Shown: positions 1 to 64,000 of the stretch, piece by piece
How positions within the stretch are numbered: position 1 is the stretch's first letter
How the letters are laid out: the number at the start of each line of letters is the position of its first letter
DNA from: Escherichia phage vB_EcoM-BECP11
Strand: one strand, 5' to 3'
DNA: 64,000 nucleotides
Sequence record: MW286157.1
Notes under the pieces: model-generated
Told to the model about the DNA's origin: nothing
What the model saw: the letters and a program-made list of their open reading frames with translations, nothing else
The model's database searches: none
Made by a program: the position numbers and the translations under genes

Positions 1-1103
1 TAACTTTGGTTTATGCTAAAGATAAATCATTTACCCGTAATTGCGCGCATGATTATAAATCATTTTCAATTCCGGTTTTATTGGCAAAAGAATACGATAA
101 AACACTTAAGCTGGTAAATGATTGTGATATTCTAATTATCAATTCAGTTCCTGCTACTTCAGTCGAAGAAGACACTATTAATAACTATAAAAAAATTATT
201 GATAACATTAAACCTTCGGTTCGTGTTGTAGTTTATCAACATGACCATTCTTCTCTTTCTTTGCGCCGAAATTTGGGATTAGAAGAAACTGTTCGTCGAG
301 CTGATGTTATTTTTAGTCATTCTGATAATGGTGATTTTAATAAAGTTCTGATGAAAGAATGGTATCCAGAAACTGTTTCTTTGTTTGATGATATTGAAGA
401 AGCACCGACTGTATACAACTTTCAGCCTCCTATGGATATTGCGAAGGTTCGATCAACCTACTGGAAAGATGTTTCTGAAATTAACATGAATGTCAACCGT
501 TGGATTGGTCGTACGACTACATGGAAAGGTTTTTATCAGATGTTTGATTTTCACGAAAAACATCTTAAACCTGCTGGGCTAAGTACTATTATGGAAGGTC
601 TGGAACGTTCTCCAGCGTTCATTCCTATTAAAGAAAAAGGAATTCCATACGAATATTATCGTCTTCATCAAGTAGACCAAATTAAAATTGCTCCTAATTT
701 GCCGACGCAAATTCTCGACCGTTATGTAAATAGCGAAATGCTTGAACGCATGAGTAAATCCGGATTTGGTTATCAGCTGAGTAAGTTGGATAAAAAATAT
801 CTACAACGTTCTTTAGAATATACTCATCTCGAGCTTGGTGCATGTGGAACAATTCCGGTATTTTGGAAATCTACTGGCGAAAATTTAAAATTCCGTGTTG
901 ATAATACTCCATTAATTTCTCATGATAGCGGTATCGTTTGGTTTGATGAAAATGACATGGAATCAACATTTGAACGTATTAAAGAACTGTCATCTGACCG
1001 AACTCTTTATGACCGTGAACGCGAAAAAGCTTATGAATTTTTGTATCAGCATCAAGATTCAAGCTTCTGCTTTAAAGAACAGTTTGACATTATTACAAAA
1101 TAA
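1..1103 (+). CDS. a-gt: alpha-glucosyltransferase, 5' end cut by window edge
   Basis: Frame open from position 3 to stop at 1101-1103; translation VYAKDKSFTR...EQFDIITK matches recalled T4 alpha-gt C-terminal region almost residue for residue. Confidence 0.9.
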   Translation, partial: TLVYAKDKSFTRNCAHDYKSFSIPVLLAKEYDKTLKLVNDCDILIINSVPATSVEEDTINNYKKIIDNIKPSVRVVVYQHDHSSLSLRRNLGLEETVRRADVIFSHSDNGDFNKVLMKEWYPETVSLFDDIEEAPTVYNFQPPMDIAKVRSTYWKDVSEINMNVNRWIGRTTTWKGFYQMFDFHEKHLKPAGLSTIMEGLERSPAFIPIKEKGIPYEYYRLHQVDQIKIAPNLPTQILDRYVNSEMLERMSKSGFGYQLSKLDKKYLQRSLEYTHLELGACGTIPVFWKSTGENLKFRVDNTPLISHDSGIVWFDENDMESTFERIKELSSDRTLYDREREKAYEFLYQHQDSSFCFKEQFDIITK

Positions 1104-1125
1104 AGGGCTTCGGCCCTTTAGCTTT
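1103..1125 (+). terminator. hairpin aagggc-ttcg-gccctt followed by U-rich tract
   Basis: GC stem with TTCG loop directly after a-gt stop. Confidence 0.55.
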
Positions 1126-1142
1126 ATACGGAGTTTGATATA

Positions 1143-1283
1143 ATGATATTTCTTGGATATGTGATACTTTTTCTCGCGTTTTATCTATTCACTAGAGCAT
1201 GCTGGATTGGGTTCTTTAGCACTCCAGATGGATTTATTTCAATAATTTTATTTTGCATTTCAATGACGGTTCTTGATATATGA
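1143..1283 (+). CDS. 46 aa hydrophobic peptide (47.1-like)
   Basis: ATG at 1143 overlapping a-gt stop region; stop TGA 1281-1283 overlaps gene 47 ATG (ATGA coupling); predicted membrane peptide. Confidence 0.4.
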   Translation: MIFLGYVILFLAFYLFTRACWIGFFSTPDGFISIILFCISMTVLDI

Positions 1284-2299
1284 AAATTTTAAATTTAGGT
1301 GATTGGCATTTAGGTGTTAAAGCCGACGATGAATGGGTTCAATCCATTCAGTTGGATGGAATTAAACAAGCAATAGAATATTCTAAGAAAAATGGAATTA
1401 CTACATGGATTCAATATGGCGATATTTTTGATGTGCGAAAAGCAATCACACATAAAACTATGGAGTTCGCCCGTGAAATAGTTCAAATGCTTGATGATGC
1501 TGGTATTACCCTACATACTGTCGTAGGAAACCATGATATGCACTTTAAAAATACTTTAACTCCAAATGCTTCTACTGAGCTTTTGGCTAAATATCCTAAT
1601 GTTAAAGTATATGATAAGCCTACTACAGTAGATTTTGACGGATGTTTGATTGATTTAATTCCTTGGATGTGCGAAGAAAATACTGGTGAAATTCTTGAAC
1701 ACATCAAAACTTCATCTGCTTCTTTTTGTGTTGGTCACTGGGAACTGAATGGATATTATTTTTATAAAGGAATGAAATCTCACGGTCTTGAACCTGATTT
1801 CCTTAAGACTTATAAAGAGGTGTGGTCTGGTCACTTCCATACTATCTCTGAGGCTGCTAATGTCAGATATATTGGGACACCATGGACACTAACTGCTGGT
1901 GACGAGAATGACCCTCGCGGGTTCTGGATGTTTGATACAGAAACAGAACGAATGGAATTTATTCCAAACAACACTACCTGGCATCGTCGAATTCAGTATC
2001 CATTTAAGGGAAAAATTGACTATAAAGATTTTACAAATCTATCAGTACGTGTTATAGTAACTGAAGTAGACAAAAATCTAACGAAGTTCGAATCTGAACT
2101 AGAAAAAGTTGTGCATTCATTACGAGTTGTGTCAAAGATTGATAACTCTGTCGAGTCAGATGATAGTGAAGAAGTTGAAGTTCAATCACTTCAGACGTTA
2201 ATGGAAGAATACATTAATGCAATTCCAGACATCACTGATTCTGATCGCGAAGCACTTATTCAATATGCAAACCAGTTATATGTAGAGGCAACACAATGA
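1280..2299 (+). CDS. 47: recombination nuclease subunit gp47 (Mre11-like)
   Basis: 339 aa; N-terminal MKILNLGDWHLG and GNHD phosphoesterase motifs; position between a-gt and 46. Confidence 0.9.
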   Translation: MKILNLGDWHLGVKADDEWVQSIQLDGIKQAIEYSKKNGITTWIQYGDIFDVRKAITHKTMEFAREIVQMLDDAGITLHTVVGNHDMHFKNTLTPNASTELLAKYPNVKVYDKPTTVDFDGCLIDLIPWMCEENTGEILEHIKTSSASFCVGHWELNGYYFYKGMKSHGLEPDFLKTYKEVWSGHFHTISEAANVRYIGTPWTLTAGDENDPRGFWMFDTETERMEFIPNNTTWHRRIQYPFKGKIDYKDFTNLSVRVIVTEVDKNLTKFESELEKVVHSLRVVSKIDNSVESDDSEEVEVQSLQTLMEEYINAIPDITDSDREALIQYANQLYVEATQ

Positions 2300-2559
2300 C
2301 TTTTGATGAATTTAAAAATGTTATGATGAGTCAGCATTTTGAATGCGAAGTAAAAGATGATATTGGGCATAAAGAAATTATTGAATATTGGTTTGAACCG
2401 CTAGAGGTTGAAGATAATTGTATTAAAAAGGTTACGGTCTGCACTGACTGGGCTGTATCTTTTAACTTCAACATTTTAGATAATGACACACCTAAATCAT
2501 TACAAGATATGGCTGTATCTTGTATTAAGGATGCATACTGTGAAGTTTTCGACATTTGA
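2296..2559 (+). CDS. hypothetical protein, 87 aa
   Basis: ATG 2296 overlaps gene 47 stop (ATGA); acidic small protein between 47 and 46. Confidence 0.5.
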   Translation: MTFDEFKNVMMSQHFECEVKDDIGHKEIIEYWFEPLEVEDNCIKKVTVCTDWAVSFNFNILDNDTPKSLQDMAVSCIKDAYCEVFDI

Positions 2560-2746
2560 CATTAACGATGAATTCGTAGCAAATATTGATTACACCGAAG
2601 AAGATTCTAGATATGTTGGAATAATTTATATCACATCAAAAGCAGCGCAAGGTGTTGTTTGCATGGCTGAATTTGATGAATACTTTTTAGATTATGATGA
2701 TATGATAGAATGGTCTAAAAGATACATTAAAAGGAATCTTTTGTGA
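2531..2746 (+). CDS. hypothetical protein, about 71 aa
   Basis: ATG at 2531 after taagg; stop overlaps gene 46 start; track ORF 2483-2746 probably starts here. Confidence 0.4.
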   Translation: MHTVKFSTFDINDEFVANIDYTEEDSRYVGIIYITSKAAQGVVCMAEFDEYFLDYDDMIEWSKRYIKRNLL

Positions 2747-4425
2747 AGAATTTTAAACTAAACCGAGTTAGGTATCAAAATATAATGTCAGTAGGTGGAA
2801 ATCCTATTGACATTCAACTAGATAAGGTTCAAAAAACTCTTATTACTGGACGAAATGGCGGTGGTAAGTCTACTATGTTAGAAGCCATCACATTTGGGCT
2901 TTTTGGCAAGCCATTTCGTGATGTAAAGAAAGGTCAATTAATAAACAGCACAAATAAGAAAGAACTTTTAGTTGAACTGTGGATGGAATATGATGAGAAA
3001 AAGTACTATATCAAAAGAGGACAAAAACCAAACGTTTTCGAAATCACCGTTAACGGTACACGTCTTAATGAATCTGCCAGCAGTAAAGATTTCCAAGCAG
3101 AATTTGAACAGCTTATCGGAATGTCATATGCCAGTTTCAAACAGATCGTCGTACTCGGCACGGCTGGATATACCCCTTTTATGGGCCTATCCACTCCTGC
3201 AAGAAGAAAACTCGTCGAAGACCTGCTCGAAGTAGGAACATTAGCTGAAATGGATAAGCTTAATAAAGCACTAATACGTGAATTAAATTCACAAAACCAA
3301 GTGCTTGATGTTAAAAAAGATAGTATTATCCAGCAAATTAAAATATATAATGATAACGTTGAACGCCAGAAAAAATTAACTGGTGACAATCTTACTCGTC
3401 TACAGAATATGTATGATGATTTGGCAAAAGAAGCTAGAACGTTAAAATCGGAAATAGAAGAAGCTAATGAAAGATTAGTTAATATTGTTTTGGATGAAGA
3501 CCCGACTGATGCATTTAATAAAATCGGTCAAGAAGCATTTTTAATTAAATCAAAAATTGACTCGTATAATAAAGTCATTAATATGTATCACGAAGGTGGA
3601 TTATGTCCAACCTGTTTGTCACAATTAAGTTCCGGTGATAAAGTTGTTTCTAAAATTAAAGATAAAGTTTCTGAATGCACGCATTCGTTTGAACAGCTTT
3701 CAACACATCGTGATAATTTAAAAGTTCTCGTTGATGAATACCGAGATAATATTAAAACCCAGCAGACGTTGGCGAATGATATTCGCAATAAAAAGCAATC
3801 TCTAATCACGACGGTAGATAAAGCTAAAAAAGTTAAAGCAGCTATAGAAAAAGCATCATCCGAGTTTATTGACCATGCTGATGAAATAGCACTGCTTCAA
3901 GAAGAACTTGATAAAATTGTTAAGACAAAAACTAATTTAGTAATGGAAAAATACCACAGAGGAATTTTGACTGATATGCTCAAAGATTCTGGTATTAAAG
4001 GTGCTATTATTAAAAAGTACATTCCATTATTTAATAAGCAGATTAACCATTATCTTAAAATAATGGAAGCGGATTATGTGTTTACATTAGATGAAGAATT
4101 TAATGAGACAATTAAATCCCGCGGTCGCGAAGATTTTAGTTATGCTTCATTTAGTCAAGGCGAAAAAGCACGAATTGATATTGCTCTTTTATTTACTTGG
4201 CGTGATATTGCTGAAAAAGTTTCAGGTGTTAAAATAAACACGTTAATTCTTGACGAAGTTTTTGATTCAGCAACCGATGTTGAAGGTGTAAAAGCTATTT
4301 CAACTATTTTAGATAGTTTAAAAAATACTAATGTTTTTGTTATTTCACATAGAGACCACGACCCACAAGCATATGGTCAGCATCTTCAAATGAAGAAAGT
4401 TGGTCGATTTACTGTAATGGTTTAA
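2743..4425 (+). CDS. 46: recombination ATPase gp46 (Rad50/SbcC-like)
   Basis: 560 aa; Walker A GRNGGGKST, central coiled coil with CPTC zinc hook, C-terminal LILDEVFD Walker B. Confidence 0.9.
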   Translation: MKNFKLNRVRYQNIMSVGGNPIDIQLDKVQKTLITGRNGGGKSTMLEAITFGLFGKPFRDVKKGQLINSTNKKELLVELWMEYDEKKYYIKRGQKPNVFEITVNGTRLNESASSKDFQAEFEQLIGMSYASFKQIVVLGTAGYTPFMGLSTPARRKLVEDLLEVGTLAEMDKLNKALIRELNSQNQVLDVKKDSIIQQIKIYNDNVERQKKLTGDNLTRLQNMYDDLAKEARTLKSEIEEANERLVNIVLDEDPTDAFNKIGQEAFLIKSKIDSYNKVINMYHEGGLCPTCLSQLSSGDKVVSKIKDKVSECTHSFEQLSTHRDNLKVLVDEYRDNIKTQQTLANDIRNKKQSLITTVDKAKKVKAAIEKASSEFIDHADEIALLQEELDKIVKTKTNLVMEKYHRGILTDMLKDSGIKGAIIKKYIPLFNKQINHYLKIMEADYVFTLDEEFNETIKSRGREDFSYASFSQGEKARIDIALLFTWRDIAEKVSGVKINTLILDEVFDSATDVEGVKAISTILDSLKNTNVFVISHRDHDPQAYGQHLQMKKVGRFTVMV

Positions 4426-4439
4426 TTTATAAGAGATTA

Positions 4440-4463
4440 TGCTTTAATTTATTAGAGTATAAT
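4440..4463 (+). promoter_or_regulatory. middle-type promoter: MotA-box-like TGCTTTA, 11 nt, TATAAT
   Basis: tgcttta at 4440-4446 and tataat at 4458-4463 upstream of 45.2/rpbA/45. Confidence 0.5.
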
Positions 4464-4480
4464 CTCTATGGAGGAAAAAC

Positions 4481-4669
4481 ATGGAATATTCAACTGGACA
4501 GCATCTATTAACTATTCCTGAAATAAAACGATATATTCTGAGAAATAATTTTTCTAATGAAGAGCATATAGTTACTGAATCTATGCTTAAGAATGCATTT
4601 AAAGCAGAATATACGAAAATAATGTCCAACAGAAATGAAGCTTGGACTGTTACTGATTATTATGACTAA
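4481..4669 (+). CDS. 45.2: small protein 45.2
   Basis: 62 aa, ATG with SD ggagga; size and position upstream of rpbA match T4 gp45.2. Confidence 0.6.
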   Translation: MEYSTGQHLLTIPEIKRYILRNNFSNEEHIVTESMLKNAFKAEYTKIMSNRNEAWTVTDYYD

Positions 4670-4678
4670 AGGTGTATT

Positions 4679-5068
4679 ATGACTAAAATTACTGTGAATT
4701 ATACTGTTGATGTAAAAGATATTCAGCCAAAACACGTGCGTTCTGAATCAAATCCACAAAACCAAAATAAAATTCGTCGAGCATGGGTTTTGTCTCTTTC
4801 TGATAACGCGATGGAAGTTATTCAGAACAAAATTAAATCTGCACCTGCTCGTCATGCGTATTATGAAGCTATCGATCGTGAAGTAAGTAATAAATGGATT
4901 GAACTAATGCGCAAACATACGACAGAATCTTTAAATGCTGGTGCTAAATTTATTATGACTTCATGTGGTGAACGCCTTGAAGATGATTATTGCGGTAATG
5001 CAGATGAACGTCTAATTGTTGCTGCTCAAATTGTTGCGGAAACAATTGCTGCCGATTTTAATCGTTAA
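4679..5068 (+). CDS. rpbA: RNA polymerase binding protein RpbA
   Basis: 129 aa immediately upstream of gene 45, as in T4. Confidence 0.65.
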
Positions 5069-5123
5069 TTGCTTTATTAAATTAGTTATAAAATTAAATC
5101 TCATTTGAATTGAAGGAAATTAC

Positions 5124-5810
5124 ATGAAACTGTCTAAAGATACTACTGCTCTGCTTAAAAATTTCGCTACTATTAACTCTGGCATTATGCTTAAATCTGG
5201 TCAATTTATTATGACTCGCGCAGTTAATGGTACAACTTATGCGGAAGCAAATATTTCTGACACCATTGATTTTGATGTAGCAATTTACGATTTGAACGGT
5301 TTTCTCGGTATTCTGTCCCTAGTTAATGACGATGCAGAAATTTCCCAGTCAGAAGATGGAAATATTAAAATTGCTGATGCTCGTTCAACAATTTTTTGGC
5401 CAGCAGCCGATCCGAGTACAGTAGTTGCTCCTAATAAACCAATTCCATTCCCGGTAGCATCTGTTGTTACTGAAATTAAAGCTGAAGACCTTCAACAACT
5501 GTTGCGTGTATCTCGTGGTCTGCAGATTGATACAATTGCTATCACAGTAAAAGAAGGAAAAATCGTAATTAACGGTTTTAATAAAGTAGAAGATTCTGCT
5601 TTGACCCGCGTTAAATATTCTTTGACTCTTGGTGATTATGATGGTGAAAATACATTTAATTTCATTATCAATATGGCAAATATGAAAATGCAACCAGGAA
5701 ATTACAAACTTCTGCTTTGGGCAAAAGGCAAACAAGGCGCTGCTAAATTTGAAGGTGAACACGCGAATTATGTAGTAGCTCTTGAAGCTGATTCTACCCA
5801 CGATTTTTAA
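5124..5810 (+). CDS. 45: sliding clamp gp45
   Basis: 228 aa; MKLSKDTTALLKNFATINSGIMLKSGQFIMTRAV... matches recalled T4 gp45. Confidence 0.95.
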   Translation: MKLSKDTTALLKNFATINSGIMLKSGQFIMTRAVNGTTYAEANISDTIDFDVAIYDLNGFLGILSLVNDDAEISQSEDGNIKIADARSTIFWPAADPSTVVAPNKPIPFPVASVVTEIKAEDLQQLLRVSRGLQIDTIAITVKEGKIVINGFNKVEDSALTRVKYSLTLGDYDGENTFNFIINMANMKMQPGNYKLLLWAKGKQGAAKFEGEHANYVVALEADSTHDF

Positions 5811-5812
5811 TA

Positions 5813-5828
5813 AAGGGCTTCGGCCCTT
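5813..5828 (+). terminator. hairpin aagggcttcggccctt after gene 45 (weak or partial terminator)
   Basis: GC stem with TTCG loop; no strong U-tract. Confidence 0.4.
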
Positions 5829-5859
5829 AAATTTACACTAAAACTTGAATGAGGAAATT

Positions 5860-6819
5860 ATGATTACTGTAAATGAAAAAGAACACATTCTTGAACAGAA
5901 ATATCGTCCATCTACTATCGATGAATGTATTCTTCCCGCCTTTGATAAAGAAACCTTTAAATCTATTACAAGTAAAGGTAAAATTCCACATATTATTCTT
6001 CATTCTCCTTCTCCAGGAACAGGTAAAACAACTGTAGCAAAAGCATTGTGTCATGATGTAAATGCTGATATGATGTTTGTGAATGGATCAGATTGTAAAA
6101 TTGATTTCGTTCGTGGTCCTTTGACTAATTTTGCTAGTGCAGCTTCATTTGATGGTCGTCAAAAAGTAATCGTTATTGATGAATTTGACCGCTCAGGGTT
6201 AGCAGAGTCTCAGCGACATCTTCGTTCCTTTATGGAAGCTTATAGTTCAAACTGTAGTATTATTATTACTGCTAACAACATTGATGGTATTATTAAACCG
6301 CTTCAATCACGCTGCCGAGTTATTACATTCGGTCAACCGACCGATGAAGATAAAATTGAAATGATGAAGCAGATGATTCGTCGATTGACTGAAATCTGCA
6401 AGCATGAAGGAATTGCTATAGCTGATATGAAAGTTGTAGCAGCTTTGGTTAAAAAGAATTTTCCTGATTTTCGTAAAACTATTGGTGAGCTCGATAGTTA
6501 TTCATCTAAAGGTGTTTTGGATGCTGGTATTTTATCACTGGTTACTAACGATCGTGGTGCTATTGATGATGTTCTTGAATCTCTCAAAAATAAAGATGTT
6601 AAACAGCTCAGAGCTTTAGCGCCAAAATATGCGGCTGATTATTCGTGGTTCGTTGGTAAACTTGCCGAAGAAATCTATACACGCGTAACTCCGCAAAGTA
6701 TTATTCGTATGTATGAAATTGTTGGTGAAAATAACCAGTATCATGGAATTGCGGCTAATACGGAATTACATTTAGCATATCTTTTCATTCAATTAGCATG
6801 CGAAATGCAGTGGAAGTGA
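5860..6819 (+). CDS. 44: clamp loader large subunit gp44 (AAA+)
   Basis: 319 aa from ATG 5860 (SD gaggaaa); Walker A GTGKTT; [17 protein letters not shown] start as in T4. Confidence 0.9.
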
Positions 6820-6820
6820 T

Positions 6821-7384
6821 ATGAGCTTATTTGAAGATGATATTCAATTAAACGAGCATCAAGTTGCTTGGTATTCAAAAGATTGGACAGCTGTCCAATC
6901 TGCTGCTGATTCTTTTAAGGAAAAAGCTGAAAATGAATTTTTTGAAATAATTGGAGCTATTAATAATAAAACTAAATGCTCTATTGCTCAAAAAGATTAT
7001 TCAAAATACATGGTTGAGAATGCATTATCACAATTTCCTGAATGCATGCCAGCTGTATATGCGATGAATTTAATTGGATCAGGTTTAAGCGATGAAGCCC
7101 ATTTTAATTATCTGATGGCTGCTGTTCCTCGGGGTAAAAGATATGGTAAATGGGCAAAACTGGTCGAAGATTCTACCGAAGTATTGATTATTAAGTTACT
7201 TGCTAAGCGGTATCAAGTTAATACAAATGATGCAATTAACTATAAATCAATTCTTACTAAAAATGGAAAACTTCCTTTAGTATTAAAAGAACTAAAAGGT
7301 TTAGTCACGGATGATTTTTTGAAAGAAGTGACTAAGAACGTAAAAGAACAGAAACAACTCAAAAAACTAGCATTGGAATGGTAA
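6821..7384 (+). CDS. 62: clamp loader small subunit gp62
   Basis: 187 aa directly after gene 44, coupled start. Confidence 0.8.
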
Positions 7385-7385
7385 A

Positions 7386-7754
7386 ATGATTGAAATTACT
7401 CTTAAAAAACCTGAAGATTTTCTGAAAGTAAAAGAAACTTTGACTCGCATGGGAATTGCTAATAATAAAGATAAAGTTCTGTATCAGTCCTGCCACATTC
7501 TCCAGAAAAAAGGACTATACTATATCGTTCATTTTAAAGAAATGCTTCGTATGGATGGCCGTCAGGTTGAAATGACAGAAGAAGATGAAGTTCGTCGTGA
7601 TTCGATTGCGTGGCTGTTAGAAGATTGGGGGCTGATTGAAATCGTTCCTGGTCAAAGAACTTTTATGAAAGATTTAACCAATAACTTCCGAGTTATTTCT
7701 TTTAAACAAAAACATGAATGGAAACTCGTTCCAAAATATACGATTGGTAATTAA
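7386..7754 (+). CDS. regA: translational repressor RegA
   Basis: 122 aa after gene 62 in the 45-44-62-regA operon order. Confidence 0.8.
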   Translation: MIEITLKKPEDFLKVKETLTRMGIANNKDKVLYQSCHILQKKGLYYIVHFKEMLRMDGRQVEMTEEDEVRRDSIAWLLEDWGLIEIVPGQRTFMKDLTNNFRVISFKQKHEWKLVPKYTIGN

Positions 7755-7755
7755 T

Positions 7756-7977
7756 ATGACTGCTATAACCCCGCAAGAATACATGGCGTCTCTTAAAGAA
7801 AAATATAATCTTTCTGCAACAGAAACACTTTTTGATTTACCAGAAAATCTCCAACTAAAATTTCAGGTAGAATTTCAAAAATTAGTTCACCCAGAACAAA
7901 AACACTTTACCGCAGTGGTTAAGTCAATTAATGCAGATGGATTGACAATTTTTCACCGACAAATGGTATTAATTTAA
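7756..7977 (+). CDS. hypothetical protein, 73 aa
   Basis: ATG 7756 two nt after regA stop; followed by hairpin. Confidence 0.45.
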   Translation: MTAITPQEYMASLKEKYNLSATETLFDLPENLQLKFQVEFQKLVHPEQKHFTAVVKSINADGLTIFHRQMVLI

Positions 7978-7980
7978 GCA

Positions 7981-8003
7981 AGGGGCTTCGGCCCCTTATT
8001 TGG
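7981..8003 (+). terminator. hairpin aggggc-ttcg-gcccct
   Basis: GC stem with TTCG loop then tatttgg. Confidence 0.5.
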
Positions 8004-8055
8004 AGTATAATATATCAAGAGCCTAATAACTCGGGCTATAAACTAAGGAATATCT

Positions 8056-10752
8056 ATGAAAGAATTTTATATCTCTATCGAAACAGTCGGAAATAATATT
8101 GTTGAGCGTTATATTGATGAAAACGGAAAGGAACGTACTCGTGAAGTAGAATATCTTCCGACTATGTTTAGGCATTGTAAGGAAGAGTCAAAGTACAAAG
8201 ACATTTACGGTAAAAATTGCGCTCCTCAAAAATTTCCATCAATGAAAGATGCACGAGATTGGATGAAACGAATGGAAGACATCGGTCTCGAAGCTCTCGG
8301 TATGAACGATTTTAAACTCGCTTATATCAGTGATACATATGGTTCAGAAATTGTTTATGACCGAAAATTTGTTCGTGTAGCTAACTGTGACATTGAGGTT
8401 ACTGGTGATAAATTTCCTGACCCAATGAAAGCAGAATATGAAATTGATGCTATCACTCATTATGATTCAATTGACGACCGTTTTTACGTCTTTGATTTGT
8501 TGAATTCAATGTACGGTTCAGTATCAAAATGGGATGCAAAGTTAGCTGCTAAGCTTGACTGTGAAGGTGGTGATGAAGTTCCTCAAGAAATTCTTGACCG
8601 AGTAATTTATATGCCATTTGATAATGAGCGCGATATGCTCATGGAATATATTAATCTCTGGGAACAGAAACGACCTGCTATTTTTACCGGTTGGAATATT
8701 GAGGGATTTGACGTTCCGTATATCATGAATCGTGTTAAAATGGTTCTGGGCGAACGCAGTATGAAACGCTTCTCTCCAATCGGTCGGGTAAAATCTAAAC
8801 TAATTCAAAATATGTACGGTAGCAAAGAAATTTATTCTATTGATGGCGTATCTATTCTTGATTATTTAGATTTATACAAGAAGTTCGCATTTACTAATTT
8901 GCCATCGTTCTCTTTGGAATCAGTTGCTCAACATGAAACCAAAAAAGGTAAATTGCCGTACGATGGTCCTATTAATAAACTTCGTGAGACTAATCATCAA
9001 CGATACATTAGTTATAACATCATTGACGTAGAATCAGTTCAAGCAATTGATAAAATTCGTGGGTTTATCGATCTAGTTTTAAGTATGTCTTATTACGCTA
9101 AAATGCCTTTTTCTGGTGTAATGAGTCCTATTAAAACTTGGGATGCTATTATTTTTAACTCATTGAAAGGTGAACATAAGGTTATTCCTCAACAAGGTTC
9201 GCACGTTAAACAAAGTTTTCCAGGTGCATTTGTGTTTGAACCTAAACCGATTGCTCGTCGATACATTATGAGTTTTGACTTGACGTCTCTGTATCCTAGC
9301 ATTATTCGTCAGGTTAACATTAGTCCTGAGACTATTCGTGGACAGTTTAAAGTTCATCCAATTCATGAATATATCGCAGGAACAGCTCCTAAGCCAAGTG
9401 ATGAATATTCTTGTTCTCCGAATGGATGGATGTATGATAAGCATCAAGAAGGTATCATTCCAAAGGAAATCGCTAAAGTATTTTTCCAGCGTAAAGATTG
9501 GAAAAAGAAAATGTTCGCTGAAGAAATGAATGCCGAAGCTATTAAAAAGATTATTATGAAAGGTGCAGGGTCTTGTTCAACTAAACCAGAAGTTGAACGA
9601 TATGTTAAGTTCAATGATGATTTCTTAAACGAATTATCGAATTACACTGAATCTGTTCTTAATAGTCTGATCGAAGAATGTGAAAAAGCAGCTACACTTG
9701 CTAACACAAATCAGCTGAACCGTAAAATTCTTATTAACAGTCTTTATGGTGCTCTTGGTAATATTCATTTCCGTTACTATGATTTGCGAAATGCTACTGC
9801 TATCACAATTTTCGGCCAAGTTGGTATTCAGTGGATTGCTCGTAAAATTAATGAATATCTGAATAAAGTATGCGGAACTAATGGCGAAGATTTCATTGCA
9901 GCAGGTGATACTGATTCGGTATATGTTTGTGTAGATAAAGTTATTGAAAAAGTTGGTCTTGACCGATTCAAAGAGCAGAACGATTTAGTTGAATTCATGA
10001 ATCAGTTCGGTAAGAAAAAGATGGAACCTATGATTGATGTTGCATATCGTGAGTTATGTGATTATATGAATAACCGCGAGCATCTGATGCATATGGACCG
10101 TGAAGCTATTTCTTGCCCTCCGCTTGGTTCAAAGGGTGTTGGTGGATTTTGGAAAGCGAAAAAACGTTATGCTCTGAACGTTTATGATATGGAAGATAAG
10201 CGATTTGCTGAACCACATCTAAAAATCATGGGTATGGAAACTCAGCAGAGTTCAACACCAAAAGCAGTACAAGAAGCTCTTGAAGAAAGTATTCGTCGTA
10301 TTCTTCAGGAAGGCGAAGAGTCTGTCCAAGAATACTACAAGAACTTTGAGAAAGAATATCGTCAACTTGACTATAAAGTTATTGCTGAAGTAAAAACCGC
10401 GAACGATATAGCGAAATATGACGATAAAGGTTGGCCAGGATTTAAATGTCCGTTCCACATTCGTGGTGTGCTAACTTATCGTCGAGCTGTTAGCGGTTTA
10501 GGTGTAGCTCCAATTTTGGATGGAAATAAAGTAATGGTTCTTCCATTACGTGAAGGAAATCCGTTTGGTGATAAGTGCATTGCTTGGCCGTCGGGTACAG
10601 AACTTCCAAAAGAAATTCGTTCTGACGTACTGTCTTGGATTGACTACTCAACTTTGTTCCAAAAATCGTTTGTTAAACCGCTTGCGGGTATGTGTGAATC
10701 GGCTGGTATGGACTATGAAGAAAAAGCTTCGTTAGACTTCCTGTTTGGCTGA
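8056..10752 (+). CDS. 43: DNA polymerase gp43 (family B, with 3'-5' exonuclease)
   Basis: 898 aa; exonuclease region, motif A NSLYGALG, motif C GDTDSVYV; size equals T4 gp43. Confidence 0.95.
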   Translation: MKEFYISIETVGNNIVERYIDENGKERTREVEYLPTMFRHCKEESKYKDIYGKNCAPQKFPSMKDARDWMKRMEDIGLEALGMNDFKLAYISDTYGSEIVYDRKFVRVANCDIEVTGDKFPDPMKAEYEIDAITHYDSIDDRFYVFDLLNSMYGSVSKWDAKLAAKLDCEGGDEVPQEILDRVIYMPFDNERDMLMEYINLWEQKRPAIFTGWNIEGFDVPYIMNRVKMVLGERSMKRFSPIGRVKSKLIQNMYGSKEIYSIDGVSILDYLDLYKKFAFTNLPSFSLESVAQHETKKGKLPYDGPINKLRETNHQRYISYNIIDVESVQAIDKIRGFIDLVLSMSYYAKMPFSGVMSPIKTWDAIIFNSLKGEHKVIPQQGSHVKQSFPGAFVFEPKPIARRYIMSFDLTSLYPSIIRQVNISPETIRGQFKVHPIHEYIAGTAPKPSDEYSCSPNGWMYDKHQEGIIPKEIAKVFFQRKDWKKKMFAEEMNAEAIKKIIMKGAGSCSTKPEVERYVKFNDDFLNELSNYTESVLNSLIEECEKAATLANTNQLNRKILINSLYGALGNIHFRYYDLRNATAITIFGQVGIQWIARKINEYLNKVCGTNGEDFIAAGDTDSVYVCVDKVIEKVGLDRFKEQNDLVEFMNQFGKKKMEPMIDVAYRELCDYMNNREHLMHMDREAISCPPLGSKGVGGFWKAKKRYALNVYDMEDKRFAEPHLKIMGMETQQSSTPKAVQEALEESIRRILQEGEESVQEYYKNFEKEYRQLDYKVIAEVKTANDIAKYDDKGWPGFKCPFHIRGVLTYRRAVSGLGVAPILDGNKVMVLPLREGNPFGDKCIAWPSGTELPKEIRSDVLSWIDYSTLFQKSFVKPLAGMCESAGMDYEEKASLDFLFG

Positions 10753-10765
10753 TAGAATAAATCTA

Positions 10766-10786
10766 GGGACCTCCGGGTCCCTTTTT
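10766..10786 (+). terminator. rho-independent terminator gggacc-tccg-ggtccc plus T5
   Basis: perfect 6 bp GC stem followed by ttttt after gene 43. Confidence 0.7.
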
Positions 10787-10868
10787 CATACAAGTAATAT
10801 AAATCTATACTTATGAAAAACAGATGATTCTGGACCTTTAGAATTCCCTAAAAAATTTTCACAAAACT

Positions 10869-10898
10869 GTTTACAAGACTGTTCTTCTGTGGTACTAT
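10869..10898 (+). promoter_or_regulatory. T4-type early promoter (-35 GTTTAC, 18 nt spacer, -10 TACTAT) with A/T-rich upstream element
   Basis: gtttac 10869-10874, tggtactat 10890-10898; near-identical copy at 38598-38627. Confidence 0.65.
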
Positions 10899-10935
10899 AC
10901 AACTATCAACTACTGATACAGATTTGGAGAATAAA

Positions 10936-11172
10936 ATGAAAATTGTTATGGGATGTTTAGCAGTTTGTTTAGTTGCATTAGTAGCAGTTCCATTTGTTAG
11001 TGTTGAAAATGATACTCAACCTGTGATTGAATCTAGCACCGTTATTCACACTAATGGTAAAATATCAGTTAAAATTGATGATAATCTTCATGTGAATACA
11101 AATGGATCTTTAGGTGTGCAAATGGGTAATACCTGCATAAGCACTACTGGAGCAATTACTACTTGCATTTGA
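10936..11172 (+). CDS. small secreted protein, 78 aa, N-terminal signal peptide
   Basis: ATG 10936 after ttggagaataaa leader; hydrophobic N-terminus, Thr-rich C-terminus. Confidence 0.5.
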   Translation: MKIVMGCLAVCLVALVAVPFVSVENDTQPVIESSTVIHTNGKISVKIDDNLHVNTNGSLGVQMGNTCISTTGAITTCI

Positions 11173-11182
11173 GGAAATTATT

Positions 11183-11563
11183 ATGAAAATCGCTATTTTG
11201 GTTATTGTATTAGGTCTTACTGGTTGTGTAGCTCAAGGACCGGTAGTAAATCAGTCTGATGTAGGAAAAATTGTAAACTGTTCAAGCAAATTTTATAATC
11301 CTAATGTCAAGTGTTATAAAGAAGCTCCAAAGCAAACAGTCGAACAAATGCAGGCGAATTTTGACGAAGCTATTCGTCCAGATGAATCTGCTCAAGCATA
11401 TCGTAATTCGGATGTAATTACACGCGAAGAAAAAATTGAAAACTACTGCGCCGAGCTTTGGGCTAATTGGGCCAATAATTACCAATGGCGTACTGGTAAA
11501 AATGCTCCGATGGAGTATGTAGTGAATTCTTATAATTCATGTGTAAAAAATTTGACTAAGTGA
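11183..11563 (+). CDS. putative lipoprotein, 126 aa
   Basis: signal peptide with lipobox LTGC (MKIAILVIVLGLTGC). Confidence 0.55.
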   Translation: MKIAILVIVLGLTGCVAQGPVVNQSDVGKIVNCSSKFYNPNVKCYKEAPKQTVEQMQANFDEAIRPDESAQAYRNSDVITREEKIENYCAELWANWANNYQWRTGKNAPMEYVVNSYNSCVKNLTK

Positions 11564-11570
11564 GGAAAAC

Positions 11571-11822
11571 ATGGAAACTTTAGTAGCAGGTTCAATTTTT
11601 ATGGTTTTAGTTTCAGGTGTGTTGGCTATTATTATATACATGCTTCCATGGTTTATCGCCTTGATGCGTGGGTCAAAATCGACAGTAGGAATCTTTTTCA
11701 CATCTTTACTGTTTAACTGGTCAATTATTGGTTGGTTTATTACATTTATTTGGTCAATTGCGGGTGAAACTAAAAAGTCTGCACAGCCAAATCAGGTAAT
11801 TATCATCAGAGAGAAGGAATGA
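11571..11822 (+). CDS. imm: immunity (superinfection exclusion) membrane protein Imm
   Basis: 83 aa, two hydrophobic helices, located between 43 and 42 as T4 imm. Confidence 0.75.
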   Translation: METLVAGSIFMVLVSGVLAIIIYMLPWFIALMRGSKSTVGIFFTSLLFNWSIIGWFITFIWSIAGETKKSAQPNQVIIIREKE

Positions 11823-11968
11823 AAAGCAAAATTATAACAGTGTTGCTTTTAATCTTGATGATTATAATAAGTATATACTATAGTGTAACGGTTCCTCTTA
11901 TGATTCCAACTATTATTTTAGGTTGGAGCTTATTACTGTTACAAGTTAAATATGAATGTATCAATTGA
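11819..11968 (+). CDS. 49 aa membrane peptide
   Basis: ATG 11819 overlaps imm stop (ATGA); almost entirely hydrophobic. Confidence 0.4.
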   Translation: MKSKIITVLLLILMIIISIYYSVTVPLMIPTIILGWSLLLLQVKYECIN

Positions 11969-11975
11969 GGTTTAA

Positions 11976-12716
11976 ATGATTAGTGACTCTATGACAGTTG
12001 AAGAAATCCGTCTTCATTTGGGGCTTGCATTAAAAGAAAAAGATTTCGTAGTTGATAAAACTGGTGTTAAAACTATTGAAATTATTGGCGCATCATTTGT
12101 AGCAGATGAACCGTTTATTTTTGGCGCTCTTAATGATGAATACATTCAGCGCGAACTTGAATGGTATAAATCTAAGAGCTTGTTTGTTAAAGATATTCCA
12201 GGTGAAACACCAAAGATTTGGCAGCAGGTAGCATCTTCTAAAGGCGAAATTAACTCGAATTATGGTTGGGCTATTTGGTCAGAAGATAACTATGCCCAGT
12301 ATGATATGTGTTTAGCTGAACTTGGTCAAAATCCTGATTCTCGACGTGGTATCATGATTTATACTCGTCCATCCATGCAATTTGACTACAATAAAGATGG
12401 TATGTCAGATTTCATGTGTACTAATACAGTACAGTACCTGATTCGTGATAAGAAAGTCAATGCAGTAGTAAGCATGCGCTCAAATGACGTGGTCTTCGGA
12501 TTCCGTAATGATTATGCATGGCAAAAATACGTATTAGATAAATTAGTATCTGATTTGAATGCCGGCGATTCAACTCGTCAGTATAAAGCAGGTTCTATTA
12601 TATGGAATGTCGGAAGTCTTCATGTATATTCTCGTCATTTTTACTTGGTTGATCATTGGTGGAATACTGGCGAAACTCATATTGTGAAAAAAGACTATAA
12701 AGGTGAGTGGAAATGA
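11976..12716 (+). CDS. 42: dCMP hydroxymethylase gp42
   Basis: 246 aa thymidylate-synthase-like fold protein; size and position as T4 gp42. Confidence 0.9.
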   Translation: MISDSMTVEEIRLHLGLALKEKDFVVDKTGVKTIEIIGASFVADEPFIFGALNDEYIQRELEWYKSKSLFVKDIPGETPKIWQQVASSKGEINSNYGWAIWSEDNYAQYDMCLAELGQNPDSRRGIMIYTRPSMQFDYNKDGMSDFMCTNTVQYLIRDKKVNAVVSMRSNDVVFGFRNDYAWQKYVLDKLVSDLNAGDSTRQYKAGSIIWNVGSLHVYSRHFYLVDHWWNTGETHIVKKDYKGEWK

Positions 12717-13555
12717 TTCAATTCGTAATTCCAAGTTATCAGCGTGTCGGGGCAGTTTCTGCCCTTGATATGTTTCCGACTGATTATGAACCCCATATTG
12801 TAGTGCGTGAACATGAAGAAAAAGCTTATCATGACGCTTATGGGTCTAGAGCTAAAATTATAACTATTCCTGATGATGTAAACGGAATTGCCGGTACTCG
12901 TAAAGCAATTACTGATATGTATGCAGGTCAACGAATTTGGATGATTGACGATGATACTACTATTCGTATGAGTTCAATGCGAAAAAGAGATGACCGTCGT
13001 TGTGTAGATAAAGTCAATCAATTAACCCATAAACAGTTCTATGAATTGATTCAATACGTTGAAGATGCCATGGATTGCGGGTATTATCATGGTCATGCTC
13101 GCCTACCAATTTTTAAAATTACTTCATCTTGGGGTAATTATCGTGAAAATTCATATGGATTCACGAATACATGGTATGACCTTGGAAAACTTACGACAGA
13201 ACAAATTGGGTATGGAAAAATTGATTTGTGTGAAGATATGTATGCATTTCTCAATTTAATTAATCAAGGTTATCCGCATTTGGCCTTGTTCAAATATCTG
13301 GTTGTATCTGGAAAAGCACAAGCTCCTGGCGGGTGCAGTTCAATTCGTAGTAATTCTAAACATAATAGAGCGCTTGAGCAAATCAATAGAGAGTTTCCAG
13401 AGCAAGCTCGTTGGAAAACTTCTAATATTGAAAAACGAAAATCGTTGGGTGAAGAAGACGAGCCATTAAAGGTTCTTCGCATGTGTGTTTCGCGTAAAGA
13501 AAAATCAGAAGCATTTCATAAATTTAATGCTATTCATCCGATAGCAGTTGATTAA
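12713..13555 (+). CDS. GT-A type glycosyltransferase in the beta-gt position (possibly beta-glucosyl-HMC-alpha-glucosyltransferase type)
   Basis: 280 aa; ATG 12713 overlaps gene 42 stop; DxD-like WMIDDDT motif; not T4 beta-gt (351 aa, unrelated sequence). Confidence 0.6.
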   Translation: MIQFVIPSYQRVGAVSALDMFPTDYEPHIVVREHEEKAYHDAYGSRAKIITIPDDVNGIAGTRKAITDMYAGQRIWMIDDDTTIRMSSMRKRDDRRCVDKVNQLTHKQFYELIQYVEDAMDCGYYHGHARLPIFKITSSWGNYRENSYGFTNTWYDLGKLTTEQIGYGKIDLCEDMYAFLNLINQGYPHLALFKYLVVSGKAQAPGGCSSIRSNSKHNRALEQINREFPEQARWKTSNIEKRKSLGEEDEPLKVLRMCVSRKEKSEAFHKFNAIHPIAVD

Positions 13556-13632
13556 TGCCTAAATTTATTGTGTTATAATTACTTTATCTTTAACCAGTGA
13601 GGAAAATATAATGATGCCTATGGAAAAAATGA

Positions 13633-14814
13633 ATGTCTATTGCAGATTTAAAATCCCGTTTGATTAAAGCTTCCACTTCTAAAATGACTGCTGAACTGAC
13701 TACATCTAAATTCTTTAATGAAAAGGATGTAATTCGTACAAAAATTCCAATGCTTAATATTGCTATTTCTGGTGCGATTGATGGCGGTATGCAGTCTGGT
13801 TTAACTATTTTCGCAGGGCCTTCTAAACACTTTAAATCAAATATGTCTTTGACTATGGTTGCGGCATATTTGAACAAATATCCTGACGCGGTTTGTCTAT
13901 TCTATGATAGCGAATTTGGTATTACTCCAGCTTATTTGCGATCCATGGGAGTTGACCCGGAACGAGTAATTCATACGCCGATTCAGTCAGTTGAACAGCT
14001 AAAAATTGATATGGTGAACCAGCTTGAAGCTATTGAGCGTGGTGAAAAGGTTATTGTATTCATCGACTCAATTGGTAATATGGCTTCTAAGAAAGAAACG
14101 GAAGATGCCTTAAATGAAAAATCTGTGGCAGATATGACTCGTGCTAAATCACTGAAGTCATTATTCCGTATTGTTACTCCTTACTTTAGCATTAAAAATA
14201 TTCCATGTGTTGCGGTTAACCATACAATTGAAACAATTGAAATGTTTAGTAAAACCGTGATGACAGGTGGTACAGGCGTAATGTATTCGGCTGATACTGT
14301 ATTCATTATCGGTAAGCGTCAGATTAAAGATGGTTCTGATCTTCAGGGGTATCAATTTGTTCTAAATGTAGAAAAATCTCGTACTGTTAAAGAAAAAAGT
14401 AAATTCTTTATTGATGTTAAATTTGACGGTGGTATCGATCCTTATTCTGGATTGTTAGATATGGCTCTAGAATTAGGATTCGTGGTAAAACCTAAAAATG
14501 GCTGGTATGCTCGTGAATTTCTTGACGAAGAAACCGGCGAGATGATTCGCGAAGAAAAATCTTGGCGTGCAAAAGATACCAACTGCACTACATTCTGGGG
14601 TCCTTTATTTAAGCATCAACCATTCCGAGATGCTATTAAACGTGCTTATCAGTTAGGTGCTATTGATAGTAATGAAATTGTTGAAGCTGAAGTTGATGAA
14701 TTGATTAACTCAAAGGTTGAAAAATTTAAATCTCCAGAAAGTAAAAGTAAATCAGCAGCTGATTTAGAAACTGACCTCGAGCAGTTAAGTGATATGGAAG
14801 AATTTAATGAATAA
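13633..14814 (+). CDS. uvsX: RecA-like recombinase UvsX
   Basis: 393 aa; sequence ...DLKSRLIKASTSK...GPSKHFKSN... matches recalled T4 UvsX. Confidence 0.95.
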   Translation: MSIADLKSRLIKASTSKMTAELTTSKFFNEKDVIRTKIPMLNIAISGAIDGGMQSGLTIFAGPSKHFKSNMSLTMVAAYLNKYPDAVCLFYDSEFGITPAYLRSMGVDPERVIHTPIQSVEQLKIDMVNQLEAIERGEKVIVFIDSIGNMASKKETEDALNEKSVADMTRAKSLKSLFRIVTPYFSIKNIPCVAVNHTIETIEMFSKTVMTGGTGVMYSADTVFIIGKRQIKDGSDLQGYQFVLNVEKSRTVKEKSKFFIDVKFDGGIDPYSGLLDMALELGFVVKPKNGWYAREFLDEETGEMIREEKSWRAKDTNCTTFWGPLFKHQPFRDAIKRAYQLGAIDSNEIVEAEVDELINSKVEKFKSPESKSKSAADLETDLEQLSDMEEFNE

Positions 14815-15151
14815 AGATGATTTAGATTTAGATCTAGAAATTATCGATGAATCCCCCTCTTCGGAGGGGGAAGAAGAAAGAAAAGAACGTCTTTTTAATG
14901 AGTCTCTTAAGATAATTAAATCCGCTATGGAAAATGTTATCCAGGAGATTGTCATTAAACTAGAAGATGGTTCTACACACATTGTGTATGTGACAAAATT
15001 AGATTGGGTTGATGGAAAAGTCGTAATGGACTTTGCTGTTCTTGACCAAGAAAGAAAAGCTAAGTTAGCTCCTCATGTAGAAAAATGTATTACAATGCAA
15101 CTGCAAGATGCATTTAATAAAAGGTCAAAGAAAAAATTTAAATTCTTTTAA
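14807..15151 (+). CDS. 40: gp40 head vertex assembly chaperone
   Basis: about 114 aa from ATG 14807 overlapping uvsX stop; position between uvsX and 41. Confidence 0.6.
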   Translation: MNKDDLDLDLEIIDESPSSEGEEERKERLFNESLKIIKSAMENVIQEIVIKLEDGSTHIVYVTKLDWVDGKVVMDFAVLDQERKAKLAPHVEKCITMQLQDAFNKRSKKKFKFF

Positions 15152-15160
15152 GGAGTAAGT

Positions 15161-16588
15161 GTGGTAGAAATTATTCTTTCTCATCTTATATTTGATCAAG
15201 CTTATTTTTCAAAAGTTTGGCCATATATGGATTCAGAATATTTTGAAAGTGGTCCAGCTAAAAATGCATTCAAATTAATTAAATCTCATGTTAATGAGTA
15301 CCATAGCGTTCCATCTATTAATGCGTTAAATGTTGCATTAGAAAATAGTTCATTTACTGAAACAGAATATTCTGGTGTAAAAACACTTATTTCAAAACTG
15401 GCTGATTCTCCGGAAGACCACAGCTGGTTAGTAAAAGAAACAGAAAAATATGTTCAGCAAAGAGCGATGTTTAATGCTACGTCTAAAATAATCGAAATTC
15501 AAACCAATGCTGAGCTTCCTCCGGAAAAACGAAATAAGAAAATGCCGGATGTTGGTGCTATTCCTGACATCATGCGCCAAGCATTATCAATTTCATTTGA
15601 TAGCTACGTCGGTCATGATTGGATGGATGACTACGAAGCACGCTGGCTATCTTATATGAATAAAGCTCGTAAAGTTCCATTTAAACTTCGTATTTTGAAT
15701 AAAATTACAAAAGGCGGAGCTGAGACTGGAACACTGAACGTTTTAATGGCTGGCGTTAACGTTGGTAAATCATTAGGATTGTGTTCATTAGCAGCAGATT
15801 ATTTACAGCTCGGACATAATGTTCTTTACATTTCCATGGAAATGGCAGAAGAAGTCTGTGCTAAGCGTATTGACGCTAACATGCTTGATGTTTCTCTTGA
15901 TGACATTGATGATGGGCATATTTCTTACGCTGAATATAAAGGAAAAATGGAAAAATGGCGTGAGAAATCTACCCTTGGTCGTTTAATCGTTAAGCAATAT
16001 CCTACTGGTGGAGCAGACGCTAATACATTTCGATCACTTTTAAATGAATTAAAGCTCAAGAAGAATTTTGTTCCAACAATCATTATTGTCGACTATCTAG
16101 GTATTTGTAAATCTTGCCGCATCAGAGTTTATTCAGAAAATAGTTACACAACTGTTAAAGCTATTGCAGAGGAATTGCGTGCTTTGGCTGTTGAAACCGA
16201 AACTGTTCTTTGGACTGCAGCACAGGTTGGTAAACAAGCTTGGGACTCTTCTGATGTTAACATGAGTGATATCGCAGAATCTGCTGGTCTTCCAGCAACA
16301 GCTGATTTTATGCTTGCGGTTATTGAAACCGAGGAGTTAGCAGCTGCTGAACAACAGCTTATTAAGCAAATCAAATCACGATATGGTGATAAGAATAAGT
16401 GGAATAAGTTTTTGATGGGTGTTCAAAAAGGAAATCAAAAATGGGTAGAAATTGAACAAGATTCTACTCCAACTGAAGTGAACGAAGTAGCAGGTTCACA
16501 ACAGATTCAGGCTGAACAGAATCGCTATCAAAGAAATGAATCCACTCGAGCTCAGTTAGATGCTTTGGCAAATGAATTAAAATTTTAG
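15161..16588 (+). CDS. 41: replicative DNA helicase gp41 (DnaB-like)
   Basis: 475 aa, GTG start, Walker A GVNVGKS; matches recalled T4 gp41. Confidence 0.95.
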   Translation: MVEIILSHLIFDQAYFSKVWPYMDSEYFESGPAKNAFKLIKSHVNEYHSVPSINALNVALENSSFTETEYSGVKTLISKLADSPEDHSWLVKETEKYVQQRAMFNATSKIIEIQTNAELPPEKRNKKMPDVGAIPDIMRQALSISFDSYVGHDWMDDYEARWLSYMNKARKVPFKLRILNKITKGGAETGTLNVLMAGVNVGKSLGLCSLAADYLQLGHNVLYISMEMAEEVCAKRIDANMLDVSLDDIDDGHISYAEYKGKMEKWREKSTLGRLIVKQYPTGGADANTFRSLLNELKLKKNFVPTIIIVDYLGICKSCRIRVYSENSYTTVKAIAEELRALAVETETVLWTAAQVGKQAWDSSDVNMSDIAESAGLPATADFMLAVIETEELAAAEQQLIKQIKSRYGDKNKWNKFLMGVQKGNQKWVEIEQDSTPTEVNEVAGSQQIQAEQNRYQRNESTRAQLDALANELKF

Positions 16589-16624
16589 TTTACAAGCTGA
16601 CAAGACTATGGTATAGTAGTCTTG
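16588..16624 (+). promoter_or_regulatory. early promoter (-35 GTTTAC 16588-16593, -10 TATAGT 16612-16617) embedded in 8 bp stem-loop caagacta/tagtcttg
   Basis: inverted repeat 16601-16608 / 16617-16624 flanks the -10 element. Confidence 0.6.
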
Positions 16625-16646
16625 TTGGTTAAATGAGGAGATTGTT

Positions 16647-16829
16647 ATGGAATTGGTAAAAGTAGTTTTTATGGGGTGGTTTAAGAACGAAAGTATGTTT
16701 ACTAAAGAAATCACAATGATGAAAGATGACGTTCAATGGGCTACTACTCAATATGCTGAAGTTAATAAAGCATTAGTTAAAGCTTTCATTGATGACAAGA
16801 AAGTATGCGAAGTGGATTGCCGAGGATAA
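16647..16829 (+). CDS. dmd: Dmd antitoxin-like protein (inhibitor of RnlA/LsoA toxins)
   Basis: 60 aa MELVKVVFMGWFKNES...; matches my recollection of T4 Dmd, adjacent to gene 41. Confidence 0.7.
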   Translation: MELVKVVFMGWFKNESMFTKEITMMKDDVQWATTQYAEVNKALVKAFIDDKKVCEVDCRG

Positions 16830-16830
16830 T

Positions 16831-17088
16831 ATGCATATTGTTTTATTTAAACCTACTCCGTATAACGTCAGGAAAAATACTCAATTCAAAGCACTTATTG
16901 CAGATACGTGGGAATTGGTGCTAGATATTCCAGCAGAAGAAAGTCCTCCATTTGGTCGAGTGGAATTTATTAAGTTTGCTGTACGTCCTACGAAGCGACA
17001 GATTCGTCAGTGTAAAAGGTATTTTCGTAAGATCGTTAAGCTAGAGAAACAGTTTGTAACATGTGATTATGCAGAAGTTTTAAAATAA
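16831..17088 (+). CDS. 61.4-like small basic protein, 85 aa
   Basis: ATG 16831 after SD gagga, 2 nt after dmd stop; basic C-terminus RPTKRQIRQCKRYFRK. Confidence 0.5.
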   Translation: MHIVLFKPTPYNVRKNTQFKALIADTWELVLDIPAEESPPFGRVEFIKFAVRPTKRQIRQCKRYFRKIVKLEKQFVTCDYAEVLK

Positions 17089-17148
17089 CTATTTACTTTT
17101 GTTGGAAATTGATATACTATATAAACATAAACTACTGAGGAGATTATC

Positions 17149-17442
17149 ATGAAAAAATTTATTTTTGCTACAATTTTTACTTTGGCTTCTTGTGCTGCTC
17201 AGCCTGCTATGGCAGGTTATGATAAAGATTTGTGTGAATGGTCTATGACTGCAGATCAGACTGAAGTTGAAACTCAAATTGAAGCGGATATTATGAATAT
17301 CGTTGAGCGTGATCGCCCCAATATGAAAGTTGAAGTACAAAAACAGCTTAAATCAGGTGGTGTGATGCAGTATAATTATGTTCTGTATTGTGACCCTAAT
17401 TTTGATAACAAAAATATCGTAACCGAAATCACAGGTGAATAA
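17149..17442 (+). CDS. sp: Spackle-like periplasmic protein
   Basis: 97 aa with signal peptide MKKFIFATIFTLASCAAQPAMA; size and position match T4 sp (61.3). Confidence 0.65.
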   Translation: MKKFIFATIFTLASCAAQPAMAGYDKDLCEWSMTADQTEVETQIEADIMNIVERDRPNMKVEVQKQLKSGGVMQYNYVLYCDPNFDNKNIVTEITGE

Positions 17443-17443
17443 T

Positions 17444-18082
17444 ATGATTTATTATATGCACAAAAATCCACCGTTTAAATACGGTAAATTTCCTGATGCA
17501 CAATGTTATAATATAACGCCTGATGAAAATAACCGTGGATATCTTATTGGCACAATTTTTGTAATTGTTAAAGATAACGAAATCGTTGCCTGGGCAGATT
17601 TTAAAGGTACAACACATGATGTTAATCCGGTGCCTTTCACATATTACAATATAATGGATTTGGCATATGATTATAATTGGTTTAATCATGACACGTTGGC
17701 TCATATTCATATTGAAGGTGTAGGATTTGACATCTCTTATTCTAGCTACTCATTGTGTCCTATGAGTCGGGCTCATAAAGAACCTGAATATTTTTCATTT
17801 AGGAAACGTGTAAACTTTAAACGCAACACAGAGTATGTCGGTGGAATCTTTGTTAAAGATAATCGAATTATTCGTATTAATTATCCTTTGAGCGTTAGTC
17901 AAAAAGATATTGATGTTGATTTAGATTTCACTGAAAATAATATTAATCATATTGCTTCTGTGTATTTTGGTATCGATCACAAAATTGTAATATGTGGATA
18001 TGAATTACCGTTTGAAGAACAGCCTAAAGTAAAAGTTTCTATTGACGATCAAATTTTTAATGCTTTTATGAATAAAGGTTAA
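17444..18082 (+). CDS. 61.2-like protein, 212 aa
   Basis: ATG 17444 right after sp stop; C-terminal tag SIDDQIFNAFMNKG shared with next gene. Confidence 0.5.
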   Translation: MIYYMHKNPPFKYGKFPDAQCYNITPDENNRGYLIGTIFVIVKDNEIVAWADFKGTTHDVNPVPFTYYNIMDLAYDYNWFNHDTLAHIHIEGVGFDISYSSYSLCPMSRAHKEPEYFSFRKRVNFKRNTEYVGGIFVKDNRIIRINYPLSVSQKDIDVDLDFTENNINHIASVYFGIDHKIVICGYELPFEEQPKVKVSIDDQIFNAFMNKG

Positions 18083-18086
18083 TATG
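18038..18086 (+). repeat. 49 nt module, copy 1 (3' end of 61.2-like gene plus RBS and start of next gene)
   Basis: tctattgacgatcaaatttttaatgcttttatgaataaaggttaatatg; second copy at 18396-18444 with 3 mismatches. Confidence 0.8.
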
Positions 18087-18440
18087 TATAGTTCTGAATT
18101 TTCATATTTAAAAATGGAAAAAATTTCATACGATTTTATAGATGAAAAGGTTTATTACAGTTTCCATGAACCACGTTTTAATAGTGAGGTTGGGTTTATT
18201 GTAGTAAAAGACAATTTCATTTTAAAGATATATTCGGCATTAAAGGATTTTCACTACGAAAATATTAACCTAAAATTTGATAAAGAAAACGTTCGTAATT
18301 GCGCAGTAACAATTACAGGAAATAAAGGCACATGTGTTATGCTATCTGATGAAATTAATGATTTGCTAAATGATGCCGAAAAGGTTGCTATTCCATCTAT
18401 TGATGACCAAATTTTTAATGCTTTTATGAATAGAGGTTAA
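18084..18440 (+). CDS. 61.1-like protein, 118 aa
   Basis: ends with SIDDQIFNAFMNRG, same tag as upstream gene. Confidence 0.5.
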   Translation: MYSSEFSYLKMEKISYDFIDEKVYYSFHEPRFNSEVGFIVVKDNFILKIYSALKDFHYENINLKFDKENVRNCAVTITGNKGTCVMLSDEINDLLNDAEKVAIPSIDDQIFNAFMNRG

Positions 18441-18444
18441 TATG
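18396..18444 (+). repeat. 49 nt module, copy 2
   Basis: tctattgatgaccaaatttttaatgcttttatgaatagaggttaatatg. Confidence 0.8.
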
Positions 18445-18606
18445 AAAACATATAAAGAATTTATTAAAGAAGATATGGTAGCTGGAGATTCAGGTGGTAA
18501 TCCTGAAAATATCTCTACTGGAACAACGTCGGGCGCTGTAGTAAATAAAGGTCCTGAACAGATTCCTAAAAAGAAAAAAGAGGAATCTAAAGAAAAAGAA
18601 GAGTAA
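18442..18606 (+). CDS. 54 aa Lys/Glu-rich peptide
   Basis: ATG 18442 inside repeat copy 2; stop 2 nt before gene 61 ATG; low complexity C-terminus. Confidence 0.35.
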   Translation: MKTYKEFIKEDMVAGDSGGNPENISTGTTSGAVVNKGPEQIPKKKKEESKEKEE

Positions 18607-18608
18607 AA

Positions 18609-19637
18609 ATGTCATCAATACCTTGGATTGATAATGAGTTTGCGTATCGTGCATTAGCTCATTTACCTAAATTCACACAAGTAAATAATAGTTCAACTTT
18701 TAAATTACGGTTTAGATGCCCTGTTTGTGGAGATTCAAAAACCGATCAGAATAAAGCCCGTGGATGGTATTACGGTGATAATAATGAAGGAAATATTCAT
18801 TGTTATAACTGTAACTATCATGCACCAATCGGAATATATTTAAAGGAGTTTGAACCTGATTTATATCGTGAGTATATCTTTGAAATAAGAAAAGAAAAAG
18901 GTAAAAGTCGTCCAGTAGAAAAACCTAAAGAACTTCCTAAACATCCTGAGAAGAAAATAATTAAATCTCTTCCGTCATGTGTTAGATTAGATAAACTGGT
19001 GGAAGACCATCCAATTATAAAATATGTAAAAGCTCGTTGTATTCCAAAGGATAAATGGAAATATCTTTGGTTTACAACCGAATGGCCTAAATTAGTTAAT
19101 AGCATAGCACCGGGAACATACAAAAAGGAAATTTCTGAGCCTCGTCTTGTTATTCCAATTTATAATGCTAATGGAAAAGCCGAGTCGTTTCAAGGGCGTG
19201 CATTAAAGAAAGATGCTCCTCAAAAATATATCACCATCAAAGCTTATCCTGAGGCAACAAAAATATATGGAGTCGAACGAGTTAAAGATGGTGATGTATA
19301 TGTTTTAGAAGGACCTATAGATTCACTTTTTATTGAAAATGGTATAGCTATTACGGGTGGTCAATTAGACCTAGAAGTTGTTCCATTTAAAGATAGGCGT
19401 GTGTGGGTCTTAGATAATGAACCTCGTCATCCTGACACTATTAAGCGAATGACTAAATTAGTTGATGCAGGAGAAAGGGTTATGTTTTGGGATAAATCTC
19501 CCTGGAAATCAAAAGATGTTAATGATATGATTAGAAAGGAAGGTGCAACCCCTGAACAAATTATGGAATATATGAAAAATAATATTGCCCAGGGGTTGAT
19601 GGCTAAAATGCGGTTATCTAAATATGCTAAGATTTAA
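18609..19637 (+). CDS. 61: DNA primase gp61
   Basis: 342 aa; zinc ribbon CPVCGDS...CYNC; Toprim-like core; size equals T4 gp61. Confidence 0.9.
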   Translation: MSSIPWIDNEFAYRALAHLPKFTQVNNSSTFKLRFRCPVCGDSKTDQNKARGWYYGDNNEGNIHCYNCNYHAPIGIYLKEFEPDLYREYIFEIRKEKGKSRPVEKPKELPKHPEKKIIKSLPSCVRLDKLVEDHPIIKYVKARCIPKDKWKYLWFTTEWPKLVNSIAPGTYKKEISEPRLVIPIYNANGKAESFQGRALKKDAPQKYITIKAYPEATKIYGVERVKDGDVYVLEGPIDSLFIENGIAITGGQLDLEVVPFKDRRVWVLDNEPRHPDTIKRMTKLVDAGERVMFWDKSPWKSKDVNDMIRKEGATPEQIMEYMKNNIAQGLMAKMRLSKYAKI

Positions 19638-19834
19638 ATTAACCCAACTAAAGCAAATGCTAAATCTACAAATGTATCAAGAGTAACTACTGGAATATTA
19701 ACACCATGTGCAATTGCAATTGGTGATAAAATAAAGTTCCAGAGTAAAATTCCTACCATAGCAGAAATAGTAAAAGCTATACGTTTCTTATTACCTTTGA
19801 TGGCATTAACAAGTGCCATTAATTTTTGTACCAT
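19634..19834 (-). CDS. 66 aa predicted membrane protein, antisense to flanking early genes
   Basis: strong SD aaggagg 4 nt before ATG on minus strand; two hydrophobic segments; convergent with gene 61. Confidence 0.35.
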   Translation of the reverse strand: MVQKLMALVNAIKGNKKRIAFTISAMVGILLWNFILSPIAIAHGVNIPVVTLDTFVDLAFALVGLI

Positions 19835-19847
19835 ATGTCCTCCTTAT

Positions 19848-19871
19848 TGCTTTATATATTTATTGTATAAT
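19848..19871 (+). promoter_or_regulatory. middle-type promoter: TGCTTTA, 11 nt, TATAAT
   Basis: tgcttta 19848-19854, tataat 19866-19871, 35 nt upstream of gene 56 ATG. Confidence 0.5.
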
Positions 19872-19905
19872 TAATCTACTAACCCATGAATTGAAAGGAA
19901 AAATA

Positions 19906-20424
19906 ATGGCTTACTTTAACGAATGTTCACAACTGATTGAAGGCGCTGATAAAGCTCAAAATGAATATTGGGATATTCTCGGTGATGAAAAAGACCCGCT
20001 GCAAGTTATGCTTGATATGCAGAAATCTTTACAGGTTCGTTTAGCTAAAGATAAACCTGAATATAACCGTCATCCTGATGATTTGGCTACTGCAGGTGAA
20101 GTTGTTGATTGGATGCGTAATCAGAAAGATTATATTGATGATGAATTCCGCGAACTTCTGACTTCTCTTGGTGGTATGAGCAATGGTGAAAAAGATGCAT
20201 CTGCTGTATGGAAACCTTGGAAGTCGCAGCATGGTGAACGTCGTGAAACTCTGATTACTGATTTGTCTCCACAAGACCAACTGGAAATTAAATTTGAAAT
20301 GATTGATATTCTCCATTTCGTTCTGAATATGTTCCAAGGTCTTGGTCTTACAGCAGAAGAAATCTTTAAACTTTATTACCTGAAAAATGCTGAAAATTTC
20401 GCACGTCAAGACCGAGGTTATTAA
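19906..20424 (+). CDS. 56: dCTP pyrophosphatase gp56 (MazG-like)
   Basis: 172 aa from ATG 19906; EEFRELL...KLYYLKNAENFARQDRGY resembles recalled T4 gp56. Confidence 0.75.
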   Translation: MAYFNECSQLIEGADKAQNEYWDILGDEKDPLQVMLDMQKSLQVRLAKDKPEYNRHPDDLATAGEVVDWMRNQKDYIDDEFRELLTSLGGMSNGEKDASAVWKPWKSQHGERRETLITDLSPQDQLEIKFEMIDILHFVLNMFQGLGLTAEEIFKLYYLKNAENFARQDRGY

Positions 20425-20564
20425 TGTCTCGTTTAAATAAACGTCAACTCAAAAAGTTGAATAAGAAAAGGGCGAAAGCCCTTACTGCTTTATTACGTAA
20501 TGAAATAACTAAAGAAATAGACCAAGAGATTATTGAACAACTCTGGAAAGCCGCTAAATTATAA
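20424..20564 (+). CDS. 46 aa basic peptide
   Basis: ATG overlaps gene 56 stop; contains internal hairpin agggcgaaagccct; may be non-coding. Confidence 0.3.
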   Translation: MSRLNKRQLKKLNKKRAKALTALLRNEITKEIDQEIIEQLWKAAKL

Positions 20565-20566
20565 GT

Positions 20567-20574
20567 TATAAATA
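20567..20574 (+). promoter_or_regulatory. late promoter TATAAATA
   Basis: exact tataaata 32 nt upstream of soc ATG. Confidence 0.65.
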
Positions 20575-20605
20575 CACCTGTAATTAAACAATAAAGGAGT
20601 TTATT

Positions 20606-20842
20606 ATGGGTGGTTTCGTTAACATCAAGACCTTTACTCATCCAGCAGGTGAAGGCAAAGAAGTTAAAGGTATGGAAGTTTCTGTTCCATTTGAAATCTA
20701 TTCTAACGAGCATCGTATTGCAGATTCTCATTATCAGACCTTTCCTTCTGAAAAGGCGGCATATTCTACTGTAGTTTCTGATGCAGCTGACTGGAAAACT
20801 AAGAATGCTGCGATGTTTACACCTACAGAAATAGGTGGTTAA
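20606..20842 (+). CDS. soc: small outer capsid protein Soc
   Basis: 78 aa; motif HYQTFPSEKAAYSTV as recalled for T4 Soc. Confidence 0.75.
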   Translation: MGGFVNIKTFTHPAGEGKEVKGMEVSVPFEIYSNEHRIADSHYQTFPSEKAAYSTVVSDAADWKTKNAAMFTPTEIGG

Positions 20843-20850
20843 TAATTTAA

Positions 20851-20876
20851 GGAATCCTTCGGGGTTCCTTTTTTTC
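20851..20876 (+). terminator. rho-independent terminator ggaatcc-ttcg-gggttcc plus T7
   Basis: stem-loop then tttttttc directly after soc. Confidence 0.75.
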
Positions 20877-20885
20877 ATTTTACCG

Positions 20886-20915
20886 GTTTACATATCAAAA
20901 TGAGTATGGTATAAT
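20886..20915 (+). promoter_or_regulatory. early promoter (-35 GTTTAC, -10 TATAAT)
   Basis: gtttac 20886-20891, tataat 20910-20915. Confidence 0.6.
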
Positions 20916-20941
20916 AGAATTATCTTATAGAGGAGAGCACT

Positions 20942-21148
20942 ATGTTAAATCGTTGGATTAAACCAAATGAAGATTTAGATATTATCATTTCACGACATGT
21001 AATGAAGAAATATGAACTGCAGCCATGGTCTACAGAAGTTGTTGTGCATTCATTTATGATGTACGCAGATGGTTCTGTTGAATTTAATGCAGAGATTAGG
21101 TATGATTATGGTGAGAAGCAAGTCGAATTCAAAAGAGGCTTTTTGTAA
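20942..21148 (+). CDS. hypothetical protein, 68 aa
   Basis: ATG after SD gaggagag; first gene of an uncharacterised early block. Confidence 0.45.
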   Translation: MLNRWIKPNEDLDIIISRHVMKKYELQPWSTEVVVHSFMMYADGSVEFNAEIRYDYGEKQVEFKRGFL

Positions 21149-21486
21149 TGTTTATCTTTAATTGGTTTAAAAATTTCTTTACAGATTTTTTCTCTACAAC
21201 TCCGGGAGAAGGTGTAGTTCCTATTTCAAATGACTACCTTCCTTTAACTGTAGTTGAGTATGTTTATATGGGAGATGGAACAGTTGAAGAAGTTACTATG
21301 ACTTATGAAGAAGCCCAAGAATATTATAAAAATCCTTGGCGCTGGTCAGTACCTACATCATCTAACACACAGAATACACAGTCTAGTTCTGATTCATATG
21401 ATACTAATGTTCCTGTTCATGTATGGACGGGCGATTCATGTGGAAGTTCTTGTGATTCTAGTTGTTCATCTACATCCTGTGATTGA
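21148..21486 (+). CDS. hypothetical protein, 112 aa, hydrophobic N-terminus and Cys/Ser-rich C-terminal tail
   Basis: C-terminus [20 protein letters not shown]; ATGA-type coupling with upstream ORF. Confidence 0.5.
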
Positions 21487-21494
21487 GGAAAATT

Positions 21495-21989
21495 ATGGAA
21501 GCAATTTTGTTTGAAATGTTTATCAATAGTATTAGTACGGTGTTTGTCAAGGATGTTCCAATTACTGTAGCAGTAATGATTGACAAAAGATATGACAATA
21601 GCATGTATCTAGTAGAAGATTTTATTTCAATGCCAGTTCCAGAAGATGTTGAAATAAAACTTAAAAAGATCGGAATTATTGAAACTGTACAAAATTCTCC
21701 ATTTACGTCAATTCAAGCATTTACTAAATCTAACTATATTGATGCTGGTGAAGCATTTTATAACAATAAACCGTTGTCCTTCTATTCATATGATTCAGTA
21801 CATGACTGGAAAATAGATAAGGGAGATAAGGGAAATAAATTCATAATTGCGGAAGAAATTGCGCTATCATATTTTATTACTTCTTTATGGAATAAATTAA
21901 CTCCAAATTTGCTAAAAATTCATAAATTTGACGATGCTCCTACTATTGTTTTAGGTAAAATGAATGAAAGTCCTAAAGAAAATGCTTGA
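21495..21989 (+). CDS. hypothetical protein, 164 aa
   Basis: ATG 21495 after SD gaggaaa. Confidence 0.5.
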
Positions 21990-22167
21990 ATGGTTCAATA
22001 GACCAAACTCAATGTATATTGATGATGGTTGGGTTGAACAAGCAAATAAAGAAATGCAGAACGAGTCAGAAGAATGGATGAAATCAATGATTAGTGCTGA
22101 GAAAGAAAAGAAATTAGAACGCTCAGCGCTTAAATTGATGAGAGACATCTATGGTGATAAATCATGA
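21964..22167 (+). CDS. hypothetical protein, 67 aa
   Basis: overlaps end of upstream ORF; Lys/Glu-rich. Confidence 0.4.
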
Positions 22168-22328
22168 CCAAAGATATGACGTTAGAAGAGGCAAAGGCTA
22201 AAGCAAATGAAGCTTTGGATTTGCTTCTTAAAATTGGCAGTAAAATGATGGAAGAAAATGAAAAATACATTCAGGAAAATAAAATTCCTGACGGTCCATT
22301 AGTAGGCAAAAGGAAATCACATGATTGA
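22164..22328 (+). CDS. hypothetical protein, 54 aa
   Basis: ATG overlaps upstream stop (ATGA); helical small protein. Confidence 0.3.
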
Positions 22329-22791
22329 AGTAGCAAAACATTATTCAATAGAATTTATGTCCAAAGAAGGTAAATCAGTAAATACACTTGATAAAAAGTG
22401 CTCATTAATTATTCCTTTAGCAGAAAATCCGGATATTTTAATTAAAGATATAAAAGAAAGAAAATATCCAGAAAATGTTATTCTAATTATAAAGCATACT
22501 GAAGATATTTTGCAGAATACTGATTCACCGTTTTCTTCTTCTGAAGCTTTAACTATTAAAGGCTATAAAAGAGCTCATGAATATGGTCTTTTTGACATGT
22601 TTGAAGACGATAAAGTTAAATTAGCGAGTCAACCTTCTAAAAGTAAAACATTCATTATTGAAGATATTAAAGATATAAATGCATTTGTTAGGATGGTCTG
22701 GGCTCATTTTGATGTTGGACTACGCTGGAGAATGTCCGAAGAAGAAAGAAAGATTATTGAAGCTAATCGTCAATTTGGTTTTTATCGCTAG
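22321..22791 (+). CDS. hypothetical protein, 156 aa
   Basis: ATG 22321 with aaaagga SD. Confidence 0.5.
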
Positions 22792-22799
22792 GAATTAGT

Positions 22800-22982
22800 A
22801 TGGATTTATTTGAGATGTTAGAAGATAATCATTCTACGAATATCCAGAATGATTCTAGTGATTATAAGAAAGAGTACCGTATAGTATTACAGAATTATGG
22901 AATTGAAGCCCCAGATGCTCTTCTAGAAGAACTAGCTTCATACCATCTTGACCCTCCGCCTTGGGCTCCCTGGGCAAAATAA
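22800..22982 (+). CDS. hypothetical acidic protein, 60 aa
   Basis: ATG 22800; ends PPPWAPWAK. Confidence 0.4.
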   Translation: MDLFEMLEDNHSTNIQNDSSDYKKEYRIVLQNYGIEAPDALLEELASYHLDPPPWAPWAK

Positions 22983-22993
22983 TTCAAAAAGTT

Positions 22994-23023
22994 GTTTACT
23001 TTCCTTTCTAACGATGATATGAT
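22994..23023 (+). promoter_or_regulatory. early promoter (-35 GTTTAC, -10 TATGAT)
   Basis: gtttac 22994-22999, tatgat 23018-23023 upstream of modB. Confidence 0.55.
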
Positions 23024-23049
23024 AGCTTCTGAAGTATACGGAGGCTATC

Positions 23050-23673
23050 ATGATTATTAATCCTGCAGATGTTGAACAGTTATCTATAAAAGCTGAAAAC
23101 GTTGATTTTCAATATGATATGTATAAAAAGGTCTGTGAAAAATTTACTGACTTTGAGCAGTCTGTTCTTTGGCAATGTATGGAAGCCAAAAAGAATGAAG
23201 CTCTTCATCGGCAGTTGAATAAAATCGTTAAAAAGCATTTAACTAAATCACCTTATCAGCTATATCGTGGTATATCAAAATCGACAAAAGAACTTATTAA
23301 AGATTTACAAGTTGGAGAAGTGTTTTCAACGAACAGGGTAGATTCATTTACTACTAGTTTGCACACAGCATGTGGTTTTTCTTATGTTGAGTATTTCACT
23401 GAAATAATTTTTCGCTTAAAAACTGATAAAGCTTTTAATTATTCTGACCATATCAGCGATATTATACTTTCTTCTCCTAATACTGAGTTTAAGTACACGT
23501 ATGAAGATACTGACGGGTTAGATTCAGAGCGTACTGATAACTTAATGATGATTGTGCGTGAACAAGAATGGATGATTCCAATTGGAAAGTATAAAATAAC
23601 TTCTATTTCAAAAGAAAAATTACACGATTCATTTGGAACATTTAAAGTTTATGATATTGAGGTAGTTGAATGA
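23050..23673 (+). CDS. modB: ADP-ribosyltransferase ModB
   Basis: 207 aa; R-S-EXE-type signature (LYRG..., STS region, EQEWMIPIG); paralogue of next gene. Confidence 0.7.
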   Translation: MIINPADVEQLSIKAENVDFQYDMYKKVCEKFTDFEQSVLWQCMEAKKNEALHRQLNKIVKKHLTKSPYQLYRGISKSTKELIKDLQVGEVFSTNRVDSFTTSLHTACGFSYVEYFTEIIFRLKTDKAFNYSDHISDIILSSPNTEFKYTYEDTDGLDSERTDNLMMIVREQEWMIPIGKYKITSISKEKLHDSFGTFKVYDIEVVE

Positions 23674-24272
23674 AATACTCAGTAATGCAACTAAAAGATT
23701 TTAAAATAAAATCAATGGATGCATCGGTGCGTGCTTCTATTCGTGAAGAATTACTTTCTGAAGGGTTTAATTTATCTGAAATTGAACTTTTAATTCATTG
23801 TATTACCAACAAACCAGATGACCATACTTGGTTAAATGAAATAATTAAATCTCGTTTGGTTCCAAACGATAAACCTCTTTGGAGAGGTGTTCCAGTTGAG
23901 ACTAAGCAGGTGTTAAATCAAGGAATTGATATTATTACATTTGATAAAGTCGTATCAGCTTCATATGATAAAAATATAGCTCTACATTTTGCTTCCGGTT
24001 TAGAGTATAACACACAGGTTATTTTTGAATTCAAAGCTCCTATGGTATTCAATTTCCAGGAGTATGCTATAAAAGCTCTACGTTGTAAAGAATACAATCC
24101 AAACTTTAAGTTTCCGGATAGCCATCGTTATCGTAATATGGAATTAGTTTCAGATGAACAAGAAGTAATGATACCAGCTGGAAGTGTATTTAGAATTGCA
24201 GATAGATATGAGTATAAAAAGTATTCAACATACACTATCTATACTCTTGATTTTGAAGGATTTAATCTATAA
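23670..24272 (+). CDS. modA: ADP-ribosyltransferase ModA
   Basis: 200 aa; LWRG..., EQEVMIPAG; synteny modB-modA-srd-dda. Confidence 0.7.
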   Translation: MKYSVMQLKDFKIKSMDASVRASIREELLSEGFNLSEIELLIHCITNKPDDHTWLNEIIKSRLVPNDKPLWRGVPVETKQVLNQGIDIITFDKVVSASYDKNIALHFASGLEYNTQVIFEFKAPMVFNFQEYAIKALRCKEYNPNFKFPDSHRYRNMELVSDEQEVMIPAGSVFRIADRYEYKKYSTYTIYTLDFEGFNL

Positions 24273-24328
24273 TGGAAGGACTTAGATTCATTATACCACG
24301 AAAGTTTTAAAGCATTTTACATAAAGTT

Positions 24329-24358
24329 GTTTACAAGCTGAAGTAAAAATGATATAGT
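24329..24358 (+). promoter_or_regulatory. early promoter (-35 GTTTAC, -10 TATAGT)
   Basis: gtttac 24329-24334, tatagt 24353-24358. Confidence 0.6.
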
Positions 24359-24388
24359 ATAAGTAAGTTAACCGTCCGTGAGAAAAAT

Positions 24389-25135
24389 ATGAAACTGTCT
24401 AATAACCAAATTCGTAAAATTAAACGTCGTTTAGAGCATACTCAGGCATCTGCAAAAAGACGTTCTAAAGATTTTAACTTAGACTTCAATTACATTAAGA
24501 ACATTTTAGATCAAAAAGTTTGTGCTTACTCGGGAGAACCTTTTGATAATCGTATTGAAGGAGAGAAATTATCATTAGAACGTTTTGATAATAACATTGG
24601 ATACATTAAAGGGAATGTTATTGCAGTAAAGAAAAAGTATAATACATTTCGTTCTGATTATACTTTAGAAGAGTTGATTGAAAAGCGTGATTTATTTGCT
24701 TTGCGAATTGGTCGTTCATCTGCGAAAAAAGTTCATAAACTAAATTTAGATGAAAAGAAATGGGCTAAAATCAAAAAGACTTATAATCAAATTAAAGCTA
24801 TACAGAAAAAACGTGAAAACCGAATTGAACACATTTCTCAGCTTTCTAAATCAAAACAGACCTCTGACATTAAGCTGAGGATTATAGCACTTAAAGCTCG
24901 TATTGATGGTTCTCGCATAGCAGAAGGCGCTGAAGTTGTTAAACTGAACGTTCTTCTTAAAGGCTCGGATTGGAAAATTGTGAAAAAGTTGTCAGAAGCA
25001 GAAATGCAATATGATATGTGTGATAAAATTATTCAAGGTGTAGAGCGGTATCAAAACTTGTCTTTTATTGATAAACTTAAACTGAAAAGAGGATACCCGC
25101 TAAATTGTTCAATTTTTAAACTTATCCGAGGATAA
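24389..25135 (+). CDS. srd: Srd-like protein (sigma-related early protein)
   Basis: 248 aa basic protein at the T4 srd position. Confidence 0.55.
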   Translation: MKLSNNQIRKIKRRLEHTQASAKRRSKDFNLDFNYIKNILDQKVCAYSGEPFDNRIEGEKLSLERFDNNIGYIKGNVIAVKKKYNTFRSDYTLEELIEKRDLFALRIGRSSAKKVHKLNLDEKKWAKIKKTYNQIKAIQKKRENRIEHISQLSKSKQTSDIKLRIIALKARIDGSRIAEGAEVVKLNVLLKGSDWKIVKKLSEAEMQYDMCDKIIQGVERYQNLSFIDKLKLKRGYPLNCSIFKLIRG

Positions 25136-25136
25136 T

Positions 25137-25448
25137 ATGGTTTATGTATATGCGATAGTTTACCGAGACAAAGACGGATTTACGGCGCCAGTTCCACTTG
25201 ATGAACATCGTCCTGCTGTGTTTTTTGAAAGAGAGATTGCTGATAGAGTTTTTACTACTCTCAAAGACCAATATAAACTAGCTTTAGGTATGGGAATTCC
25301 AAGACTAGTTGAGACTCCACGCAAGTTTTGGTTTAATAAAATAGAAGTTAAACATGTTAAGCCTGATGTAGATACACAAAGATTATATCAACGAATTCTA
25401 GATACTGGGCGTATTGTTAGTATTCCAATTGCAGGGACTTTCCGATGA
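25137..25448 (+). CDS. hypothetical protein, 103 aa (dda.1-like)
   Basis: directly upstream of and coupled to dda. Confidence 0.5.
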   Translation: MVYVYAIVYRDKDGFTAPVPLDEHRPAVFFEREIADRVFTTLKDQYKLALGMGIPRLVETPRKFWFNKIEVKHVKPDVDTQRLYQRILDTGRIVSIPIAGTFR

Positions 25449-26764
25449 CATTTGATGATTTGACAGAAGGCCAGAAAAATGCCTTTAACATCGTTATGAG
25501 GGCTATTAAAGAAAAGAAACATCATGTAACTATTAATGGACCTGCTGGTACTGGTAAGACTACTCTTACTAAGTTCATCATTGAAGCTTTAATATCTACG
25601 GGTGAAACTGGTATCATTTTGGCAGCTCCTACTCATGCAGCTAAAAAGATTCTTTCAAAACTGTCGGGGAAAGAAGCGAGTACTATTCACAGTATTCTTA
25701 AAATTAACCCAGTTACGTATGAAGAAAACGTTCTTTTTGAACAGAAGGAAGTACCAGATTTAGCTAAATGCAGGGTATTAATCTGCGACGAAGTGTCAAT
25801 GTATGATAGAAAGCTATTTAAAATTCTGCTTTCAACTATTCCGCCGTGGTGCACAATAATTGGAATAGGTGATAATAAGCAAATTAGACCTGTTGATCCA
25901 GGAGAAAATACTGCTTATATCAGTCCATTCTTTACACACAAAGATTTTTATCAATGTGAACTTACTGAAGTTAAACGCAGTAATGCTCCTATTATTGATG
26001 TAGCTACTGATGTTCGCAACGGTAAGTGGATTTATGATAAAGTTGTTGACGGTCATGGAGTACGTGGATTTACTGGTGATACCGCTTTACGCGATTTTAT
26101 GGTAAATTATTTTTCAATCGTCAAATCACTAGATGATTTGTTTGAAAATCGCGTAATGGCATTTACGAATAAATCTGTTGACAAGTTAAATAGCATTATT
26201 CGTAAAAAGATTTTTGAAACTGATAAAGATTTTATTGTCGGTGAAATTATTGTAATGCAAGAACCGTTAATTAAAACGTATAAAATTGACGGAAAACCGG
26301 TATCAGAAATTATTTTTAATAACGGACAATTAGTTCGTATTATAGAAGCAGAGTATACATCAACCTTTGTTAAAGCTCGTGGTGTTCCTGGAGAATATCT
26401 AATTCGTCATTGGGATTTAACAGTAGAAACTTACGGCGATGATGAATATTATCGTGAAAAGATTAAAATAATTTCATCTGATGAAGAGCTATATAAGTTT
26501 AACCTGTTTTTAGGTAAAACGGCAGAAACTTATAAAAATTGGAATAAAGGCGGAAAAGCTCCGTGGAGTGATTTTTGGGATGCTAAATCACAGTTTAGTA
26601 AAGTGAAAGCACTTCCTGCATCAACATTCCATAAAGCTCAGGGTATGTCTGTAGACCGTGCTTTCATTTATACACCTTGTATTCATTACGCAGATGCTGA
26701 ATTAGCTCAACAACTTCTTTATGTTGGTGTAACACGTGGTCGTTATGATGTATTTTATGTGTGA
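25445..26764 (+). CDS. dda: Dda DNA helicase (SF1B)
   Basis: 439 aa; Walker A GPAGTGKTT, DEVSM Walker B; size equals T4 Dda. Confidence 0.9.
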   Translation: MTFDDLTEGQKNAFNIVMRAIKEKKHHVTINGPAGTGKTTLTKFIIEALISTGETGIILAAPTHAAKKILSKLSGKEASTIHSILKINPVTYEENVLFEQKEVPDLAKCRVLICDEVSMYDRKLFKILLSTIPPWCTIIGIGDNKQIRPVDPGENTAYISPFFTHKDFYQCELTEVKRSNAPIIDVATDVRNGKWIYDKVVDGHGVRGFTGDTALRDFMVNYFSIVKSLDDLFENRVMAFTNKSVDKLNSIIRKKIFETDKDFIVGEIIVMQEPLIKTYKIDGKPVSEIIFNNGQLVRIIEAEYTSTFVKARGVPGEYLIRHWDLTVETYGDDEYYREKIKIISSDEELYKFNLFLGKTAETYKNWNKGGKAPWSDFWDAKSQFSKVKALPASTFHKAQGMSVDRAFIYTPCIHYADAELAQQLLYVGVTRGRYDVFYV

Positions 26765-26770
26765 GGCTAT

Positions 26771-27031
26771 ATGATTAACATCAATTCAAAATATTTAAAT
26801 CGTCTAATAGATGGTATAAGGAAGCATACTAATAAGCAAGATAATCTCGATGTTATGGTAACAGGAGCTGAGCTCCTTCATAAGCTTTATCTTATAAGTG
26901 ATACTATATTAGCAATTAAACGAATTGAAAAACAATCATATCACAGTAATACAGATACGGTAATTACACTAGATGAAAGTGTCTGTAAATTACTAATTAA
27001 ATTTGAGGAAGCTATTCGTGGAAATAACTAA
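26771..27031 (+). CDS. hypothetical protein, 86 aa (dexA.2-like)
   Basis: first of three tandem small genes between dda and dexA. Confidence 0.45.
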   Translation: MININSKYLNRLIDGIRKHTNKQDNLDVMVTGAELLHKLYLISDTILAIKRIEKQSYHSNTDTVITLDESVCKLLIKFEEAIRGNN

Positions 27032-27263
27032 AGACCAGTTTTATCTTCTTCAAGATAAAGTTAGCGAAATTTATGAATTAGCTTATAGTAAAAATCGTAG
27101 AAATGTAAAAATTGAATCTAGTAAGTTAATGCTTCAATTAGAAGAAATTGAACGAGATTTAATTGCGTTAGAATTCTTTTGTGGTGAAGCGAAAACTGTC
27201 ACAATCAGTGATTATGTTTTAGGTGAAATTAGCCATCTTTATAAGGCGATTATTAATGATTGA
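27018..27263 (+). CDS. hypothetical protein, about 81 aa (paralogue family)
   Basis: probable GTG start 27018 after SD gaggaag; C-terminal half similar to next ORF. Confidence 0.4.
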   Translation: MEITKDQFYLLQDKVSEIYELAYSKNRRNVKIESSKLMLQLEEIERDLIALEFFCGEAKTVTISDYVLGEISHLYKAIIND

Positions 27264-27498
27264 ATTAAGTTGGTACCAGTTTAAATCTCTTATGGCAAAT
27301 GTTAAAGCTGTCATTGAAGAAAATCCAGGACCTGAAAATGTAACTATTCGTGAAAAAGCTTCAAAGATAGTATACAGTCTTGAAGAGATACAAAAAGATA
27401 TTGAATCTATGGCAAAATTTATTGATGAGCCTATTAATAAAGTTTATATCCAAGATTATACTGTAGGTCAAATTCGCGATTTAGCAAGGAAAATTTAA
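27256..27498 (+). CDS. hypothetical protein, about 80 aa (paralogue family)
   Basis: ATG 27256; motif LEEIQKDI...YIQDYTVGQIRDL resembles LEEIERDL...TISDYVLGEISHL of upstream ORF. Confidence 0.4.
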   Translation: MIELSWYQFKSLMANVKAVIEENPGPENVTIREKASKIVYSLEEIQKDIESMAKFIDEPINKVYIQDYTVGQIRDLARKI

Positions 27499-28181
27499 TG
27501 TTTGATTTTATTATAGATTTTGAAACAATGGGAAGCGGTGAAAAAGCAGCTGTTATTGATTTGGCTGTAATTGCTTTTGACCCTAATCCAGAAGTCGTTG
27601 AAACATTTGATGAATTAGTTTCACGTGGCATTAAAATCAAATTTGATTTAAAAAGCCAAAAAGGACATCGTCTTTTTACTAAAAGCACTATCGAATGGTG
27701 GAAGAATCAATCTCCTGAAGCTCGAAAAAATATTGCGCCATCAGATGAAGATGTAAGCACTATCGATGGTATTGCAAAATTTAATGATTACATCAATGCG
27801 CATAATATCGATCCTTGGAAATCTCAAGGCTGGTGCCGTGGAATGTCGTTTGATTTTCCAATTTTAGTCGATCTCATTCGCGATATTCAACGTCTTAACG
27901 GCGTTTCCGAGAATGAACTTGACACATTTAAGTTAGAACCATGTAAATTCTGGAATCAGCGTGATATTCGTACCAGAATTGAAGCACTTCTGCTTGTTCG
28001 TGATATGACCACATGTCCTCTTCCAAAAGGAACTTTAGATGGATTCGTTGCGCATGATTCCATTCATGACTGTGCGAAAGACATCCTGATGATGAAGTAT
28101 GCTTTGCGCTATGCTATGGGTCTTGAAGACGCTCCATCAGAGGAAGAATGCGATCCTCTGTCTCTTCCAACAAAACGATAA
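27498..28181 (+). CDS. dexA: exonuclease A (DEDDh 3'-5' exonuclease)
   Basis: 227 aa; N-terminal FDFIIDFETMG exo motif; size and position as T4 DexA. Confidence 0.8.
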   Translation: MFDFIIDFETMGSGEKAAVIDLAVIAFDPNPEVVETFDELVSRGIKIKFDLKSQKGHRLFTKSTIEWWKNQSPEARKNIAPSDEDVSTIDGIAKFNDYINAHNIDPWKSQGWCRGMSFDFPILVDLIRDIQRLNGVSENELDTFKLEPCKFWNQRDIRTRIEALLLVRDMTTCPLPKGTLDGFVAHDSIHDCAKDILMMKYALRYAMGLEDAPSEEECDPLSLPTKR

Positions 28182-28187
28182 AAAGTT

Positions 28188-28220
28188 GTTTACTTCCTCG
28201 GTTAGTTGTGGTATTATAAC
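28188..28220 (+). promoter_or_regulatory. early promoter (-35 GTTTAC, -10 TATTAT)
   Basis: gtttac 28188-28193; tggtattataac 28209-28220. Confidence 0.55.
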
Positions 28221-28244
28221 ACCATAGCTACTGAGGATAATAAA

Positions 28245-28757
28245 ATGAAAATTTATCGTGTTGAATCATCGTTTAGCGCATTAAATGATGATAGTGGTAT
28301 AGTGAAAATTAGGCAAGAGTTATGCGTTCAATCAACTCCTTATCGTGGATTTGATTCTATGAAAACTCGAACTTGGCTAAAATTTTGTGGTATTAATTCA
28401 TCGTCATTTCATCATCATAGCGATAATTATGAAAGCCATGAAAGTATTCCTATTCCACACGATGATAAGTTATTAGTTGAAAATGCTAATGATGTTATTA
28501 AAACTAAATGTAATAAAGATTATTCACAATTTGAAAATTATATTCCATTGTGGCTTATTGCATTATATCATTTTGCTTTCGCTAGTGAATATGATATGAT
28601 GAGATGGTTCACCCGAGAAGAGCGTGAAGACTTAAAAGATCGTGGAATGTACATTGCGATTTATGAAGTTCCTGAAGATGAAGTTATCATTGGTGGGCAT
28701 CAAGTAATGTTCCGTAAATCCCATGCTGAACTTGTAGATTTTATTGAAATGAGATAA
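28245..28757 (+). CDS. hypothetical protein, 170 aa
   Basis: ATG 28245 after SD gaggataa. Confidence 0.5.
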   Translation: MKIYRVESSFSALNDDSGIVKIRQELCVQSTPYRGFDSMKTRTWLKFCGINSSSFHHHSDNYESHESIPIPHDDKLLVENANDVIKTKCNKDYSQFENYIPLWLIALYHFAFASEYDMMRWFTREEREDLKDRGMYIAIYEVPEDEVIIGGHQVMFRKSHAELVDFIEMR

Positions 28758-28759
28758 TT

Positions 28760-29302
28760 ATGAAATTTAATTATAATCCTGAATACACACCAAATCCTGT
28801 AGATAAACCGTTTGATATGGATATAGCAAGCATGTACGGCACTCTTGTTAAACCATTAGAAATTAAGGAAACATTTATGACTGCTCGGACCATCGAAACT
28901 GGCAAAACCTACAAACTGGTTGAAACTGAAATTAAAACTGCTGAATTAAATTTGGGTTATAAAGCATTGACTAGTGTTTTTGGTGAAGGCGAGTTTGTGG
29001 TTAAAAGCTTTTCAAAAAGTAACTGGTATGATAAAAATAAAGCTTACGTGATTCGAGCACATCGCTTAGATAATGATGAAGTAATTAAAACTATAGTCTT
29101 TGAAGCAGAGCTTATCCTCTTTCAAGAATGCGATCCTACTGACCTTTTAACTCGTGCGGTAGCTATCAAGACTCCATTTATTTCGGTCTGTGGTTGGGTA
29201 ACAGACCAGTGGGTAGAAGACGGTGTTGAACTTCTGAACGTTGTTCATGCAGGTGATTTTAGTGTAGTACCTCGTAGTGCGGTGGTAGCTATTTTAAATT
29301 AA
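28760..29302 (+). CDS. hypothetical protein, 180 aa, paralogue A
   Basis: C-terminal TDQWVEDGVELLNVVHAGDFSVVP shared with ORF 29379-29876. Confidence 0.5.
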   Translation: MKFNYNPEYTPNPVDKPFDMDIASMYGTLVKPLEIKETFMTARTIETGKTYKLVETEIKTAELNLGYKALTSVFGEGEFVVKSFSKSNWYDKNKAYVIRAHRLDNDEVIKTIVFEAELILFQECDPTDLLTRAVAIKTPFISVCGWVTDQWVEDGVELLNVVHAGDFSVVPRSAVVAILN

Positions 29303-29304
29303 TA

Positions 29305-29340
29305 GTTTACAAACTCTTGGGACCAGAGTATAATGGTCCC
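29305..29340 (+). promoter_or_regulatory. early promoter (-35 GTTTAC 29305-29310, -10 TATAAT 29329-29334) inside stem-loop gggacca/tggtccc
   Basis: 7 bp inverted repeat 29319-29325 / 29334-29340 flanks -10. Confidence 0.65.
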
Positions 29341-29378
29341 GTGGAGTATAAAATCTTTTTAACAAGTGAGAGATAACT

Positions 29379-29876
29379 ATGATTATTAATATTGGTGAAA
29401 TTGCTCGTGTATCTGATAAATCCCGTTCTAAAGCAGCAGGAAAATTGGTAGAAGTTGTAAGCATTCAGCTTAAACATGGTGTTAAAGATGAAGATTCTGA
29501 AGTAAAAGTGCGTATCATTCCTAAAGATGGAAAGTCTAAACCTCAGTTTGGCTATGTTCGTGCGAAATTTCTTGAATCTGCGTTTTTGAAAGCTGTTCCT
29601 GCTAAAGGAATTGAAACGATTGATACTTCGCATGTAGGTGTAGACTTTAAGTGGAAACTCGGTCAGGCTATTAAGTTCGTTGCTCCTTATGAATTCGAAT
29701 TTACTGAAGATGAGGAAGGGGTTGTTCAAAAACACCGTACTCGTGCTATGTGCGCATACATTACTGATCAGTGGGTAGAAGACGGTGTTAAGCTGTACAA
29801 CGCGGTATATTTAGGAACATACAAAGTCATTCCTGAAAGTTGGATTAAACACTATAGCAAAGCTCGCTATGCATAA
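29379..29876 (+). CDS. hypothetical protein, 165 aa, paralogue B
   Basis: C-terminal TDQWVEDGVKLYNAVYLGTYKVIP; identical 21 nt core cagtgggtagaagacggtgtt at 29207 and 29769. Confidence 0.5.
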   Translation: MIINIGEIARVSDKSRSKAAGKLVEVVSIQLKHGVKDEDSEVKVRIIPKDGKSKPQFGYVRAKFLESAFLKAVPAKGIETIDTSHVGVDFKWKLGQAIKFVAPYEFEFTEDEEGVVQKHRTRAMCAYITDQWVEDGVKLYNAVYLGTYKVIPESWIKHYSKARYA

Positions 29877-29906
29877 AGTTTAAAAATTTTTCATAAAACT
29901 ATATAC

Positions 29907-29949
29907 ATCAGTAGTTGATTATGGTACTATATCAATATCAACTACTGAT
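29907..29949 (+). repeat. 13 bp perfect inverted repeat atcagtagttgat / atcaactactgat enclosing promoter -10 TACTAT
   Basis: arms at 29907-29919 and 29937-29949; -10 at 29925-29930. Confidence 0.8.
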
Positions 29950-29973
29950 ACAGAAAATAACTTGGAGAATAAA

Positions 29974-30243
29974 ATGGAAAACTTAATTATCATCGAGCAA
30001 TCTTTCAACGATTATGGTATGGCTTACGGTTATCGTGCGATAATGGAAGATTCTCGTGGATGTGTTATCGATATTGCTGAATGTAAAGATTTACTGCAGC
30101 TTTTGAAGATTGTTCGCAAAAATTGGGATTGTGAAAACATTAAAGCTCGTGTTGTAACGGAAGAAGAAACTGTTTTTCATGATGTAAAATTCGCTAAAGG
30201 TGCTGCTACTCTTCTGAAACGCATCGCTCCACTGTTCAATTAA
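29974..30243 (+). CDS. hypothetical protein, 89 aa
   Basis: ATG 29974 after ttggagaataaa leader identical to that at 10924-10935. Confidence 0.45.
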   Translation: MENLIIIEQSFNDYGMAYGYRAIMEDSRGCVIDIAECKDLLQLLKIVRKNWDCENIKARVVTEEETVFHDVKFAKGAATLLKRIAPLFN

Positions 30244-30256
30244 TGAGGAAATTGTA

Positions 30257-30472
30257 ATGAAACGTAAAATTGTTCAGAATTGTACTAATGACGAATTTGA
30301 AGATGTATTATTCGATCCAGATTTGGTAGTAGTTCAAAAGGAACATACTAATAAGTTTACTCACTTGACTTCGGTTTATGTGTATGAAAAGGTTGGTGAT
30401 AAACAACCAATTTACGGTGTATTTCGTGAAATTACTGAAGATGGCACAACTTACTGGAAGGAAATTTATTAA
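30257..30472 (+). CDS. hypothetical protein, 71 aa
   Basis: SD gaggaaa then ATG. Confidence 0.45.
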
Positions 30473-30891
30473 TGGCTATTAAATTTGAAGTTAATAAATG
30501 GTATCAATTTAAAAATAAACAAGCTCAAGAAAATTTTATTAAAGACCATACTGATAACGGAATCTATGCACGCCGTTTAGGTATGCATCCTTTTAAAATT
30601 TTAGATGTTGACCATCTTGGTCGTCCTACTAAAATTGTGACATCTACTGGCACAGTTGGATATGCAACACATGGTGATATCCTTGACGAAAACTTTATCT
30701 GGCTTTCTACTACCGAAGCTGGGTTCTTTGATGAAGTGGAAAATCCATATCAGGCAGCTGAAGAACAAGAGCAGGAAGAGCAAGAACAAATAGAAGATTT
30801 CACAGAATTTCCTGTCATGAAAGTTACTATTGAAAATAATGAACAGGCATGGTCCTTGTATCAGATGTTGAAAGCACACTTTAAGGAATAA
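30472..30891 (+). CDS. hypothetical protein, 139 aa, acidic [10 protein letters not shown] tract
   Basis: coupled to upstream ORF. Confidence 0.45.
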
Positions 30892-30893
30892 TT

Positions 30894-31070
30894 ATGCCAA
30901 TGTATGATTATAAATGCCAATCCGAAGATTGCGGGCATGAATATGAAAAAATTAAAAAGATTTCTGAACGAGAAAATGATGTTTGCCCTAAATGTCATCG
31001 TCTGTCTACTCGTCGGCCTTCTGCTCCTAAGCATGTGAATGGTGGTTTTTACGACTTACTTAAAAGGTAA
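30894..31070 (+). CDS. 58 aa zinc-ribbon protein (FmdB-like CxxC...CxxC)
   Basis: MPMYDYKCQSEDCGHEYE...CPKCH pattern. Confidence 0.5.
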   Translation: MPMYDYKCQSEDCGHEYEKIKKISERENDVCPKCHRLSTRRPSAPKHVNGGFYDLLKR

Positions 31071-31072
31071 TT

Positions 31073-31444
31073 ATGTTTAAAATCGGTAAGAAATATCGCA
31101 TTTGTGAAGGTGAAGAACAGAAATATCTACTTTCTGCTAGTAATAGGAATAGTTCTATTAATGCTGTAATATCTACAAGCGAATTTATCGTTGAAGATAT
31201 GAAAGGTCATAATGTTACGATGATTAGTACAGCGTCTGGAAATAACGGAAAAATTCTTCACAGTATGCAGAGTAATGTTCTAATTTATGATGAAGAATTT
31301 GACTTCTTCAAAGAAGTTTCCGAAGATTTTGATTTTGAATGTACCATTACTATGAAATCTGGTGACCCTCTTTCTTTTACAGTTAAAGATGAAAGAAGCC
31401 GCTTGAGAATTATTAGTCTTCTTCAAGCCATTAAATTTGAGTGA
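31073..31444 (+). CDS. hypothetical protein, 123 aa
   Basis: ATG 31073, 2 nt after upstream stop. Confidence 0.5.
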   Translation: MFKIGKKYRICEGEEQKYLLSASNRNSSINAVISTSEFIVEDMKGHNVTMISTASGNNGKILHSMQSNVLIYDEEFDFFKEVSEDFDFECTITMKSGDPLSFTVKDERSRLRIISLLQAIKFE

Positions 31445-31449
31445 AAATT

Positions 31450-31710
31450 ATGAAATATATTAATCGTTCTATCGCGGCATTAGTATTAGCAGTGTCTTTA
31501 GCAGGATGTACTGATGCTGATAATGCAACCAAAGTTTTATCTTCAAGTGGTTTTACTAATATTGAAATCACTGGATATAATTGGTTCGGTTGCTCTGAAA
31601 ATGATTTCCAACATACTGGATTTCGTGCTATTGGACCTACTGGGCAGAAAGTAGAAGGAACAGTATGTTCTGGGCTGTTCTTTAAGGATTCAACTATTCG
31701 TTTTAAATAA
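31450..31710 (+). CDS. putative lipoprotein, 86 aa
   Basis: signal peptide with lipobox LAGC (IAALVLAVSLAGC). Confidence 0.5.
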   Translation: MKYINRSIAALVLAVSLAGCTDADNATKVLSSSGFTNIEITGYNWFGCSENDFQHTGFRAIGPTGQKVEGTVCSGLFFKDSTIRFK

Positions 31711-31735
31711 AAGGCCTTCGGGCCTTTAGCTTTAT
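31711..31735 (+). terminator. hairpin aaggcc-ttcg-ggcctt plus U-rich tail
   Basis: directly after lipoprotein gene stop. Confidence 0.55.
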
Positions 31736-31779
31736 GATTGCCGGAGTATAATATTCCCGAAACCAAACGAGGATAAGTG

Positions 31780-33597
31780 ATGATTAAGAATGAAATTAAA
31801 ATTCTGAGCGATATTGAACATATCAAAAAGCGTAGTGGCATGTACATTGGCTCTTCTGCTAATGAAATGCATGAGCGCTTTCTGTTTGGTAAATGGGAAA
31901 GTGTTCAGTATGTACCTGGTCTTGTTAAGCTTATTGATGAAATTATCGATAACTCAGTCGATGAAGGTATTCGTACTAAATTTAAGTTCGCAAATAAAAT
32001 TAATGTTACCATTAAAAATAATCAGGTGACAGTTGAAGATAACGGTCGCGGTATTCCACAAGCGATGGTTAAAACACCTACTGGTGAAGAAATTCCTGGT
32101 CCTGTTGCTGCGTGGACTATTCCAAAAGCAGGTGGTAACTTTGGTGATGATAAAGAACGTGTCACCGGTGGTATGAATGGTGTTGGTTCTAGTTTAACTA
32201 ACATTTTTTCTGTGATGTTTGTCGGTGAAACTGGCGATGGTCAAAATAATATTGTAGTTCGTTGTTCAAATGGCATGGAAAATAAATCATGGGAAACTAT
32301 TCCAGGAAAATGGAAAGGAACTCGTGTTACTTTCATTCCTGATTTTATGTCATTTGAAACTAATGAGCTGTCCCAAGTTTATCTTGACATTACACTAGAT
32401 CGTCTTCAGACACTTGCTGTTGTTTATCCTGATATTCAATTTACTTTTAATGGTAAAAAGGTTCAGGGCAATTTTAAGAAATATGCACGGCAGTATGATG
32501 AACATGCTATTGTTCAAGAACAAGAAAATTGTTCTATTGCGGTTGGTCGTTCACCTGATGGTTTTCGTCAATTAACTTATGTGAATAACATTCACACTAA
32601 GAATGGTGGCCATCACATTGACTGTGTTATGGATGATATTTGTGAAGACCTTATTCCACAAATCAAACGTAAGTTCAAAATTGATGTAACTAAAGCACGT
32701 GTCAAAGAATGTTTGACTATCGTTATGTTTGTTCGTGATATGAAAAACATGCGATTTGATTCTCAAACTAAAGAACGACTTACTTCTCCTTTTGGTGAAA
32801 TTCGTAGTCATATTCAACTTGATGCTAAAAAGATTTCACGCGCTATTCTAAATAATGAAGCAATTTTAATGCCGATTATTGAAGCTGCTTTAGCACGTAA
32901 ATTAGCAGCAGAAAAAGCAGCAGAAACTAAAGCAGCTAAAAAGGCTTCTAAAGCTAAGGTTCATAAACATATCAAAGCGAATCTTTGCGGTAAAGATGCT
33001 GACACTACTCTTTTCTTGACTGAGGGTGATTCTGCTATCGGATATCTTATTGATGTTCGTGATAAAGAACTTCATGGTGGTTATCCATTGCGTGGTAAAG
33101 TTCTCAACAGTTGGGGTATGTCATATGCTGATATGCTTAAAAACAAAGAACTATTTGATATTTGCGCAATCACTGGATTAGTTCTTGGTGAAAAAGCTGA
33201 AAACTTGAATTATCATAATATTGCTATTATGACCGATGCTGACCATGATGGTTTAGGAAGCATTTATCCTTCTCTGCTCGGATTTTTTAGTAATTGGCCA
33301 GAACTGTTTGAACAAGGAAGAATTCGCTTTGTCAAAACTCCTGTAATCATCGCTCAGGTCGGTAAAAAACAAGAATGGTTTTATACAGTCGCTGAATATG
33401 AGAGTGCCAAAGATGCTCTACCTAAACATAGCATCCGTTATATTAAGGGACTTGGCTCTTTGGAAAAATCTGAATATCGTGAGATGATTCAAAACCCAGT
33501 ATATGATGTTGTTAAACTTCCTGAGAACTGGAAAGAGCTTTTTGAAATGCTCATGGGAGATAATGCTGACCTTCGTAAAGAATGGATGAGCCAGTAG
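31780..33597 (+). CDS. 39: topoisomerase II large subunit gp39 (GyrB-like), single uninterrupted gene
   Basis: 605 aa; ATPase and Toprim regions in one ORF, so no separate gene 60. Confidence 0.9.
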   Translation: MIKNEIKILSDIEHIKKRSGMYIGSSANEMHERFLFGKWESVQYVPGLVKLIDEIIDNSVDEGIRTKFKFANKINVTIKNNQVTVEDNGRGIPQAMVKTPTGEEIPGPVAAWTIPKAGGNFGDDKERVTGGMNGVGSSLTNIFSVMFVGETGDGQNNIVVRCSNGMENKSWETIPGKWKGTRVTFIPDFMSFETNELSQVYLDITLDRLQTLAVVYPDIQFTFNGKKVQGNFKKYARQYDEHAIVQEQENCSIAVGRSPDGFRQLTYVNNIHTKNGGHHIDCVMDDICEDLIPQIKRKFKIDVTKARVKECLTIVMFVRDMKNMRFDSQTKERLTSPFGEIRSHIQLDAKKISRAILNNEAILMPIIEAALARKLAAEKAAETKAAKKASKAKVHKHIKANLCGKDADTTLFLTEGDSAIGYLIDVRDKELHGGYPLRGKVLNSWGMSYADMLKNKELFDICAITGLVLGEKAENLNYHNIAIMTDADHDGLGSIYPSLLGFFSNWPELFEQGRIRFVKTPVIIAQVGKKQEWFYTVAEYESAKDALPKHSIRYIKGLGSLEKSEYREMIQNPVYDVVKLPENWKELFEMLMGDNADLRKEWMSQ

Positions 33598-33626
33598 TTT
33601 ACTTTACCACAAGGATGTGGTATAAT
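33597..33626 (+). promoter_or_regulatory. early promoter (-35 GTTTAC, -10 TATAAT)
   Basis: gtttac 33597-33602, tataat 33621-33626. Confidence 0.6.
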
Positions 33627-33651
33627 TAATTGGGCAAATGAGGATATTGGA

Positions 33652-33855
33652 ATGAAATCATATAAAGTAAATTTAGAACTTTTTGATAAAGCAGTTCATC
33701 GAGAATATAGAATCATTCAACGCTTTTTCGATATGGGAGAAGCCGAAGAATTTAAAAACCGCTTTAAAGATATTAGAGATAAAATTCAATCCGACACCGC
33801 AACTAAAGATGAACTACTAGAAGTTGCTGAAGTTATTAAGCGTAATATGAATTAA
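33652..33855 (+). CDS. hypothetical protein, 67 aa (rIIA.1-like)
   Basis: small ORF immediately upstream of rIIA. Confidence 0.45.
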
Positions 33856-33865
33856 TGAGGAAATT

Positions 33866-36043
33866 ATGATTATCACCACTGAAAAAGAAACAATTCTTGG
33901 TAATGGTTCTAAATCAAAAGCATTTAGCATCACAGCATCTCCTAAAGTATTTAAAATTCTGTCATCTGATTTGTATACAAACAAAATTCGCGCAGTAGTC
34001 CGTGAATTGATTACTAACATGATTGATGCCCATGCACTCAATGGAAATCCTGAAAAATTTATCATTCAAGTTCCTGGACGTTTAGATCCACGATTTGTTT
34101 GCCGAGATTTTGGTCCGGGTATGAGTGATTTTGATATTCAAGGTGATGATAATTCTCCTGGTTTGTATAATTCATACTTCAGTTCATCTAAGGCTGAATC
34201 TAACGATTTCATTGGCGGATTTGGTTTAGGTTCTAAATCTCCGTTTAGTTATACTGATACATTTAGTATTACTTCGTATCATAAAGGTGAAATTCGTGGT
34301 TATGTAGCTTACATGGATGGCGATGGTCCACAAATTAAACCTACATTCGTGAAAGAAATGGGTCCAGATGATAAAACTGGTATTGAAATCGTAGTTCCAG
34401 TTGAAGAAAAAGACTTTAGAAACTTTGCTTATGAAGTTTCTTATATCATGCGACCGTTCAAAGATTTGGCTATCATTAATGGTCTTGACCGCGAAATTGA
34501 TTATTTTCCGGATTTTGATGACTATTACGGTGTAAATCCAGAAAGATACTGGCCAGATCGTGGTGGATTATATGCTATCTATGGCGGTATTGTATATCCT
34601 ATCGATGGCGTTATTAGAGAGCGTAACTGGCTAAGCATTCGCAATGAAGTGAATTACATTAAGTTTCCAATGGGTTCGCTGGATATTGCTCCATCACGCG
34701 AAGCTCTTTCATTAGATGATCGCACTCGTAAAAATATTATTGAACGAGTTAAAGAACTCAGTGAGAAAGCATTTAATGAAGATGTAAAACGATTTAAAGA
34801 ATCTACATCTCCTCGTCATACATATCGTGAATTGATGAAGATGGGGTATTCTGCTCGAGATTATATGATTAGTAATTCAGTCAAATTCACGACTAAAAAT
34901 CTGTCATATAAGAAGATGCAGAGCATGTTTGAACCTGACAGTAAGTTATGCAATGCAGGAGTTGTGTATGAAGTAAATCTTGACCCTCGACTGAAACGCA
35001 TTAAGCAAAGTCATGAAACTTCAGCCGTTGCATCAAGTTATCGTCTGTTTGGCATTAATACAACAAAAATTAATATTGTTATTGATAATATTAAAAATCG
35101 TGTTAATATTGTCCGTGGATTAGCACATGCGCTAGATGATAGTGAATTTAATAACACTTTAAATATTCATCACAATGAGCGTCTTCTGTTTATTAATCCG
35201 GAAGTAGAATCGCAGATTGATTTACTACCTGATATTATGGCAATGTTTGAAAGTGATGAAGTTAACATTCATTATTTGTCAGAAATTGAAGCTTTAGTTA
35301 AAAGCTATATTCCAAAGGTAGTTAAAAGTAAAGCTCCTCGTCCTAAAGCTGCTACAGCATTTAAGTTTGAAATTAAAGATGGGCGATGGGAAAAAGAGGA
35401 ACTATTTACACTTACGTCAGAAGCAGATGAAATTACTGGTTATGTAGCGTACATGCATCGTTCTGATATTTTCTCTATGGATGGTACTACATCGCTTTGT
35501 CATCCATCTATGAATATTTTGATTCGTATGGCTAATCTTATTGGCATTAATGAATTTTATGTTATTCGTCCGCTTTTACAGAAAAAGGTAAAAGAACTCG
35601 GTCAGTGCCAATGTATTTTTGAAGCTTTGCGTGATTTATATGTAGATGCTTTTGATGATGTAGATTATGATAAGTATGTAGGTTATTCAAGTTCAGCTCA
35701 ACGATATATTGATAAAATTATCAAGCATCCTGAATTAGATTTTATGATGAAGTACTTCAGTACAGATGAAGTTTCTGAAGAATATACACGACTCGCTAAT
35801 ATAGTTAGTTCATTGCGCGGTGTATATTTTAATGGTGGAAAAGATACCATCGGTCATGACATCTGGACAGTAACTAATCTTTTTGATGTATTATCAAATA
35901 ATGCTTCAAAAAACAGTGATAAAATGGTTGCTGAGTTTACCAAGAAATTCCGTATTGTTTCCGACTTCATCGGTTATCGCAGCTCTTTAAGCGATGATGA
36001 AGTCTCCCAAATCGCTAAAACTATGAAGGCCCTTGCGGCCTAA
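33866..36043 (+). CDS. rIIA: rIIA protein
   Basis: 725 aa; N-terminal GHKL-like ATPase region; size equals T4 rIIA; followed by rIIB. Confidence 0.9.
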
Positions 36044-36054
36044 TAAGGAAAATT

Positions 36055-36993
36055 ATGTACAATATTAAATGCCTGACCAAAAATGAACAAGCTGAAATTG
36101 TTAAACTGTATTCAAGCGGTAATTATACTCAGCAAGAATTGGCTGATTGGCAAGGTGTATCGGTTGATACAATCCGTCGTGTTTTGAAAAATGCTGAAGA
36201 AGCTAAACACTCTAAAATTACTATTAGCGGTGATATTACAGTTAAAGTTAATAGCGATGCAGTTATTGCTCCAGTTGCTAAATCTGACATTATTTGGAAT
36301 GCATCTAAAAAATTCATTTCGATTACTGTTGATGGTGTAACTTATAATGCAACACCTAATACTCATTCAAACTTCCAGGAAATTCTTAATCTGCTCGTAG
36401 CGGATAAGCTGGAAGAAGCAGCACAAAAAATTAATGTTCGCCGCGCTGTTGAAAAATATATTTCCGGCGATGTTCGAATTGAAGGTGGAAGCTTATTCTA
36501 TCAAAATATTGAATTGCGGTCTGGTTTGGTTGATCGTATTCTTGATTCGATGGAAAAAGGCGAAAACTTTGAATTTTATTTTCCGTTCTTGGAAAATCTG
36601 CTGGAAAATCCAAGCCAGAAAGCGGTATCTCGACTCTTTGATTTCTTGGTAGCAAACGATATTGAAATTACAGAAGATGGTTACTTCTATGCTTGGAAAG
36701 TAGTTCGTAGCAATTACTTTGATTGTCACTCAAACACTTTTGATAACAGTCCTGGTAAAGTAGTTAAAATGCCGCGTACTCGCGTAAATGACGATGATAC
36801 ACAAACTTGTTCTCGCGGTTTGCATGTATGTTCTAAATCTTATATTCGTCACTTCGGTGGTTCAACTAGTCGAGTTGTAAAAGTTAAAGTTCATCCACGT
36901 GATGTAGTATCAATTCCGATTGATTACAACGATGCTAAAATGCGTACCTGCCAATACGAAGTAGTTGAAGACGTTACTGAACAATTTAAATAA
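36055..36993 (+). CDS. rIIB: rIIB protein
   Basis: 312 aa following rIIA. Confidence 0.9.
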   Translation: MYNIKCLTKNEQAEIVKLYSSGNYTQQELADWQGVSVDTIRRVLKNAEEAKHSKITISGDITVKVNSDAVIAPVAKSDIIWNASKKFISITVDGVTYNATPNTHSNFQEILNLLVADKLEEAAQKINVRRAVEKYISGDVRIEGGSLFYQNIELRSGLVDRILDSMEKGENFEFYFPFLENLLENPSQKAVSRLFDFLVANDIEITEDGYFYAWKVVRSNYFDCHSNTFDNSPGKVVKMPRTRVNDDDTQTCSRGLHVCSKSYIRHFGGSTSRVVKVKVHPRDVVSIPIDYNDAKMRTCQYEVVEDVTEQFK

Positions 36994-37007
36994 GGGCTTC
37001 GGCCCTT
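36992..37007 (+). terminator. hairpin aagggc-ttcg-gccctt overlapping rIIB stop
   Basis: GC stem with TTCG loop; weak U-tract. Confidence 0.45.
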
Positions 37008-37021
37008 AACTAAGGAAAATT

Positions 37022-37216
37022 ATGTTAGGTTATCAAGCACGAGTAAAAGAAGAATACGATCAATTAATGCTCAAAATTAATGCACTGAGCAAATTTTTAG
37101 AAAGCACAAAGTTTCTAACAGTTAGTGCAGTTGAGCAAGAATTACTGCTTTCACAGTTCATCTCAATGAAATCTTATGCTGAATGTCTAGAGAAAAGAAT
37201 TGCACAATTCAAATAA
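37022..37216 (+). CDS. hypothetical helical protein, 64 aa
   Basis: ORF bracketed by two copies of the same hairpin motif. Confidence 0.45.
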   Translation: MLGYQARVKEEYDQLMLKINALSKFLESTKFLTVSAVEQELLLSQFISMKSYAECLEKRIAQFK

Positions 37217-37218
37217 AT

Positions 37219-37241
37219 AAGGGCTTCGGCCCTTTTGTTTT
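37219..37241 (+). terminator. rho-independent terminator aagggc-ttcg-gccctt plus ttttgtttt
   Basis: stem-loop followed by T-run. Confidence 0.7.
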
Positions 37242-37252
37242 AAGGAAAAATT

Positions 37253-37582
37253 ATGATTTATTGTATGAATATCGGCGATTCCGACATAAAAGAGATTAAA
37301 CTGCACGGAAATCATCACGCTAATATTGTGTACTGTAATAAATTTGAGTTTGGTCACGAAAAACTTGGGTTTCTTTACTGTAATGATGTTATAGTCATGG
37401 ATAAAAAGGAGCTCGATGAACTTGACCTCGAGTCTTTAGATGAAAATGACCGAATTTATTATGGTACTCTTAAAGTATATAACGCTTATCTCGGTGGTAA
37501 AAAGGAAAGTCTAAATGCAGAAAACGAATCCGGGTTTACAGAGACTATTTCAGATTCCGACATTTACCCTATCGAACAGTGA
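37253..37582 (+). CDS. hypothetical protein, 109 aa
   Basis: ATG 37253; overlaps denB start. Confidence 0.45.
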   Translation: MIYCMNIGDSDIKEIKLHGNHHANIVYCNKFEFGHEKLGFLYCNDVIVMDKKELDELDLESLDENDRIYYGTLKVYNAYLGGKKESLNAENESGFTETISDSDIYPIEQ

Positions 37583-38072
37583 TTTGACTAGTGAAATGAA
37601 GGTCAAAATTGCTGATACTGCGAGATACTCTTTAAAACAAAATCCAAACCAGGATAAGGCTGAGGTCATCGAAAGATGTCGTATCGCAGTGTATGCTGAG
37701 TATGTTGTAGCAGATTGGTTAAGTGGGTATGTTAACAAAGGTCAAGAAGACGTCGATGATCCGTATACATATGCATGGGATGTTTTAGCACATCCAAAAT
37801 ACTGCGGGCTTCGGGTAGAAGTTAAAACACACCAAACTGACTCTCGATGGATTTCAGTAACGACAGGACACAGCGGAGAGTATCCATACGGTTCTGGAAT
37901 AAATCTAGGGCCCATTCTAAATCATCAAGTCGCTGACTGTATAATTATATTCAACACTAAAGAAATTCATCCAGGTGTCATCCAGTACACTCCGAAGTTC
38001 ATCGGTGACAGAGAAGACCTTCGTAAGGTTGTAAGAAAAAGCAACTACAACGGATGGTATCTTTCCATTTAA
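37515..38072 (+). CDS. denB: endonuclease IV DenB
   Basis: 185 aa at the T4 denB position next to rIIB. Confidence 0.7.
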   Translation: MQKTNPGLQRLFQIPTFTLSNSDLTSEMKVKIADTARYSLKQNPNQDKAEVIERCRIAVYAEYVVADWLSGYVNKGQEDVDDPYTYAWDVLAHPKYCGLRVEVKTHQTDSRWISVTTGHSGEYPYGSGINLGPILNHQVADCIIIFNTKEIHPGVIQYTPKFIGDREDLRKVVRKSNYNGWYLSI

Positions 38073-38091
38073 AAAATTTTTTCACAAAACG

Positions 38092-38121
38092 GTTTACATA
38101 CCACAAGGACCGTGGTACTAT
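38092..38121 (+). promoter_or_regulatory. early promoter (-35 GTTTAC, -10 TACTAT)
   Basis: gtttac 38092-38097, tactat 38116-38121. Confidence 0.6.
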
Positions 38122-38149
38122 TACCCTATCAACTACGGAGGAGCGGAAA

Positions 38150-38413
38150 ATGAAATTTAAATTTTATTACGCTAAACATAAAATAACTGATGAGTTTGTG
38201 TCAGTTGAATATTCTAGCGACGATGAAGGTATGATTTATACTCGCTTGGGACTATCGCATTGGGAGTCTGATCAGCCTTATTTTTCAACTCCTGAAGAAA
38301 TTACACGCTTAGTTAGTGGTCATATGAATGACCATTGGAATGTAATTCTTTCAGATAGTCTTAAAGCGGCTATTAATAGTAATGAAATGAAAATCGCTGA
38401 GATTGAGCTGTGA
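38150..38413 (+). CDS. hypothetical protein, 87 aa
   Basis: ATG 38150 after SD ggaggagcgg. Confidence 0.45.
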   Translation: MKFKFYYAKHKITDEFVSVEYSSDDEGMIYTRLGLSHWESDQPYFSTPEEITRLVSGHMNDHWNVILSDSLKAAINSNEMKIAEIEL

Positions 38414-38492
38414 GTTCACTATGGTGGTGTTTTGTTTGGTTAATTAGTATTCCAGTAATTTGTTTAACATTTACTTTTGTAATGAGGTTATT

Positions 38493-38591
38493 ATGAAAAT
38501 TTTGAATTCTGTACTTATTGCTTGCGCGTGGTGGGTTGCACAGGTTTCAGCGGTAGTAGTTGGTATTCACATTTATTACGAATATTTTTAA
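38493..38591 (+). CDS. 32 aa hydrophobic micro-protein
   Basis: SD aatgaggtt then ATG; single predicted TM helix. Confidence 0.3.
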   Translation: MKILNSVLIACAWWVAQVSAVVVGIHIYYEYF

Positions 38592-38597
38592 AAAGTT

Positions 38598-38627
38598 GTT
38601 TACAAGACTGTTCTTCCGTGGTACTAT
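38598..38627 (+). promoter_or_regulatory. early promoter, near-identical copy of the one at 10869-10898
   Basis: gtttacaagactgttcttccgtggtactat differs by one base from 10869-10898. Confidence 0.65.
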
Positions 38628-38655
38628 TACCCTATCAACTACGGAGGAACAGAAA

Positions 38656-38769
38656 ATGAAAAAGATTGTTAAAGCTATATGGAATGTAGTTATAATACTA
38701 ATAGTTTTGAGTATATTCCCAATCGTTTTAATGATTGATGTATTAAACGCTTACTTTGGATTTATGTGA
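38656..38769 (+). CDS. 37 aa hydrophobic micro-protein
   Basis: SD ggaggaac then ATG 38656. Confidence 0.35.
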   Translation: MKKIVKAIWNVVIILIVLSIFPIVLMIDVLNAYFGFM

Positions 38770-38776
38770 GGAAAAT

Positions 38777-38974
38777 ATGAAGCGTAAACGCAGTGCTTTT
38801 ACATTTATTGAATGGTTTTTCGATAATATTTTTCCGGCTTTATTCATTTTTATGCTGATTTTTGCCTTAGGTTCAGTTGTAGTTGGAATCTATTTGATGA
38901 CAGTAGTCGGAATTGATATTCATCAAAATGGTTTAAAATCTGTGGTTGAAACAATTTGGAATGGTGTAAAATGA
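38777..38974 (+). CDS. 65 aa membrane protein
   Basis: SD gtgaggaaaat then ATG 38777; two hydrophobic segments. Confidence 0.4.
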   Translation: MKRKRSAFTFIEWFFDNIFPALFIFMLIFALGSVVVGIYLMTVVGIDIHQNGLKSVVETIWNGVK

Positions 38975-39081
38975 TGAATTTGTTGAGCGGTTGGTTTTAT
39001 ATTCTTATGTTTTACATTGGTGCAAATTTTCCATATTGGATGGGATGGTCAACAACTGCATTCGGATTTTATACTCCTTGA
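38971..39081 (+). CDS. 36 aa hydrophobic micro-protein
   Basis: ATGA coupling to upstream ORF. Confidence 0.3.
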   Translation: MMNLLSGWFYILMFYIGANFPYWMGWSTTAFGFYTP

Positions 39082-39089
39082 GGTGAATT

Positions 39090-39305
39090 ATGAAAAGTTT
39101 TAAAGATGTAAAAGTTGGTGAAATTTTCTGTTTAGATAACGGTGATCAGTTAATTCGTATTTCACCTCTTAAGAGCACTAGCGAGAAACTGACAGTTAAT
39201 GCTACTTTAGCAAATAACAGTAATGAACGTTTCTGTATTGAAAATGATACTGAAACTTATACTGTAGAAGAGTTTTGGGAATTGAGCGTCGACTGCGACG
39301 ATTAA
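39090..39305 (+). CDS. hypothetical protein, 71 aa
   Basis: SD gaggtga then ATG. Confidence 0.4.
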   Translation: MKSFKDVKVGEIFCLDNGDQLIRISPLKSTSEKLTVNATLANNSNERFCIENDTETYTVEEFWELSVDCDD

Positions 39306-39364
39306 TTTAATGGCCGCGTATTCATGCGGCCTTGGAGTAGAAAATAATTTTAGAGGAAATTAAT

Positions 39365-39823
39365 ATGAAATATATGACTGTTACTGATCTGAATAATGCG
39401 GGCGCTACTGTTATTGGTACAATCAAGGGTGGTGAGTGGTTTTTGGGAGTTCCACATAAAGACTTTTTATCTAAACCTGGATTTTACTTTTTAGTGAGTA
39501 AATTAGATGGTCGTCCATTTAGTAATCCATGTGTGTCTGCACGATTTTATGTAGGTAATCAGCGTTCTAAGCAAGGATTCAGCGCGGTTCTAAGTCATAT
39601 TCGTCAACGTCGGTCTCAGCTTGCACGTACTATTGCAAATAACAATGTTCCATACACAGTGTTTTATCTGCCTGCTTCTAAGATGAAACCTCTGACGACG
39701 GGATTTGGAAAAGGACAGTTAGCTTTAGCGTTTACTCGTAATCATCATTCTGAGTATCAAACACTTGAAGAAATGAACCGTATGTTGGCTGATAACTTTA
39801 AATTCGTTTTGCAGGCATATTAA
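39365..39823 (+). CDS. ndd: nucleoid disruption protein Ndd
   Basis: 152 aa; [33 protein letters not shown] matches recalled T4 Ndd. Confidence 0.85.
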
Positions 39824-39910
39824 TGAGTAATTTCCATAACGAACATGTGATGCAGTTCTATCGTAATAATTTTAAAACTAAAGGCGTCTTCGGACGCCAG
39901 TGAGGAAAAT

Positions 39911-40063
39911 ATGAAATTTGTTTATGGTATAGCCTTTTTCTGCTGGTCCTTTTTATTCGCCGGAACAGTAATAACTGGAGAAACTTCAGTATTTTTACAA
40001 GCAACAGCTCAAGGCGTATTAGCAATTTTATCATTGTTTTGGCTATTAAATGAAAATGATTAA
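39911..40063 (+). CDS. 50 aa membrane peptide
   Basis: SD tgaggaaaat then ATG 39911. Confidence 0.4.
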   Translation: MKFVYGIAFFCWSFLFAGTVITGETSVFLQATAQGVLAILSLFWLLNEND

Positions 40064-40196
40064 GAAAATCTTGGGCTATTCATTAGCCCTTGCTACTTTA
40101 TTAGTAGCACTATATTATGGAGTAATGTTCGGATTAATTCAAGTCGTGCTTTTCATTTCTGATGTTATTATGGCACTACATTCACTAGTATGGTAA
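40056..40196 (+). CDS. 46 aa membrane peptide
   Basis: overlapping start; hydrophobic. Confidence 0.3.
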   Translation: MIKKILGYSLALATLLVALYYGVMFGLIQVVLFISDVIMALHSLVW

Positions 40197-40200
40197 ATTT

Positions 40201-41529
40201 ATGCAACTGAATAATCGCGATTTAAAAAGTATCATTGATAATGAAGCATTGGCTTATGCTATGTACACGGTTGAAAATCGTGCCATTCCAAATATGATTG
40301 ACGGATTTAAGCCAGTTCAACGATTTGTTATTGCTCGAGCTCTTGATTTGGCACGAGGAAATAAAGATAAGTTTCACAAACTCGCTTCTATTGCAGGTGG
40401 TGTAGCGGACCTTGGATATCACCATGGCGAAAACTCTGCACAAGACGCAGGTGCTTTGATGGCTAACACTTGGAATAATAACTTTCCTCTGTTAGATGGT
40501 CAAGGAAACTTTGGTTCTCGTACCGTCCAAAAAGCAGCAGCAAGTCGTTATATTTTTGCTCGTGTAAGTAAAAATTTCTATAACGTATATAAAGATACTG
40601 AATATGCTCCGGTACATCAAGATAAAGAACACATTCCGCCTGCTTTCTATTTGCCTATTATTCCTACTGTTCTTCTTAATGGTGTTTCCGGTATTGCAAC
40701 TGGTTATGCAACTTACATTCTTCCTCATAGTGTTTCTTCTGTTAAGAAAGCTGTATTACAAGCTCTTCAAGGAAAGAAAGTAACTAAACCGAAGGTAGAA
40801 TTCCCAGAATTTCGTGGTGAAGTCGTTGAGATTGATGGCCAATATGAAATTCGTGGAACATATAAGTTTACTTCACGAACTCAAATGCATATCACTGAGA
40901 TTCCGTATAAGTATGATCGTGAAACTTATGTGAGTAAAATCTTAGACCCACTTGAAGATAAAGGCTTCATTACATGGGATGATGCTTGTGGTGAGCATGG
41001 TTTTGGATTCAAAGTTAAATTCCGTAAAGAATATTCTTTGAGCGATAACGAAGAAGAACGCCATGCAAAAATTATGAAAGACTTCGGGTTGATTGAGCGT
41101 CGTTCTCAGAATATTACGGTTATTAATGAGAAAGGAAAACTACAAGTTTACGATAACGTAGTTGATTTAATTAAAGACTTTGTTGAAGTTCGTAAAACTT
41201 ATGTCCAAAAACGAATTGATAACAAAATCAAAGAAACTGAGTCAGCTTTTCGTTTAGCCTTTGCCAAGGCACATTTCATTAAGAAAGTAATTTCAGGTGA
41301 AATCGTTGTGCAGGGTAAAACTCGCAAAGAACTGACCGAAGAACTTTCGAAAATCGATATGTATTCTTCTTATGTTGATAAACTAGTTGGAATGAATATT
41401 TTTCATATGACTTCCGACGAAGCAAAGAAACTTGCTGAAGAAGCTAAAGCTAAGAAAGAAGAAAACGAATATTGGAAAACTACTAATGTAGTTACCGAAT
41501 ACACTAAAGATTTAGAGGAAATCAAATGA
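40201..41529 (+). CDS. 52: topoisomerase II medium subunit gp52 (GyrA-like)
   Basis: 442 aa; size and position equal T4 gp52. Confidence 0.9.
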   Translation: MQLNNRDLKSIIDNEALAYAMYTVENRAIPNMIDGFKPVQRFVIARALDLARGNKDKFHKLASIAGGVADLGYHHGENSAQDAGALMANTWNNNFPLLDGQGNFGSRTVQKAAASRYIFARVSKNFYNVYKDTEYAPVHQDKEHIPPAFYLPIIPTVLLNGVSGIATGYATYILPHSVSSVKKAVLQALQGKKVTKPKVEFPEFRGEVVEIDGQYEIRGTYKFTSRTQMHITEIPYKYDRETYVSKILDPLEDKGFITWDDACGEHGFGFKVKFRKEYSLSDNEEERHAKIMKDFGLIERRSQNITVINEKGKLQVYDNVVDLIKDFVEVRKTYVQKRIDNKIKETESAFRLAFAKAHFIKKVISGEIVVQGKTRKELTEELSKIDMYSSYVDKLVGMNIFHMTSDEAKKLAEEAKAKKEENEYWKTTNVVTEYTKDLEEIK

Positions 41530-41675
41530 GTCCATTCATAGGTATTACAAGCGCTGCATTAGTATCCGGTAGCATTTTACTGGCGGGTTTAGGTGTTGTT
41601 CCAGCCGTAGCAGGAGGTCTTCTTGCGTTCGGCATTCAACGTGTTATCATGACAGTTATCACAGTCATGCAGTAA
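41526..41675 (+). CDS. 49 aa hydrophobic peptide
   Basis: ATG overlaps gene 52 stop (ATGA); Gly/Ala-rich TM peptide. Confidence 0.35.
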   Translation: MSPFIGITSAALVSGSILLAGLGVVPAVAGGLLAFGIQRVIMTVITVMQ

Positions 41676-41680
41676 TTTTT

Positions 41681-41707
41681 AGGGAGAGCCTCGGCTCTCC
41701 CTTTTTT
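41681..41707 (+). terminator. rho-independent terminator agggagagcc-tc-ggctctccct plus T6
   Basis: strong GC stem followed by tttttt. Confidence 0.75.
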
Positions 41708-41733
41708 ATTTCAAAAATTTTTTTCACAAAACG

Positions 41734-41763
41734 GTTTACAACCAAAGCATACTGTGGTACTAT
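41734..41763 (+). promoter_or_regulatory. early promoter (-35 GTTTAC, -10 TACTAT) with shared leader caactatcaactactgatacag
   Basis: gtttac 41734-41739, tactat 41758-41763; leader identical to 10899-10919. Confidence 0.65.
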
Positions 41764-41804
41764 ACAACTATCAACTACTGATACAGAATTACGGAGATTA
41801 GAAA

Positions 41805-42440
41805 ATGTCTAAAGTAACTTACATCATCAAAGCTTCTAACGATGTTCTGAATGAAAAAACTGCTGCGATTTTAATTACTATTGCTAAGAAAGATTTCATT
41901 ACAGCTGCAGAAGTTCGTGAGGTGCATCCAGATTTAGGTAACGCAGTAGTTAATAGTAATATTGGGGTGTTGATTAAAAAAGGCCTGGTGGAGAAATCTG
42001 GTGATGGATTAATCATTACTGGTGAAGCTCAGGATATTATTTCAAACGCAGCAACTTTATACGCACAGGAAAATGCTCCTGAACTGCTGAAAAAACGAGC
42101 AACTCGTAAAGCTCGCGAAATTACTTCTGATATGGAAGAAGATAAAGACTTCATGTTAAAACTTTTAGATGAAAATGGATTTGTTCTTAAAAAGGTTGAA
42201 ACTTATCGTAGTAACTATCTCGCTATTTTAGAAAAACGTACTCACGGAATTCGTAATTTTGAAATTAACAACAATGGAAATATGCGAATTTTTGGATACA
42301 AAATGATGGAACATCATATTCAGAAATTTACTGATATCGGAATGTCATGTAAAATTGCTAAAAACGGTAATGTGTATCTTGACATTAAACGCTCGGAAGA
42401 AAACATTGAAGCAGTAATCACTGTAGCATCTGAACTGTGA
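41805..42440 (+). CDS. motA: middle transcription activator MotA
   Basis: 211 aa next to gene 52 as in T4. Confidence 0.75.
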   Translation: MSKVTYIIKASNDVLNEKTAAILITIAKKDFITAAEVREVHPDLGNAVVNSNIGVLIKKGLVEKSGDGLIITGEAQDIISNAATLYAQENAPELLKKRATRKAREITSDMEEDKDFMLKLLDENGFVLKKVETYRSNYLAILEKRTHGIRNFEINNNGNMRIFGYKMMEHHIQKFTDIGMSCKIAKNGNVYLDIKRSEENIEAVITVASEL

Positions 42441-42450
42441 GGAATAAATA

Positions 42451-42780
42451 ATGAACAAGTTAGAAATTATCAATGAACTTCGTCGTTGTGCAGAACCTAC
42501 TCAAGAGGGTTGGGATATTTGGTACCATGGAGCTTATCTTGGAACTATTGTAAAGATTAAGACTGGTAAATACATGATTATTCGTGAAAGTAAAGATGCT
42601 CCAGTAGGTATTCGCAATAATTTCATGGCAGCGATAAGTTCCTTTACAGATGCAGCTTACGAAATTTACCTTGCCGATTATAAAGAATTCCAGGAATCTC
42701 AACCAGTTATTCGCTCAATTGGTGTTAACAAAGCTCAACAGAAAACTTTGTGGCAACGTATTAAAGGATGGTTTAAATGA
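42451..42780 (+). CDS. hypothetical protein, 109 aa
   Basis: SD gaggaataaat then ATG. Confidence 0.45.
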
Positions 42781-43238
42781 ACCCATTTATCAATCGTTTA
42801 AAAATGCTGAATGTTCCTTTATCTCGTGAAACTCCAGAAAGTCTTGCTGAAAAATTTAAAGCGCATGGTTATAAATGCACAGAAGAAGATATTCTAAAAG
42901 AAGTTCCTGAAATATGTTGGCAGACTGCGTATTGGGATGAAAACCAAAAGTATCAGCGACGAATTGTCTGTGCAGCCAACCGTTTTAAATTAAAAGATGG
43001 ACGAACTCTTATTATTCCAGGTGCTCGTCATTATTCTAAAGATATGGCAGAAGTTTTAGATGTAGTTAAACCTCAATTAGTTACTCAACAAGTTTGTGAT
43101 GATGACCAAGGGTTTATTGACCAATATAGTAATTATTGGACACGTGAAGAAGCAATGATTATTGCAACTTACGCTGGACAAGTACGTATTGAACGTGGTG
43201 GTAGTGAAAAAGAACTTTACTCTGAGGACCTTTACTAA
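42777..43238 (+). CDS. hypothetical protein, 153 aa
   Basis: ATGA coupling. Confidence 0.45.
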
Positions 43239-43534
43239 TGAATATTAAAAAGTTTCAAATCGATGGGATTATGAATCAAATTCAGGCACTGGAATATGCC
43301 AATAAAATGATGTCAACTAATTGGGGAATTTATGCGAATGAGCCAGCATTTAAATTTTGTGATATGGAATTTACCAAAAAGCTTGTAGGAAAAGATTATG
43401 TATGCCCATTTAGTTCTCCGGTAAATGGAATGCTAAAACCTGCTTTACGCGATCTTTATATTGCGATGAACGAAGAAATGATAAAAGAATTAAAACGTCA
43501 ACTGAAGGTGATTCAATTTGGCCAGGGAAATTAA
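43238..43534 (+). CDS. hypothetical protein, 98 aa
   Basis: overlapping start with upstream stop. Confidence 0.45.
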   Translation: MNIKKFQIDGIMNQIQALEYANKMMSTNWGIYANEPAFKFCDMEFTKKLVGKDYVCPFSSPVNGMLKPALRDLYIAMNEEMIKELKRQLKVIQFGQGN

Positions 43535-43736
43535 TTCAAAATCTGATTATTTTAATTCTCTCAATGATAAAGATAAAAATCTAATAAGGCATTTTATTGT
43601 TGAGATGGGATATACTGATACACGTGATTTAAGAGAACATATATTTGAATGCGGTGTAGCTAAAAAGTTTTCATTCACATGCAAATGTTTAAGAGAGGTA
43701 ATTCAGCACTATGAACAATTTAGTCGCAAAACATAA
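43518..43736 (+). CDS. hypothetical protein, up to 72 aa, start uncertain
   Basis: no in-frame ATG near 5' end (TTG at 43518); Cys-containing C-terminus. Confidence 0.3.
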   Translation: MAREINSKSDYFNSLNDKDKNLIRHFIVEMGYTDTRDLREHIFECGVAKKFSFTCKCLREVIQHYEQFSRKT

Positions 43737-43819
43737 TTTTAATAAAGCTTCTGTTCATAAGGATAAGAAGAAAGCGTTTAAAGAATCTAATCGCAAACAG
43801 AAACATAAGGGGAAGGTCT

Positions 43820-44098
43820 ATGATTATTGATTCTCAGTCTGTGGTTCAATACACAATCAAAATTGATATTCTAGAAAAGCTATATAAGTTTCTACCAAAT
43901 TTATACCACTCAATTGTTAATGAATTAGTTGAAGAACTACATCTCGAGAATAATGATTTCTTGATTGGAACTTATAAAGACCTCTCAAAAGCAGGATATT
44001 TTTACGTAATTCCAGCTCCAGGAAAAAGTATTGATGATGTATTAAAAACTATAATGATTTATGTCCATGATTATGAAATTGAAGATTATTTCGAATGA
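43820..44098 (+). CDS. arn: Arn-like anti-restriction protein
   Basis: 92 aa acidic protein immediately upstream of asiA region, same size and position as T4 arn. Confidence 0.55.
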   Translation: MIIDSQSVVQYTIKIDILEKLYKFLPNLYHSIVNELVEELHLENNDFLIGTYKDLSKAGYFYVIPAPGKSIDDVLKTIMIYVHDYEIEDYFE

Positions 44099-44247
44099 GT
44101 CATAATCTTGAAAAAGTAATCGAGCATAATGTAGCTCAGGAACGTGAGTCGTTCAAGGAATTCGTAGAAAAAATTTTTGAAGAAAATAGCACAGACCAGT
44201 TTACAAATCAAACGTCTGATGATATTATAACAAAGTCAACTAATTGA
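44095..44247 (+). CDS. 50 aa acidic protein
   Basis: ATGA coupling to arn-like gene. Confidence 0.35.
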   Translation: MSHNLEKVIEHNVAQERESFKEFVEKIFEENSTDQFTNQTSDDIITKSTN

Positions 44248-44259
44248 GTGGTATAGTTA

Positions 44260-44532
44260 ATGAATAAAAATATTGATACAGTTCGTGAAATTATTACTGT
44301 TGCGTCTATTTTGATTAAATTTTCCAGAGAAGATATTGTTGAGAATCGTGCTAATTTTATTGCATTTCTGAATGAGATTGGAGTAACACATGAAGGTAGA
44401 AAATTAAATCAGAATTCATTCCGTAAAATTGTTTCTGAATTAACTCAAGAAGATAAGAAAACCCTCATCGACGAATTCAACGAGGGTTTTGAGGGTGTAT
44501 ATAGATATTTAGAAATGTATACAAACAAATAA
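44260..44532 (+). CDS. asiA: anti-sigma70 factor AsiA
   Basis: 90 aa; MNKNIDTVREIITVASILIKFSREDIVENRANF matches recalled T4 AsiA. Confidence 0.9.
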   Translation: MNKNIDTVREIITVASILIKFSREDIVENRANFIAFLNEIGVTHEGRKLNQNSFRKIVSELTQEDKKTLIDEFNEGFEGVYRYLEMYTNK

Positions 44533-45189
44533 TTATTTAGCCCTTCCTAATATTCTGGCCGCCTGAGCACATATTGATTCAAGGCGGTCATTACTTATAT
44601 GATCATTTCTATACCAGTACATGGTTATTGTTCCAGCATAGATATTATCCAAATTAAAATATGGACAACTGTACATGTAGTTTATTTCGGGAGTAGGCTT
44701 TTTAGTTGGTAAAAAAGCAAATTTTGAGTTGGAATAATAATGACGTCCATTTAAATGAACTGCATATTCATCCATAGTTTTATCAACAGGATATCCTCCA
44801 AGTGATTTTTCACTTATTGTTGAAGGTAATTTTCCTTCATATGCTATAATATCAACAAAATAGTTTAAGTTTTTAGGGCGGAAAGAATACACCGCACTAA
44901 AGTCTGCCTCAGATGATATGTGAACTATCTGGAGTTGTTCCAGGGCGACAGATTCAAAGCGTGCATTTCTTTCCTTTTCAATAATTTCACTGTATGTTTC
45001 ATACTTTGATTGCTTATAGTACTCAAAGAAACTATCTCCCCTATACCAAACAATCGCCATCATAAACAAAAGAATTACGACAGCTACCCGGGAAGCAAGA
45101 ACTTTCCCGGTAGCGTTATCTTTGAACAAGCGATCTAGAACACCAAATAGAATATCAGAGGGCGAAAATGATATTCTAGGTGCTGCCAT
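44533..45189 (-). CDS. t: holin T
   Basis: 218 aa, N-terminal TM segment then large periplasmic domain; size and position (between asiA and 38) as in T4. Confidence 0.85.
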   Translation of the reverse strand: MAAPRISFSPSDILFGVLDRLFKDNATGKVLASRVAVVILLFMMAIVWYRGDSFFEYYKQSKYETYSEIIEKERNARFESVALEQLQIVHISSEADFSAVYSFRPKNLNYFVDIIAYEGKLPSTISEKSLGGYPVDKTMDEYAVHLNGRHYYSNSKFAFLPTKKPTPEINYMYSCPYFNLDNIYAGTITMYWYRNDHISNDRLESICAQAARILGRAK

Positions 45190-45219
45190 AGACCCTCCTT
45201 TTAAGGATATTTATTCAAA

Positions 45220-49360
<4,141 letters not shown>

Positions 49361-49368
49361 AAGTCCTC

Positions 49369-50025
49369 TTAATAATAGCCGAAATCTTGAACAGAATCCT
49401 TAATTACGATTTGGTCAAATCGCGGAACATGCGAGGGTTGAGATGCAGGATTCTGTGAAAAAAGGTTTGGCGCAGTTAAATTTCCTGTCATAGTGTCTCC
49501 AGAGCGTAATACTCTAGAGTTTACATTTGTTGTAACAATATTTATTGCTCCATCAACATAATCTTTTCTCGTAAGGTCATAATTATTTACTGGTGATAAC
49601 GAAGTTGCGCGTATTTGTGATGCTTCAATTACACCCTTTGAGCTAATATCTCCGTTTCGTGTGTTAATTACTACAGTTCTACCTGCTGCCCCTTGTGATG
49701 ATTTAAAGCCGATACCATACCATGAAACAATATCCATATTTGTAGTATCATATGTGGCATTATCACCAGGACCGGCAAAAATACCGTTGTCACCTGACCC
49801 AGCACCAGGAACAGTCATTCCTTTATTAAAAATTACTTTATTTAAATATGTACCACCATTAGCTTTAGAAACGAAATCGTTATCAGCAGCTTGTGGTTTA
49901 TTATATTCTGAATATATTTTAAATGATTTATAGAGTACATCGTCACCGGCTGGATTCAATGGAAAATTTCCTTGATGCCAAATGACAGAGCCTCCAGTTG
50001 TTGAACCTACTTTTAAATCAGCCAT
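49369..50025 (-). CDS. 36: long tail fibre distal connector gp36
   Basis: 218 aa, position between 35 and 37. Confidence 0.8.
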   Translation of the reverse strand: MADLKVGSTTGGSVIWHQGNFPLNPAGDDVLYKSFKIYSEYNKPQAADNDFVSKANGGTYLNKVIFNKGMTVPGAGSGDNGIFAGPGDNATYDTTNMDIVSWYGIGFKSSQGAAGRTVVINTRNGDISSKGVIEASQIRATSLSPVNNYDLTRKDYVDGAINIVTTNVNSRVLRSGDTMTGNLTAPNLFSQNPASQPSHVPRFDQIVIKDSVQDFGYY

Positions 50026-50048
50026 TGTATGCCCCTTTATTTTAATAG

Positions 50049-50056
50049 TATTTATA
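50049..50056 (-). promoter_or_regulatory. late promoter TATAAATA (minus strand)
   Basis: plus-strand tatttata 24 nt upstream of gene 36 start. Confidence 0.6.
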
Positions 50057-50082
50057 AAGAAAAAGGGAGCCCGAAGGCTCCC
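50057..50082 (-). terminator. minus-strand rho-independent terminator gggagcc-ttcg-ggctccc plus U-tract
   Basis: hairpin 50065-50082 followed on minus strand by tttttctt. Confidence 0.65.
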
Positions 50083-50087
50083 TCAAT

Positions 50088-51203
50088 TTAAACTTCTCTA
50101 AATTCTTGCCCAAACACTTTACCAGTTTTAGACGATGCTTGCGTAGGAAGTACCATTATATCTGGAGGTGAAGCAGATTCGCAGATATAATTAACTCGAA
50201 TACCATTGACGCCAAACTCAGCAGGTTTTGAAATGCCGCCATTTCTTGACACTTCAGAAAAGCTTAAATTTCTCATACCGCCTTGACCCGCTTGTGCAGT
50301 TCTCTGTGCGTATATCGTAAATCCTACTGCATTTTCAGGAACAACTACATAATCTTCTTTTAATTCCCAAGACCCAGCTTGTCCGGTAAACTCAGCTTGT
50401 GTCGAGGAAATATATCCATTTGATGCATTATAAAAACGGATAGATATATTTGTAGTTCCAAGAGCAAGTAAATCAGCATCAGCATATAGTTGTGCTTTAA
50501 GATAAAGAACATCTCCAGGAATTAAATTATAGTCAGAAAGTTTACTTATTGCAGATGCTGTAGGTAGACGTGCAATTTCGTTATTAGTTCCACCAACAGC
50601 TGACATAAATTGCTCAACGCTTTCATATGTTCTTTTAGGAAATCCTGTCGCTCCAACATCTTCTAAACTGTCAAATACTACATCTAATATAGTTTGATAG
50701 TCATCTGTGCTTTTTCTGTTACTCAGTTTAACATGCTCTAGTGCGATAGCTCTTTTAGAAGAAGTGTAAAAGGCAGCATATGATACATCAAATCTTGACA
50801 ATAAAGAATCAGATGGAAAAGCAGATGTTCCTGCCGTTCTTAACCAAGATACTACTTCAGGAGGAAAATTAACCTTTCCGCTAGTTAATATGGCAACAAG
50901 TCTATTGCTTGAAAAAGAATTCATGAAACTAACAAAAGCAGCTGATGTAGTATCATTTGAAGTCGAAAAAACATATGACTTACTATCAACCAATGCTCCC
51001 GTGGAAGGGTCAAAAACTCTTAAATGAAGACCTGCACTAAATGTTTGACTTCCTACAGGATTATCCTGAAATTTAACGTATGGTCCTGCGGTAGAAAGCG
51101 GGCAAGAACCCGCTATACTTATTTTATATCTTACTGAATTGCTTTCCGATAAAAATGGCGTTTGGACATATCCTTGTCCAAACTCTGCCATAAATTTTTC
51201 CAT
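50088..51203 (-). CDS. 35: long tail fibre hinge protein gp35
   Basis: 371 aa, position between 34 and 36. Confidence 0.8.
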   Translation of the reverse strand: MEKFMAEFGQGYVQTPFLSESNSVRYKISIAGSCPLSTAGPYVKFQDNPVGSQTFSAGLHLRVFDPSTGALVDSKSYVFSTSNDTTSAAFVSFMNSFSSNRLVAILTSGKVNFPPEVVSWLRTAGTSAFPSDSLLSRFDVSYAAFYTSSKRAIALEHVKLSNRKSTDDYQTILDVVFDSLEDVGATGFPKRTYESVEQFMSAVGGTNNEIARLPTASAISKLSDYNLIPGDVLYLKAQLYADADLLALGTTNISIRFYNASNGYISSTQAEFTGQAGSWELKEDYVVVPENAVGFTIYAQRTAQAGQGGMRNLSFSEVSRNGGISKPAEFGVNGIRVNYICESASPPDIMVLPTQASSKTGKVFGQEFREV

Positions 51204-51211
51204 AATACCTC

Positions 51212-54200
51212 TTATTCAACCCATTCAAATTTAACAGTTTTATTCACTGGGTCAGGAATAATGCGAACATTACCAATTCGTAAGAAATCACGAATAGTAA
51301 GATTACCCATTGTAGCATTATCAGATGGTAAAGCACCGATATCAGACGGTTGAGGAGGGTTACCTCCATCAAATACCTGAACAAAACTTGACCAAGAATT
51401 TTTGGTTTTCTGCCATGTACGTGTCCAGCGAGTGGTACGCGCTTCTGGCGTCGTTGGATAAGTAATCCAATCTTGGTAAAGCGAATCAAGTGTGTTACCA
51501 AACTGAGTCAGTGTACCAGGAGATTTAACTTCTTCGCCACGTTCTAAATATGGAAGACCAGTCACTTCATTAGTTTTTTCAACCATTTTAAAATAACCTG
51601 GGAACTGGTTATAAGTAGCTGAATCGTTAATATCAATTGACCAGAATCCTACAGTATCAGATGTTGGCGCACGTGTATATAAGTCAGATGTTTTAGTACC
51701 TTGAGAACGAATTCTCGAGTTAACAGTCAAACCACCTGAATTTATAGTAGCACCTTTGGCAATGATTAAGCCTTCACCAATCGTTACTTGGCCAGATGCA
51801 TTATTAATAGCTAATGGGCGTAATCCATTAAATCCACCAGTCTGATCACCCGATGCAGTAAGCATAAAATTCGTTACTGATCCATCATTGCGAACAATGA
51901 AACCGTAATTTCCGTTAATAGCACGGAAAGCATTTGCGCTTCGAGAAATAATTTCACCAGTTGCAGTGACTGAATTACCAAATGTTGCTACGCCATTTGC
52001 ATTCAATGTTCCTGAAGCATTAACATTTATCGGTGTTACTGTACCGTTGATATTAAATGTTATATTTCCGGCTTTATTGCGCTGAGAATAAAAATGACTA
52101 GATGTTTCATCACTAACTTCAAATACGGTAGAACGTGTTGTATCTAATTCCCCACTAAATTGATTTCCCCACACTCTAACAGTCATCGTTTGGGCTGGGT
52201 TTGTTCCAGTTTGAGGTCCTTTCTCAAAAATCAATCGAGTTGCTGTTCCAGCATTAGAAATAGTTAATGTACTATTTGCTGAAACTGATCCACCGAACGT
52301 AGCAGTACTAGATGATACAAGAGGGGCACTCAGATTCGTTTGTTGAGTTAAGGTTAGTGAACCATTAACCGTCTGCGCAATATCCCTACGAATGAACTGA
52401 GATGAATCTAGACCATCCAATAAATTACTATCTGCAGCTTTTGCTTTTAATGGCAAATAATTTGCTAATACACGGTTTAATTCATATGGTGATACTGCAT
52501 AGCTATTTTTCTCGTATAGCTCTAAGTCCTGAGTAGAACCGGCTGTATCATTACCAACGAATGTAATTGAACCAGATGAAGTTTTAACAAAGCCTCTTAC
52601 TGCAGTAGTAGCTGCCCAAGTAGGTTCACTCTGCACAATCCATTTTAAATTTTTTGGAGATACAGCAGTATTTGCCGATGTTCCAGCAACAGTTTCGGTT
52701 TGTGTTGCAACTTTAATAACACCTTCTTGTGCTTCAGTAGATTTAGTACCTAAAAGCTTTTTAGGAGTTATTAAAACATTATCTAATTTTCCAGCAGCAG
52801 CTTCAACTTGTGTAGCCACACGAAGTGTACCACGTTGTGTCTCATTTGCTTCAAGAATATTAAGGGTATAATGGTCCCAGAGAGTTCCTGATTCAACTAA
52901 TCCAGATAGAGCAACAACAGAAGTACGATCAGTACTATTAAATCTAGTTTTAATTTTTAATGGTGTAGAGATACGAGTATCGTCGACGCCTGCGTCGAAT
53001 TCAACTTGTGTAGCAATTTCAGCTATACCACTTAAACTTTCAGTTGCTCTACGGTCATTTAAAGTTTTAGGAGTGACTGCACGAGTATAATCAGTTCCTG
53101 TATTAACTTCACTTTGCGTAGCAATTTCAATTAAACCAATTCTTCCATCAGTTGATGTCTTTTTGTGTAACGTTTCTGGCGTTACAACCGCATTTGCCCA
53201 TCCTTCTTGACTTTGACCAGCAATTACTTCACTTTCAACTGCTAAAATTACTGCACCTTGCTGTGTTGGAGTAGCTTTATACTGATCCAAGGCTTTAGGT
53301 GAAACAACTAAGTTATTGGTGTTTTTATTATAAACATTCGTACCATTTAATTCGCGGCTAGAAGCTGGAGTAGCTCCTGCAGTAGATACAAAAGTTACAA
53401 TACCAGATAATGATTCAGAACCTTGGCGAGCTTGAAGCTTTTTAGGAGTGATGATTGTCGTATCATCGGTTCCTGCATTAGTTTCTTGCTGCGTAGCAAT
53501 TTCGGCAACACCTCTGCGAGTTTCAGTAGCTGTTCTTTCATTCAGCTTTTTAGGAGTGATGATAATATCATCAGCAAAAGAGAATGTAGTATCCTGGTTA
53601 ACTTGAGCAGTAGTTGCTATTCTTGCAATACCTCTACGAGTTTCTGTAGCAGTACGATTAGCTAACGTTTCTGGAGTAATTGCCAGTTCTTTTTGTGGAG
53701 AATTTTCTAGATCAGCATTAGCTTGAGCCTGTGTAGCTAAAGCAATTACGCCTAATCTTGCTCTAGTAGAATTATTTAAAGAGTCTACTCTTTCTACAGT
53801 TGGAACATTTTGCTGTACAACCCAATATTTTCCATCGGAATCTTCGATATAAGCAAGCTGTAAAACTGGAACATAATTGGTTTCGCCATTAAAAACTAAT
53901 TCTTGAACAGTCACCCATTTAGTTTCAGGTGGGTATTCTGAACGTTTTGGAAATTGCAGCAATTGAACTGAAGAAGCAATTTTATCTTCACCGGCAGCTT
54001 TGATTTTAACTGTTTGTCCTTTTCTCATATAATTCATGGAAATCTTAACAGTATCACCGATAGAAATATCAGTTGGAAGCTGAAGTTCAATTGTTTGGGT
54101 TGTTCCATTATTCGCGCCAAATACCATGACTTCTTCATTTGGACGAATATTAGAATTAGTCGTTATAATGCGTAAACGTGCTTTACTATCCCCGTCAAAC

Positions 54201-55081
54201 AATCTCCACAATTTCTCATTATCATCAAACATTAAGAAACCATCAATAGATGTACGGCCTTCAATAGAATGAGTTCCAACTTCTTGTACTGAAGTCGTTT
54301 CATCGTATGTAGTAACGATAGTATGATATAACGGATTTAATTTATCTAAATCAACAAAATTAATAATATCCCCATGATTAGCAAATCTAGGAAGTTTAAT
54401 ATTAATTGCTGAAGCAGAAGTAAATCTACGCACGATAAAATCGTTTGATTGCGCTTGATAAAGACTTGCTGGTGTTACAACTGCCGCTTCTCTGCTATAA
54501 TCAGCAACATACATTTGCCACAGACGATTACTAAAAATTAAAACTATCTGTGATTTTGGATGAGTCATTAGTACTGAGCGTACTTGTTGACCTCTAAAGT
54601 TTACAATGCTTTGTACCGGAGCTGTAATTAAAACCTGGTTAACTCCAGGTTTTCCTCCAATATCTTGGAGAACGATAGTATCACCATCAATTGGAGAAGA
54701 TGGCAAAGTAAATGTAATGTCATTACCCGCTGCGGTGTTAACTGAAATCGATTCGCCTGATTTTAATTGATAAGGTCCTGACGAAACAGTTGTCCAGTTT
54801 GCATCAGTGCGTAACGCTCTCCATCGTACGCTATTAAAAGCTCCTGCTGGTTTTGGAATATCATTTATAGCAGCCCAAAAGCGGTTATCATAAATGATTA
54901 CAAAATCTTTTAAATATCCACGAGTTGGATCATATTGTTGAACTGTGTTTTCTTGAATTAAGTAATCAACGTTTACACCGTCAGTTCCTACGGCACGATC
55001 AGCTAAAGCTACGTTGATTATTTTATCACCACCTGCGTCCAGACCATCTTCTGCTCTGAACTTTCTTTTAATCTCGGCCAT
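51212..55081 (-). CDS. 34: long tail fibre proximal subunit gp34
   Basis: 1289 aa (same as T4 gp34); internal tandem repeats of TATETRRG-IA-IATQ type. Confidence 0.9.
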   Translation of the reverse strand: MAEIKRKFRAEDGLDAGGDKIINVALADRAVGTDGVNVDYLIQENTVQQYDPTRGYLKDFVIIYDNRFWAAINDIPKPAGAFNSVRWRALRTDANWTTVSSGPYQLKSGESISVNTAAGNDITFTLPSSPIDGDTIVLQDIGGKPGVNQVLITAPVQSIVNFRGQQVRSVLMTHPKSQIVLIFSNRLWQMYVADYSREAAVVTPASLYQAQSNDFIVRRFTSASAINIKLPRFANHGDIINFVDLDKLNPLYHTIVTTYDETTSVQEVGTHSIEGRTSIDGFLMFDDNEKLWRLFDGDSKARLRIITTNSNIRPNEEVMVFGANNGTTQTIELQLPTDISIGDTVKISMNYMRKGQTVKIKAAGEDKIASSVQLLQFPKRSEYPPETKWVTVQELVFNGETNYVPVLQLAYIEDSDGKYWVVQQNVPTVERVDSLNNSTRARLGVIALATQAQANADLENSPQKELAITPETLANRTATETRRGIARIATTAQVNQDTTFSFADDIIITPKKLNERTATETRRGVAEIATQQETNAGTDDTTIITPKKLQARQGSESLSGIVTFVSTAGATPASSRELNGTNVYNKNTNNLVVSPKALDQYKATPTQQGAVILAVESEVIAGQSQEGWANAVVTPETLHKKTSTDGRIGLIEIATQSEVNTGTDYTRAVTPKTLNDRRATESLSGIAEIATQVEFDAGVDDTRISTPLKIKTRFNSTDRTSVVALSGLVESGTLWDHYTLNILEANETQRGTLRVATQVEAAAGKLDNVLITPKKLLGTKSTEAQEGVIKVATQTETVAGTSANTAVSPKNLKWIVQSEPTWAATTAVRGFVKTSSGSITFVGNDTAGSTQDLELYEKNSYAVSPYELNRVLANYLPLKAKAADSNLLDGLDSSQFIRRDIAQTVNGSLTLTQQTNLSAPLVSSSTATFGGSVSANSTLTISNAGTATRLIFEKGPQTGTNPAQTMTVRVWGNQFSGELDTTRSTVFEVSDETSSHFYSQRNKAGNITFNINGTVTPINVNASGTLNANGVATFGNSVTATGEIISRSANAFRAINGNYGFIVRNDGSVTNFMLTASGDQTGGFNGLRPLAINNASGQVTIGEGLIIAKGATINSGGLTVNSRIRSQGTKTSDLYTRAPTSDTVGFWSIDINDSATYNQFPGYFKMVEKTNEVTGLPYLERGEEVKSPGTLTQFGNTLDSLYQDWITYPTTPEARTTRWTRTWQKTKNSWSSFVQVFDGGNPPQPSDIGALPSDNATMGNLTIRDFLRIGNVRIIPDPVNKTVKFEWVE

Positions 55082-55115
55082 TCTCCCGGGCTCCTATTGT
55101 GTTTTCAATAATAAG

Positions 55116-55123
55116 TATTTATA
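55116..55123 (-). promoter_or_regulatory. late promoter TATAAATA (minus strand) for gene 34
   Basis: plus-strand tatttata about 35 nt upstream of gene 34 start codon. Confidence 0.6.
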
Positions 55124-55126
55124 CTT

Positions 55127-55156
55127 GTTTACTTTAAGATTTGGATGGTATATAAT
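55127..55156 (+). promoter_or_regulatory. early promoter (-35 GTTTAC, -10 TATAAT)
   Basis: gtttac 55127-55132, tataat 55151-55156, upstream of rnh; divergent from gene 34 late promoter. Confidence 0.6.
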
Positions 55157-55185
55157 AGAAATCTCACTAATTGAACGAGGTTCAT

Positions 55186-56103
55186 ATGGATTTAGAAATG
55201 ATGCTGGATGAAGATTACAAAGAAGGAATTTGCTTTATTGACTTTAGTCAAATTGCGCTTTCAACTGCTTTGGTAAACTTTCCAGATAAAGAAAAAATTA
55301 ATTTATCAATGGTTCGTCATTTGATATTGAACTCAATTAAGTTTAATGTCAAAAAAGCAAAAACTCTTGGATACACTAAAATTGTACTGTGTATTGATAA
55401 TGCGAAATCTGGATATTGGCGTCGTGATTTCGCGTATTATTATAAGAAAAACCGTGGAAAAGCACGAGAAGAATCTACTTGGGACTGGGAAGGTTATTTT
55501 GAATCCAGTCATAAAGTTATAGATGAATTGAAAGCTTATATGCCATACATTGTTATGGATATCGATAAGTATGAAGCAGATGACCACATTGCTGTTCTTG
55601 TTAAAAAGTTCTCTTTAGAAGGACACAAGATTTTAATCATTTCATCTGATGGTGACTTTACGCAGCTTCACAAATATCCAAATGTTAAGCAATGGTCACC
55701 GATGCATAAGAAATGGGTTAAAATTAAAAGCGGTTCTGCTGAAATTGACTGTATGACTAAAATCCTTAAAGGTGACAAAAAGGATAACGTTGCTTCAGTT
55801 AAAGTACGATCTGACTTTTGGTTTACCAAAGTTGAAGGTGAACGAACTCCTTCAATGAAAACTTCAATCGTTGAAGCTATTGCTAATGACCGTGAACAAG
55901 CTAAGGTGCTTCTCACAGAATCTGAATATAATCGTTATAAAGAAAATTTAGTTCTAATTGATTTTGATTATATTCCTGATAATATTGCTTCAAACATTGT
56001 GAATTACTATAATTCATATAAATTACCACCGCGTGGCAAAATTTATTCTTATTTTGTAAAATCTGGTCTTTCTAAATTAACTAACAGCATTAATGAATTT
56101 TGA
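55186..56103 (+). CDS. rnh: RNase H (5'-3' exonuclease / flap endonuclease)
   Basis: 305 aa from ATG 55186; MDLEMMLDEDYKEGICFIDFSQIA as recalled for T4 RNase H. Confidence 0.85.
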   Translation: MDLEMMLDEDYKEGICFIDFSQIALSTALVNFPDKEKINLSMVRHLILNSIKFNVKKAKTLGYTKIVLCIDNAKSGYWRRDFAYYYKKNRGKAREESTWDWEGYFESSHKVIDELKAYMPYIVMDIDKYEADDHIAVLVKKFSLEGHKILIISSDGDFTQLHKYPNVKQWSPMHKKWVKIKSGSAEIDCMTKILKGDKKDNVASVKVRSDFWFTKVEGERTPSMKTSIVEAIANDREQAKVLLTESEYNRYKENLVLIDFDYIPDNIASNIVNYYNSYKLPPRGKIYSYFVKSGLSKLTNSINEF

Positions 56104-56111
56104 GGTGAATA

Positions 56112-56381
56112 ATGGCTAAAAAAGAAATGGTTGAATTTGATGAAGCTATCCATGGCGAAGACTTGGCTAAATTTATTAAAGAAGCATCTGATCATAAACT
56201 GAAAATTTCCGGTTATAATGAACTGATTAAAGATATTCGAATTCGTGCCAAAGATGAACTTGGCGTTGATGGTAAGATGTTTAATCGTCTATTAGCTTTG
56301 TATCATAAAGATAACCGTGATGTGTTTGAAGCTGAAACTGAAGAGGTAGTTGAACTTTATGACACAGTTTTCTCTAAATGA
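56112..56381 (+). CDS. dsbA: double-stranded DNA binding protein DsbA
   Basis: 89 aa between rnh and 33. Confidence 0.7.
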   Translation: MAKKEMVEFDEAIHGEDLAKFIKEASDHKLKISGYNELIKDIRIRAKDELGVDGKMFNRLLALYHKDNRDVFEAETEEVVELYDTVFSK

Positions 56382-56697
56382 TATTCGTCCGGTCGATGAG
56401 ACCGGTCTTTCAGAAAAAGAACTTTCAATTAAGAAAGAAAAGGATGAAATTGCAAAGCTTCTTGACCGCCAAGAAAATGGATTTATTATTGAAAAAATGG
56501 TAGAAGAGTTTGGAATGAGTTATCTTGAAGCTACGACAGCATTCTTAGAAGAAAATTCTATTCCTGAAACTCAATTTGCTAAATTTATTCCTTCGGGTAT
56601 AATTGAAAAAATTCAGTCAGAAGCTATTGACGAAAATCTTTTACGTCCTTCTGTTGTTCGTTGTGAAAAAACTAATACATTAGATTTTCTACTATGA
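56359..56697 (+). CDS. 33: late transcription co-activator gp33
   Basis: 112 aa from ATG 56359; MTQFSLNDIRPVDETGLSEKEL. Confidence 0.75.
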   Translation: MTQFSLNDIRPVDETGLSEKELSIKKEKDEIAKLLDRQENGFIIEKMVEEFGMSYLEATTAFLEENSIPETQFAKFIPSGIIEKIQSEAIDENLLRPSVVRCEKTNTLDFLL

Positions 56698-57347
56698 TTA
56701 AACTCCGCATGCCTGCTGGTGGTGAAAGATACATTGATGGTAAATCAGTTTATAAATTATACTTAATGATAAAACAGCATATGAATGGAAAGTATGATGT
56801 TATTAAGTATAATTGGTGCATGCGGGTGTCTGATGCCGCTTATCAAAAGCGAAGGGATAAGTATTTTTTTCAGAAGTTATCAGAAAAATATAAATTAAAG
56901 GAACTTGCTTTAATCTTTATAAGTAATTTGGTTGCTAACCAAGATGCTTGGATTGGTGACATCTCTGACGCTGATGCACTTGTGTTTTATCGTGAATATA
57001 TCGGACGCTTAAAGCAAATTAAATTTAAGTTTGAAGAAGATATTCGCAACATTTATTATTTTAGTAAAAAAGTTGAAGTTTCTGCTTTTAAAGAAATTTT
57101 TGAATATAATCCAAAAGTTCAATCAAGTTATATTTTTAAACTTCTGCAATCGAACATAATTTCGTTTGAGACGTTTATCTTGCTTGATTCATTTTTAAAT
57201 ATAATTGATAAACATGATGAACAAACCGATAATTTAGTTTGGAACAATTATTCTATAAAGTTAAAAGCTTATAGAAAAATTTTAAATATCGATTCACAGG
57301 AAGCTAAAAAAGTTTTTATTGAAACTGTGAAATCTTGTAAGTATTAA
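56694..57347 (+). CDS. 59: helicase loader gp59
   Basis: 217 aa, ATGA coupling to gene 33, immediately upstream of gene 32. Confidence 0.85.
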   Translation: MIKLRMPAGGERYIDGKSVYKLYLMIKQHMNGKYDVIKYNWCMRVSDAAYQKRRDKYFFQKLSEKYKLKELALIFISNLVANQDAWIGDISDADALVFYREYIGRLKQIKFKFEEDIRNIYYFSKKVEVSAFKEIFEYNPKVQSSYIFKLLQSNIISFETFILLDSFLNIIDKHDEQTDNLVWNNYSIKLKAYRKILNIDSQEAKKVFIETVKSCKY

Positions 57348-57446
57348 TTGCTTATTATAAATAAATTATAATTATCTCACTGACCAGCTATGAGGTCATA
57401 CATCGTCATAGCACCAACTGTTAATTAAATTAAAAAGGAAATAAAA

Positions 57447-58355
57447 ATGTTTAAACGTAAATCTACTGCTGAACTCGCTGCACAAATGGCTAAACTGGCT
57501 GGAAATAAAGGTGGTTTTTCTTCTGAAGATAAAGGCGAGTGGAAACTGAAACTCGACAATGCGGGTAACGGTCAAGCAGTAATTCGTTTTCTTCCGTCTA
57601 AAAATGATGAACAAGCACCATTCGCAATTCTTGTAAATCACGGTTTCAAGAAAAATGGTAAATGGTATATTGAAAACTGTTCATCTACCCACGGTGATTA
57701 CGATTCTTGCCCAGTATGTCAGTACATCAGTAAAAATGATCTGTACAACACTGACAATAAAGAGTACGGTCTTGTTAAACGTAAAACTTCTTACTGGGCT
57801 AACATTCTTGTAGTAAAAGACCCAGCTGCTCCAGAAAATGAAGGTAAAGTATTTAAATACCGTTTCGGTAAGAAAATCTGGGATAAAATCAATGCAATGA
57901 TTGCAGTTGATGTTGAAATGGGTGAAACTCCGGTTGATGTAACTTGTCCGTGGGAAGGTGCTAACTTTGTACTGAAAGTTAAACAAGTTTCTGGTTTTAG
58001 TAACTACGACGAATCTAAATTCCTGAATCAATCTGCGATTCCAAACATTGATGATGAATCTTTCCAGAAAGAACTGTTTGAACAAATGGTTGACCTTTCT
58101 GAAATGACTTCTAAAGATAAATTCAAATCGTTTGAAGAACTGAGCACTAAGTTCAGTCAAGTTATGGGAACTGCTGCTATGGGTGGTGCCGCAGCGACTG
58201 CCGCTAAGAAAGCTGATAAAGTTGCTGATGATTTGGATGCATTCAATGTTGATGACTTCAATACAAAAACTGAAGATGATTTTATGAGCTCAAGCTCTGG
58301 CAGTTCATCTAGTGCTGATGACACAGACCTGGATGACCTTTTGAATGACCTTTAA
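57447..58355 (+). CDS. 32: single-stranded DNA binding protein gp32
   Basis: 302 aa; zinc-binding region, acidic Ser-rich C-terminus; matches recalled T4 gp32. Confidence 0.95.
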
Positions 58356-58377
58356 TAGATTATATTACTAATTAATT

Positions 58378-58402
58378 GGGGACCCTAGAGGTCCCCTTTT
58401 TT
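58378..58402 (+). terminator. rho-independent terminator ggggacc...ggtcccc plus T6
   Basis: hairpin then ttttttatt after gene 32. Confidence 0.75.
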
Positions 58403-58426
58403 ATTTCAAAAATTTTTCATAAAACG

Positions 58427-58456
58427 GTTTACATCCTTGTCCTTCCATGGTACTAT
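58427..58456 (+). promoter_or_regulatory. early promoter (-35 GTTTAC, -10 TACTAT)
   Basis: gtttac 58427-58432, tactat 58451-58456. Confidence 0.6.
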
Positions 58457-58499
58457 ACAACTATCGGCAATACTGCTGATAATTAAAGAGGAAAATAAT

Positions 58500-58730
58500 A
58501 TGGCTAAAGTTGATATTGACATCGTTGATTTTGAATATATTGAAGAAATTATTCGTAATCGTTATCCTGAACTTAGTATCACAAGTATTCACGATGATCC
58601 CAATTATTGCAATTTTTCTATTGTCATTGAAGGTCCTCTTGAAGACCTCACCCGCTTTATGGCTAATGAATATTGTGATGGTATGGATTCTGAAGACGCA
58701 GAATTTTACATGGGATTGATTGAACAATAA
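58500..58730 (+). CDS. hypothetical acidic protein, 76 aa
   Basis: ATG 58500 after SD aagaggaaaat. Confidence 0.45.
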
Positions 58731-58775
58731 TTATCAAGGGGCTATTACAAGCCCCGTTAAAATGAGGAAAACGTA

Positions 58776-59141
58776 ATGTATATTGGCAAAAAGTATGAGC
58801 TTGTTCCAAGACTTATTGATACATTTATTAATTATCGCCCACGTTCTAATTCATCAATAGTTAAAATTATTCAAGAAAATGGTGGATGGTTTGAAGTTAA
58901 AGAAGCTTTCTTTGTTGATGGATTTAGAGTAATAAAACACATTGAATGCGCAAATGGAAAGCATTTTTACTTTAACGTTTGTGAAGACGAATTTCATTGT
59001 TTCCGCGAATATAAAGAACCTACTTCTGAAGAGGATGAAGTTAAAGACAAGGTTTCTGGCGTAACAAAAATTCACTGCATTGTTGACGAAAATAATGTAG
59101 ATGAAATCATTGAACTTTTGCGAAAAACTTTCAAAAAGTAG
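58776..59141 (+). CDS. hypothetical protein, 121 aa
   Basis: SD gaggaaaacg then ATG. Confidence 0.5.
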   Translation: MYIGKKYELVPRLIDTFINYRPRSNSSIVKIIQENGGWFEVKEAFFVDGFRVIKHIECANGKHFYFNVCEDEFHCFREYKEPTSEEDEVKDKVSGVTKIHCIVDENNVDEIIELLRKTFKK

Positions 59142-59170
59142 TTTACAACAGGGTAGTAGTGTGATACTAT
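59141..59170 (+). promoter_or_regulatory. early promoter (-35 GTTTAC, -10 TACTAT)
   Basis: gtttac 59141-59146, tactat 59165-59170. Confidence 0.6.
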
Positions 59171-59200
59171 TACCCTATCAAAACTAATGGAGAAAAGAAA

Positions 59201-59269
59201 ATGTTCGCACCTTATATTATGGCAGCAGTTATGTTGGTCTGTTTATATCTTTTGATTAAAGCTTGCTAA
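59201..59269 (+). CDS. 22 aa hydrophobic micro-peptide
   Basis: SD ggagaaaag then ATG 59201, own promoter; may be leader peptide or non-coding. Confidence 0.25.
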   Translation: MFAPYIMAAVMLVCLYLLIKAC

Positions 59270-59279
59270 GGAGAATAAA

Positions 59280-59522
59280 ATGAGATTACAACGCCAGAGC
59301 ATCAAAGATTCAGAAGTTAAAGGTAAATGGTATTTTAATATCATCGGTAAAGATTCTGGGCTTGTTGAAAAAGCTGAACATCTTTTACGCGATATGGGGT
59401 GGGAAGATGAATGTGATGGATGTCCTCTTTATGAAGACGGAGAAAGCGCAGGATTCTGGATTTATCATTCTGATGTTGATCAGTTTAAAGCTGATTGGAA
59501 AATTGTGAAAAAGTCTGTTTGA
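59280..59522 (+). CDS. hypothetical protein, 80 aa
   Basis: SD aaggagaat then ATG. Confidence 0.45.
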   Translation: MRLQRQSIKDSEVKGKWYFNIIGKDSGLVEKAEHLLRDMGWEDECDGCPLYEDGESAGFWIYHSDVDQFKADWKIVKKSV

Positions 59523-59532
59523 GGAAAATAAT

Positions 59533-59865
59533 ATGTCTGACATTCATGTAACTGGAATTGCTCAAGTAAACATCCGCTGCCAATTTAAAACTGTACCTGG
59601 GGTGACTCATATTACTTTATCACACGACCCATATTCTCGTGGAAGACAGTTAACTGGTGTAATTAAGTTTTTCGGTGGAATTGGTGGTAATGAATTTACT
59701 ATAGGCGATGAAGAAATTGTTGGATGTAAATTAAAAGTTCAGAAGGGCGTGTTAGAACTTTTTAGTGATGAAGTTTTTGATGAAATCTCACGAGCAGTTA
59801 ACAAAGGAATGTTAACGTTAATTAAAATGATTAAAGCTAGCGGATATGTTCCTGATCCTTTTTAA
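59533..59865 (+). CDS. hypothetical protein, 110 aa
   Basis: SD gaggaaaat then ATG. Confidence 0.45.
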   Translation: MSDIHVTGIAQVNIRCQFKTVPGVTHITLSHDPYSRGRQLTGVIKFFGGIGGNEFTIGDEEIVGCKLKVQKGVLELFSDEVFDEISRAVNKGMLTLIKMIKASGYVPDPF

Positions 59866-59876
59866 TAGGAGATAAT

Positions 59877-61073
<1,197 letters not shown>

Positions 61074-61118
61074 TTATTTAGCTTCATAAAATGTATTATA
61101 ATTTATATAAGGTACTAA

Positions 61119-61979
61119 ATGAAACAATACCAAGATTTAATTAAAGACATTTTTGAAAATGGCTATGAAACCGATGATCGCACAGGCACAGGAACAATTG
61201 CTCTGTTCGGTACTAAATTGCGTTGGGATTTAACTAAAGGCTTTCCTGCAGTAACAACTAAAAAGCTCGCCTGGAATGCATGCATTGCTGAGCTAATATG
61301 GTTTTTATCAGGAAGCACAAATGTCAATGATTTGCGATTAATTCAACATGATTCATTAATTCAAGGCAAAACAGTCTGGGATGAAAATTACGAAAATCAA
61401 GCAAAAGATTTAGGATACCATAGCGGTGAACTTGGTCCAATTTATGGAAAACAGTGGCGTGATTTTGGCGGTGTAGATCAAATTATAGAAGTTATTGATC
61501 GTATTAAAAAACTGCCAAATGATAGGCGTCAAATTGTTTCTGCGTGGAATCCAGCTGAACTTAAATATATGGCATTACCGCCTTGTCATATGTTCTATCA
61601 GTTTAATGTGCGTAATGGATACCTTGACCTTCAGTGGTATCAACGTTCGGTAGATGTTTTCCTCGGTCTTCCATTTAATATTGCATCATATGCTACGTTA
61701 GTTCATATTGTAGCTAAAATGTGTAATCTTATTCCTGGAGATTTGATATTTTCTGGTGGTAATACTCATATCTATATGAATCACGTAGAACAATGTAAAG
61801 AAATTTTACGCCGTGAACCTATGGATTTATGCGAATTACAATTAAAATTTCCAGATGAATTTGATGAATGGGACACAGAATCGCAGGTATTTTGGTTGAG
61901 TCAATTTGCAAAGCCTCATAATTTTGTTCTTAACAACTATGTATCTCATCCGTCAATTAAAGGAAAGATGGCGGTATAA
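61119..61979 (+). CDS. td: thymidylate synthase, uninterrupted
   Basis: 286 aa continuous ORF with LPPCHMFYQF active-site region. Confidence 0.9.
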   Translation: MKQYQDLIKDIFENGYETDDRTGTGTIALFGTKLRWDLTKGFPAVTTKKLAWNACIAELIWFLSGSTNVNDLRLIQHDSLIQGKTVWDENYENQAKDLGYHSGELGPIYGKQWRDFGGVDQIIEVIDRIKKLPNDRRQIVSAWNPAELKYMALPPCHMFYQFNVRNGYLDLQWYQRSVDVFLGLPFNIASYATLVHIVAKMCNLIPGDLIFSGGNTHIYMNHVEQCKEILRREPMDLCELQLKFPDEFDEWDTESQVFWLSQFAKPHNFVLNNYVSHPSIKGKMAV

Positions 61980-62002
61980 TTTTAATTTAATTGAGAGGAT
62001 AT

Positions 62003-62266
62003 ATGATTTTACGATTTAAAGATACTTCTGGTGTAGTTCTTTTTACACTTCCTAATCCAAGTGAGTTAGAAGTTCCAGGACCAAATCAGCCTATTATCAT
62101 TTATGGCAAAAAATATTATACTCATAAAATGACTCGTGAGTATTTTGATAATAAAATTTCCACAGTTAAAACTTCTTCTGACTGTTACTACGATATTACT
62201 GTTTTAACGGAAGAACAATATGAACACCTACAACCGCGCAGGCCGTATATGCCGAGTAGTGAATAA
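62003..62266 (+). CDS. hypothetical protein, 87 aa
   Basis: ATG 62003 after SD gagagga. Confidence 0.4.
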
Positions 62267-62546
62267 ATATAAATCCGACTTTGATGTTAATATTCACCGT
62301 GGTACATTTTGGGGAAATTACGTCGGTAAAGATGCTGGCAGCCGGGAGGCTGCCATTGAATTATTCAAAAAAGATTTTATACGTCGAATTAAATCCGGAG
62401 AAATAACTAAAGCACATTTAGAGCCTTTACGTGGAATGAGGCTAGGATGCACATGTAAACCAAAGCCGTGTCATGGTGATATAATAGCTCATATAGTTAA
62501 CCGATTGTTTAAAGACGATTTTCAAGTTGAGGACTTATGCAATTAA
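62220..62546 (+). CDS. hypothetical protein, 108 aa
   Basis: ATG 62220; stop overlaps nrdA start; [11 protein letters not shown] motif. Confidence 0.45.
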
Positions 62547-64000
62547 TTAATGTTATCAAAAGTAGTGGTGTTTCTCAGAGCTTTGACCCGCAAAAAATTA
62601 TTAAAGTTTTATCCTGGGCAGCTGAAGGAACATCTGTAGATCCTTATGAATTATATGAAAATATTAAATCATATCTCCGTGATGGAATGACCACTGATGA
62701 CATTCAAACCATTGTAATTAAGGCTGCTGCGAATTCGATTTCAGTTGAAGAGCCTGATTATCAATACGTAGCCGCTCGCTGTTTAATGTTTGCTCTTCGT
62801 AAGCATGTTTACGGACAATATGAACCACGTTCATTTATTGACCATATTTCTTACTGTGTAAATGAAGGTAAATATGACCCTGAACTGCTGTCAAAATATT
62901 CAGCAGAAGAAATTACATTTTTAGAATCAAAAATTAAGCACGAGCGGGATATGGAATTTACTTATTCCGGGGCGATGCAATTAAAAGAAAAATATCTAGT
63001 TAAAGATAAAACCACTGGTCAAATTTATGAAACTCCTCAGTTTGCATTTATGACTATTGGAATGGCATTGCATCAAGATGAACCTGTTGATAGATTAAAA
63101 CATGTTATTCATTTTTATGAAGCAGTATCTACTCGACAGATTTCACTGCCAACCCCTATTATGGCTGGTTGCCGTACTCCAACTCGGCAGTTTAGTTCAT
63201 GCGTTGTTATTGAGGCAGGTGATTCATTAAAGTCTATCAATAAGGCTTCTGCTTCAATTGTTGAATATATCTCCAAACGCGCTGGAATTGGTATTAACGT
63301 TGGTATGATTCGTGCCGAAGGTTCTAAGATTGGAATGGGTGAAGTGCGTCATACTGGTGTTATTCCTTTTTGGAAACATTTTCAGACTGCAGTTAAATCA
63401 TGTTCACAGGGTGGAATTCGTGGCGGCGCTGCTACTGCTTATTATCCTATTTGGCATTTGGAAGTTGAAAATCTTCTCGTTTTGAAAAATAACAAAGGTG
63501 TAGAAGAAAACCGTATCCGTCATATGGATTATGGCGTCCAGCTGAATGATTTGATGATGGAACGATTCGGAAAGAATGATTACATTACTTTGTTCAGTCC
63601 GCATGAAATGGGTGGCGAACTTTATTATTCTTATTTTAAAGACCAAGACCGTTTCCGTGAATTATACGAAGCCGCAGAAAAAGACCCTAATATTCGTAAA
63701 AAGCGTATTAAAGCCCGTGAACTGTTTGAATTACTCATGACTGAACGCTCAGGAACAGCAAGGATTTATGTGCAGTTCATTGATAATACGAATAACTATA
63801 CGCCATTTATTCGTGAAAAGGCACCTATTCGTCAGAGTAACTTGTGTTGTGAAATTGCTATTCCAACAAATGATGTGAATAGTCCTGATGCTGAAATTGG
63901 ATTGTGCACGTTATCTGCATTTGTGTTAGATAACTTCGATTGGCAAGACCAAGATAAAATTAATGAATTGGCAGAAGTCCAAGTTCGTGCTCTTGATAAT
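62537..64000 (+). CDS. nrdA: ribonucleotide reductase large subunit, 3' end beyond window
   Basis: ATG 62537; frame open to window end; [21 protein letters not shown]... ATP-cone then RNR catalytic region; absent from ORF track because no stop in window. Confidence 0.8.
   Translation, partial: MQLINVIKSSGVSQSFDPQKIIKVLSWAAEGTSVDPYELYENIKSYLRDGMTTDDIQTIVIKAAANSISVEEPDYQYVAARCLMFALRKHVYGQYEPRSFIDHISYCVNEGKYDPELLSKYSAEEITFLESKIKHERDMEFTYSGAMQLKEKYLVKDKTTGQIYETPQFAFMTIGMALHQDEPVDRLKHVIHFYEAVSTRQISLPTPIMAGCRTPTRQFSSCVVIEAGDSLKSINKASASIVEYISKRAGIGINVGMIRAEGSKIGMGEVRHTGVIPFWKHFQTAVKSCSQGGIRGGAATAYYPIWHLEVENLLVLKNNKGVEENRIRHMDYGVQLNDLMMERFGKNDYITLFSPHEMGGELYYSYFKDQDRFRELYEAAEKDPNIRKKRIKARELFELLMTERSGTARIYVQFIDNTNNYTPFIREKAPIRQSNLCCEIAIPTNDVNSPDAEIGLCTLSAFVLDNFDWQDQDKINELAEVQVRALDN

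Follow-up and report, generated by a model that had tools for sequence, protein, structure and literature searches.

A conserved antisense gene for a small predicted membrane protein beside gene 61 of T-even-type phages, and its possible holin-family ancestry

In bacteriophage T4, the Dam adenine methyltransferase gene is placed between genes 61 and 56, an order that the first-pass annotation of the present DNA had given and that the T4 record bears out. In Escherichia phage vB_EcoM-BECP11 (MW286157.1; the window is the whole stretch of 64,000 nucleotides that was analysed), the same interval holds instead a minus-strand open reading frame (ORF) of 66 codons, which was taken to occupy the place of dam and to encode a possible toxin, holin-like protein or exclusion factor. 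The locus thus raises the questions of whether this ORF is a gene, whether it replaced dam and what its product may do. The ORF (19634-19834 including the stop codon, minus strand) lies between gene 61 (DNA primase, 342 aa; 18609-19637, plus strand) and gene 56 (dCTPase; 19907-20424, plus strand, with its ATG at 19907), gene names being taken from the annotation of phage ECML-363, which is 99.9% identical. We counted 269 bp between the two genes, in line with the approximately 270 bp first reported, and the convergence of the ORF with gene 61 was also read correctly: their stop codons share the palindrome TTAA, giving a 4-nt overlap. The Shine-Dalgarno sequence AAGGAGG (cctcctt on the plus strand; 19839-19845, minus strand), 4 nt before the ATG, and the two hydrophobic segments of the product are likewise present.

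A reading in which dam lost its slot to the ORF, acquired as cargo such as a toxin or exclusion gene, agrees with the gene content of this phage, which carries the ORF and lacks dam. Searching with T4 Dam by tblastn (E<=1) gave no match within the window, nor across the other 103 kb of ECML-363, the nearest complete genome, so that the reported absence of dam holds for the locus and elsewhere; a scan for [DNS]PP[YFW] in ORFs of at least 150 aa retrieved only NPPF, in a 61.2-like ORF, and DPPF, close to the end of a neck-protein gene. T4, however, holds both genes side by side: its copy of the ORF (NC_000866, 17738-17938, 97% identical) sits in an unannotated 309-bp gap from gene 61 to dam, and the same neighbourhood is found in OE5505 and in the IMG/VR loci L011 and L012. 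Conversely, no dam is present at this site in Mosigvirus, Gaprivervirus, T6 and RB32-type phages, in which the ORF keeps its position in the order 61-ORF-56. Since the ORF and dam co-occur in T4, the displacement reading is refuted, we give it next to no credence, and the ORF cannot be described as standing there instead of dam, with which it shares its neighbourhood alone and no homology. Other phages have dam plus a 186-aa gene between the ORF and gene 56, and phage H27 has a mobile endonuclease there. Only about one third of the Tequatrovirus records carry dam as well as the ORF, and the ORF occurs at >=90% identity in approximately 502 records, compared with 182 that have a T4-type Dam. 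Because dam-less and dam-bearing phages alike possess the ORF, gene order indicates that dam is an optional cassette between the ORF and gene 56, missing in the present lineage, where it would fall between 19846 and gene 56.

Is the ORF itself a gene? AT-rich phage DNA yields many antisense ORFs of such a size, and length is uninformative here, as many longer spurious antisense ORFs appear in the list for the same window. The ORF could then be a chance product of a conserved regulatory spacer, itself non-coding, that houses the terminator of gene 61, the promoter of gene 56 and near-origin sequences, and a hairpin and a promoter do occur in the region. The terminator-like hairpin (19797-19822, plus strand), followed by TTTTTG, is located 3' of gene 61, within the first codons of the ORF. 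The MotA-dependent middle promoter of gene 56 (19847-19871, plus strand; MotA box TTGCTTTA at 19847-19854 and -10 element TATAAT at 19866-19871) aligns with T4 P(M)16.53, annotated in X01416; the overlap with a middle promoter noted in the first pass applies to the 5' leader and promoter of the ORF, and its coding sequence is spared.

What sets the ORF above chance is its conservation. By tblastn it was identified in 692-749 phage records from five Tevenvirinae genera, always adjoining the primase gene, and its frame is intact in 686 of 692 records. Lengths in the family stay at 65-66 aa and the alignment contains one indel, of one codon, although amino acid identities between genera are only 44-55%, at which distance synonymous change is near-saturated. 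Variable alignment columns are distributed 45/21/57 over the three codon positions, the second being the most conserved, and dN/dS is 0.1-0.5, below 1 throughout. A Shine-Dalgarno site (AGGAGG or AAGGAG) is kept, together with the ATG, in all lineages examined, and homologues are encoded in bacterial prophages (see below). The protein is also maintained outside Tequatrovirus, where the hairpin is not: the latter is missing in Mosigvirus and Gaprivervirus, and because it is Tequatrovirus-specific we rejected the idea that it explains the conservation of the region. A chance origin is thus effectively refuted by the comparative data, and we consider it extremely improbable. The alignments indicate that the ORF is protein-coding and under purifying selection, and its distribution that it is a bona fide gene, conserved across T-even-type phages including T4 and independent of dam. 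The proposal of a genuine small membrane-protein gene therefore stands, with membrane insertion as a prediction.

The protein matches the phrog_2024 profile (E=1.5e-31; residues 2-66 on positions 1-65 of 65), whose members (e.g. RB32ORF030w and ECML363_000024 of ECML-363) are the same gene in the same position and orientation. We observed no difference between them and the ORF studied here; they share 97-100% identity in hundreds of Tequatrovirus records, are annotated as "hypothetical protein" and have no function on record. The arrangement was first described as unusual, a view that is not sustained when about 750 phage records of the group share the layout and the ORF is an ordinary gene, already a "hypothetical protein" in hundreds of genomes. 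Our literature search retrieved no paper naming or characterising it. The T4 RefSeq record (NC_000866) and several other T4 records leave the ORF unannotated, so that work relying on annotated genes will miss it. The T6 RefSeq record calls it "putative head morphogenesis protein", a name that we dismissed as transferred noise, since a note in the same record likens the dCTPase gene to "ferredoxin".

The product is predicted to be a membrane protein. Kyte-Doolittle 19-residue windows reach values >=1.6 over residues 18-45 and 45-66, and the AlphaFold2 model (mean pLDDT 77.8) presents helices at residues 2-12, 16-42 and 52-62, that is, an N-terminal helix that is amphipathic and basic, a long transmembrane (TM) helix (approximately 16-42) and, at the C-terminus, a short hydrophobic helix of 11 residues with conserved acidic residues. 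The last residues of the sequence are …AFALVGLI, and a charged tail is missing. The KGNKKR cluster preceding the long helix would, by the positive-inside rule, place the N-terminus in the cytoplasm (N-in).

When would such a protein be made? Directly upstream of the ORF, on its transcribed strand, we noticed a TATAAATA-type late-promoter box (-13 to -6), with the sequence AATAAATA (19857-19864, minus strand), 22 nt before the ATG. It carries A(-13), the commonest variant of the late-promoter box (PMC2988020; PMC1524935). The ATAAATA core is present 16-22 nt upstream of the start in Tequatrovirus, Mosigvirus and Gaprivervirus, and its flanks differ, the boxes of T4 (GATAAATA) and Gaprivervirus (CATAAATA) being rarer variants. 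The T4 box occupies NC_000866 17709-17716, which would put the start of its transcript six nt further on, near 17722. In the window, ATAAATA is fourfold depleted (10 copies, compared with 38+-6 expected). Five copies are on the minus strand: three precede gene t and the genes that we take, by recognition of their N-termini, to be 34 and 36, one precedes the 66-aa ORF, and the fifth, at 49545, has no clear gene start downstream. The holin gene t (44533-45189, clockwise strand; identity confirmed by tool) is preceded by AATAAATAT, approximately 10 nt, AAGGAGG and ATG, the same layout as that found before the ORF, which is also on the clockwise strand. Early and middle transcription in T4 has the opposite polarity (PMC2988020). 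No convincing sigma-70 promoter was detected on the minus strand within 225 nt upstream of the ORF, the nearest sigma-70-like site (9/12 match) being 225 nt off, inside gene 56, and no MotA box was visible when the upstream sequence of that strand was read. On these signals, the ORF is probably transcribed late. The late RNA polymerase containing gp55, which together with gp33 and gp45 serves the T4 late genes, would recognise the (A/G/C)ATAAATA box 16-22 nt before the start codon and initiate, in this phage, near 19851, so that the strong ribosome-binding site would sit in a leader of only some 17 nt. A late-strand location behind a late-promoter box, with no sigma-70 or MotA site seen, also disfavours the suggested roles as exclusion factor or early toxin: the ORF strand does not show the early or constitutive promoter that an early exclusion gene (Imm, Sp) would have and that, together with a cis-antisense RNA regulator, was taken to define a type I toxin (Hok/Ldr-like). 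The ORF thus appears as a rare clockwise, apparently late gene inside the early replication-gene block, and in dam-less phages its late box is nested, on the opposite strand, in the spacer of the gene 56 MotA promoter.

Since the late box points into gene 61, a late transcript of the ORF would extend into the primase gene as antisense RNA, and the transcript itself could be the main product, silencing or destabilising the early mRNAs of 61, 61.1, 61.2 and sp, with the ORF as a secondary or stabilising element. Our search of both strands for terminator-like sites between 17000 and 19700 found none, which fits antisense run-through, and dRNA-seq is reported to give 150 start sites in T4, of which 22 are antisense (bioRxiv 10.1101/2024.04.04.588121). 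Nevertheless, conservation tracks the reading frame, with protein motifs kept at 44-55% amino acid identity, and the strong Shine-Dalgarno sequence and ATG are retained in every lineage. In Gaprivervirus, moreover, 120-210 nt separate the end of the ORF from gene 61, so that the overlap of the two genes is not conserved, and an Rfam search of the region returned no relevant family. We regard a primarily antisense-RNA function as distinctly unlikely.

We then come to the function of the protein. Scans of Pfam and NCBIfam gave no match for the 66-aa protein or its T4-type homologues, and an exhaustive phmmer search of 1.84 billion representatives retrieved family members and three long repetitive proteins only; the latter (P0032, P0036 and P0037) were judged on inspection to be repeat or low-complexity artefacts and not homologues. 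The relatives of about 96 aa are enterobacterial prophage proteins (P0038-P0171) from Yersinia, Serratia, Pectobacterium, Klebsiella, E. coli and Pantoea. By hhalign, the alignment of the T4-type family matched that of the 96-aa family with a probability of 97.5% (E=5e-12), compared with <=0.7% for reversed and 20 column-shuffled controls. The two families have in common the N-terminal motif L..IK.G and a hydrophobic C-terminal half (W-N-[FY]-x4-P-x5-G-x3-P-x2-[PTA]-[LF]-[DE], ending L-x-G); the 96-aa proteins are longer by about 30 inserted hydrophilic residues (…NSHEQNxITLEETRKGFTWRQ…), which are missing in the phage protein. Their genes are located at the ends of prophage-like elements of approximately 20-35 kb and not beside a primase gene; a lysozyme gene lies about 1.4 kb away on the other strand, which does not make a clear lysis cassette. 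The 96-aa protein is rare (2 of 5426 complete E. coli genomes) and gave no tblastn match in sequenced phage genomes at E<=1e-3. Both families were found only in phages or prophages of Enterobacterales.

A connection with holins comes through PF11351 (GTA_holin_3TM), which includes the gene transfer agent holin of Rhodobacter capsulatus. Half of the 96-aa relatives examined (15/30) match this family at E<0.01, weakly: the best score, 24.8 bits, is exactly the gathering cut-off, and the other members individually shown reach 12-18 bits. The five matches with coordinates shown extend from profile positions 39-50 to 114-117 of 123, and the similarity includes the hydrophilic segment before the TM helices. 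The T4-type proteins themselves do not match; neither the window protein, which thus stays below the 24.8-bit cut-off, nor five other members gave a hit to PF11351 even at E<=10, and in a profile search with the combined alignment of both families no PF11351-annotated protein was present among the best 120 of 194 matches. PF11351 proteins have three TM segments; the 66-aa protein has two hydrophobic ones, modelled as one long TM helix and the 11-residue C-terminal helix, and the segment responsible for most of the Pfam signal is missing from it. Like it, they are small phage-borne membrane proteins, late expression of the 66-aa protein being a prediction. The link to holins is therefore transitive and borderline, and the first-pass description as holin-like survives weakly, by way of the 96-aa family, and not for the T4-type protein taken by itself. 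A Foldseek search of BFVD recovered nothing from outside the family; one member bears the name "Holin", given by the submitter, which we do not count as evidence. The ICP1 holin TeaA was placed in PF11351 by remote homology (PMC7182436). Our hhalign comparison with TeaA found nothing and is uninformative, since TeaA itself is missed by the PF11351 HMM in hmmscan.

The 66-aa protein is not the main holin. This phage already has its holin, T, encoded at the locus given above, and, since T4 t-null mutants are not known to lyse, the 66-aa protein cannot be a sufficient holin. T (PF11031; 218 aa), with a single TM segment and a large domain in the periplasm, shares no sequence similarity with the 66-aa protein, although both would be inner-membrane proteins, the latter by prediction. 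Class II-type holins have two TM segments and a highly charged hydrophilic C-terminal tail; the 66-aa protein resembles them in its two hydrophobic segments and differs in having no such tail. The ORF is not adjacent to the endolysin gene, which carries little weight because T4 lysis genes are scattered.

We tentatively suggest that the 66-aa protein may be a shortened, divergent relative of the approximately 96-aa prophage family bordering PF11351, acting as a late inner-membrane lysis accessory. It might form a holin-like or holin-modulating oligomer by means of the conserved W-N-F, P, H-G, P and D..VD residues. Going further, T-even phages, with T4 among them, might encode a hitherto unrecognised late inner-membrane protein of holin ancestry that acts with or on T to tune the timing or inhibition of lysis, an extension that we consider rather speculative; even so weak a family link offers a cheap hypothesis on an extra player in T4 lysis, a classic system. 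Taken jointly, a real dam-independent gene that is expressed late, is related to a prophage family and itself has a lysis-accessory role is the best explanation that we can propose from these comparisons, held as a whole at slightly less than even confidence.

Perhaps, however, the protein is a real late membrane protein whose job is unrelated to lysis, such as the anchoring or assistance of late assembly at the inner membrane, the countering of a membrane-associated host defence or the modulation of host envelope physiology late in infection. Everything that points to a conserved late membrane protein is just as compatible with such a role, the holin connection is indirect, as discussed above, and phage and prophage families restricted to Enterobacterales fit a host-specific membrane target. 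On the other side, the one family similarity that we detected leads to a holin family of Pfam, the promoter and ribosome-binding site layout resembles that of holin t, and no other domain or partner is indicated; we see a non-lysis role as possible without thinking it probable.

With regard to the more speculative reading, a protein that tunes lysis with or through T, two features would agree with it. One is the predicted course of the late transcript, antisense to the primase gene. The other is that the Tequatrovirus ORF offers two start codons in frame (M1-V-Q-K-L-M6), the second of which (Met6) is buried, on the ORF strand, by the stem of the hairpin at 19797-19822, a combination that recalls dual-start holin/antiholin control.

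The window is part of a Tequatrovirus genome. Between positions 18600 and 20500, it is 99.9% identical to Escherichia phage ECML-363, its nearest complete relative, and 97-98% identical to wV7-type phages. According to the ECML-363 annotation, this region encodes the DNA primase (gene 61; 18609-19637, plus strand), a 66-amino acid hypothetical protein (19634-19834, minus strand) and the dCTP pyrophosphatase (dCTPase, gene 56; 19907-20424, plus strand). The convergent stop codons of gene 61 and of the 66-amino acid ORF share the palindrome TTAA, a Shine-Dalgarno-like AAGGAGG is located 4 nt 5' of the ATG of the ORF, and its product has two hydrophobic stretches (residues 18-45 and 45-66); coordinates, ribosome-binding site and hydropathy all agree with the antisense ORF described in the first-pass annotation. 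The TTAA overlap is not shared by the whole family: in Gaprivervirus (L004, L013, L014 and L017) the ORF stops 120-210 nt short of the primase stop codon, with no overlap.

The first-pass annotation took the T4 order to be 61-dam-56 and viewed the ORF as standing in place of the Dam methyltransferase. The order is right: in the T4 record (NC_000866) genes 61 (17935-18963), dam (16846-17625) and 56 (16270-16785) are all on the counter-clockwise strand. Nevertheless, the ORF is not a dam replacement, because the unannotated 309-bp gap between T4 61 and dam contains the same ORF (17738-17938; 97% identity), whose stop codon overlaps that of 61 in the same way and whose ribosome-binding site is GGAGGA, so that T4 carries ORF and dam side by side. 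dam is an extra cassette that a subset of phages carry between the ORF and gene 56. At an identity of at least 90%, T4-type Dam is found in 182 phage records and the ORF in about 502; the arrangement 61-ORF-56 without dam is present in T6, RB32-type phages, Mosigvirus (JK42, phiC120) and Gaprivervirus (TH40), an additional 186-amino acid gene separates ORF and dam in OE5505 and in the IMG/VR locus L011, and one phage, H27, has a mobile endonuclease within the 61-56 interval. The genome-wide search for Dam suggested by the first-pass annotation was extended beyond the window into ECML-363, standing in for the window's own genome, and returned none: across the 64 kb of the window and the remaining 103 kb of ECML-363, T4 Dam gave no tblastn match at E<=1; nor was a DPPY-type motif present in any ORF that could plausibly encode a methyltransferase. 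By these searches dam is absent altogether from this lineage, and its presence or absence is an ordinary polymorphism.

We also noticed that gp56 is only 45-87% identical to its counterparts in L001, L006 and L008-L017 (56% in T4, 48% in T6), while gp61 and the 66-amino acid ORF of the same phages are 97-99% identical to those of the window. There is therefore a sharp mosaic junction in the ORF/56 intergenic region, coinciding with the place that in other phages has received dam, the 186-amino acid gene or the mobile endonuclease.

The length of the ORF is by itself no evidence of a gene, since longer spurious antisense ORFs occur in the window; it is the comparative sequence data that we consider decisive. 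Matches to the ORF (tblastn) were obtained in 692-749 phage records, every one adjoining the primase gene, in Tequatrovirus, Mosigvirus, Gaprivervirus, Karamvirus and Dhakavirus-type phages. Despite 44-55% amino acid identity between genera, length is kept at 65-66 residues with one single-codon indel. Pairwise comparisons give dN/dS values of 0.1-0.5, synonymous sites being almost saturated from one genus to another. Variable columns of the alignment are distributed 45/21/57 over codon positions 1/2/3, and the invariant residues include W32, N33, F34, P38, G44, P48, V56, D57, A61, G64 and L65. The profile phrog_2024 matches the ORF over its full length (E=1.5e-31), and no Rfam family matches the region. 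Databases already contain the gene: hundreds of genomes have it annotated as a hypothetical protein, and it has its own PHROG. The T4 reference annotation omits it, and we found no paper naming or characterising it.

The minus strand of the window corresponds to the T4 clockwise strand, and also carries holin t (44533-45189; PF11031, E=6e-117) and what we take, by recognition, to be tail-fibre genes 34 and 36. T4 early and middle transcripts are all counter-clockwise, late transcripts alone having either polarity (PMC2988020). A late box, AATAAATA (19857-19864, minus strand), is located 22 nt upstream of the ATG of the ORF. Every lineage examined keeps the ATAAATA core of this box 16-22 nt 5' of the ORF start, amid differing surroundings (RB32/T6-type phages and Mosigvirus share AATAAATA, T4 has GATAAATA and Gaprivervirus CATAAATA). 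The holin t promoter reads AATAAATAtccttaaaaggagggtctATG and that of the ORF AATAAATAtataaagcaataaggaggacatATG; A replaces T at -13 in 9 of 50 listed T4 late promoters (PMC2988020), and in five T4-like genomes T(-13) is poorly conserved, A or T being common there (PMC1524935). ATAAATA occurs 10 times over the two strands of the window against 38+-6 expected (0 of 100 shuffles were as low), and TATAAATA 4 times against 9.5. Three of the five minus-strand ATAAATA copies precede 34, 36 and t, one precedes the ORF, and the fifth, at 49545, has no clear gene start downstream. The genome appears to avoid ATAAATA except at real late promoters, for example those preceding soc (20567), t (45214), 36 (50055) and 34 (55122). 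Upstream of the ORF, on its strand, no sigma-70-like promoter was detected apart from a 9/12 match 225 nt away. Because of the late-box evidence and the lack of a nearby sigma-70-like promoter, transcription of the ORF is probably late and gp55-dependent.

The MotA-box middle promoter reported in the first-pass annotation is real by homology: TTGCTTTA (19847-19854, plus strand) and TATAAT (19866-19871) align with T4 P(M)16.53, the annotated mot-box promoter upstream of gene 56. In the window the late box of the ORF falls within the 11-nt spacer of this promoter, on the other strand; in dam-less phages the box is nested in the middle promoter of gene 56. In T4, by contrast, dam intervenes and the two promoters are separate, with the spacing between ATAAATA and the ORF unchanged. 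The ORF seems to be a late gene nested inside the early replication block. Its antisense transcript would run into gene 61, no terminator-like site having been found in 17000-19700, and a role at the RNA level could be considered, but this would leave the amino acid conservation of the ORF unexplained.

On the plus strand, downstream of gene 61 and within codons 4-12 of the ORF, there is a terminator-like hairpin followed by TTTTTG (19797-19822). On the mRNA of the ORF, the second in-frame ATG (Met6; N-terminus M-V-Q-K-L-M) is paired within this stem, an arrangement that recalls the dual-start motifs of holins; hairpin and Met6 are restricted to Tequatrovirus. In T6 (NC_054907) ATT replaces the first ATG, and the start would need ATT or Met6; the record annotates a 61-amino acid product, under unreliable names ('head morphogenesis protein' for the ORF, and a note likening the dCTPase gene to 'ferredoxin').

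The AlphaFold2 model of the ORF product (42-sequence alignment, mean pLDDT 77.8) begins with a short helix (residues 2-12), followed by one of 27 residues (16-42) and, after a loop, by another short one (52-62). Pfam and NCBIfam scans of the T4-type proteins gave no match. A distant relative was identified in IMG/VR, a 92-amino acid protein encoded on a prophage-like contig of Yersinia (L018; phrog_2024, E=8e-13), which scores 24.8 bits, exactly the gathering cut-off, against PF11351 (GTA_holin_3TM), described in Pfam as 'holin of 3TMs, for gene-transfer release'. This protein is a member of a family of ~96-amino acid proteins in Enterobacterales genomes, which hhalign aligns with the T4-type family over the whole hydrophobic half (97.5% probability, E=5e-12; reversed and 20 column-shuffled controls, <=0.7%). 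The N-terminal L..IK.G motif aligns between the two; a ~30-residue hydrophilic insert of the 96-amino acid family is missing from the phage protein. Half of this family (15/30) matches PF11351 at E<0.01; the matches with coordinates shown cover a similar stretch of the profile, with 12-18 bits apart from the best. The experimentally studied ICP1 holin TeaA was placed in PF11351 by remote homology (PMC7182436); it has no similarity to either family, a comparison that is uninformative because TeaA itself misses the PF11351 HMM.

The genes for the 96-amino acid proteins are terminal in prophage-like elements of about 20-35 kb, and a lysozyme gene is found on the opposite strand at a distance of about 1.4 kb, a suggestive neighbourhood, though not a clear lysis cassette. 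The link of the ORF to a holin family is weak but testable. The best guess on function, though a tentative one, is a holin-related accessory that acts late at the inner membrane. Against this stand its two hydrophobic segments instead of three and the lack of a charged C-terminal tail and of a direct Pfam match; moreover, T4 lacking t is not known to lyse, so that the ORF product cannot be a stand-alone holin. A membrane role outside lysis is about equally likely, and that the ORF is an unrecognised lysis modulator in T4 seems rather improbable.

In L019-L022 (Enterobacteriaceae chromosomes) and L018/L026 (Yersinia), the 96-amino acid membrane protein gene is the last of a conserved four-gene run, after genes for a GIY-YIG-like protein (~149 amino acids) and proteins of ~186 and ~103 amino acids, the latter two without any family match; the run edges prophage or tailocin-like elements, near the lysozyme gene and a gene for an 88-amino acid TM-plus-coiled-coil protein.

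Around the 61-56 interval, two ORFs upstream of gene 61, of 215 (61.2-like; 17435-18082, plus strand) and 118 amino acids (18084-18440, plus strand), are paralogues, with '…VKDN.I…' internally and both ending in '…SIDDQIFNAFMN(K/R)G'; T4 has a single gene (61.2) there, and the window, like RB32, an extra partial duplicate. Directly 3' of gene 56 there is a lysine-rich ORF of 46 amino acids (20424-20564, plus strand); in T4 this place is taken by the homing endonuclease segF, a further presence/absence polymorphism between the two phages. Next comes soc (20606-20842), behind a perfect TATAAATA.

Follow-up and report, generated by a model that had tools for sequence, protein, structure and literature searches.

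Seven small early genes between soc and modB of a Tequatrovirus correspond to the T4 mrh.2-modA.2 genes and probably form an accessory cassette for host takeover

What are the seven small genes packed between soc and modB in Escherichia phage vB_EcoM-BECP11 (MW286157.1), and what might they do for the phage? The window, by which we mean the whole 64,000-nt stretch analysed here, carries on its plus strand, at 20942-22982, seven open reading frames (ORFs) of 68, 112, 164, 67, 54, 156 and 60 aa, flanked upstream by soc (20606-20842) and downstream by modB (23050-23673). Neighbouring ORFs meet in TAATG or ATGA or overlap by 8 or 26 nt, and no gap between them exceeds 8 nt. An earlier, sequence-only reading of this locus had recognised a terminator, an early promoter and a run of seven small, coupled ORFs lying between soc and modB, and in this anatomy it was correct (Table 1). 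It had also called the block uncharacterised, a description that does not hold for the block as a whole. The block region is 99.5% identical to that of Tequatrovirus phage JY01 and matches 771 phage records; judged by its sequence, the phage of the window belongs to Tequatrovirus. The seven ORFs stand in T4 order between soc and modB, and their PHROG families are those of the corresponding T4 genes. Together, the T4 annotation, the global amino acid identities gene by gene (Table 1) and the PHROG and Pfam matches make it virtually certain that they are orthologues of T4 mrh.2, mrh.1, mrh, srh, modA.4, modA.3 and modA.2. All seven are thus named T4 genes, two of which, mrh and srh, have published σ32/heat-shock phenotypes (PMC6070864), and the block is already known as a set of T4 early genes, annotated long ago and dispensable.

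Table 1. Genes and expression signals of the block and its edges, in window coordinates; identity is global amino acid identity to the T4 product
Feature	Coordinates	Strand	Product (aa)	Identity (%)	Phage records	Remarks
Intrinsic terminator after soc	20849..20877	+				hairpin GGAATCC-UUCG-GGGTTCC (20849-20870) with UUCG loop, then T-run
Predicted early sigma-70 promoter	20887..20915	+				TTTACA-17-(TG)gTATAAT; 11/12 plus extended -10; best promoter match of the region
mrh.2	20942..21148	+	68	98.5	742	phrog_1873; dN/dS at most 0.04
mrh.1	21148..21486	+	112	95.6	501	Pfam DUF7206 (PF23836)
mrh	21495..21989	+	164	85.4		Pfam PF24070 (T4_MRH); extra paralogue specific to Tequatrovirus
srh	21964..22167	+	67	100	602	'similarity to rpoH' gene; 26-nt overlap with mrh; phrog_2441
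modA.4	22164..22328	+	54	96.3	587	phrog_2681; dN/dS 0.03-0.04
MotA-box-like middle-promoter candidate	22220..22246	+				TTTGCTTCT-12-TAAAAT; pattern match inside modA.4, upstream of modA.3
modA.3	22321..22791	+	156	96.2	597	PF24070
modA.2	22800..22982	+	60	98.3	992	phrog_1647
modB's own early promoter	22995..23023	+				TTTACT-17-(TG)aTATGAT; downstream edge of the block
RNA hairpin over modB Shine-Dalgarno and AUG	23013..23058	+				5' arm overlaps the -10 of the modB promoter

With T4 (NC_000866, T4p028-T4p022) the window shares the seven genes, their order, their flanks (soc; modB, modA and srd) and the layout of terminator and promoter. It differs in its mrh allele, an uncommon one that encodes 164 aa including an inserted DKG and is matched at 99% identity or more in only 3 of 653 records, and upstream of the block, where segF and dam are lacking and soc is of the Mosigvirus/Dhakavirus type.

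The signals at the upstream edge are conserved. The soc terminator is kept, with compensatory changes in its stem, in T4, RB18, Mosigvirus, Dhakavirus, Jiaodavirus and Marfavirus, and terminator-like sites are in excess over the region (10, where 1.6 would be expected). Promoter-like sites are not enriched as a class (23 versus 20.8 in shuffles), so that the early promoter is called from its position and its conservation: its GTTTAC -35 and its -10 are kept in four genera, and terminator and promoter together can be aligned across T4, RB18, Mosigvirus and Dhakavirus. Judged by position, it is the counterpart of T4 Pe15.0, which is given as the driver of this region, for which the early promoters Pe15.0, Pe12.8 and Pe11.5 have been named (PMC6024815). 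In the T4 data of the supplement to PMC9697503 the RNAs of the block genes are classed as early, and six of the seven block proteins, detected by mass spectrometry, appear in the proteomics classification of that supplement; in the passages covered, the mrh.1 product was not seen. Host RNA polymerase would thus initiate directly downstream of the soc terminator, and the resulting single polycistronic early mRNA would yield, by closely coupled translation, seven small proteins without enzyme motifs.

At the downstream edge no terminator follows modA.2, so that read-through RNA would reach modB. The modB promoter, whose GTTTAC and -10 are kept across genera, is by its position the counterpart of Pe12.8, likewise named in PMC6024815. 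The hairpin that covers the modB start has a predicted dG of -20.8 kcal/mol (z -4.0, 0/200 shuffles), and equivalent hairpins of different sequence occur in Mosigvirus, Dhakavirus, Jiaodavirus and Marfavirus (-17.7 to -22.4 kcal/mol, z -4.7 to -7.1). These homologues were folded one by one, MAFFT having set the Dhakavirus arm out of register in the alignment; the stretch from Ursula that was folded left out the start codon and was uninformative. In read-through RNA the conserved hairpin would sequester the modB ribosome-binding site, which would make the block a translational unit apart from the ADP-ribosyltransferases. Transcripts from modB's own promoter are expected to begin downstream of the 5' arm of the hairpin, so that only promoter-proximal transcripts should be translatable. 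Read-through early transcripts of soc, e, 49 and I-TevI in T4 have their ribosome-binding sites sequestered by hairpins, and modB resembles them in having its start inside a strong hairpin; the rescuing promoter, however, is late or middle in these classic cases, whereas for modB it is another early promoter.

The fit to the hyperplastic regions of T-even genomes, which the earlier reading had proposed, is contradicted by how stable the block is within Tequatrovirus, where gene content is uniform: T4, RB18 and the window each carry the complete set of seven in collinear order, and amino acid identity to T4 (85-100%) exceeds that of the neighbours soc (45%) and gene 56 (74%). Gene content varies only between genera, Dhakavirus being without mrh and Jiaodavirus and Gelderlandvirus having smaller sets. 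Each gene occurs in about 500-990 phage records, and all were found only in Tevenvirinae (T4-like phages) of Enterobacterales; limited in this way, and dispensable, they are not conserved housekeeping genes of every T4-like phage, and on this point the earlier reading stands. The ORFs are, by their substitution patterns, real genes under purifying selection, with dN/dS of 0.00-0.22 for mrh.2, mrh.1, srh and modA.4 (for mrh.2, srh and modA.4 at most 0.04 at dS 0.14-0.51) and of 0.31-0.63 for mrh; the range for modA.3 (0.11-1.46) is poorly determined, coming from at most 12 changes.

Two of the genes, mrh and modA.3, are paralogues. Their products match PF24070 with 124.8 bits (3e-36) and 130.1 bits (7e-38), respectively, at a gathering threshold of 24.4 bits, and homologues from five further genera reach 107-156 bits. 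The family is tiny: an exhaustive profile search of 1.84 billion representatives with the Mrh family found only 13, all of them seemingly related to Mrh/ModA.3 or fragments of such proteins. The AlphaFold2 (AF2) model of Mrh (pLDDT 82) has no fold match in the PDB, and in a BFVD fold search the viral matches were family members only, which gives no clue to function. We describe here for the first time that the two genes share an orphan fold confined to T4-like phages of Enterobacterales. The ancestral copy is modA.3, which Dhakavirus retains as its Mrh-family copy and whose slot is held by single Mrh-family genes in six other genera. We place the mrh start at the ATG at 21495, with a GAGGA Shine-Dalgarno 6 nt upstream; an alternative TTG at 21483 would give 168 aa. 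The product, 85% identical to T4 Mrh, carries a 3-aa insertion, and mrh falls into three allele classes in 653 records. With nucleotide identity of 80-92% against 92-100% for the rest of the block, mrh is the most variable gene and the divergence hotspot of the block. Positive selection on mrh was considered and rejected, pairwise dN/dS being raised yet below 1. When produced recombinantly, T4 Mrh runs as a complex of megadalton size, and a 3.3 Å cryo-EM structure is mentioned in the same paper (PMC8076793); the copy of the PDB that was searched does not contain it. Mrh may thus act as a large homo-oligomer.

In T4, mrh and srh both alter late transcription, at 42 C as well as in mutants of rpoH, the σ32 gene (PMC6070864), and the σ32 genetics is that of Mosig 1998 and Frazier & Mosig 1990, as cited in PMC6070864 and PMC8076793. 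The Srh protein of the window is the same as that of T4, and its gene has a dN/dS of at most 0.02. Its pairwise likeness to residues 243-279 of E. coli σ32 is real (BLASTP E 7e-4, Smith-Waterman z 5.2, 0/2000 shuffles), but it does not extend to the family: the Srh family HMM fails to find σ32, the real RpoH ranking 211th of 2001 sequences, hhalign of the family against σ32 gives a probability of 1.7%, and the divergent members of the family bear no resemblance to σ32 (z 0-1.4). PDB sequence searches with Srh returned no sigma factor, and a search of Pfam returned neither Sigma70_r4 nor any family at E ≤0.1. The AF2 model, a soft negative in view of its pLDDT of 76 and low pTM of 0.36, consists of a helix at 2-11 and a continuous helix at 21-63, without a helix-turn-helix, and Foldseek found no match for it in the PDB. 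We accordingly reject σ32 region 4 as a feature of the Srh family; that the resemblance holds pairwise and fails at the level of profile and fold is new here, and the 'σ32 decoy' label propagated in annotation pipelines is weakly supported. The evidence for a σ32 link consists of old genetics and weak sequence similarity. In our judgement the chances that mrh and srh act on the σ32 circuit are evenly balanced; Srh would then be a long helical binder on the σ32/RNA polymerase/chaperone circuit. Among the small early proteins of T4, AsiA and Srd, the latter encoded in the same early region, bind host sigma factors or RNA polymerase. Srh is comparable to them as a small, non-essential early protein without enzymatic activity for which binding or mimicry of sigma has been proposed; it differs in its predicted structure, one long helix, and in a resemblance to σ32 that fails profile-level tests.

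Less can be said of the remaining genes. Deletions of mrh.2 are viable in T4 (PMC8262927). Mrh.1 matches PF23836 with 101.4 bits (5.5e-29, gathering threshold 25.6 bits), and the family alignment shows an aromatic N-terminus and a conserved acidic, Ser/Cys-rich C-terminal tail; a match of this tail to an FxLD lanthipeptide precursor core (14.5 bits, E 0.026, 15 residues, against an NCBIfam cut-off of 30) was dismissed as compositional. PDB profile searches with Srh, ModA.2 and Mrh.2 gave nothing better than E 0.14. Three ORFs thus match Pfam, PF24070 twice and DUF7206 once, and in none of the seven was an enzymatic or functional motif found; the absence of recognisable motifs claimed in the earlier reading is right for motifs of that kind. 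A literature search found modA.2, modA.3 and modA.4 mentioned in no main text. Many GenBank records label these three genes as the molybdate ABC transporter ModA, a confusion of gene names, and their products (54-156 aa) have no Pfam or NCBIfam match to a periplasmic-binding-protein domain.

The most widely distributed gene of the block is modA.2, which extends to Klebsiella, Enterobacter and Serratia phages. Its product has a conserved MDLFEM N-terminus and, at the extreme C-terminus, an invariant PPPW(A/S)PW motif. It always lies directly downstream of a Mrh-family gene, and in seven genera we find an order that is newly described here: a Mrh-family gene, directly followed by modA.2, then an ADP-ribosyltransferase (then Srd), with the other small ORFs variable. 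In four of the seven genera stop and start codons overlap. ModA.3 and ModA.2 may function as a pair, but since gene order is widely conserved in T4-like genomes, their adjacency is weak evidence for a partnership.

How, then, should the block as a whole be understood? It lies within the dispensable 39-56/Δ12 region of T4 (PMC6070864). T4 CRISPRi-ART scored six of its genes as 'Not Fit' and mrh.1 alone as 'Semi-Fit', and knock-down of the block genes caused no fitness defect under standard laboratory conditions (PMC11879866 supplement). Weighing identity and mechanism jointly, we lean, with somewhat better than even confidence, towards a T4 early unit that serves as a non-essential accessory cassette for host takeover, within a wider stretch of early genes (modB, modA, srd) that would be directed at the host gene-expression machinery. 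The other five proteins may likewise be stoichiometric binders of host proteins, a suggestion that we make only tentatively. That the block is simply filler, made up of frames that arose by chance or are decaying where the genome can spare them, might seem to follow from the lack of a laboratory fitness effect on knock-down or deletion. The ORFs are, however, kept in 500-990 genomes and across genera and are under strong purifying selection (for mrh.2, srh and modA.4, dN/dS does not exceed 0.04), AF2 gives Mrh a confident fold, and proteins of the block are detected during T4 infection, as classified in the supplement to PMC9697503; the evidence from selection and proteomics refutes this reading.

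The sequence-only reading had suggested host takeover or anti-defence, and of these the takeover flavour is reasonable whereas anti-defence is without supporting evidence. If some or all of the seven proteins inhibited host anti-phage systems and mattered only in hosts that carry them, one could understand why they are small, early and dispensable in laboratory strains, why they are limited to phages of one host order, and why mrh has diversified into alleles as expected of an arms-race gene. Against this, no match to any characterised family, anti-defence inhibitors included, was found in Pfam, PHROGs, NCBIfam or the PDB, which are general libraries, the main-text silence on modA.2, modA.3 and modA.4 covers any context, and mrh has a dN/dS below 1. 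Moreover, typical anti-defence islands are variable, whereas six genes of the block hardly vary among the hundreds of genomes of Tequatrovirus phages with many different hosts, and we consider an anti-defence cassette unlikely. An alternative for which we likewise see little prospect assigns ModA.2 and the Mrh-family protein, with Srh as a possible third, to the Mod ADP-ribosyltransferases as accessory factors that would act with the enzyme encoded directly downstream, for example as targeting adaptor, timer or inhibitor. It draws on the Mrh-family/ModA.2/ADP-ribosyltransferase order, which seven genera retain as the remaining small ORFs vary, on the wide spread of ModA.2, whose terminal motifs do not vary, as is typical of a docking peptide, and on the conserved hairpin that controls translation of the enzyme exactly at the modA.2-modB junction. 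Yet T4-like gene order is conserved broadly, irrespective of function, the hairpin would uncouple modB translation from the block rather than couple it, and ModA and ModB have, according to papers as cited in PMC9697503, been overexpressed, purified and catalytically characterised without block proteins. A bolder picture, which we regard as quite improbable, is that the Mrh-family protein and ModA.2 make up an unrecognised two-part device of enterobacterial T4-like phages, in which a self-assembling, very large orphan-fold particle would be joined by a small partner docking through PPPWxPW and tied functionally to the adjacent ADP-ribosyltransferase, the shell-like gene having been duplicated (as mrh) and diversifying in Tequatrovirus.

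For the host-takeover cassette that we favour, the value as a discovery is small, as its genes were placed on the T4 map decades ago and the block ranks among the more conserved parts of its neighbourhood. What it offers lies elsewhere: five of the seven proteins are still without a function, and knowledge of Mrh and Srh is that of 1990s genetics. The conserved order of Mrh-family gene, modA.2 and ADP-ribosyltransferase, the orphan fold of Mrh, the hotspot at mrh and the hairpin at modB are entry points from which these genes may be solved.

The seven-gene block (20942-22982) that the sequence-only reading had called uncharacterised is already known. The region is 99.5% identical to that of Escherichia phage JY01, with matches in 771 phage records, nearly all of them Tequatrovirus and relatives; the plus strand of the window is the minus strand in T4, and the T4 order (NC_000866) is soc, mrh.2, mrh.1, mrh, srh, modA.4, modA.3, modA.2, modB, modA, srd. 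As ORF1 to ORF7 are 98.5, 95.6, 85.4, 100, 96.3, 96.2 and 98.3% identical to the T4 proteins Mrh.2 to ModA.2, and PHROGs assigns each to the corresponding T4 gene family, all seven are named T4 genes, and comparison with T4 and RB18 leaves none of them unique. The remark that the ORFs lack recognisable motifs holds for enzyme motifs, but Pfam places ORF3 and ORF6, the paralogues mrh and modA.3, in PF24070 (T4_MRH) and ORF2 in DUF7206. In GenBank, many genomes label modA.2, modA.3 or modA.4 'molybdenum ABC transporter, periplasmic molybdenum-binding protein ModA', an annotation error propagated from the gene name.

The predicted architecture, a plus-strand block with a putative early promoter of its own after the soc terminator, was borne out in the sequence. 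Promoter-like matches are not enriched in the region (23 against 20.8 expected), so that the pattern by itself is weak proof, while terminator-like sites are (10 against 1.6); both the terminator and the promoter can be aligned across T4, RB18, Mosigvirus and Dhakavirus, with compensatory changes in the terminator stem. Three promoter matches are positional counterparts of the T4 early promoters Pe15.0, Pe12.8 and Pe11.5 named for this region (PMC6024815). A late-promoter motif 5' of soc is expected for a late gene within an early region. Inside modA.4, a MotA-box-like pattern is a candidate middle promoter from which modA.3 and modA.2 could be expressed in a second wave.

Features of the block and its surroundings (window coordinates unless a locus of a related phage is named)
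Feature	Position	Strand	Remark
66-aa hydrophobic ORF	19634-19834	-	like RB69ORF029w
46-aa basic ORF	20424-20564		82% identical to Dhakavirus ORF
Late-promoter motif	20567-20574		TATAAATA, 32 nt 5' of soc start
Terminator-like hairpin	20849-20877	+	UUCG loop and T-run, 3' of gene ending at 20842 (soc)
Identity to T4 lowered	20879-20969		82% (nucleotide)
Top promoter match in region	20887-20915	+	TTTACA-17-TGgTATAAT; counterpart of Pe15.0
ORF1-ORF7	20942-22982	+	68, 112, 164, 67, 54, 156, 60 aa
ORF1/ORF2 junction	21146-21150	+	TAATG
Mrh.1 C-terminal tail	21424-21483	+	C-x3-C-x3-C-x4-C
ORF3 ATG	21495	+	8 nt after ORF2, preceded by GAGGA
mrh identity trough	21666-21866	+	Mrh residues about 58-124
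ORF3/ORF4 overlap		+	26 nt
ORF4/ORF5 junction	22164-22167	+	ATGA
MotA-box-like pattern	22220-22246		TTTGCTTCT, 12-nt spacer, TAAAAT
ORF5/ORF6 overlap		+	8 nt
ORF6-ORF7 gap		+	8 nt
Promoter match	22995		counterpart of Pe12.8
modB hairpin	23013-23058		dG -20.8 kcal/mol, z -4.0
Promoter match	24330		counterpart of Pe11.5
Equivalent hairpin, locus L005	4825-4870		
Equivalent hairpin, locus L006	4932-4980		
Equivalent hairpin, locus L009	3718-3765		
Equivalent hairpin, locus L010	3707-3747		

The soc gene is mosaic. Its product is 91% identical to those of Mosigvirus and Dhakavirus and 45-47% to those of T4 and RB18, the genes right after it are 95-100% T4-like, and a recombination junction, where nucleotide identity to T4 falls, lies near the soc terminator. 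Two T4 genes are absent from this phage, dam (which T4 has between genes 61 and 56) and the homing endonuclease gene segF (between 56 and soc); the 66-aa and 46-aa ORFs are there instead, the former labelled 'dCTP pyrophosphatase' in some GenBank records.

A tblastn search of 50,697 phage records found mrh.2 in 742, mrh.1 in 501, mrh in 653, srh in 602, modA.4 in 587, modA.3 in 597 and modA.2 in 992, every one a T4-like phage of Enterobacterales, and when 1.84 billion protein representatives were searched exhaustively with the Mrh-family profile, only 13 matched. Within Tequatrovirus, gene content is constant and the block is better conserved than the neighbouring soc (45% amino acid identity to T4) and gene 56 (74%); at genus scale, therefore, it is not the hyperplastic region that had been supposed. 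Gene content differs from genus to genus, apart from a stable core. What follows soc is mrh.2, mrh.1, srh, modA.4, modA.3, modA.2 and one extra ORF, without mrh, in Dhakavirus; mrh.2, mrh.1, a srh-like gene, one Mrh-family gene, modA.2 and a modA.4-like gene in Mosigvirus; one ORF, srh, a Mrh-family gene and modA.2 in Gelderlandvirus; a mrh.2-like gene, one ORF, mrh.1, a Mrh-family gene and modA.2 in Marfavirus; one ORF, a Mrh-family gene and modA.2 in Jiaodavirus; and a srh-like gene, one ORF, a modA.4-like gene, a Mrh-family gene, modA.2 and one extra ORF in Citrobacter phage Ursula. In all seven lineages modA.2 lies directly 3' of a Mrh-family gene (with overlapping stop and start codons in four) and is followed by an ADP-ribosyltransferase gene and then srd, one extra ORF intervening before the enzyme gene in Mosigvirus (modA.4-like), Dhakavirus and Ursula. 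From this adjacency, modA.3 seems to be the ancestral copy, and mrh a duplicate that arose in Tequatrovirus. ModA.2 itself has a conserved MDLFEM N-terminus and an invariant PPPW(A/S)PW at its extreme C-terminus.

When the window genes were compared with T4 and RB18, dN/dS was at most 0.04 for mrh.2, srh and modA.4, although dS reached 0.14-0.51, and 0.16-0.22 for mrh.1, indicating that these four proteins are constrained. The outlier is mrh, with dN/dS of 0.31-0.63 and nucleotide identity of 80-92% against 92-100% in the other six genes; the block diverges most in the identity trough of this gene, beside a srh product 100% identical to that of T4. Database alleles fall into three classes (about 100, 85 and 74% amino acid identity), and the window allele is at least 99% identical in three records only. 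In the window allele, a DKG insertion falls in the sole low-confidence loop of the AF2 model of Mrh. This divergence fits either relaxed constraint or diversifying selection on a surface, and proves neither. The model, built from a 15-sequence family alignment (pLDDT 82, pTM 0.76), predicts an alpha+beta fold for which Foldseek, run against viral models, returned only Mrh/ModA.3-like proteins of T4-like phages (of Enterobacter, Klebsiella, Salmonella, Citrobacter, Pectobacterium, Yersinia and Erwinia); as modelled, it is an orphan fold without a functional clue. Recombinant Mrh behaves like a megadalton complex, and a 3.3 Å cryo-EM structure has been cited as data not shown (PMC8076793); a PDB search found no Mrh chain matching it. 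One 1,603-nt Logan contig encodes a 220-aa Mrh-Srh fusion (P0197), which is either an assembly error or a fusion that arose by a natural frameshift, as the two genes normally overlap in different frames. In Mrh.1, an aromatic N-terminus precedes a conserved Ser/Cys/Asp-rich tail that ends in CD or CE in those family members retaining it; its resemblance to lanthipeptide cores was weak and below threshold. The tail may bind metal or be a site of modification.

The label of 'σ32 decoy' for Srh reflects a pairwise sequence resemblance that is real but limited to a lineage. BLASTP aligns Srh 23-60 with region 4.2 of E. coli RpoH (σ32 244-279; 32% identity, E 7e-4), and the Smith-Waterman score of 58 was reached by none of 2000 shuffles (30.8 +/- 5.2), the other six block proteins scoring 22-29. 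The resemblance is kept (z 5.1-6.5) in two tested members 59-67% identical to Srh, from phages vb_EcoM-VR5 (P0243) and vB_EcoM_FB (P0216), and lost in more divergent ones (z 0-1.4). Membership of the sigma region 4 family is unsupported: true RpoH ranked only 211th among 2001 sequences with the Srh family HMM, hhalign of the family against σ32 gave 1.7% probability, PDB sequence searches matched no sigma factor, Pfam gave Srh no Sigma70_r4 match, AF2 predicts a short helix plus an unbroken one (21-63) in the place of the σ32 helix-turn-helix, and Foldseek found no match to that model. The functional link still rests on old genetics, cited in PMC6070864, in which mrh and srh have a modulating effect on late transcription that is related to σ32 and heat.

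No terminator follows modA.2. A hairpin encloses the Shine-Dalgarno sequence and AUG of modB, and its 5' arm overlaps the -10 element of the promoter that modB has for itself, so that read-through RNA from the block would leave modB untranslated whereas RNA from its own promoter would be translated. The same hairpin logic applies to read-through transcripts of T4 soc, e and 49. Equivalent hairpins of other sequence exist in Mosigvirus, Dhakavirus, Jiaodavirus and Marfavirus. The arrangement suggests that only promoter-proximal transcripts yield the ADP-ribosyltransferase.

It is shown or well supported that the block is one early polycistronic unit with coupled translation, encoding non-essential proteins under purifying selection. 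In T4 it lies within a large dispensable region (Δ12 or 39-56; PMC6070864), deletions of up to 526 bp are tolerated in mrh.2 (PMC8262927), and genome-wide CRISPRi-ART scored mrh.1 'Semi-Fit' and the other six genes 'Not Fit' (PMC11879866 supplement). Even so, purifying selection and proteomics detection in T4 refute the idea of filler ORFs: the supplementary classification in PMC9697503 lists mrh.2, mrh, srh, modA.4 and modA.3 as 'early RNA, middle protein' and modA.2 as 'early RNA, late protein', so these six proteins are made. A literature search found modA.2, modA.3 and modA.4 in no main text.

An anti-defence role would suit genes without a laboratory phenotype, but nothing positive favours it and near-invariance over hundreds of genomes would be an unusual pattern, and we consider it unlikely. 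That the products are accessory factors of the Mod enzymes is suggested only by conserved adjacency, and we consider this unlikely too. A further reading, the most novel one, a two-part assembly of a Mrh-family protein with ModA.2 tied to the ADP-ribosyltransferases, also strikes us as improbable. The earlier picture of early, small, takeover-like genes, mostly of unknown function, survives, whereas 'uncharacterised' and, within the genus, 'hyperplastic' do not. On the reading that we favour, the block products, being small, devoid of enzyme motifs and conserved at their termini, would act as stoichiometric binders of host proteins, ModA.3 and ModA.2 would work jointly, and all would form a functional group with modB, modA and srd, the takeover genes next to them.

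Follow-up and report, generated by a model that had tools for sequence, protein, structure and literature searches.

T4 MotB and MotB.1 have a conserved C-terminal domain in common, and each has its own N-terminal domain (Patterson-West et al., Viruses 2021, PMC7827196). The same study sorted MotB homologs into one MotB category and three MotB.1-like categories, one with "another distinct NTD" and one represented by a 29-aa RB69 peptide, and proposed that one of the two genes was probably duplicated from the other (PMC7827196). T4 MotB, the only member for which these properties are known, binds DNA non-specifically, copurifies with H-NS and StpA and doubles burst size (PMC6070864, PMC7827196); it is toxic in E. 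coli (PMC6070864). T4 lacking motB.1 grows normally and has no laboratory phenotype (PMC12152347). Kim et al. [quoted passage not shown]

Here we examine this gene pair in Escherichia phage vB_EcoM-BECP11, in a 64,000-nt stretch of its genome (hereafter the window). The first-pass annotation of the window described two neighboring genes as paralogs sharing a C-terminal module. This relationship is real and was correctly observed, though it had already been published in 2021; since both the shared C-terminal domain and the duplication appear in that study (PMC7827196), the pair is not novel. What is new here is a 21-nt identity private to this genome and the gene conversion it points to, the location of the motB −10 hexamer in a covarying hairpin, with an inverted loop in the closest relatives, and an extra G in the T4 reference sequence.

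The motB locus of a T4-like phage

The source phage is a Tequatrovirus (T4-like), and the 2-kb stretch at this locus is 94–98% identical to many Tequatrovirus genomes. Early transcription in T4 has the orientation of the window's plus strand. The gene order dexA-motB.2-motB.1-motB-cef-goF is conserved, and the order annotated in phage KMB42 and in T4 is dda, dexA.2, dexA.1, dexA, motB.2, motB.1, motB, an ORF, cef, goF. Both open reading frames of the proposed pair are present as the first-pass annotation had placed them (Table 1).

The downstream ORF (29379–29876) is motB. Its product is 89% identical to T4 MotB, matches Pfam PF17613 with 331 bits (cutoff 25) over profile positions 1–162 of 162, and matches phrog_1671 at E 5e-76. 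The gene lies 3' of dexA-motB.2-motB.1 and 5' of cef and has its own early promoter, and its product consists of a KOW/SH3-like N-terminal domain followed by a C-terminal barrel. In genomic slot, promoter region and this arrangement of domains it agrees with its ortholog T4 MotB, from which it differs only in minor ways, namely in length (162 aa in T4 versus 165 aa), with the changes concentrated in a variable hairpin of the C-terminal domain.

The upstream ORF (28760–29302) is motB.1. It matches phrog_2333 at E 4e-76 and lies directly upstream of motB, as does its counterpart in 17 of 17 related loci. Its C-terminus matches PF17613 with 35.3 bits (cutoff 25), aligning residues 142–175 with profile positions 120–153 only, and also matches the MotB PHROG (7e-17); nearly all of 233 MotB.1 homologs carry a PF17613 match. 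This ORF gave no full-length PF17613 match including the KOW N-terminal domain. On these comparisons, it shares a domain with MotB yet is not a MotB ortholog, and its C-terminal subtype ("DPTDLL...VELLNVVH...VVPRS") is nearer to the MotB.1 group than to MotB. Its family aligned with T4-type MotB.1 by hhalign at E 6e-35, the extension into the N-terminal domain being carried by the C-terminal domain. T4 MotB.1 and Patterson-West categories 2–4 occupy the same slot and have the same "DPTDLL...GWVTDQW(I/V)EDGVELLNVVHAG..SVVPRSAVV" C-terminal domain as the window protein, whereas the N-terminal 110 residues of the window protein could not be aligned with T4 MotB.1 by BLASTP. The window protein also has an N-terminal extension with "DMDIASMY" ahead of the barrel, while T4-type relatives have this motif behind it. 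It probably belongs to the "another distinct NTD" category of Patterson-West et al.

The range marked in the first-pass annotation starts at 28245 and hence includes motB.2, which lies outside the paralog pair. As a candidate third paralog, motB.2 was ruled out, its product having no similarity to MotB or MotB.1 by hhalign.

Table 1. Features of the motB region, in window coordinates.
Feature	Position	Strand	Description
dexA	27498–28181		
motB.2	28245–28757	+	170 aa; 61% identity to T4 MotB.2; phrog_1106 match; no Pfam match
motB.1	28760–29302	+	180 aa, "MKFNYNPEY..." variant; phrog_2333; syntenic slot between motB.2 and motB
MotB.1 N-terminal domain	28889–29128	+	Residues 44–123; predicted small beta-barrel plus one helix, LSm/SH3-like
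MotB.1 C-terminal domain	29129–29299	+	Residues 124–180, "DPTDLL...GWVTDQWVEDGVELLNVVHAGDFSVVPRSAVV"; shared module
38-residue core in MotB.1	29180–29293	+	Residues 141–178; hhalign
Repeat copy 1 (motB.1)	29207–29227	+	Three lineage-private substitutions: 29213, 29215, 29221
motB early promoter	29306–29334	+	TTTACA, 17-nt spacer, TATAAT; 11/12 consensus match, best in region
Conserved hairpin	29318–29341	+	7-bp stem, 10-nt loop AGAGTATAAT holding the −10 hexamer
Second predicted hairpin	29353–29374	+	Pairs motB Shine-Dalgarno region (GAGAGA) with upstream U-run; minimum-free-energy fold only
motB	29379–29876	+	165 aa; Pfam PF17613; phrog_1671
MotB N-terminal KOW/SH3-like domain	29379–29582	+	Residues 1–68, basic
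MotB C-terminal domain	29640–29873	+	Residues 88–165; shared module with ~17-residue hairpin extension (residues ~104–121)
Repeat copy 2 (motB)	29769–29789	+	Inferred conversion donor; identical in window, MLF4 and KMB42

Extent and history of the shared C-terminal domain

The first-pass annotation held that the two proteins have similar C-termini and different N-terminal halves, and our alignments agree. The BLASTP alignment was restricted to the C-termini (E 9e-12, with 17/32 identities between residues 142–173 of MotB.1 and 123–154 of MotB), and hhalign comparison of the two families, using alignments of 20 MotB.1-like and 35 MotB sequences, gave 38 aligned columns with 98.7% probability and E 2e-16. 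The N-terminal parts could not be aligned by BLASTP, and hhalign profile comparison of the N-terminal halves likewise produced no alignment. Across the whole window, an HMM of the core had just two matches, the MotB.1 stretch and its counterpart in motB.

The first-pass annotation had named similarity confined to the short core, with no structural homology between the full-length proteins, as grounds against its own reading, and this proved half true: significant direct similarity is limited to 36–38 residues, but bridging sequences and predicted strand order extend the homology over the whole C-terminal domain, though not over the full-length proteins. In the bridge clusters, an N-terminus of MotB type ("VYVS..S.SKVAG") is joined to a C-terminus of MotB.1 type ("DPTDLL...GWV(T/S)DQWIEDGVELLN...VPRS"), and some of them also have the long hairpin insertion typical of MotB; they are single-gene relatives from Klebsiella T4-like phages. 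Their family (A6) aligned with MotB at full length (133 columns, E 1e-26) and covered the MotB.1 C-terminal domain in its entirety (56 columns, 71% identity, E 1e-28). The alignment with MotB puts "DPTDLLCHAVRIETPFL" against "DFKWKLGQAIKFVAPYEF", so that through the bridge the MotB.1 segment "DPTDLLxxAVxIxTPF" is placed opposite that same MotB segment; a permissive direct hhalign gave the same register. The extension past the 36–38-residue core draws on this transitive alignment and on low-confidence columns of the permissive hhalign. So delimited, the domain measures ~56 aa in MotB.1 (residues 124–179) and ~72 aa in MotB (residues 88–159), which carries the hairpin insertion. Profile alignments and predicted structures together indicate that the shared unit is a complete small domain, neither a mere motif nor the whole protein.

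When 1.84 billion representative proteins were searched exhaustively with a profile, the module turned up in only 32 clusters (50% identity), C-terminal in every genuine match, and the MotB.1 C-terminal domain is almost invariant across 20 diverse homologs. Another profile search, with a 45-column module, yielded just seven short orphan ORFs and could not serve as a census. One candidate for an occurrence outside Tevenvirinae, the 141-kb phage DCP80, proved to be a Gaprivervirus, itself in Tevenvirinae. A weak Pfam match to DUF4978 was taken as noise. A sequence search of PDB chains found no relatives, its single match, to a protein kinase at E 0.003, also being taken as noise.

AlphaFold2 (AF2) models were obtained for both proteins, with a mean pLDDT of 79 for MotB (82–94 in the C-terminal domain) and, at moderate confidence, 63.6 for MotB.1 (60–68 in the C-terminal domain). 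Both C-terminal domains are predicted to have five strands in the same order (residues 97–112, 115–134, 137–144, 147–152 and 156–159 in MotB; 133–137, 142–153, 156–163, 166–171 and 175–179 in MotB.1), with the first hairpin ~17 residues longer in MotB. A Foldseek search with the MotB.1 model retrieved T4 MotB.1 at E 7e-6, in an alignment that partly covers the C-terminal domain, and a MotB at E 4e-5. The modeled strand order and these Foldseek links suggest that the two C-terminal domains are structurally alike. Among comparable systems, EF-P and eIF5A have a KOW-like domain I followed by OB-fold domains.

The N-terminal domains differ in kind, KOW-like in MotB and LSm/SH3-like in MotB.1 (Table 1). 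The model of the MotB.1 N-terminal domain contains the expected SH3/LSm-like elements at pLDDT 67–83. Membership of the GoF/MotB.1/Frd.2 family of Kim et al. has weak sequence support here, hhalign of the window GoF against the MotB.1 family not being significant, and model confidence is moderate. The motB.1 slot is strongly mosaic across the 17 related loci, which hold the window type (~180 aa), the T4 type (143–167 aa) and 250-aa forms with two N-terminal barrels; RB69-like contigs have a third MotB-like gene, of 139 aa, downstream of motB.

The arrangement in Klebsiella and Enterobacter T4-like phages (e.g., Kanagawavirus vB_KM5a1-KLB31) differs from that in the window: they have one gene in the syntenic position where the window has two, and it joins the MotB KOW domain and a MotB.1-subtype C-terminal domain in one protein, without the LSm-like domain. 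In a Klebsiella Kanagawavirus, this single "transcription modifier" gene (KOW plus "DPTDLL...ELLN") lies between a motB.2-like gene and cef. This supports the first-pass description of a duplicated domain with a diverged partner, as a homologous domain sits on different N-terminal domains and distant T4-like phages have one gene at this position. The simplest history, as read from these comparisons, would be a single ancestor followed by duplication and an N-terminal swap. The ancestor would have been MotB-like, its N-terminal KOW-like domain connected through a "DxDxxSMY...DPTDLL" linker to a barrel at the C-terminus. It would still be single in Klebsiella T4-like phages, having been duplicated in tandem in the T-even lineages of E. 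coli. In the downstream copy (motB), the basic KOW domain would have been retained while the C-terminal barrel diverged and gained the hairpin extension. The upstream copy (motB.1) would have kept the ancestral-looking barrel, its N-terminus being replaced by an LSm/SH3-like domain and then repeatedly reshuffled. It is sequence comparison that shows gene identities, domain homology and duplication history.

The 21-nt repeat and the T4 reference sequence

The first-pass annotation had noted an identical 21-nt core in the two genes, and CAGTGGGTAGAAGACGGTGTT does occur exactly twice in the window, with no further copy even when 3 mismatches are allowed and none expected from 100 shuffles. Both copies encode QWVEDGV, inside V/I-TDQWVEDGV. 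In the closest relatives, MLF4 and KMB42, motB.1 reads CAGTGGATTGAAGATGGTGTT, with ATT GAA GAT kept, and motB reads CAGTGGGTAGAAGACGGTGTT. All three changes private to the window are in motB.1, fall within 9 nt and turn it into the phage's own motB sequence. The window motB.1 allele was found in none of 298 phage records (best full-length match 97.2%). Against a background divergence of ~1.7%, the chance of three private changes within 9 nt matching the paralog 562 nt downstream is ~2e-4 by our rough estimate.

Since these clustered private changes all run towards motB, we infer that the 21-nt identity reflects a recent gene conversion or template switch of 9–21 nt from motB into motB.1, a single event in a single genome. 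Alternatively, the allele may have been obtained by recombination with an unsampled phage carrying it. Other motB.1 alleles encoding V at this site (GTT) can be reached from ATT by a single transition and are thus uninformative on conversion, and our scans of viral contigs covered only 17–19 genomes, too few for a formal test of conversion across lineages.

An anomaly in the T4 reference affects the same core. In NC_000866.4/AF158101.6, this core contains an additional G (TGGATTGGAAGAT), which yields the 119-aa "13.8 kDa" MotB.1 (P39415) without the last ~28 residues of the module. The G is absent from thirteen other T4 records and from RB55 and RB59, whose 143-aa product contains the complete module. 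The extra G is very probably a one-base sequencing error in the reference. Kim et al. 2025 gave MotB.1 as 13.8 kDa and designed amber constructs from NC_000866.4 coordinates (PMC12152347); given that size and those coordinates, their expression constructs probably carried the shortened 119-aa ORF. Functional work on the 13.8-kDa MotB.1 would have tested a protein without the conserved module.

Several other accounts of the similarity need to be weighed against common descent with a late, local conversion. The direct significant alignment spans only ~38 residues, which might suggest a short motif that arose by convergence or chance without common ancestry. Such an origin is scarcely credible, since E-values range from 1e-11 to 1e-28, intermediates combine features of both proteins, the genes are tandem neighbors and the two predicted strand patterns agree; the profile alignments already refute it. 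Another possibility is that motB.1 is a decaying, pseudogene-like duplicate of motB whose similarity is residual, consistent with the shortened protein annotated in the T4 reference, with orphan ORFs of 29–76 aa that carry the module (e.g., RB69ORF012c), and with the lack of a laboratory phenotype in T4 delta-motB.1 (PMC12152347). However, the window and hundreds of phages have the ORF intact, the T4 shortening occurs in a single database record, and the protein sequence of the MotB.1 C-terminal domain is nearly invariant despite many synonymous changes. Among distinct core sequences, synonymous differences outnumber non-synonymous ones in both MotB.1 (2757 versus 1146) and MotB (1719 versus 1394), and codon comparison thus places the core under purifying selection in both copies, which makes decay very improbable.

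The repeat itself could in principle be a functional DNA or RNA element (a protein-binding, recombination or regulatory site) and not a by-product of protein homology. An exact 21-mer is unexpected by chance, and 7/7 codons match within the QWVEDGV run compared with 3/11 of the other identical residues, as such an element would predict. The identity is nonetheless confined to this genome: in the closest relatives, 3/21 of the motB.1 positions differ, the allele occurs in no other record, and the same codons vary freely at synonymous sites across phages. A functional repeat is thus largely refuted already and we give it very little weight, preferring conversion or template switching.

The motB promoter and possible functions of the pair

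The first-pass annotation also reported a stem-loop promoter between the two ORFs. It is present, with the −10 hexamer in the hairpin loop (Table 1). The promoter is identical in T4, and the annotation of Yersinia phage fPS-2 also marks a "promoter" at this site. Covariation supports the hairpin, with 100% of cells paired in 9 distinct sequences from several genera (33–52% in slid controls) and 5/7 pairs changed on both sides (e.g., GGGACC/GGTCCC, GGGGTC/GACCCC and GAGAGCC/GGCTCTC). The intergenic RNA fold has a predicted energy of −26 kcal/mol (z −4.1). The G-U pairs are confined to the sense strand, which favors an RNA structure and led us to reject a DNA cruciform. An intrinsic terminator was also rejected, as a scan found no terminator-like site and the U-run begins 14 nt past the stem.

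Transcription from the motB promoter probably starts within the 3' arm of the hairpin or directly behind it, in which case only read-through RNA from motB.1 could form it. The motB gene has its own strong early promoter, the −10 hexamer of which lies in the loop of a hairpin that would be formable only in motB.1 read-through RNA, where the structure may act as a 3' stabilizer, a processing site or an attenuator. In six close relatives (MLF4, KMB42, KIT03, fPS-2, G4507 and NiC89), the loop is the exact reverse complement, ATTATACTCT, an inversion present in about 10/312 records. In the inverted form TATAAT at 17-nt spacing is lost and TATACT at 15 nt is left; the inversion offers a natural experiment on promoter strength.

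The first-pass suggestion that such a pair is typical of accessory specificity modules found no support here or in published work. Charge is distributed unequally between the proteins: the MotB N-terminal domain has a pI of 9.75 and its C-terminal domain is neutral, while the MotB.1 C-terminal domain has a pI of 4.3 and the whole protein a pI of 4.9. The conserved core is acidic (TDQWVEDGVELLN). The shared acidic-to-neutral barrel would most likely be a common docking or oligomerization surface, binding the other paralog or else a partner common to both in the MotB/H-NS/DNA complex, and the N-terminal domains would supply different activities, namely non-specific DNA binding by the MotB KOW domain and binding of an RNA or protein ligand by the LSm-like domain of MotB.1. 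The idea of docking or heterodimerization draws only on charge and conservation. We tentatively favor a division in which the KOW domain binds DNA and the shared barrel is a protein–protein surface, for a common partner or for homo- or hetero-oligomerization, because the core is acidic, the pI of MotB.1 is low and the positive charge of MotB is concentrated in the KOW domain. Patterson-West et al. favor an OB-fold (cold-shock-like) C-terminal domain that binds nucleic acid (PMC7827196); MotB and MotB.1 would then bind DNA or RNA through the shared domain, with modulation by the N-terminal domains, a possibility that we consider rather doubtful.

As an extension of the docking proposal, acidic MotB.1 might form a pair with basic, DNA-binding MotB at the H-NS/DNA complex, or be its competitor there, with recurrent short conversion keeping the interfaces matched. 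We regard this as unlikely; if true, two early phage genes would be evolving in concert at an interaction surface, and the negative findings published for T4 MotB.1 would have to be re-examined using the complete 143-aa protein. Taken together, the duplication history, the conversion, the proposed docking role and the separate motB promoter form our best overall explanation of the locus, one in which we have considerable confidence.

The pair itself adds nothing new beyond the published MotB/MotB.1 relationship, and the by-products of the analysis are modest. For work on host takeover by T4, the comparison is useful in delimiting the shared domain clearly and in ordering the steps of the family's evolution. 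Charge and conservation suggest that the shared domain is a docking surface, and the DNA-binding element of MotB is more likely to be its KOW domain.

Hairpins between motB.1 and motB

The hairpin that carries the motB promoter -10 in its loop is conserved through compensatory changes across Tevenvirinae genera: when its sequence in the window was compared with the equivalent sites in the loci L003-L017, pairing was 100% and both sides had changed in 5 of the 7 pairs. Since its G-U pairs form in the sense strand only, this hairpin probably operates at the RNA level, within transcripts that read through from motB.1. The loop itself is exactly reverse-complemented in MLF4, KMB42, KIT03, fPS-2, G4507 and NiC89, the closest relatives of the window, where it reads ATTATACTCT versus AGAGTATAAT in the window, and the consensus -10 at 17-nt spacing is lost through this inversion. 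T4 and other close relatives share the loop orientation of the window. Downstream, a second hairpin is predicted, and since it would pair the Shine-Dalgarno region of motB, it could modulate motB translation.

Features in the motB.1-motB intergenic region and nearby ORFs of the window
Feature	Window position	Strand	Location or basis
Three consecutive overlapping ORFs, 86-91 aa	26771-27498	+	Upstream of dexA, dexA.2/dexA.1 region
motB -10 hairpin	29318-29341		
10-nt loop of motB -10 hairpin	29325-29334		
Second predicted hairpin	29353-29374		motB Shine-Dalgarno region (GAGAGA) pairs with upstream U-run; minimum-free-energy prediction only
123-aa ORF	31073-31444	+	Downstream of goF and 39.2-like ORF

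Domain shuffling in the motB.1 slot

The motB.1 slot is a domain-shuffling hotspot. In forms of ~250 aa, found at five of the compared loci (L008, L010, L011, L014 and L017), two N-terminal barrels precede the shared C-terminal module, and RB69-like contigs (L015, L018 and L019) encode a third gene, an additional 139-aa MotB-like gene immediately 3' of motB. Klebsiella phage vB_KM5a1-KLB31 has one MotB-family gene (L043, positions 2501-2956) where the window has two. This gene joins a KOW N-terminal domain to a MotB.1-type C-terminal domain, and seems to represent the ancestral state before duplication.

Other ORFs

The N-terminal barrel of the window MotB.1 has a weak match in the 123-aa ORF (73 columns by hhalign, E 2e-4, probability 47%). 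This ORF may belong to the LSm-like early-protein family as an additional member; no significant match to the window MotB.1 was found for the window GoF by hhalign. The three ORFs upstream of dexA may form a tandem paralogue triplet. By eye, a similar pattern, '...EEI..D...', is common to all three.

The T4 reference motB.1

Relative to two other loci (L040 and L041) and to window 29207-29227, motB.1 of the T4 reference NC_000866.4, and of that record only, contains an extra G (TGGATTGGAAGAT, record 7291-7305), which cuts MotB.1 to 119 aa (P39415, '13.8 kDa'). The G-less gene of 13 other T4 records, RB55 and RB59 encodes 143 aa with the conserved module intact. The extra G is probably a sequencing error of the reference. 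In several phages, the module core alone is annotated as short orphan ORFs of 29-76 aa (proteins P0242-P0247; e.g., RB69ORF012c, 29 aa); frameshifting may have left them as remnants, or they may reflect sequencing errors, as in the T4 case. The probable error in the T4 reference motB.1 bears on published MotB.1 work.

Follow-up and report, generated by a model that had tools for sequence, protein, structure and literature searches.

Early promoters nested within predicted sense-strand RNA hairpins at motB and dmd of a T4-like Escherichia phage

The promoter and stem-loop cassettes of T4-type phages known as PeSLs combine an early promoter of sigma70 type and a stem-loop that overlaps it, in the interval from a stop codon to the ribosome-binding site that follows (PMC2839356, PMC4122927). 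They are repeated at many loci and associated with variable early regions (Arbiol et al. 2010, PMC2839356; Comeau et al. 2014, PMC4122927). The stems of RB49 and phi1 pair a G-run with a C-run and are strong terminators in assays (PMC2839356), and those of PST lie just upstream of the promoter (Comeau 2014, PMC4122927). In T4 a related design is known: the genes e, soc, 49 and I-TevI have a late promoter (TATAAATA) in the DNA for the 5' strand of an inhibitory helix (PMC3014915). A rho-independent terminator followed in tandem by a promoter likewise puts a hairpin in the intergenic space where one unit ends and the next begins.

The window analyzed here is a stretch of 64,000 nucleotides from Escherichia phage vB_EcoM-BECP11 (MW286157.1), a Tequatrovirus (T4-like coliphage) whose best match, at 97%, is Escherichia phage MLF4; its orientation is reversed relative to the T4 reference. 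Roughly 750 Tevenvirinae records match the motB locus. Inverted repeats enclosing the -10 element of an early promoter had been noted at two sites flanking motB and at a third between gene 41 and dmd. The ORF map of the motB locus contains:

28760-29302, motB.1
29379-29876, motB
29962-30243 (also listed as 29974-30243), an 89/93-aa ORF downstream of motB

The 93-aa ORF is followed by cef, goF, 39.2 and gene 39. motB.1 and motB are partial paralogues with a common C-terminal block of 32 aa (53% identity) that carries a DQWVEDGV motif. The promoters and repeats at the three sites are as follows:

29306..29334, + strand, motB early promoter: -35 TTTACA at 29306-29311, 17-nt spacer, -10 TATAAT at 29329-29334
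29313..29347, + strand, predicted motB RNA hairpin: core arms 29319-29325/29334-29340, stem extended by G·U pairs
29902..29930, + strand, predicted early promoter downstream of motB: TATACA at 29902-29907, 17-nt spacer, tgGTACTAT at 29922-29930
29907..29949, + strand, 13-bp perfect repeat: 5' arm in the spacer, 3' arm equal to the leader ATCAACTACTGAT, which would begin at about +1
16589..16617, + strand, gene 41-dmd early promoter: TTTACA at 16589-16594, tgGTATAGT at 16610-16617, -10 at 16612-16617
16595..16630, + strand, predicted dmd RNA hairpin: 9-bp core 16600-16608/16617-16625, extended by G·U to 15 pairs

All three repeats are present around a -10 element, as the original prediction had it. 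The 7-bp motB repeat (GGGACCA/TGGTCCC, 29319-29340) is perfect and encloses TATAAT, while the equally perfect 13-bp repeat (ATCAGTAGTTGAT/ATCAACTACTGAT, 29907-29919/29937-29949, 17-nt loop) encloses tgGTACTAT. The 9-bp dmd repeat (ACAAGACTA/TAGTCTTGT) was predicted at 16601-16624; its actual span is 16600-16625, one base off. The motB promoter matches the consensus at 11 of 12 positions, is the same in T4, is annotated as a predicted early promoter in fPS-65, and has a 5' end seen by primer extension in T4 (PMC1702504). This is the only documented use among the three promoters. The dmd promoter has the same sequence in T4 and RB3. The promoter at 29902 has a degenerate -35-like element and an extended -10 (TG), and it aligns with the promoters at 10870, 41735 and 58428 from the upstream A/T block through the leader; the syntenic site in Dhakavirus has TATACA as well. 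Promoter 29902 is predicted only; a search for an experimental start site gave none, and the fPS-65 annotators called no promoter here. Both flanks of motB are identical in sequence in T4, and T4 GenBank records contain no regulatory features at these sites.

At the level of sequence the comparison with promoter-stem-loop cassettes of T4-type genomes holds. The promoters read TTTACA-N17-TATAAT (29306), TTTACA-N17-TATAGT (16589) and TATACA-N17-TACTAT with TG (29902, weaker -35), fitting the T4/PST consensus TTTACW-N17-TAYWAT (Comeau 2014, PMC4122927). Each element has an A/T-rich block upstream of the -35 and lies between the upstream stop codon and the next Shine-Dalgarno sequence and start. 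The hairpins, stable stem-loops of -19 to -20 kcal/mol, are 5-30 nt past that stop codon, and the motif is repeated across loci. There are also differences from the described PeSLs. The stems are of mixed sequence without a T-run, unlike the G-run/C-run stems of RB49 and phi1, and they enclose the -10 instead of lying just upstream as in PST. At this level the elements are PeSLs of the subclass in which stem and -10 overlap. Promoter-nested hairpin cassettes are already known as PeSLs, including for T4/PST, and identical copies are found in T4; what is reported here confirms such cassettes within the T4 genus proper. It goes modestly beyond the PeSL papers in the covariation of the sense-strand RNA and in early promoters predicted to hide a ribosome-binding site.

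Short inverted repeats could be chance matches in AT-rich promoter DNA. Eighteen early promoters are listed on the + strand of the window, and the longest perfect repeat enclosing the -10 is 13, 9 and 7 bp in the flagged promoters, 6 bp in two others and just 3-5 bp in the remaining 13. As these 13 of 18 are without such a hairpin, it is a property of a subset and is not needed for promoter function. Among random 54-nt windows, 3.9% contain a perfect -10-enclosing repeat of at least 7 bp, 0.56% one of at least 9 bp and 0.02% one of 13 bp. The 7-bp motB repeat by itself, with a counterpart in about 4% of random windows, is thus marginal against chance, and 6-bp repeats such as that at 55128 have z about 0; the 55128 repeat (fold z +0.2) was dropped. 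When the spacer and downstream bases of the 18 promoters were shuffled, however, repeats of at least 7 bp (3/18 promoters) were expected 0.5 times (P=0.015) and those of at least 9 bp (2/18) 0.03 times (P=0.0005). Among perfect repeats in the 64 kb with loops of up to 20 nt, the 13-bp one is the longest. Sense folds of 45 nt at or below -18 kcal/mol, with G·U allowed, are found near 7 of the 18 promoters against 2.8% of random neighbourhoods (binomial, about 4e-7). The -10 is within the hairpin in six of these seven; the seventh (41681-41702) is a canonical terminator just 5' of its promoter. In QL01 (Dhakavirus) the enrichment is weaker, with 6/13 promoters at or below -14 against 15.8%. A strict promoter regular expression with a Shine-Dalgarno filter failed to recover the promoters of motB and dmd; the statistics it gave for T4 and RB3 were left out. 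Together with fold z values of -4.4 to -6.2 and the covariation given below, these tests largely refute the chance explanation, which we regard as very improbable. The feature is real and under selection.

The three elements fold more strongly as sense than as antisense RNA: -19.0 kcal/mol (z -4.4) against -15.1 at motB, -18.9 (z -6.2) against -10.1 at dmd, and -20.2 (z -5.9) against -18.0 at the 13-bp element. The difference arises because G·U pairs lengthen the stems in the sense strand only. Eight distinct variants of the motB stem were compared, taken from T4, fPS-65, IMG/VR contigs, QL01 and IME08. The IMG/VR search with MotB returned 7 loci only, which limits this sample, and the relatives are few and partly non-independent. 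Pairs were counted by script, as the gap register of the MAFFT alignment clashed with the stem. All 64 cells (8 variants by 8 pairs) are Watson-Crick or G·U, with no A·C or other mismatch, and every one-sided change is a sense-strand wobble. Comparison of Tequatrovirus (GGGACCA/TGGTCCC) with Dhakavirus (GAGAGCCA/TGGCTCTC) shows four pairs in which both partners are altered. Beyond the core, in the extension of the stem, pairing is weaker and conservation lower. In the dmd stem, U in the window is C in T4, turning a G·U pair into G-C. Asymmetry and covariation add evidence that the structures are selected as sense-strand RNA and are more than DNA palindromes.

The same data bear on an action at the level of DNA. 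Here a dimeric regulator would bind the repeats over the -10, or the repeats would be cruciform or recombination hot spots and in that way promote the exchange of modules. Perfect, palindrome-like 13-bp arms that straddle the -10 would suit either role, and recombination at these motifs was proposed in the PeSL papers (PMC2839356, PMC4122927). The 13-bp cassette lies between breakpoints at 29870 and 29981, and in RB3 an insertion adjoins the promoter at 17092. Yet arm sequences vary among promoters, so that a single protein would be unable to read them all, and between genera the arms covary instead of staying fixed. One-sided changes that are all G·U in the sense strand, with antisense folds that collapse, point to RNA, and none of the breakpoints relative to T4 and RB3 in positions 1-36,000 falls inside a repeat. 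We consider a DNA-level role improbable.

Hairpins are found at the matching Dhakavirus positions: position is kept and sequence changed for the motB, motB-downstream, motB.2 and modB elements. The 13-bp repeat itself does not vary among the 9 Tequatrovirus sequences examined and therefore offers no covariation evidence of its own. Promoter 29902 is a member of a dispersed promoter repeat of about 75 nt with copies at 10870 and 41735. The 3' arm of the 13-bp repeat is the conserved leader of that family (10905, 41770), and a complementary spacer is present only at 29902. A templated replication error (quasi-palindrome, strand-switch) could have copied the complement of the pre-existing leader ATCAACTACTGAT into a freely variable spacer, leaving a neutral by-product; in its favour, the repeat is perfect and unvaried in close relatives. 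However, the syntenic Dhakavirus promoter (TATACA-N17-TAYTAT) is within a hairpin of different sequence, a 6-7-bp stem of TAGGGTA/TACCCTA, and contig L006 retains a hairpin at the 13-bp-repeat site with the promoter absent. Five other promoters share the design, with covariation. We give this origin of the 13-bp repeat little credence.

Transcription from a sigma70 promoter starts about 7 nt past the -10. In the arrangement we propose, a T4-type sigma70 early promoter is nested within a sense-strand RNA hairpin: the spacer would encode the 5' arm, the -10 would be part of the loop, and the 3' arm would come from the discriminator together with the first bases of the transcript. With a start about 7 nt after the -10, and hence past the 5' arm, the promoter's own mRNA would carry the 3' arm only and remain unfolded. 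Since the 5' arm is in the promoter spacer, folding would be limited to read-through transcripts from upstream promoters, and the hairpin would mark and act on read-through RNA only. Promoter, hairpin and leader would form a cassette of 40-100 nt that recurs at several loci and could be moved by recombination. A promoter-nested hairpin that acts on read-through RNA, within a movable PeSL-type cassette, is our main reading, to which we assign a probability of roughly 65%.

Assuming such a start, the design resembles that of e, soc, 49 and I-TevI, with the promoter in the DNA for the 5' strand; long upstream transcripts would fold and the proximal one would not. The promoters here are of early type, whereas those are late. 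The helix in those genes hides the ribosome-binding site. That site is outside the stem and unpaired in all three flagged elements (3-10 nt outside in the dmd and 13-bp elements), and it is paired in three sister elements:

28195..28237, + strand, predicted motB.2 promoter hairpin: TTTACT at 28189-28194, TATTAT at 28212-28217; 17 pairs; fold -23.7 against -13.7 antisense
23014..23057, + strand, predicted modB promoter hairpin: -10 TATGAT at 23018-23023 within the 5' arm; fold about -20 against -10 to -14 antisense
38608..38652, + strand, predicted hairpin of promoter 38599: spacer pairs with leader; fold -21.6 against -15.0 antisense

The 3' arm of the motB.2 hairpin contains the Shine-Dalgarno sequence GAGGA (28233-28237), that of modB pairs GGAGG (23040-23044) and the ATG (23050-23052), and the leader pairing of promoter 38599 includes GGAGG (38643-38647), with the ATG at 38656. 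Dhakavirus motB.2 has the same architecture in different sequence (UCUCCUCAUG/CAUGAGGAGA), and QL01 modB has an analogous hairpin (AUGACCUCU/GGAGGUCAU). On the predicted folds, motB.2, modB and 38599 would use the same design to conceal the ribosome-binding site on read-through RNA only.

Alternatively, the hairpins could mainly sort transcripts for translation or RegB attack and not end the upstream RNA. The stem on read-through RNA would mask a RegB site (the motB GGAG at 29343-29346) or a ribosome-binding site, and each gene would be expressed and turned over solely through the transcript of its own promoter. Consistent with this, a Shine-Dalgarno sequence or AUG is in the 3' arm at motB.2, modB and 38599, and the motB GGAG is paired in the extended stem. 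Both motB and motB.2 are RegB substrates, RegB cuts motB at GGAG, and structure inhibits RegB (PMC1702504); e, soc, 49 and I-TevI supply a precedent (PMC3014915). Against it, the stems of the dmd and 13-bp elements do not include the ribosome-binding site, the motB GGAG is 35 nt from the start codon, and the extension pairing at motB, being weaker and less conserved than the core, is where that GGAG is held. Sorting as the main function seems to us rather unlikely, though less so than the DNA-level and templated-error explanations.

Because the stems of the three flagged elements leave the ribosome-binding site free, these elements need some other way of acting on read-through RNA. Under the main reading, the upstream message would most probably be terminated, attenuated or protected at its 3' end by the flagged hairpins, for instance following a RegB cut at GGAG. 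Classical intrinsic termination is not predicted, as the hairpins lack a T-run: the terminator scan called none of the three, and the tails after the stems (GTGGAGTATA, ACAGAAAATA and TGGTTAAATG) do not resemble that of a rho-independent terminator. In a terminator-promoter pair the two parts are in tandem and a T-run is present, while here hairpin and promoter overlap. One such pair of the canonical kind is in the window:

41681..41763, + strand, terminator and promoter composite: terminator AGGGAGAGC ctcg GCTCTCCCT with T-run at 41681-41710, early promoter at 41735-41763

Canonical versions are also located at sites equivalent to the hairpins, downstream of gene 41 in Dhakavirus and at 55.3|55.2 (upstream of 55.2) in T4, and are suggestive of a function in ending upstream RNA. 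The 3' arm of the motB hairpin contains the GGAG at 29343-29346, a RegB-type site with an A-rich run after it. The stem is directly followed by GGAGUAUAAAAUC, which fits the motB RegB site as published, where an A-rich stretch lies 3' of a GGAG (PMC1702504). A RegB cut at this GGAG would leave the hairpin as the end of the upstream RNA. Proximity to the stop codon, the terminators of relatives and the RegB-type site point to 3'-end formation or protection as the probable role. The Rfam search gave no match at the gathering score and a single chance-level match (E 0.87). A literature search found no genome-wide start-site or 3'-end map of T4, and the MotB paper does not mention the hairpins.

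A wider interpretation would be a general early device of T4-like phages, in which the spacer is selected to pair with its own leader and transcripts are told apart by origin. We hold this tentatively and lean against it, if less than against sorting as the main function. If true, read-through RNA would be ended, 3'-protected after RegB or translationally silenced, and promoter-started RNA would be open, so that early promoters would follow the logic known from the late promoters of e, soc, 49 and I-TevI. Such a device would explain how closely packed early units in tandem are kept insulated from one another, at the level of RNA, without canonical terminators. Promoter spacers would then carry regulatory information, which would be relevant to the annotation and engineering of T4-like therapeutic phages.

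Mobility of the elements, as originally predicted, has some support from one cassette. The 37-nt motB cassette TAGTTTACAAACTCTTGGGACCAGAGTATAATGGTCC is identical upstream of Tequatrovirus motB and upstream of an unrelated 109-aa 55.2-like ORF in Dhakavirus; the 55.2-side copies are found in QL01 and five IMG/VR contigs of Dhakavirus type, in all of which the stem at motB itself is a different one. This is direct evidence that one cassette can stand in two gene contexts. The 13-bp element is present in a single copy, at a fixed place downstream of motB. Where 55.3 meets 55.2, QL01 (L013 39505-39560) carries the motB promoter-hairpin cassette and T4 (L026 700-760) a terminator-like hairpin, AGGGCttcgGCCTTTTT, with no promoter; in both, a RegB-type site of GGAU with an A-rich run is next.

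The elements had further been expected to mark the borders of paralogue-rich accessory blocks, and this expectation is not generally supported. About 25 synteny breakpoints relative to T4 and RB3 were compared in window positions 1-36,000, and none is inside a repeat. About 5 of the 25 are within 60 nt of a promoter element, a figure that is confounded because both features favour gene junctions. For two of the three flagged elements there is no breakpoint within 80 nt relative to T4 and RB3: none is near the dmd element, and the closest to the motB element is 116 nt upstream, within motB.1. The 13-bp element alone has adjoining breakpoints, 29870 in RB3 and 29981 in T4. PeSLs are associated with variable regions, whereas most breakpoints here are away from the elements, which leaves the border claim weak. 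A role of the elements in recombination is plausible and, at this locus, weakly supported.

Exchange between cassettes was considered for the T4 deletion of 29982-30181 and rejected, as the joint is an AAAA microhomology within the ORF. The 29974-30243 ORF is intact in the window, L001 and RB3, and has an internal deletion of 197-200 bp with the AAAA microhomology joint in T4, fPS-65 and L002-L005; the L005 junction is one A shorter. The deletion leaves an unannotated gap of 170 bp in the motB-cef interval of T4. Upstream, the N-terminal two thirds of motB.1 (28781-29184) are swapped for unrelated sequence in T4, L003 and L004. Between 39.2 and 39.1, a 123-aa ORF (31073-31444) is shared with RB3 and fPS-65 and missing from T4 and L001; its borders are gene junctions without an early promoter. 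Gene 39 (31777-33597) is one 606-aa ORF in the window and likewise in RB3; in T4, mobA/60.1/60 is inserted at the corresponding position (breakpoint 33197/33249). The window also has two segments, 10949-11183 and 7755-7973, each about 220-230 bp long, that are missing from both T4 and RB3. The former begins about 50 nt past the -10 of promoter 10870, which places it relative to that promoter where the T4 deletion lies relative to the 13-bp element.

A further hairpin, AGAGATTAT/ATAATCTCT at 4432-4467, is located between genes 46 and 45.2 and folds at -19.3 in the sense strand against -9.1 in the antisense. It encloses an apparent MotA-type middle promoter (ATGCTTTAA, 12 nt, TATAAT), with GGAGG and the ATG at 4481 next, and is a possible middle-promoter counterpart, or 'PmSL'.
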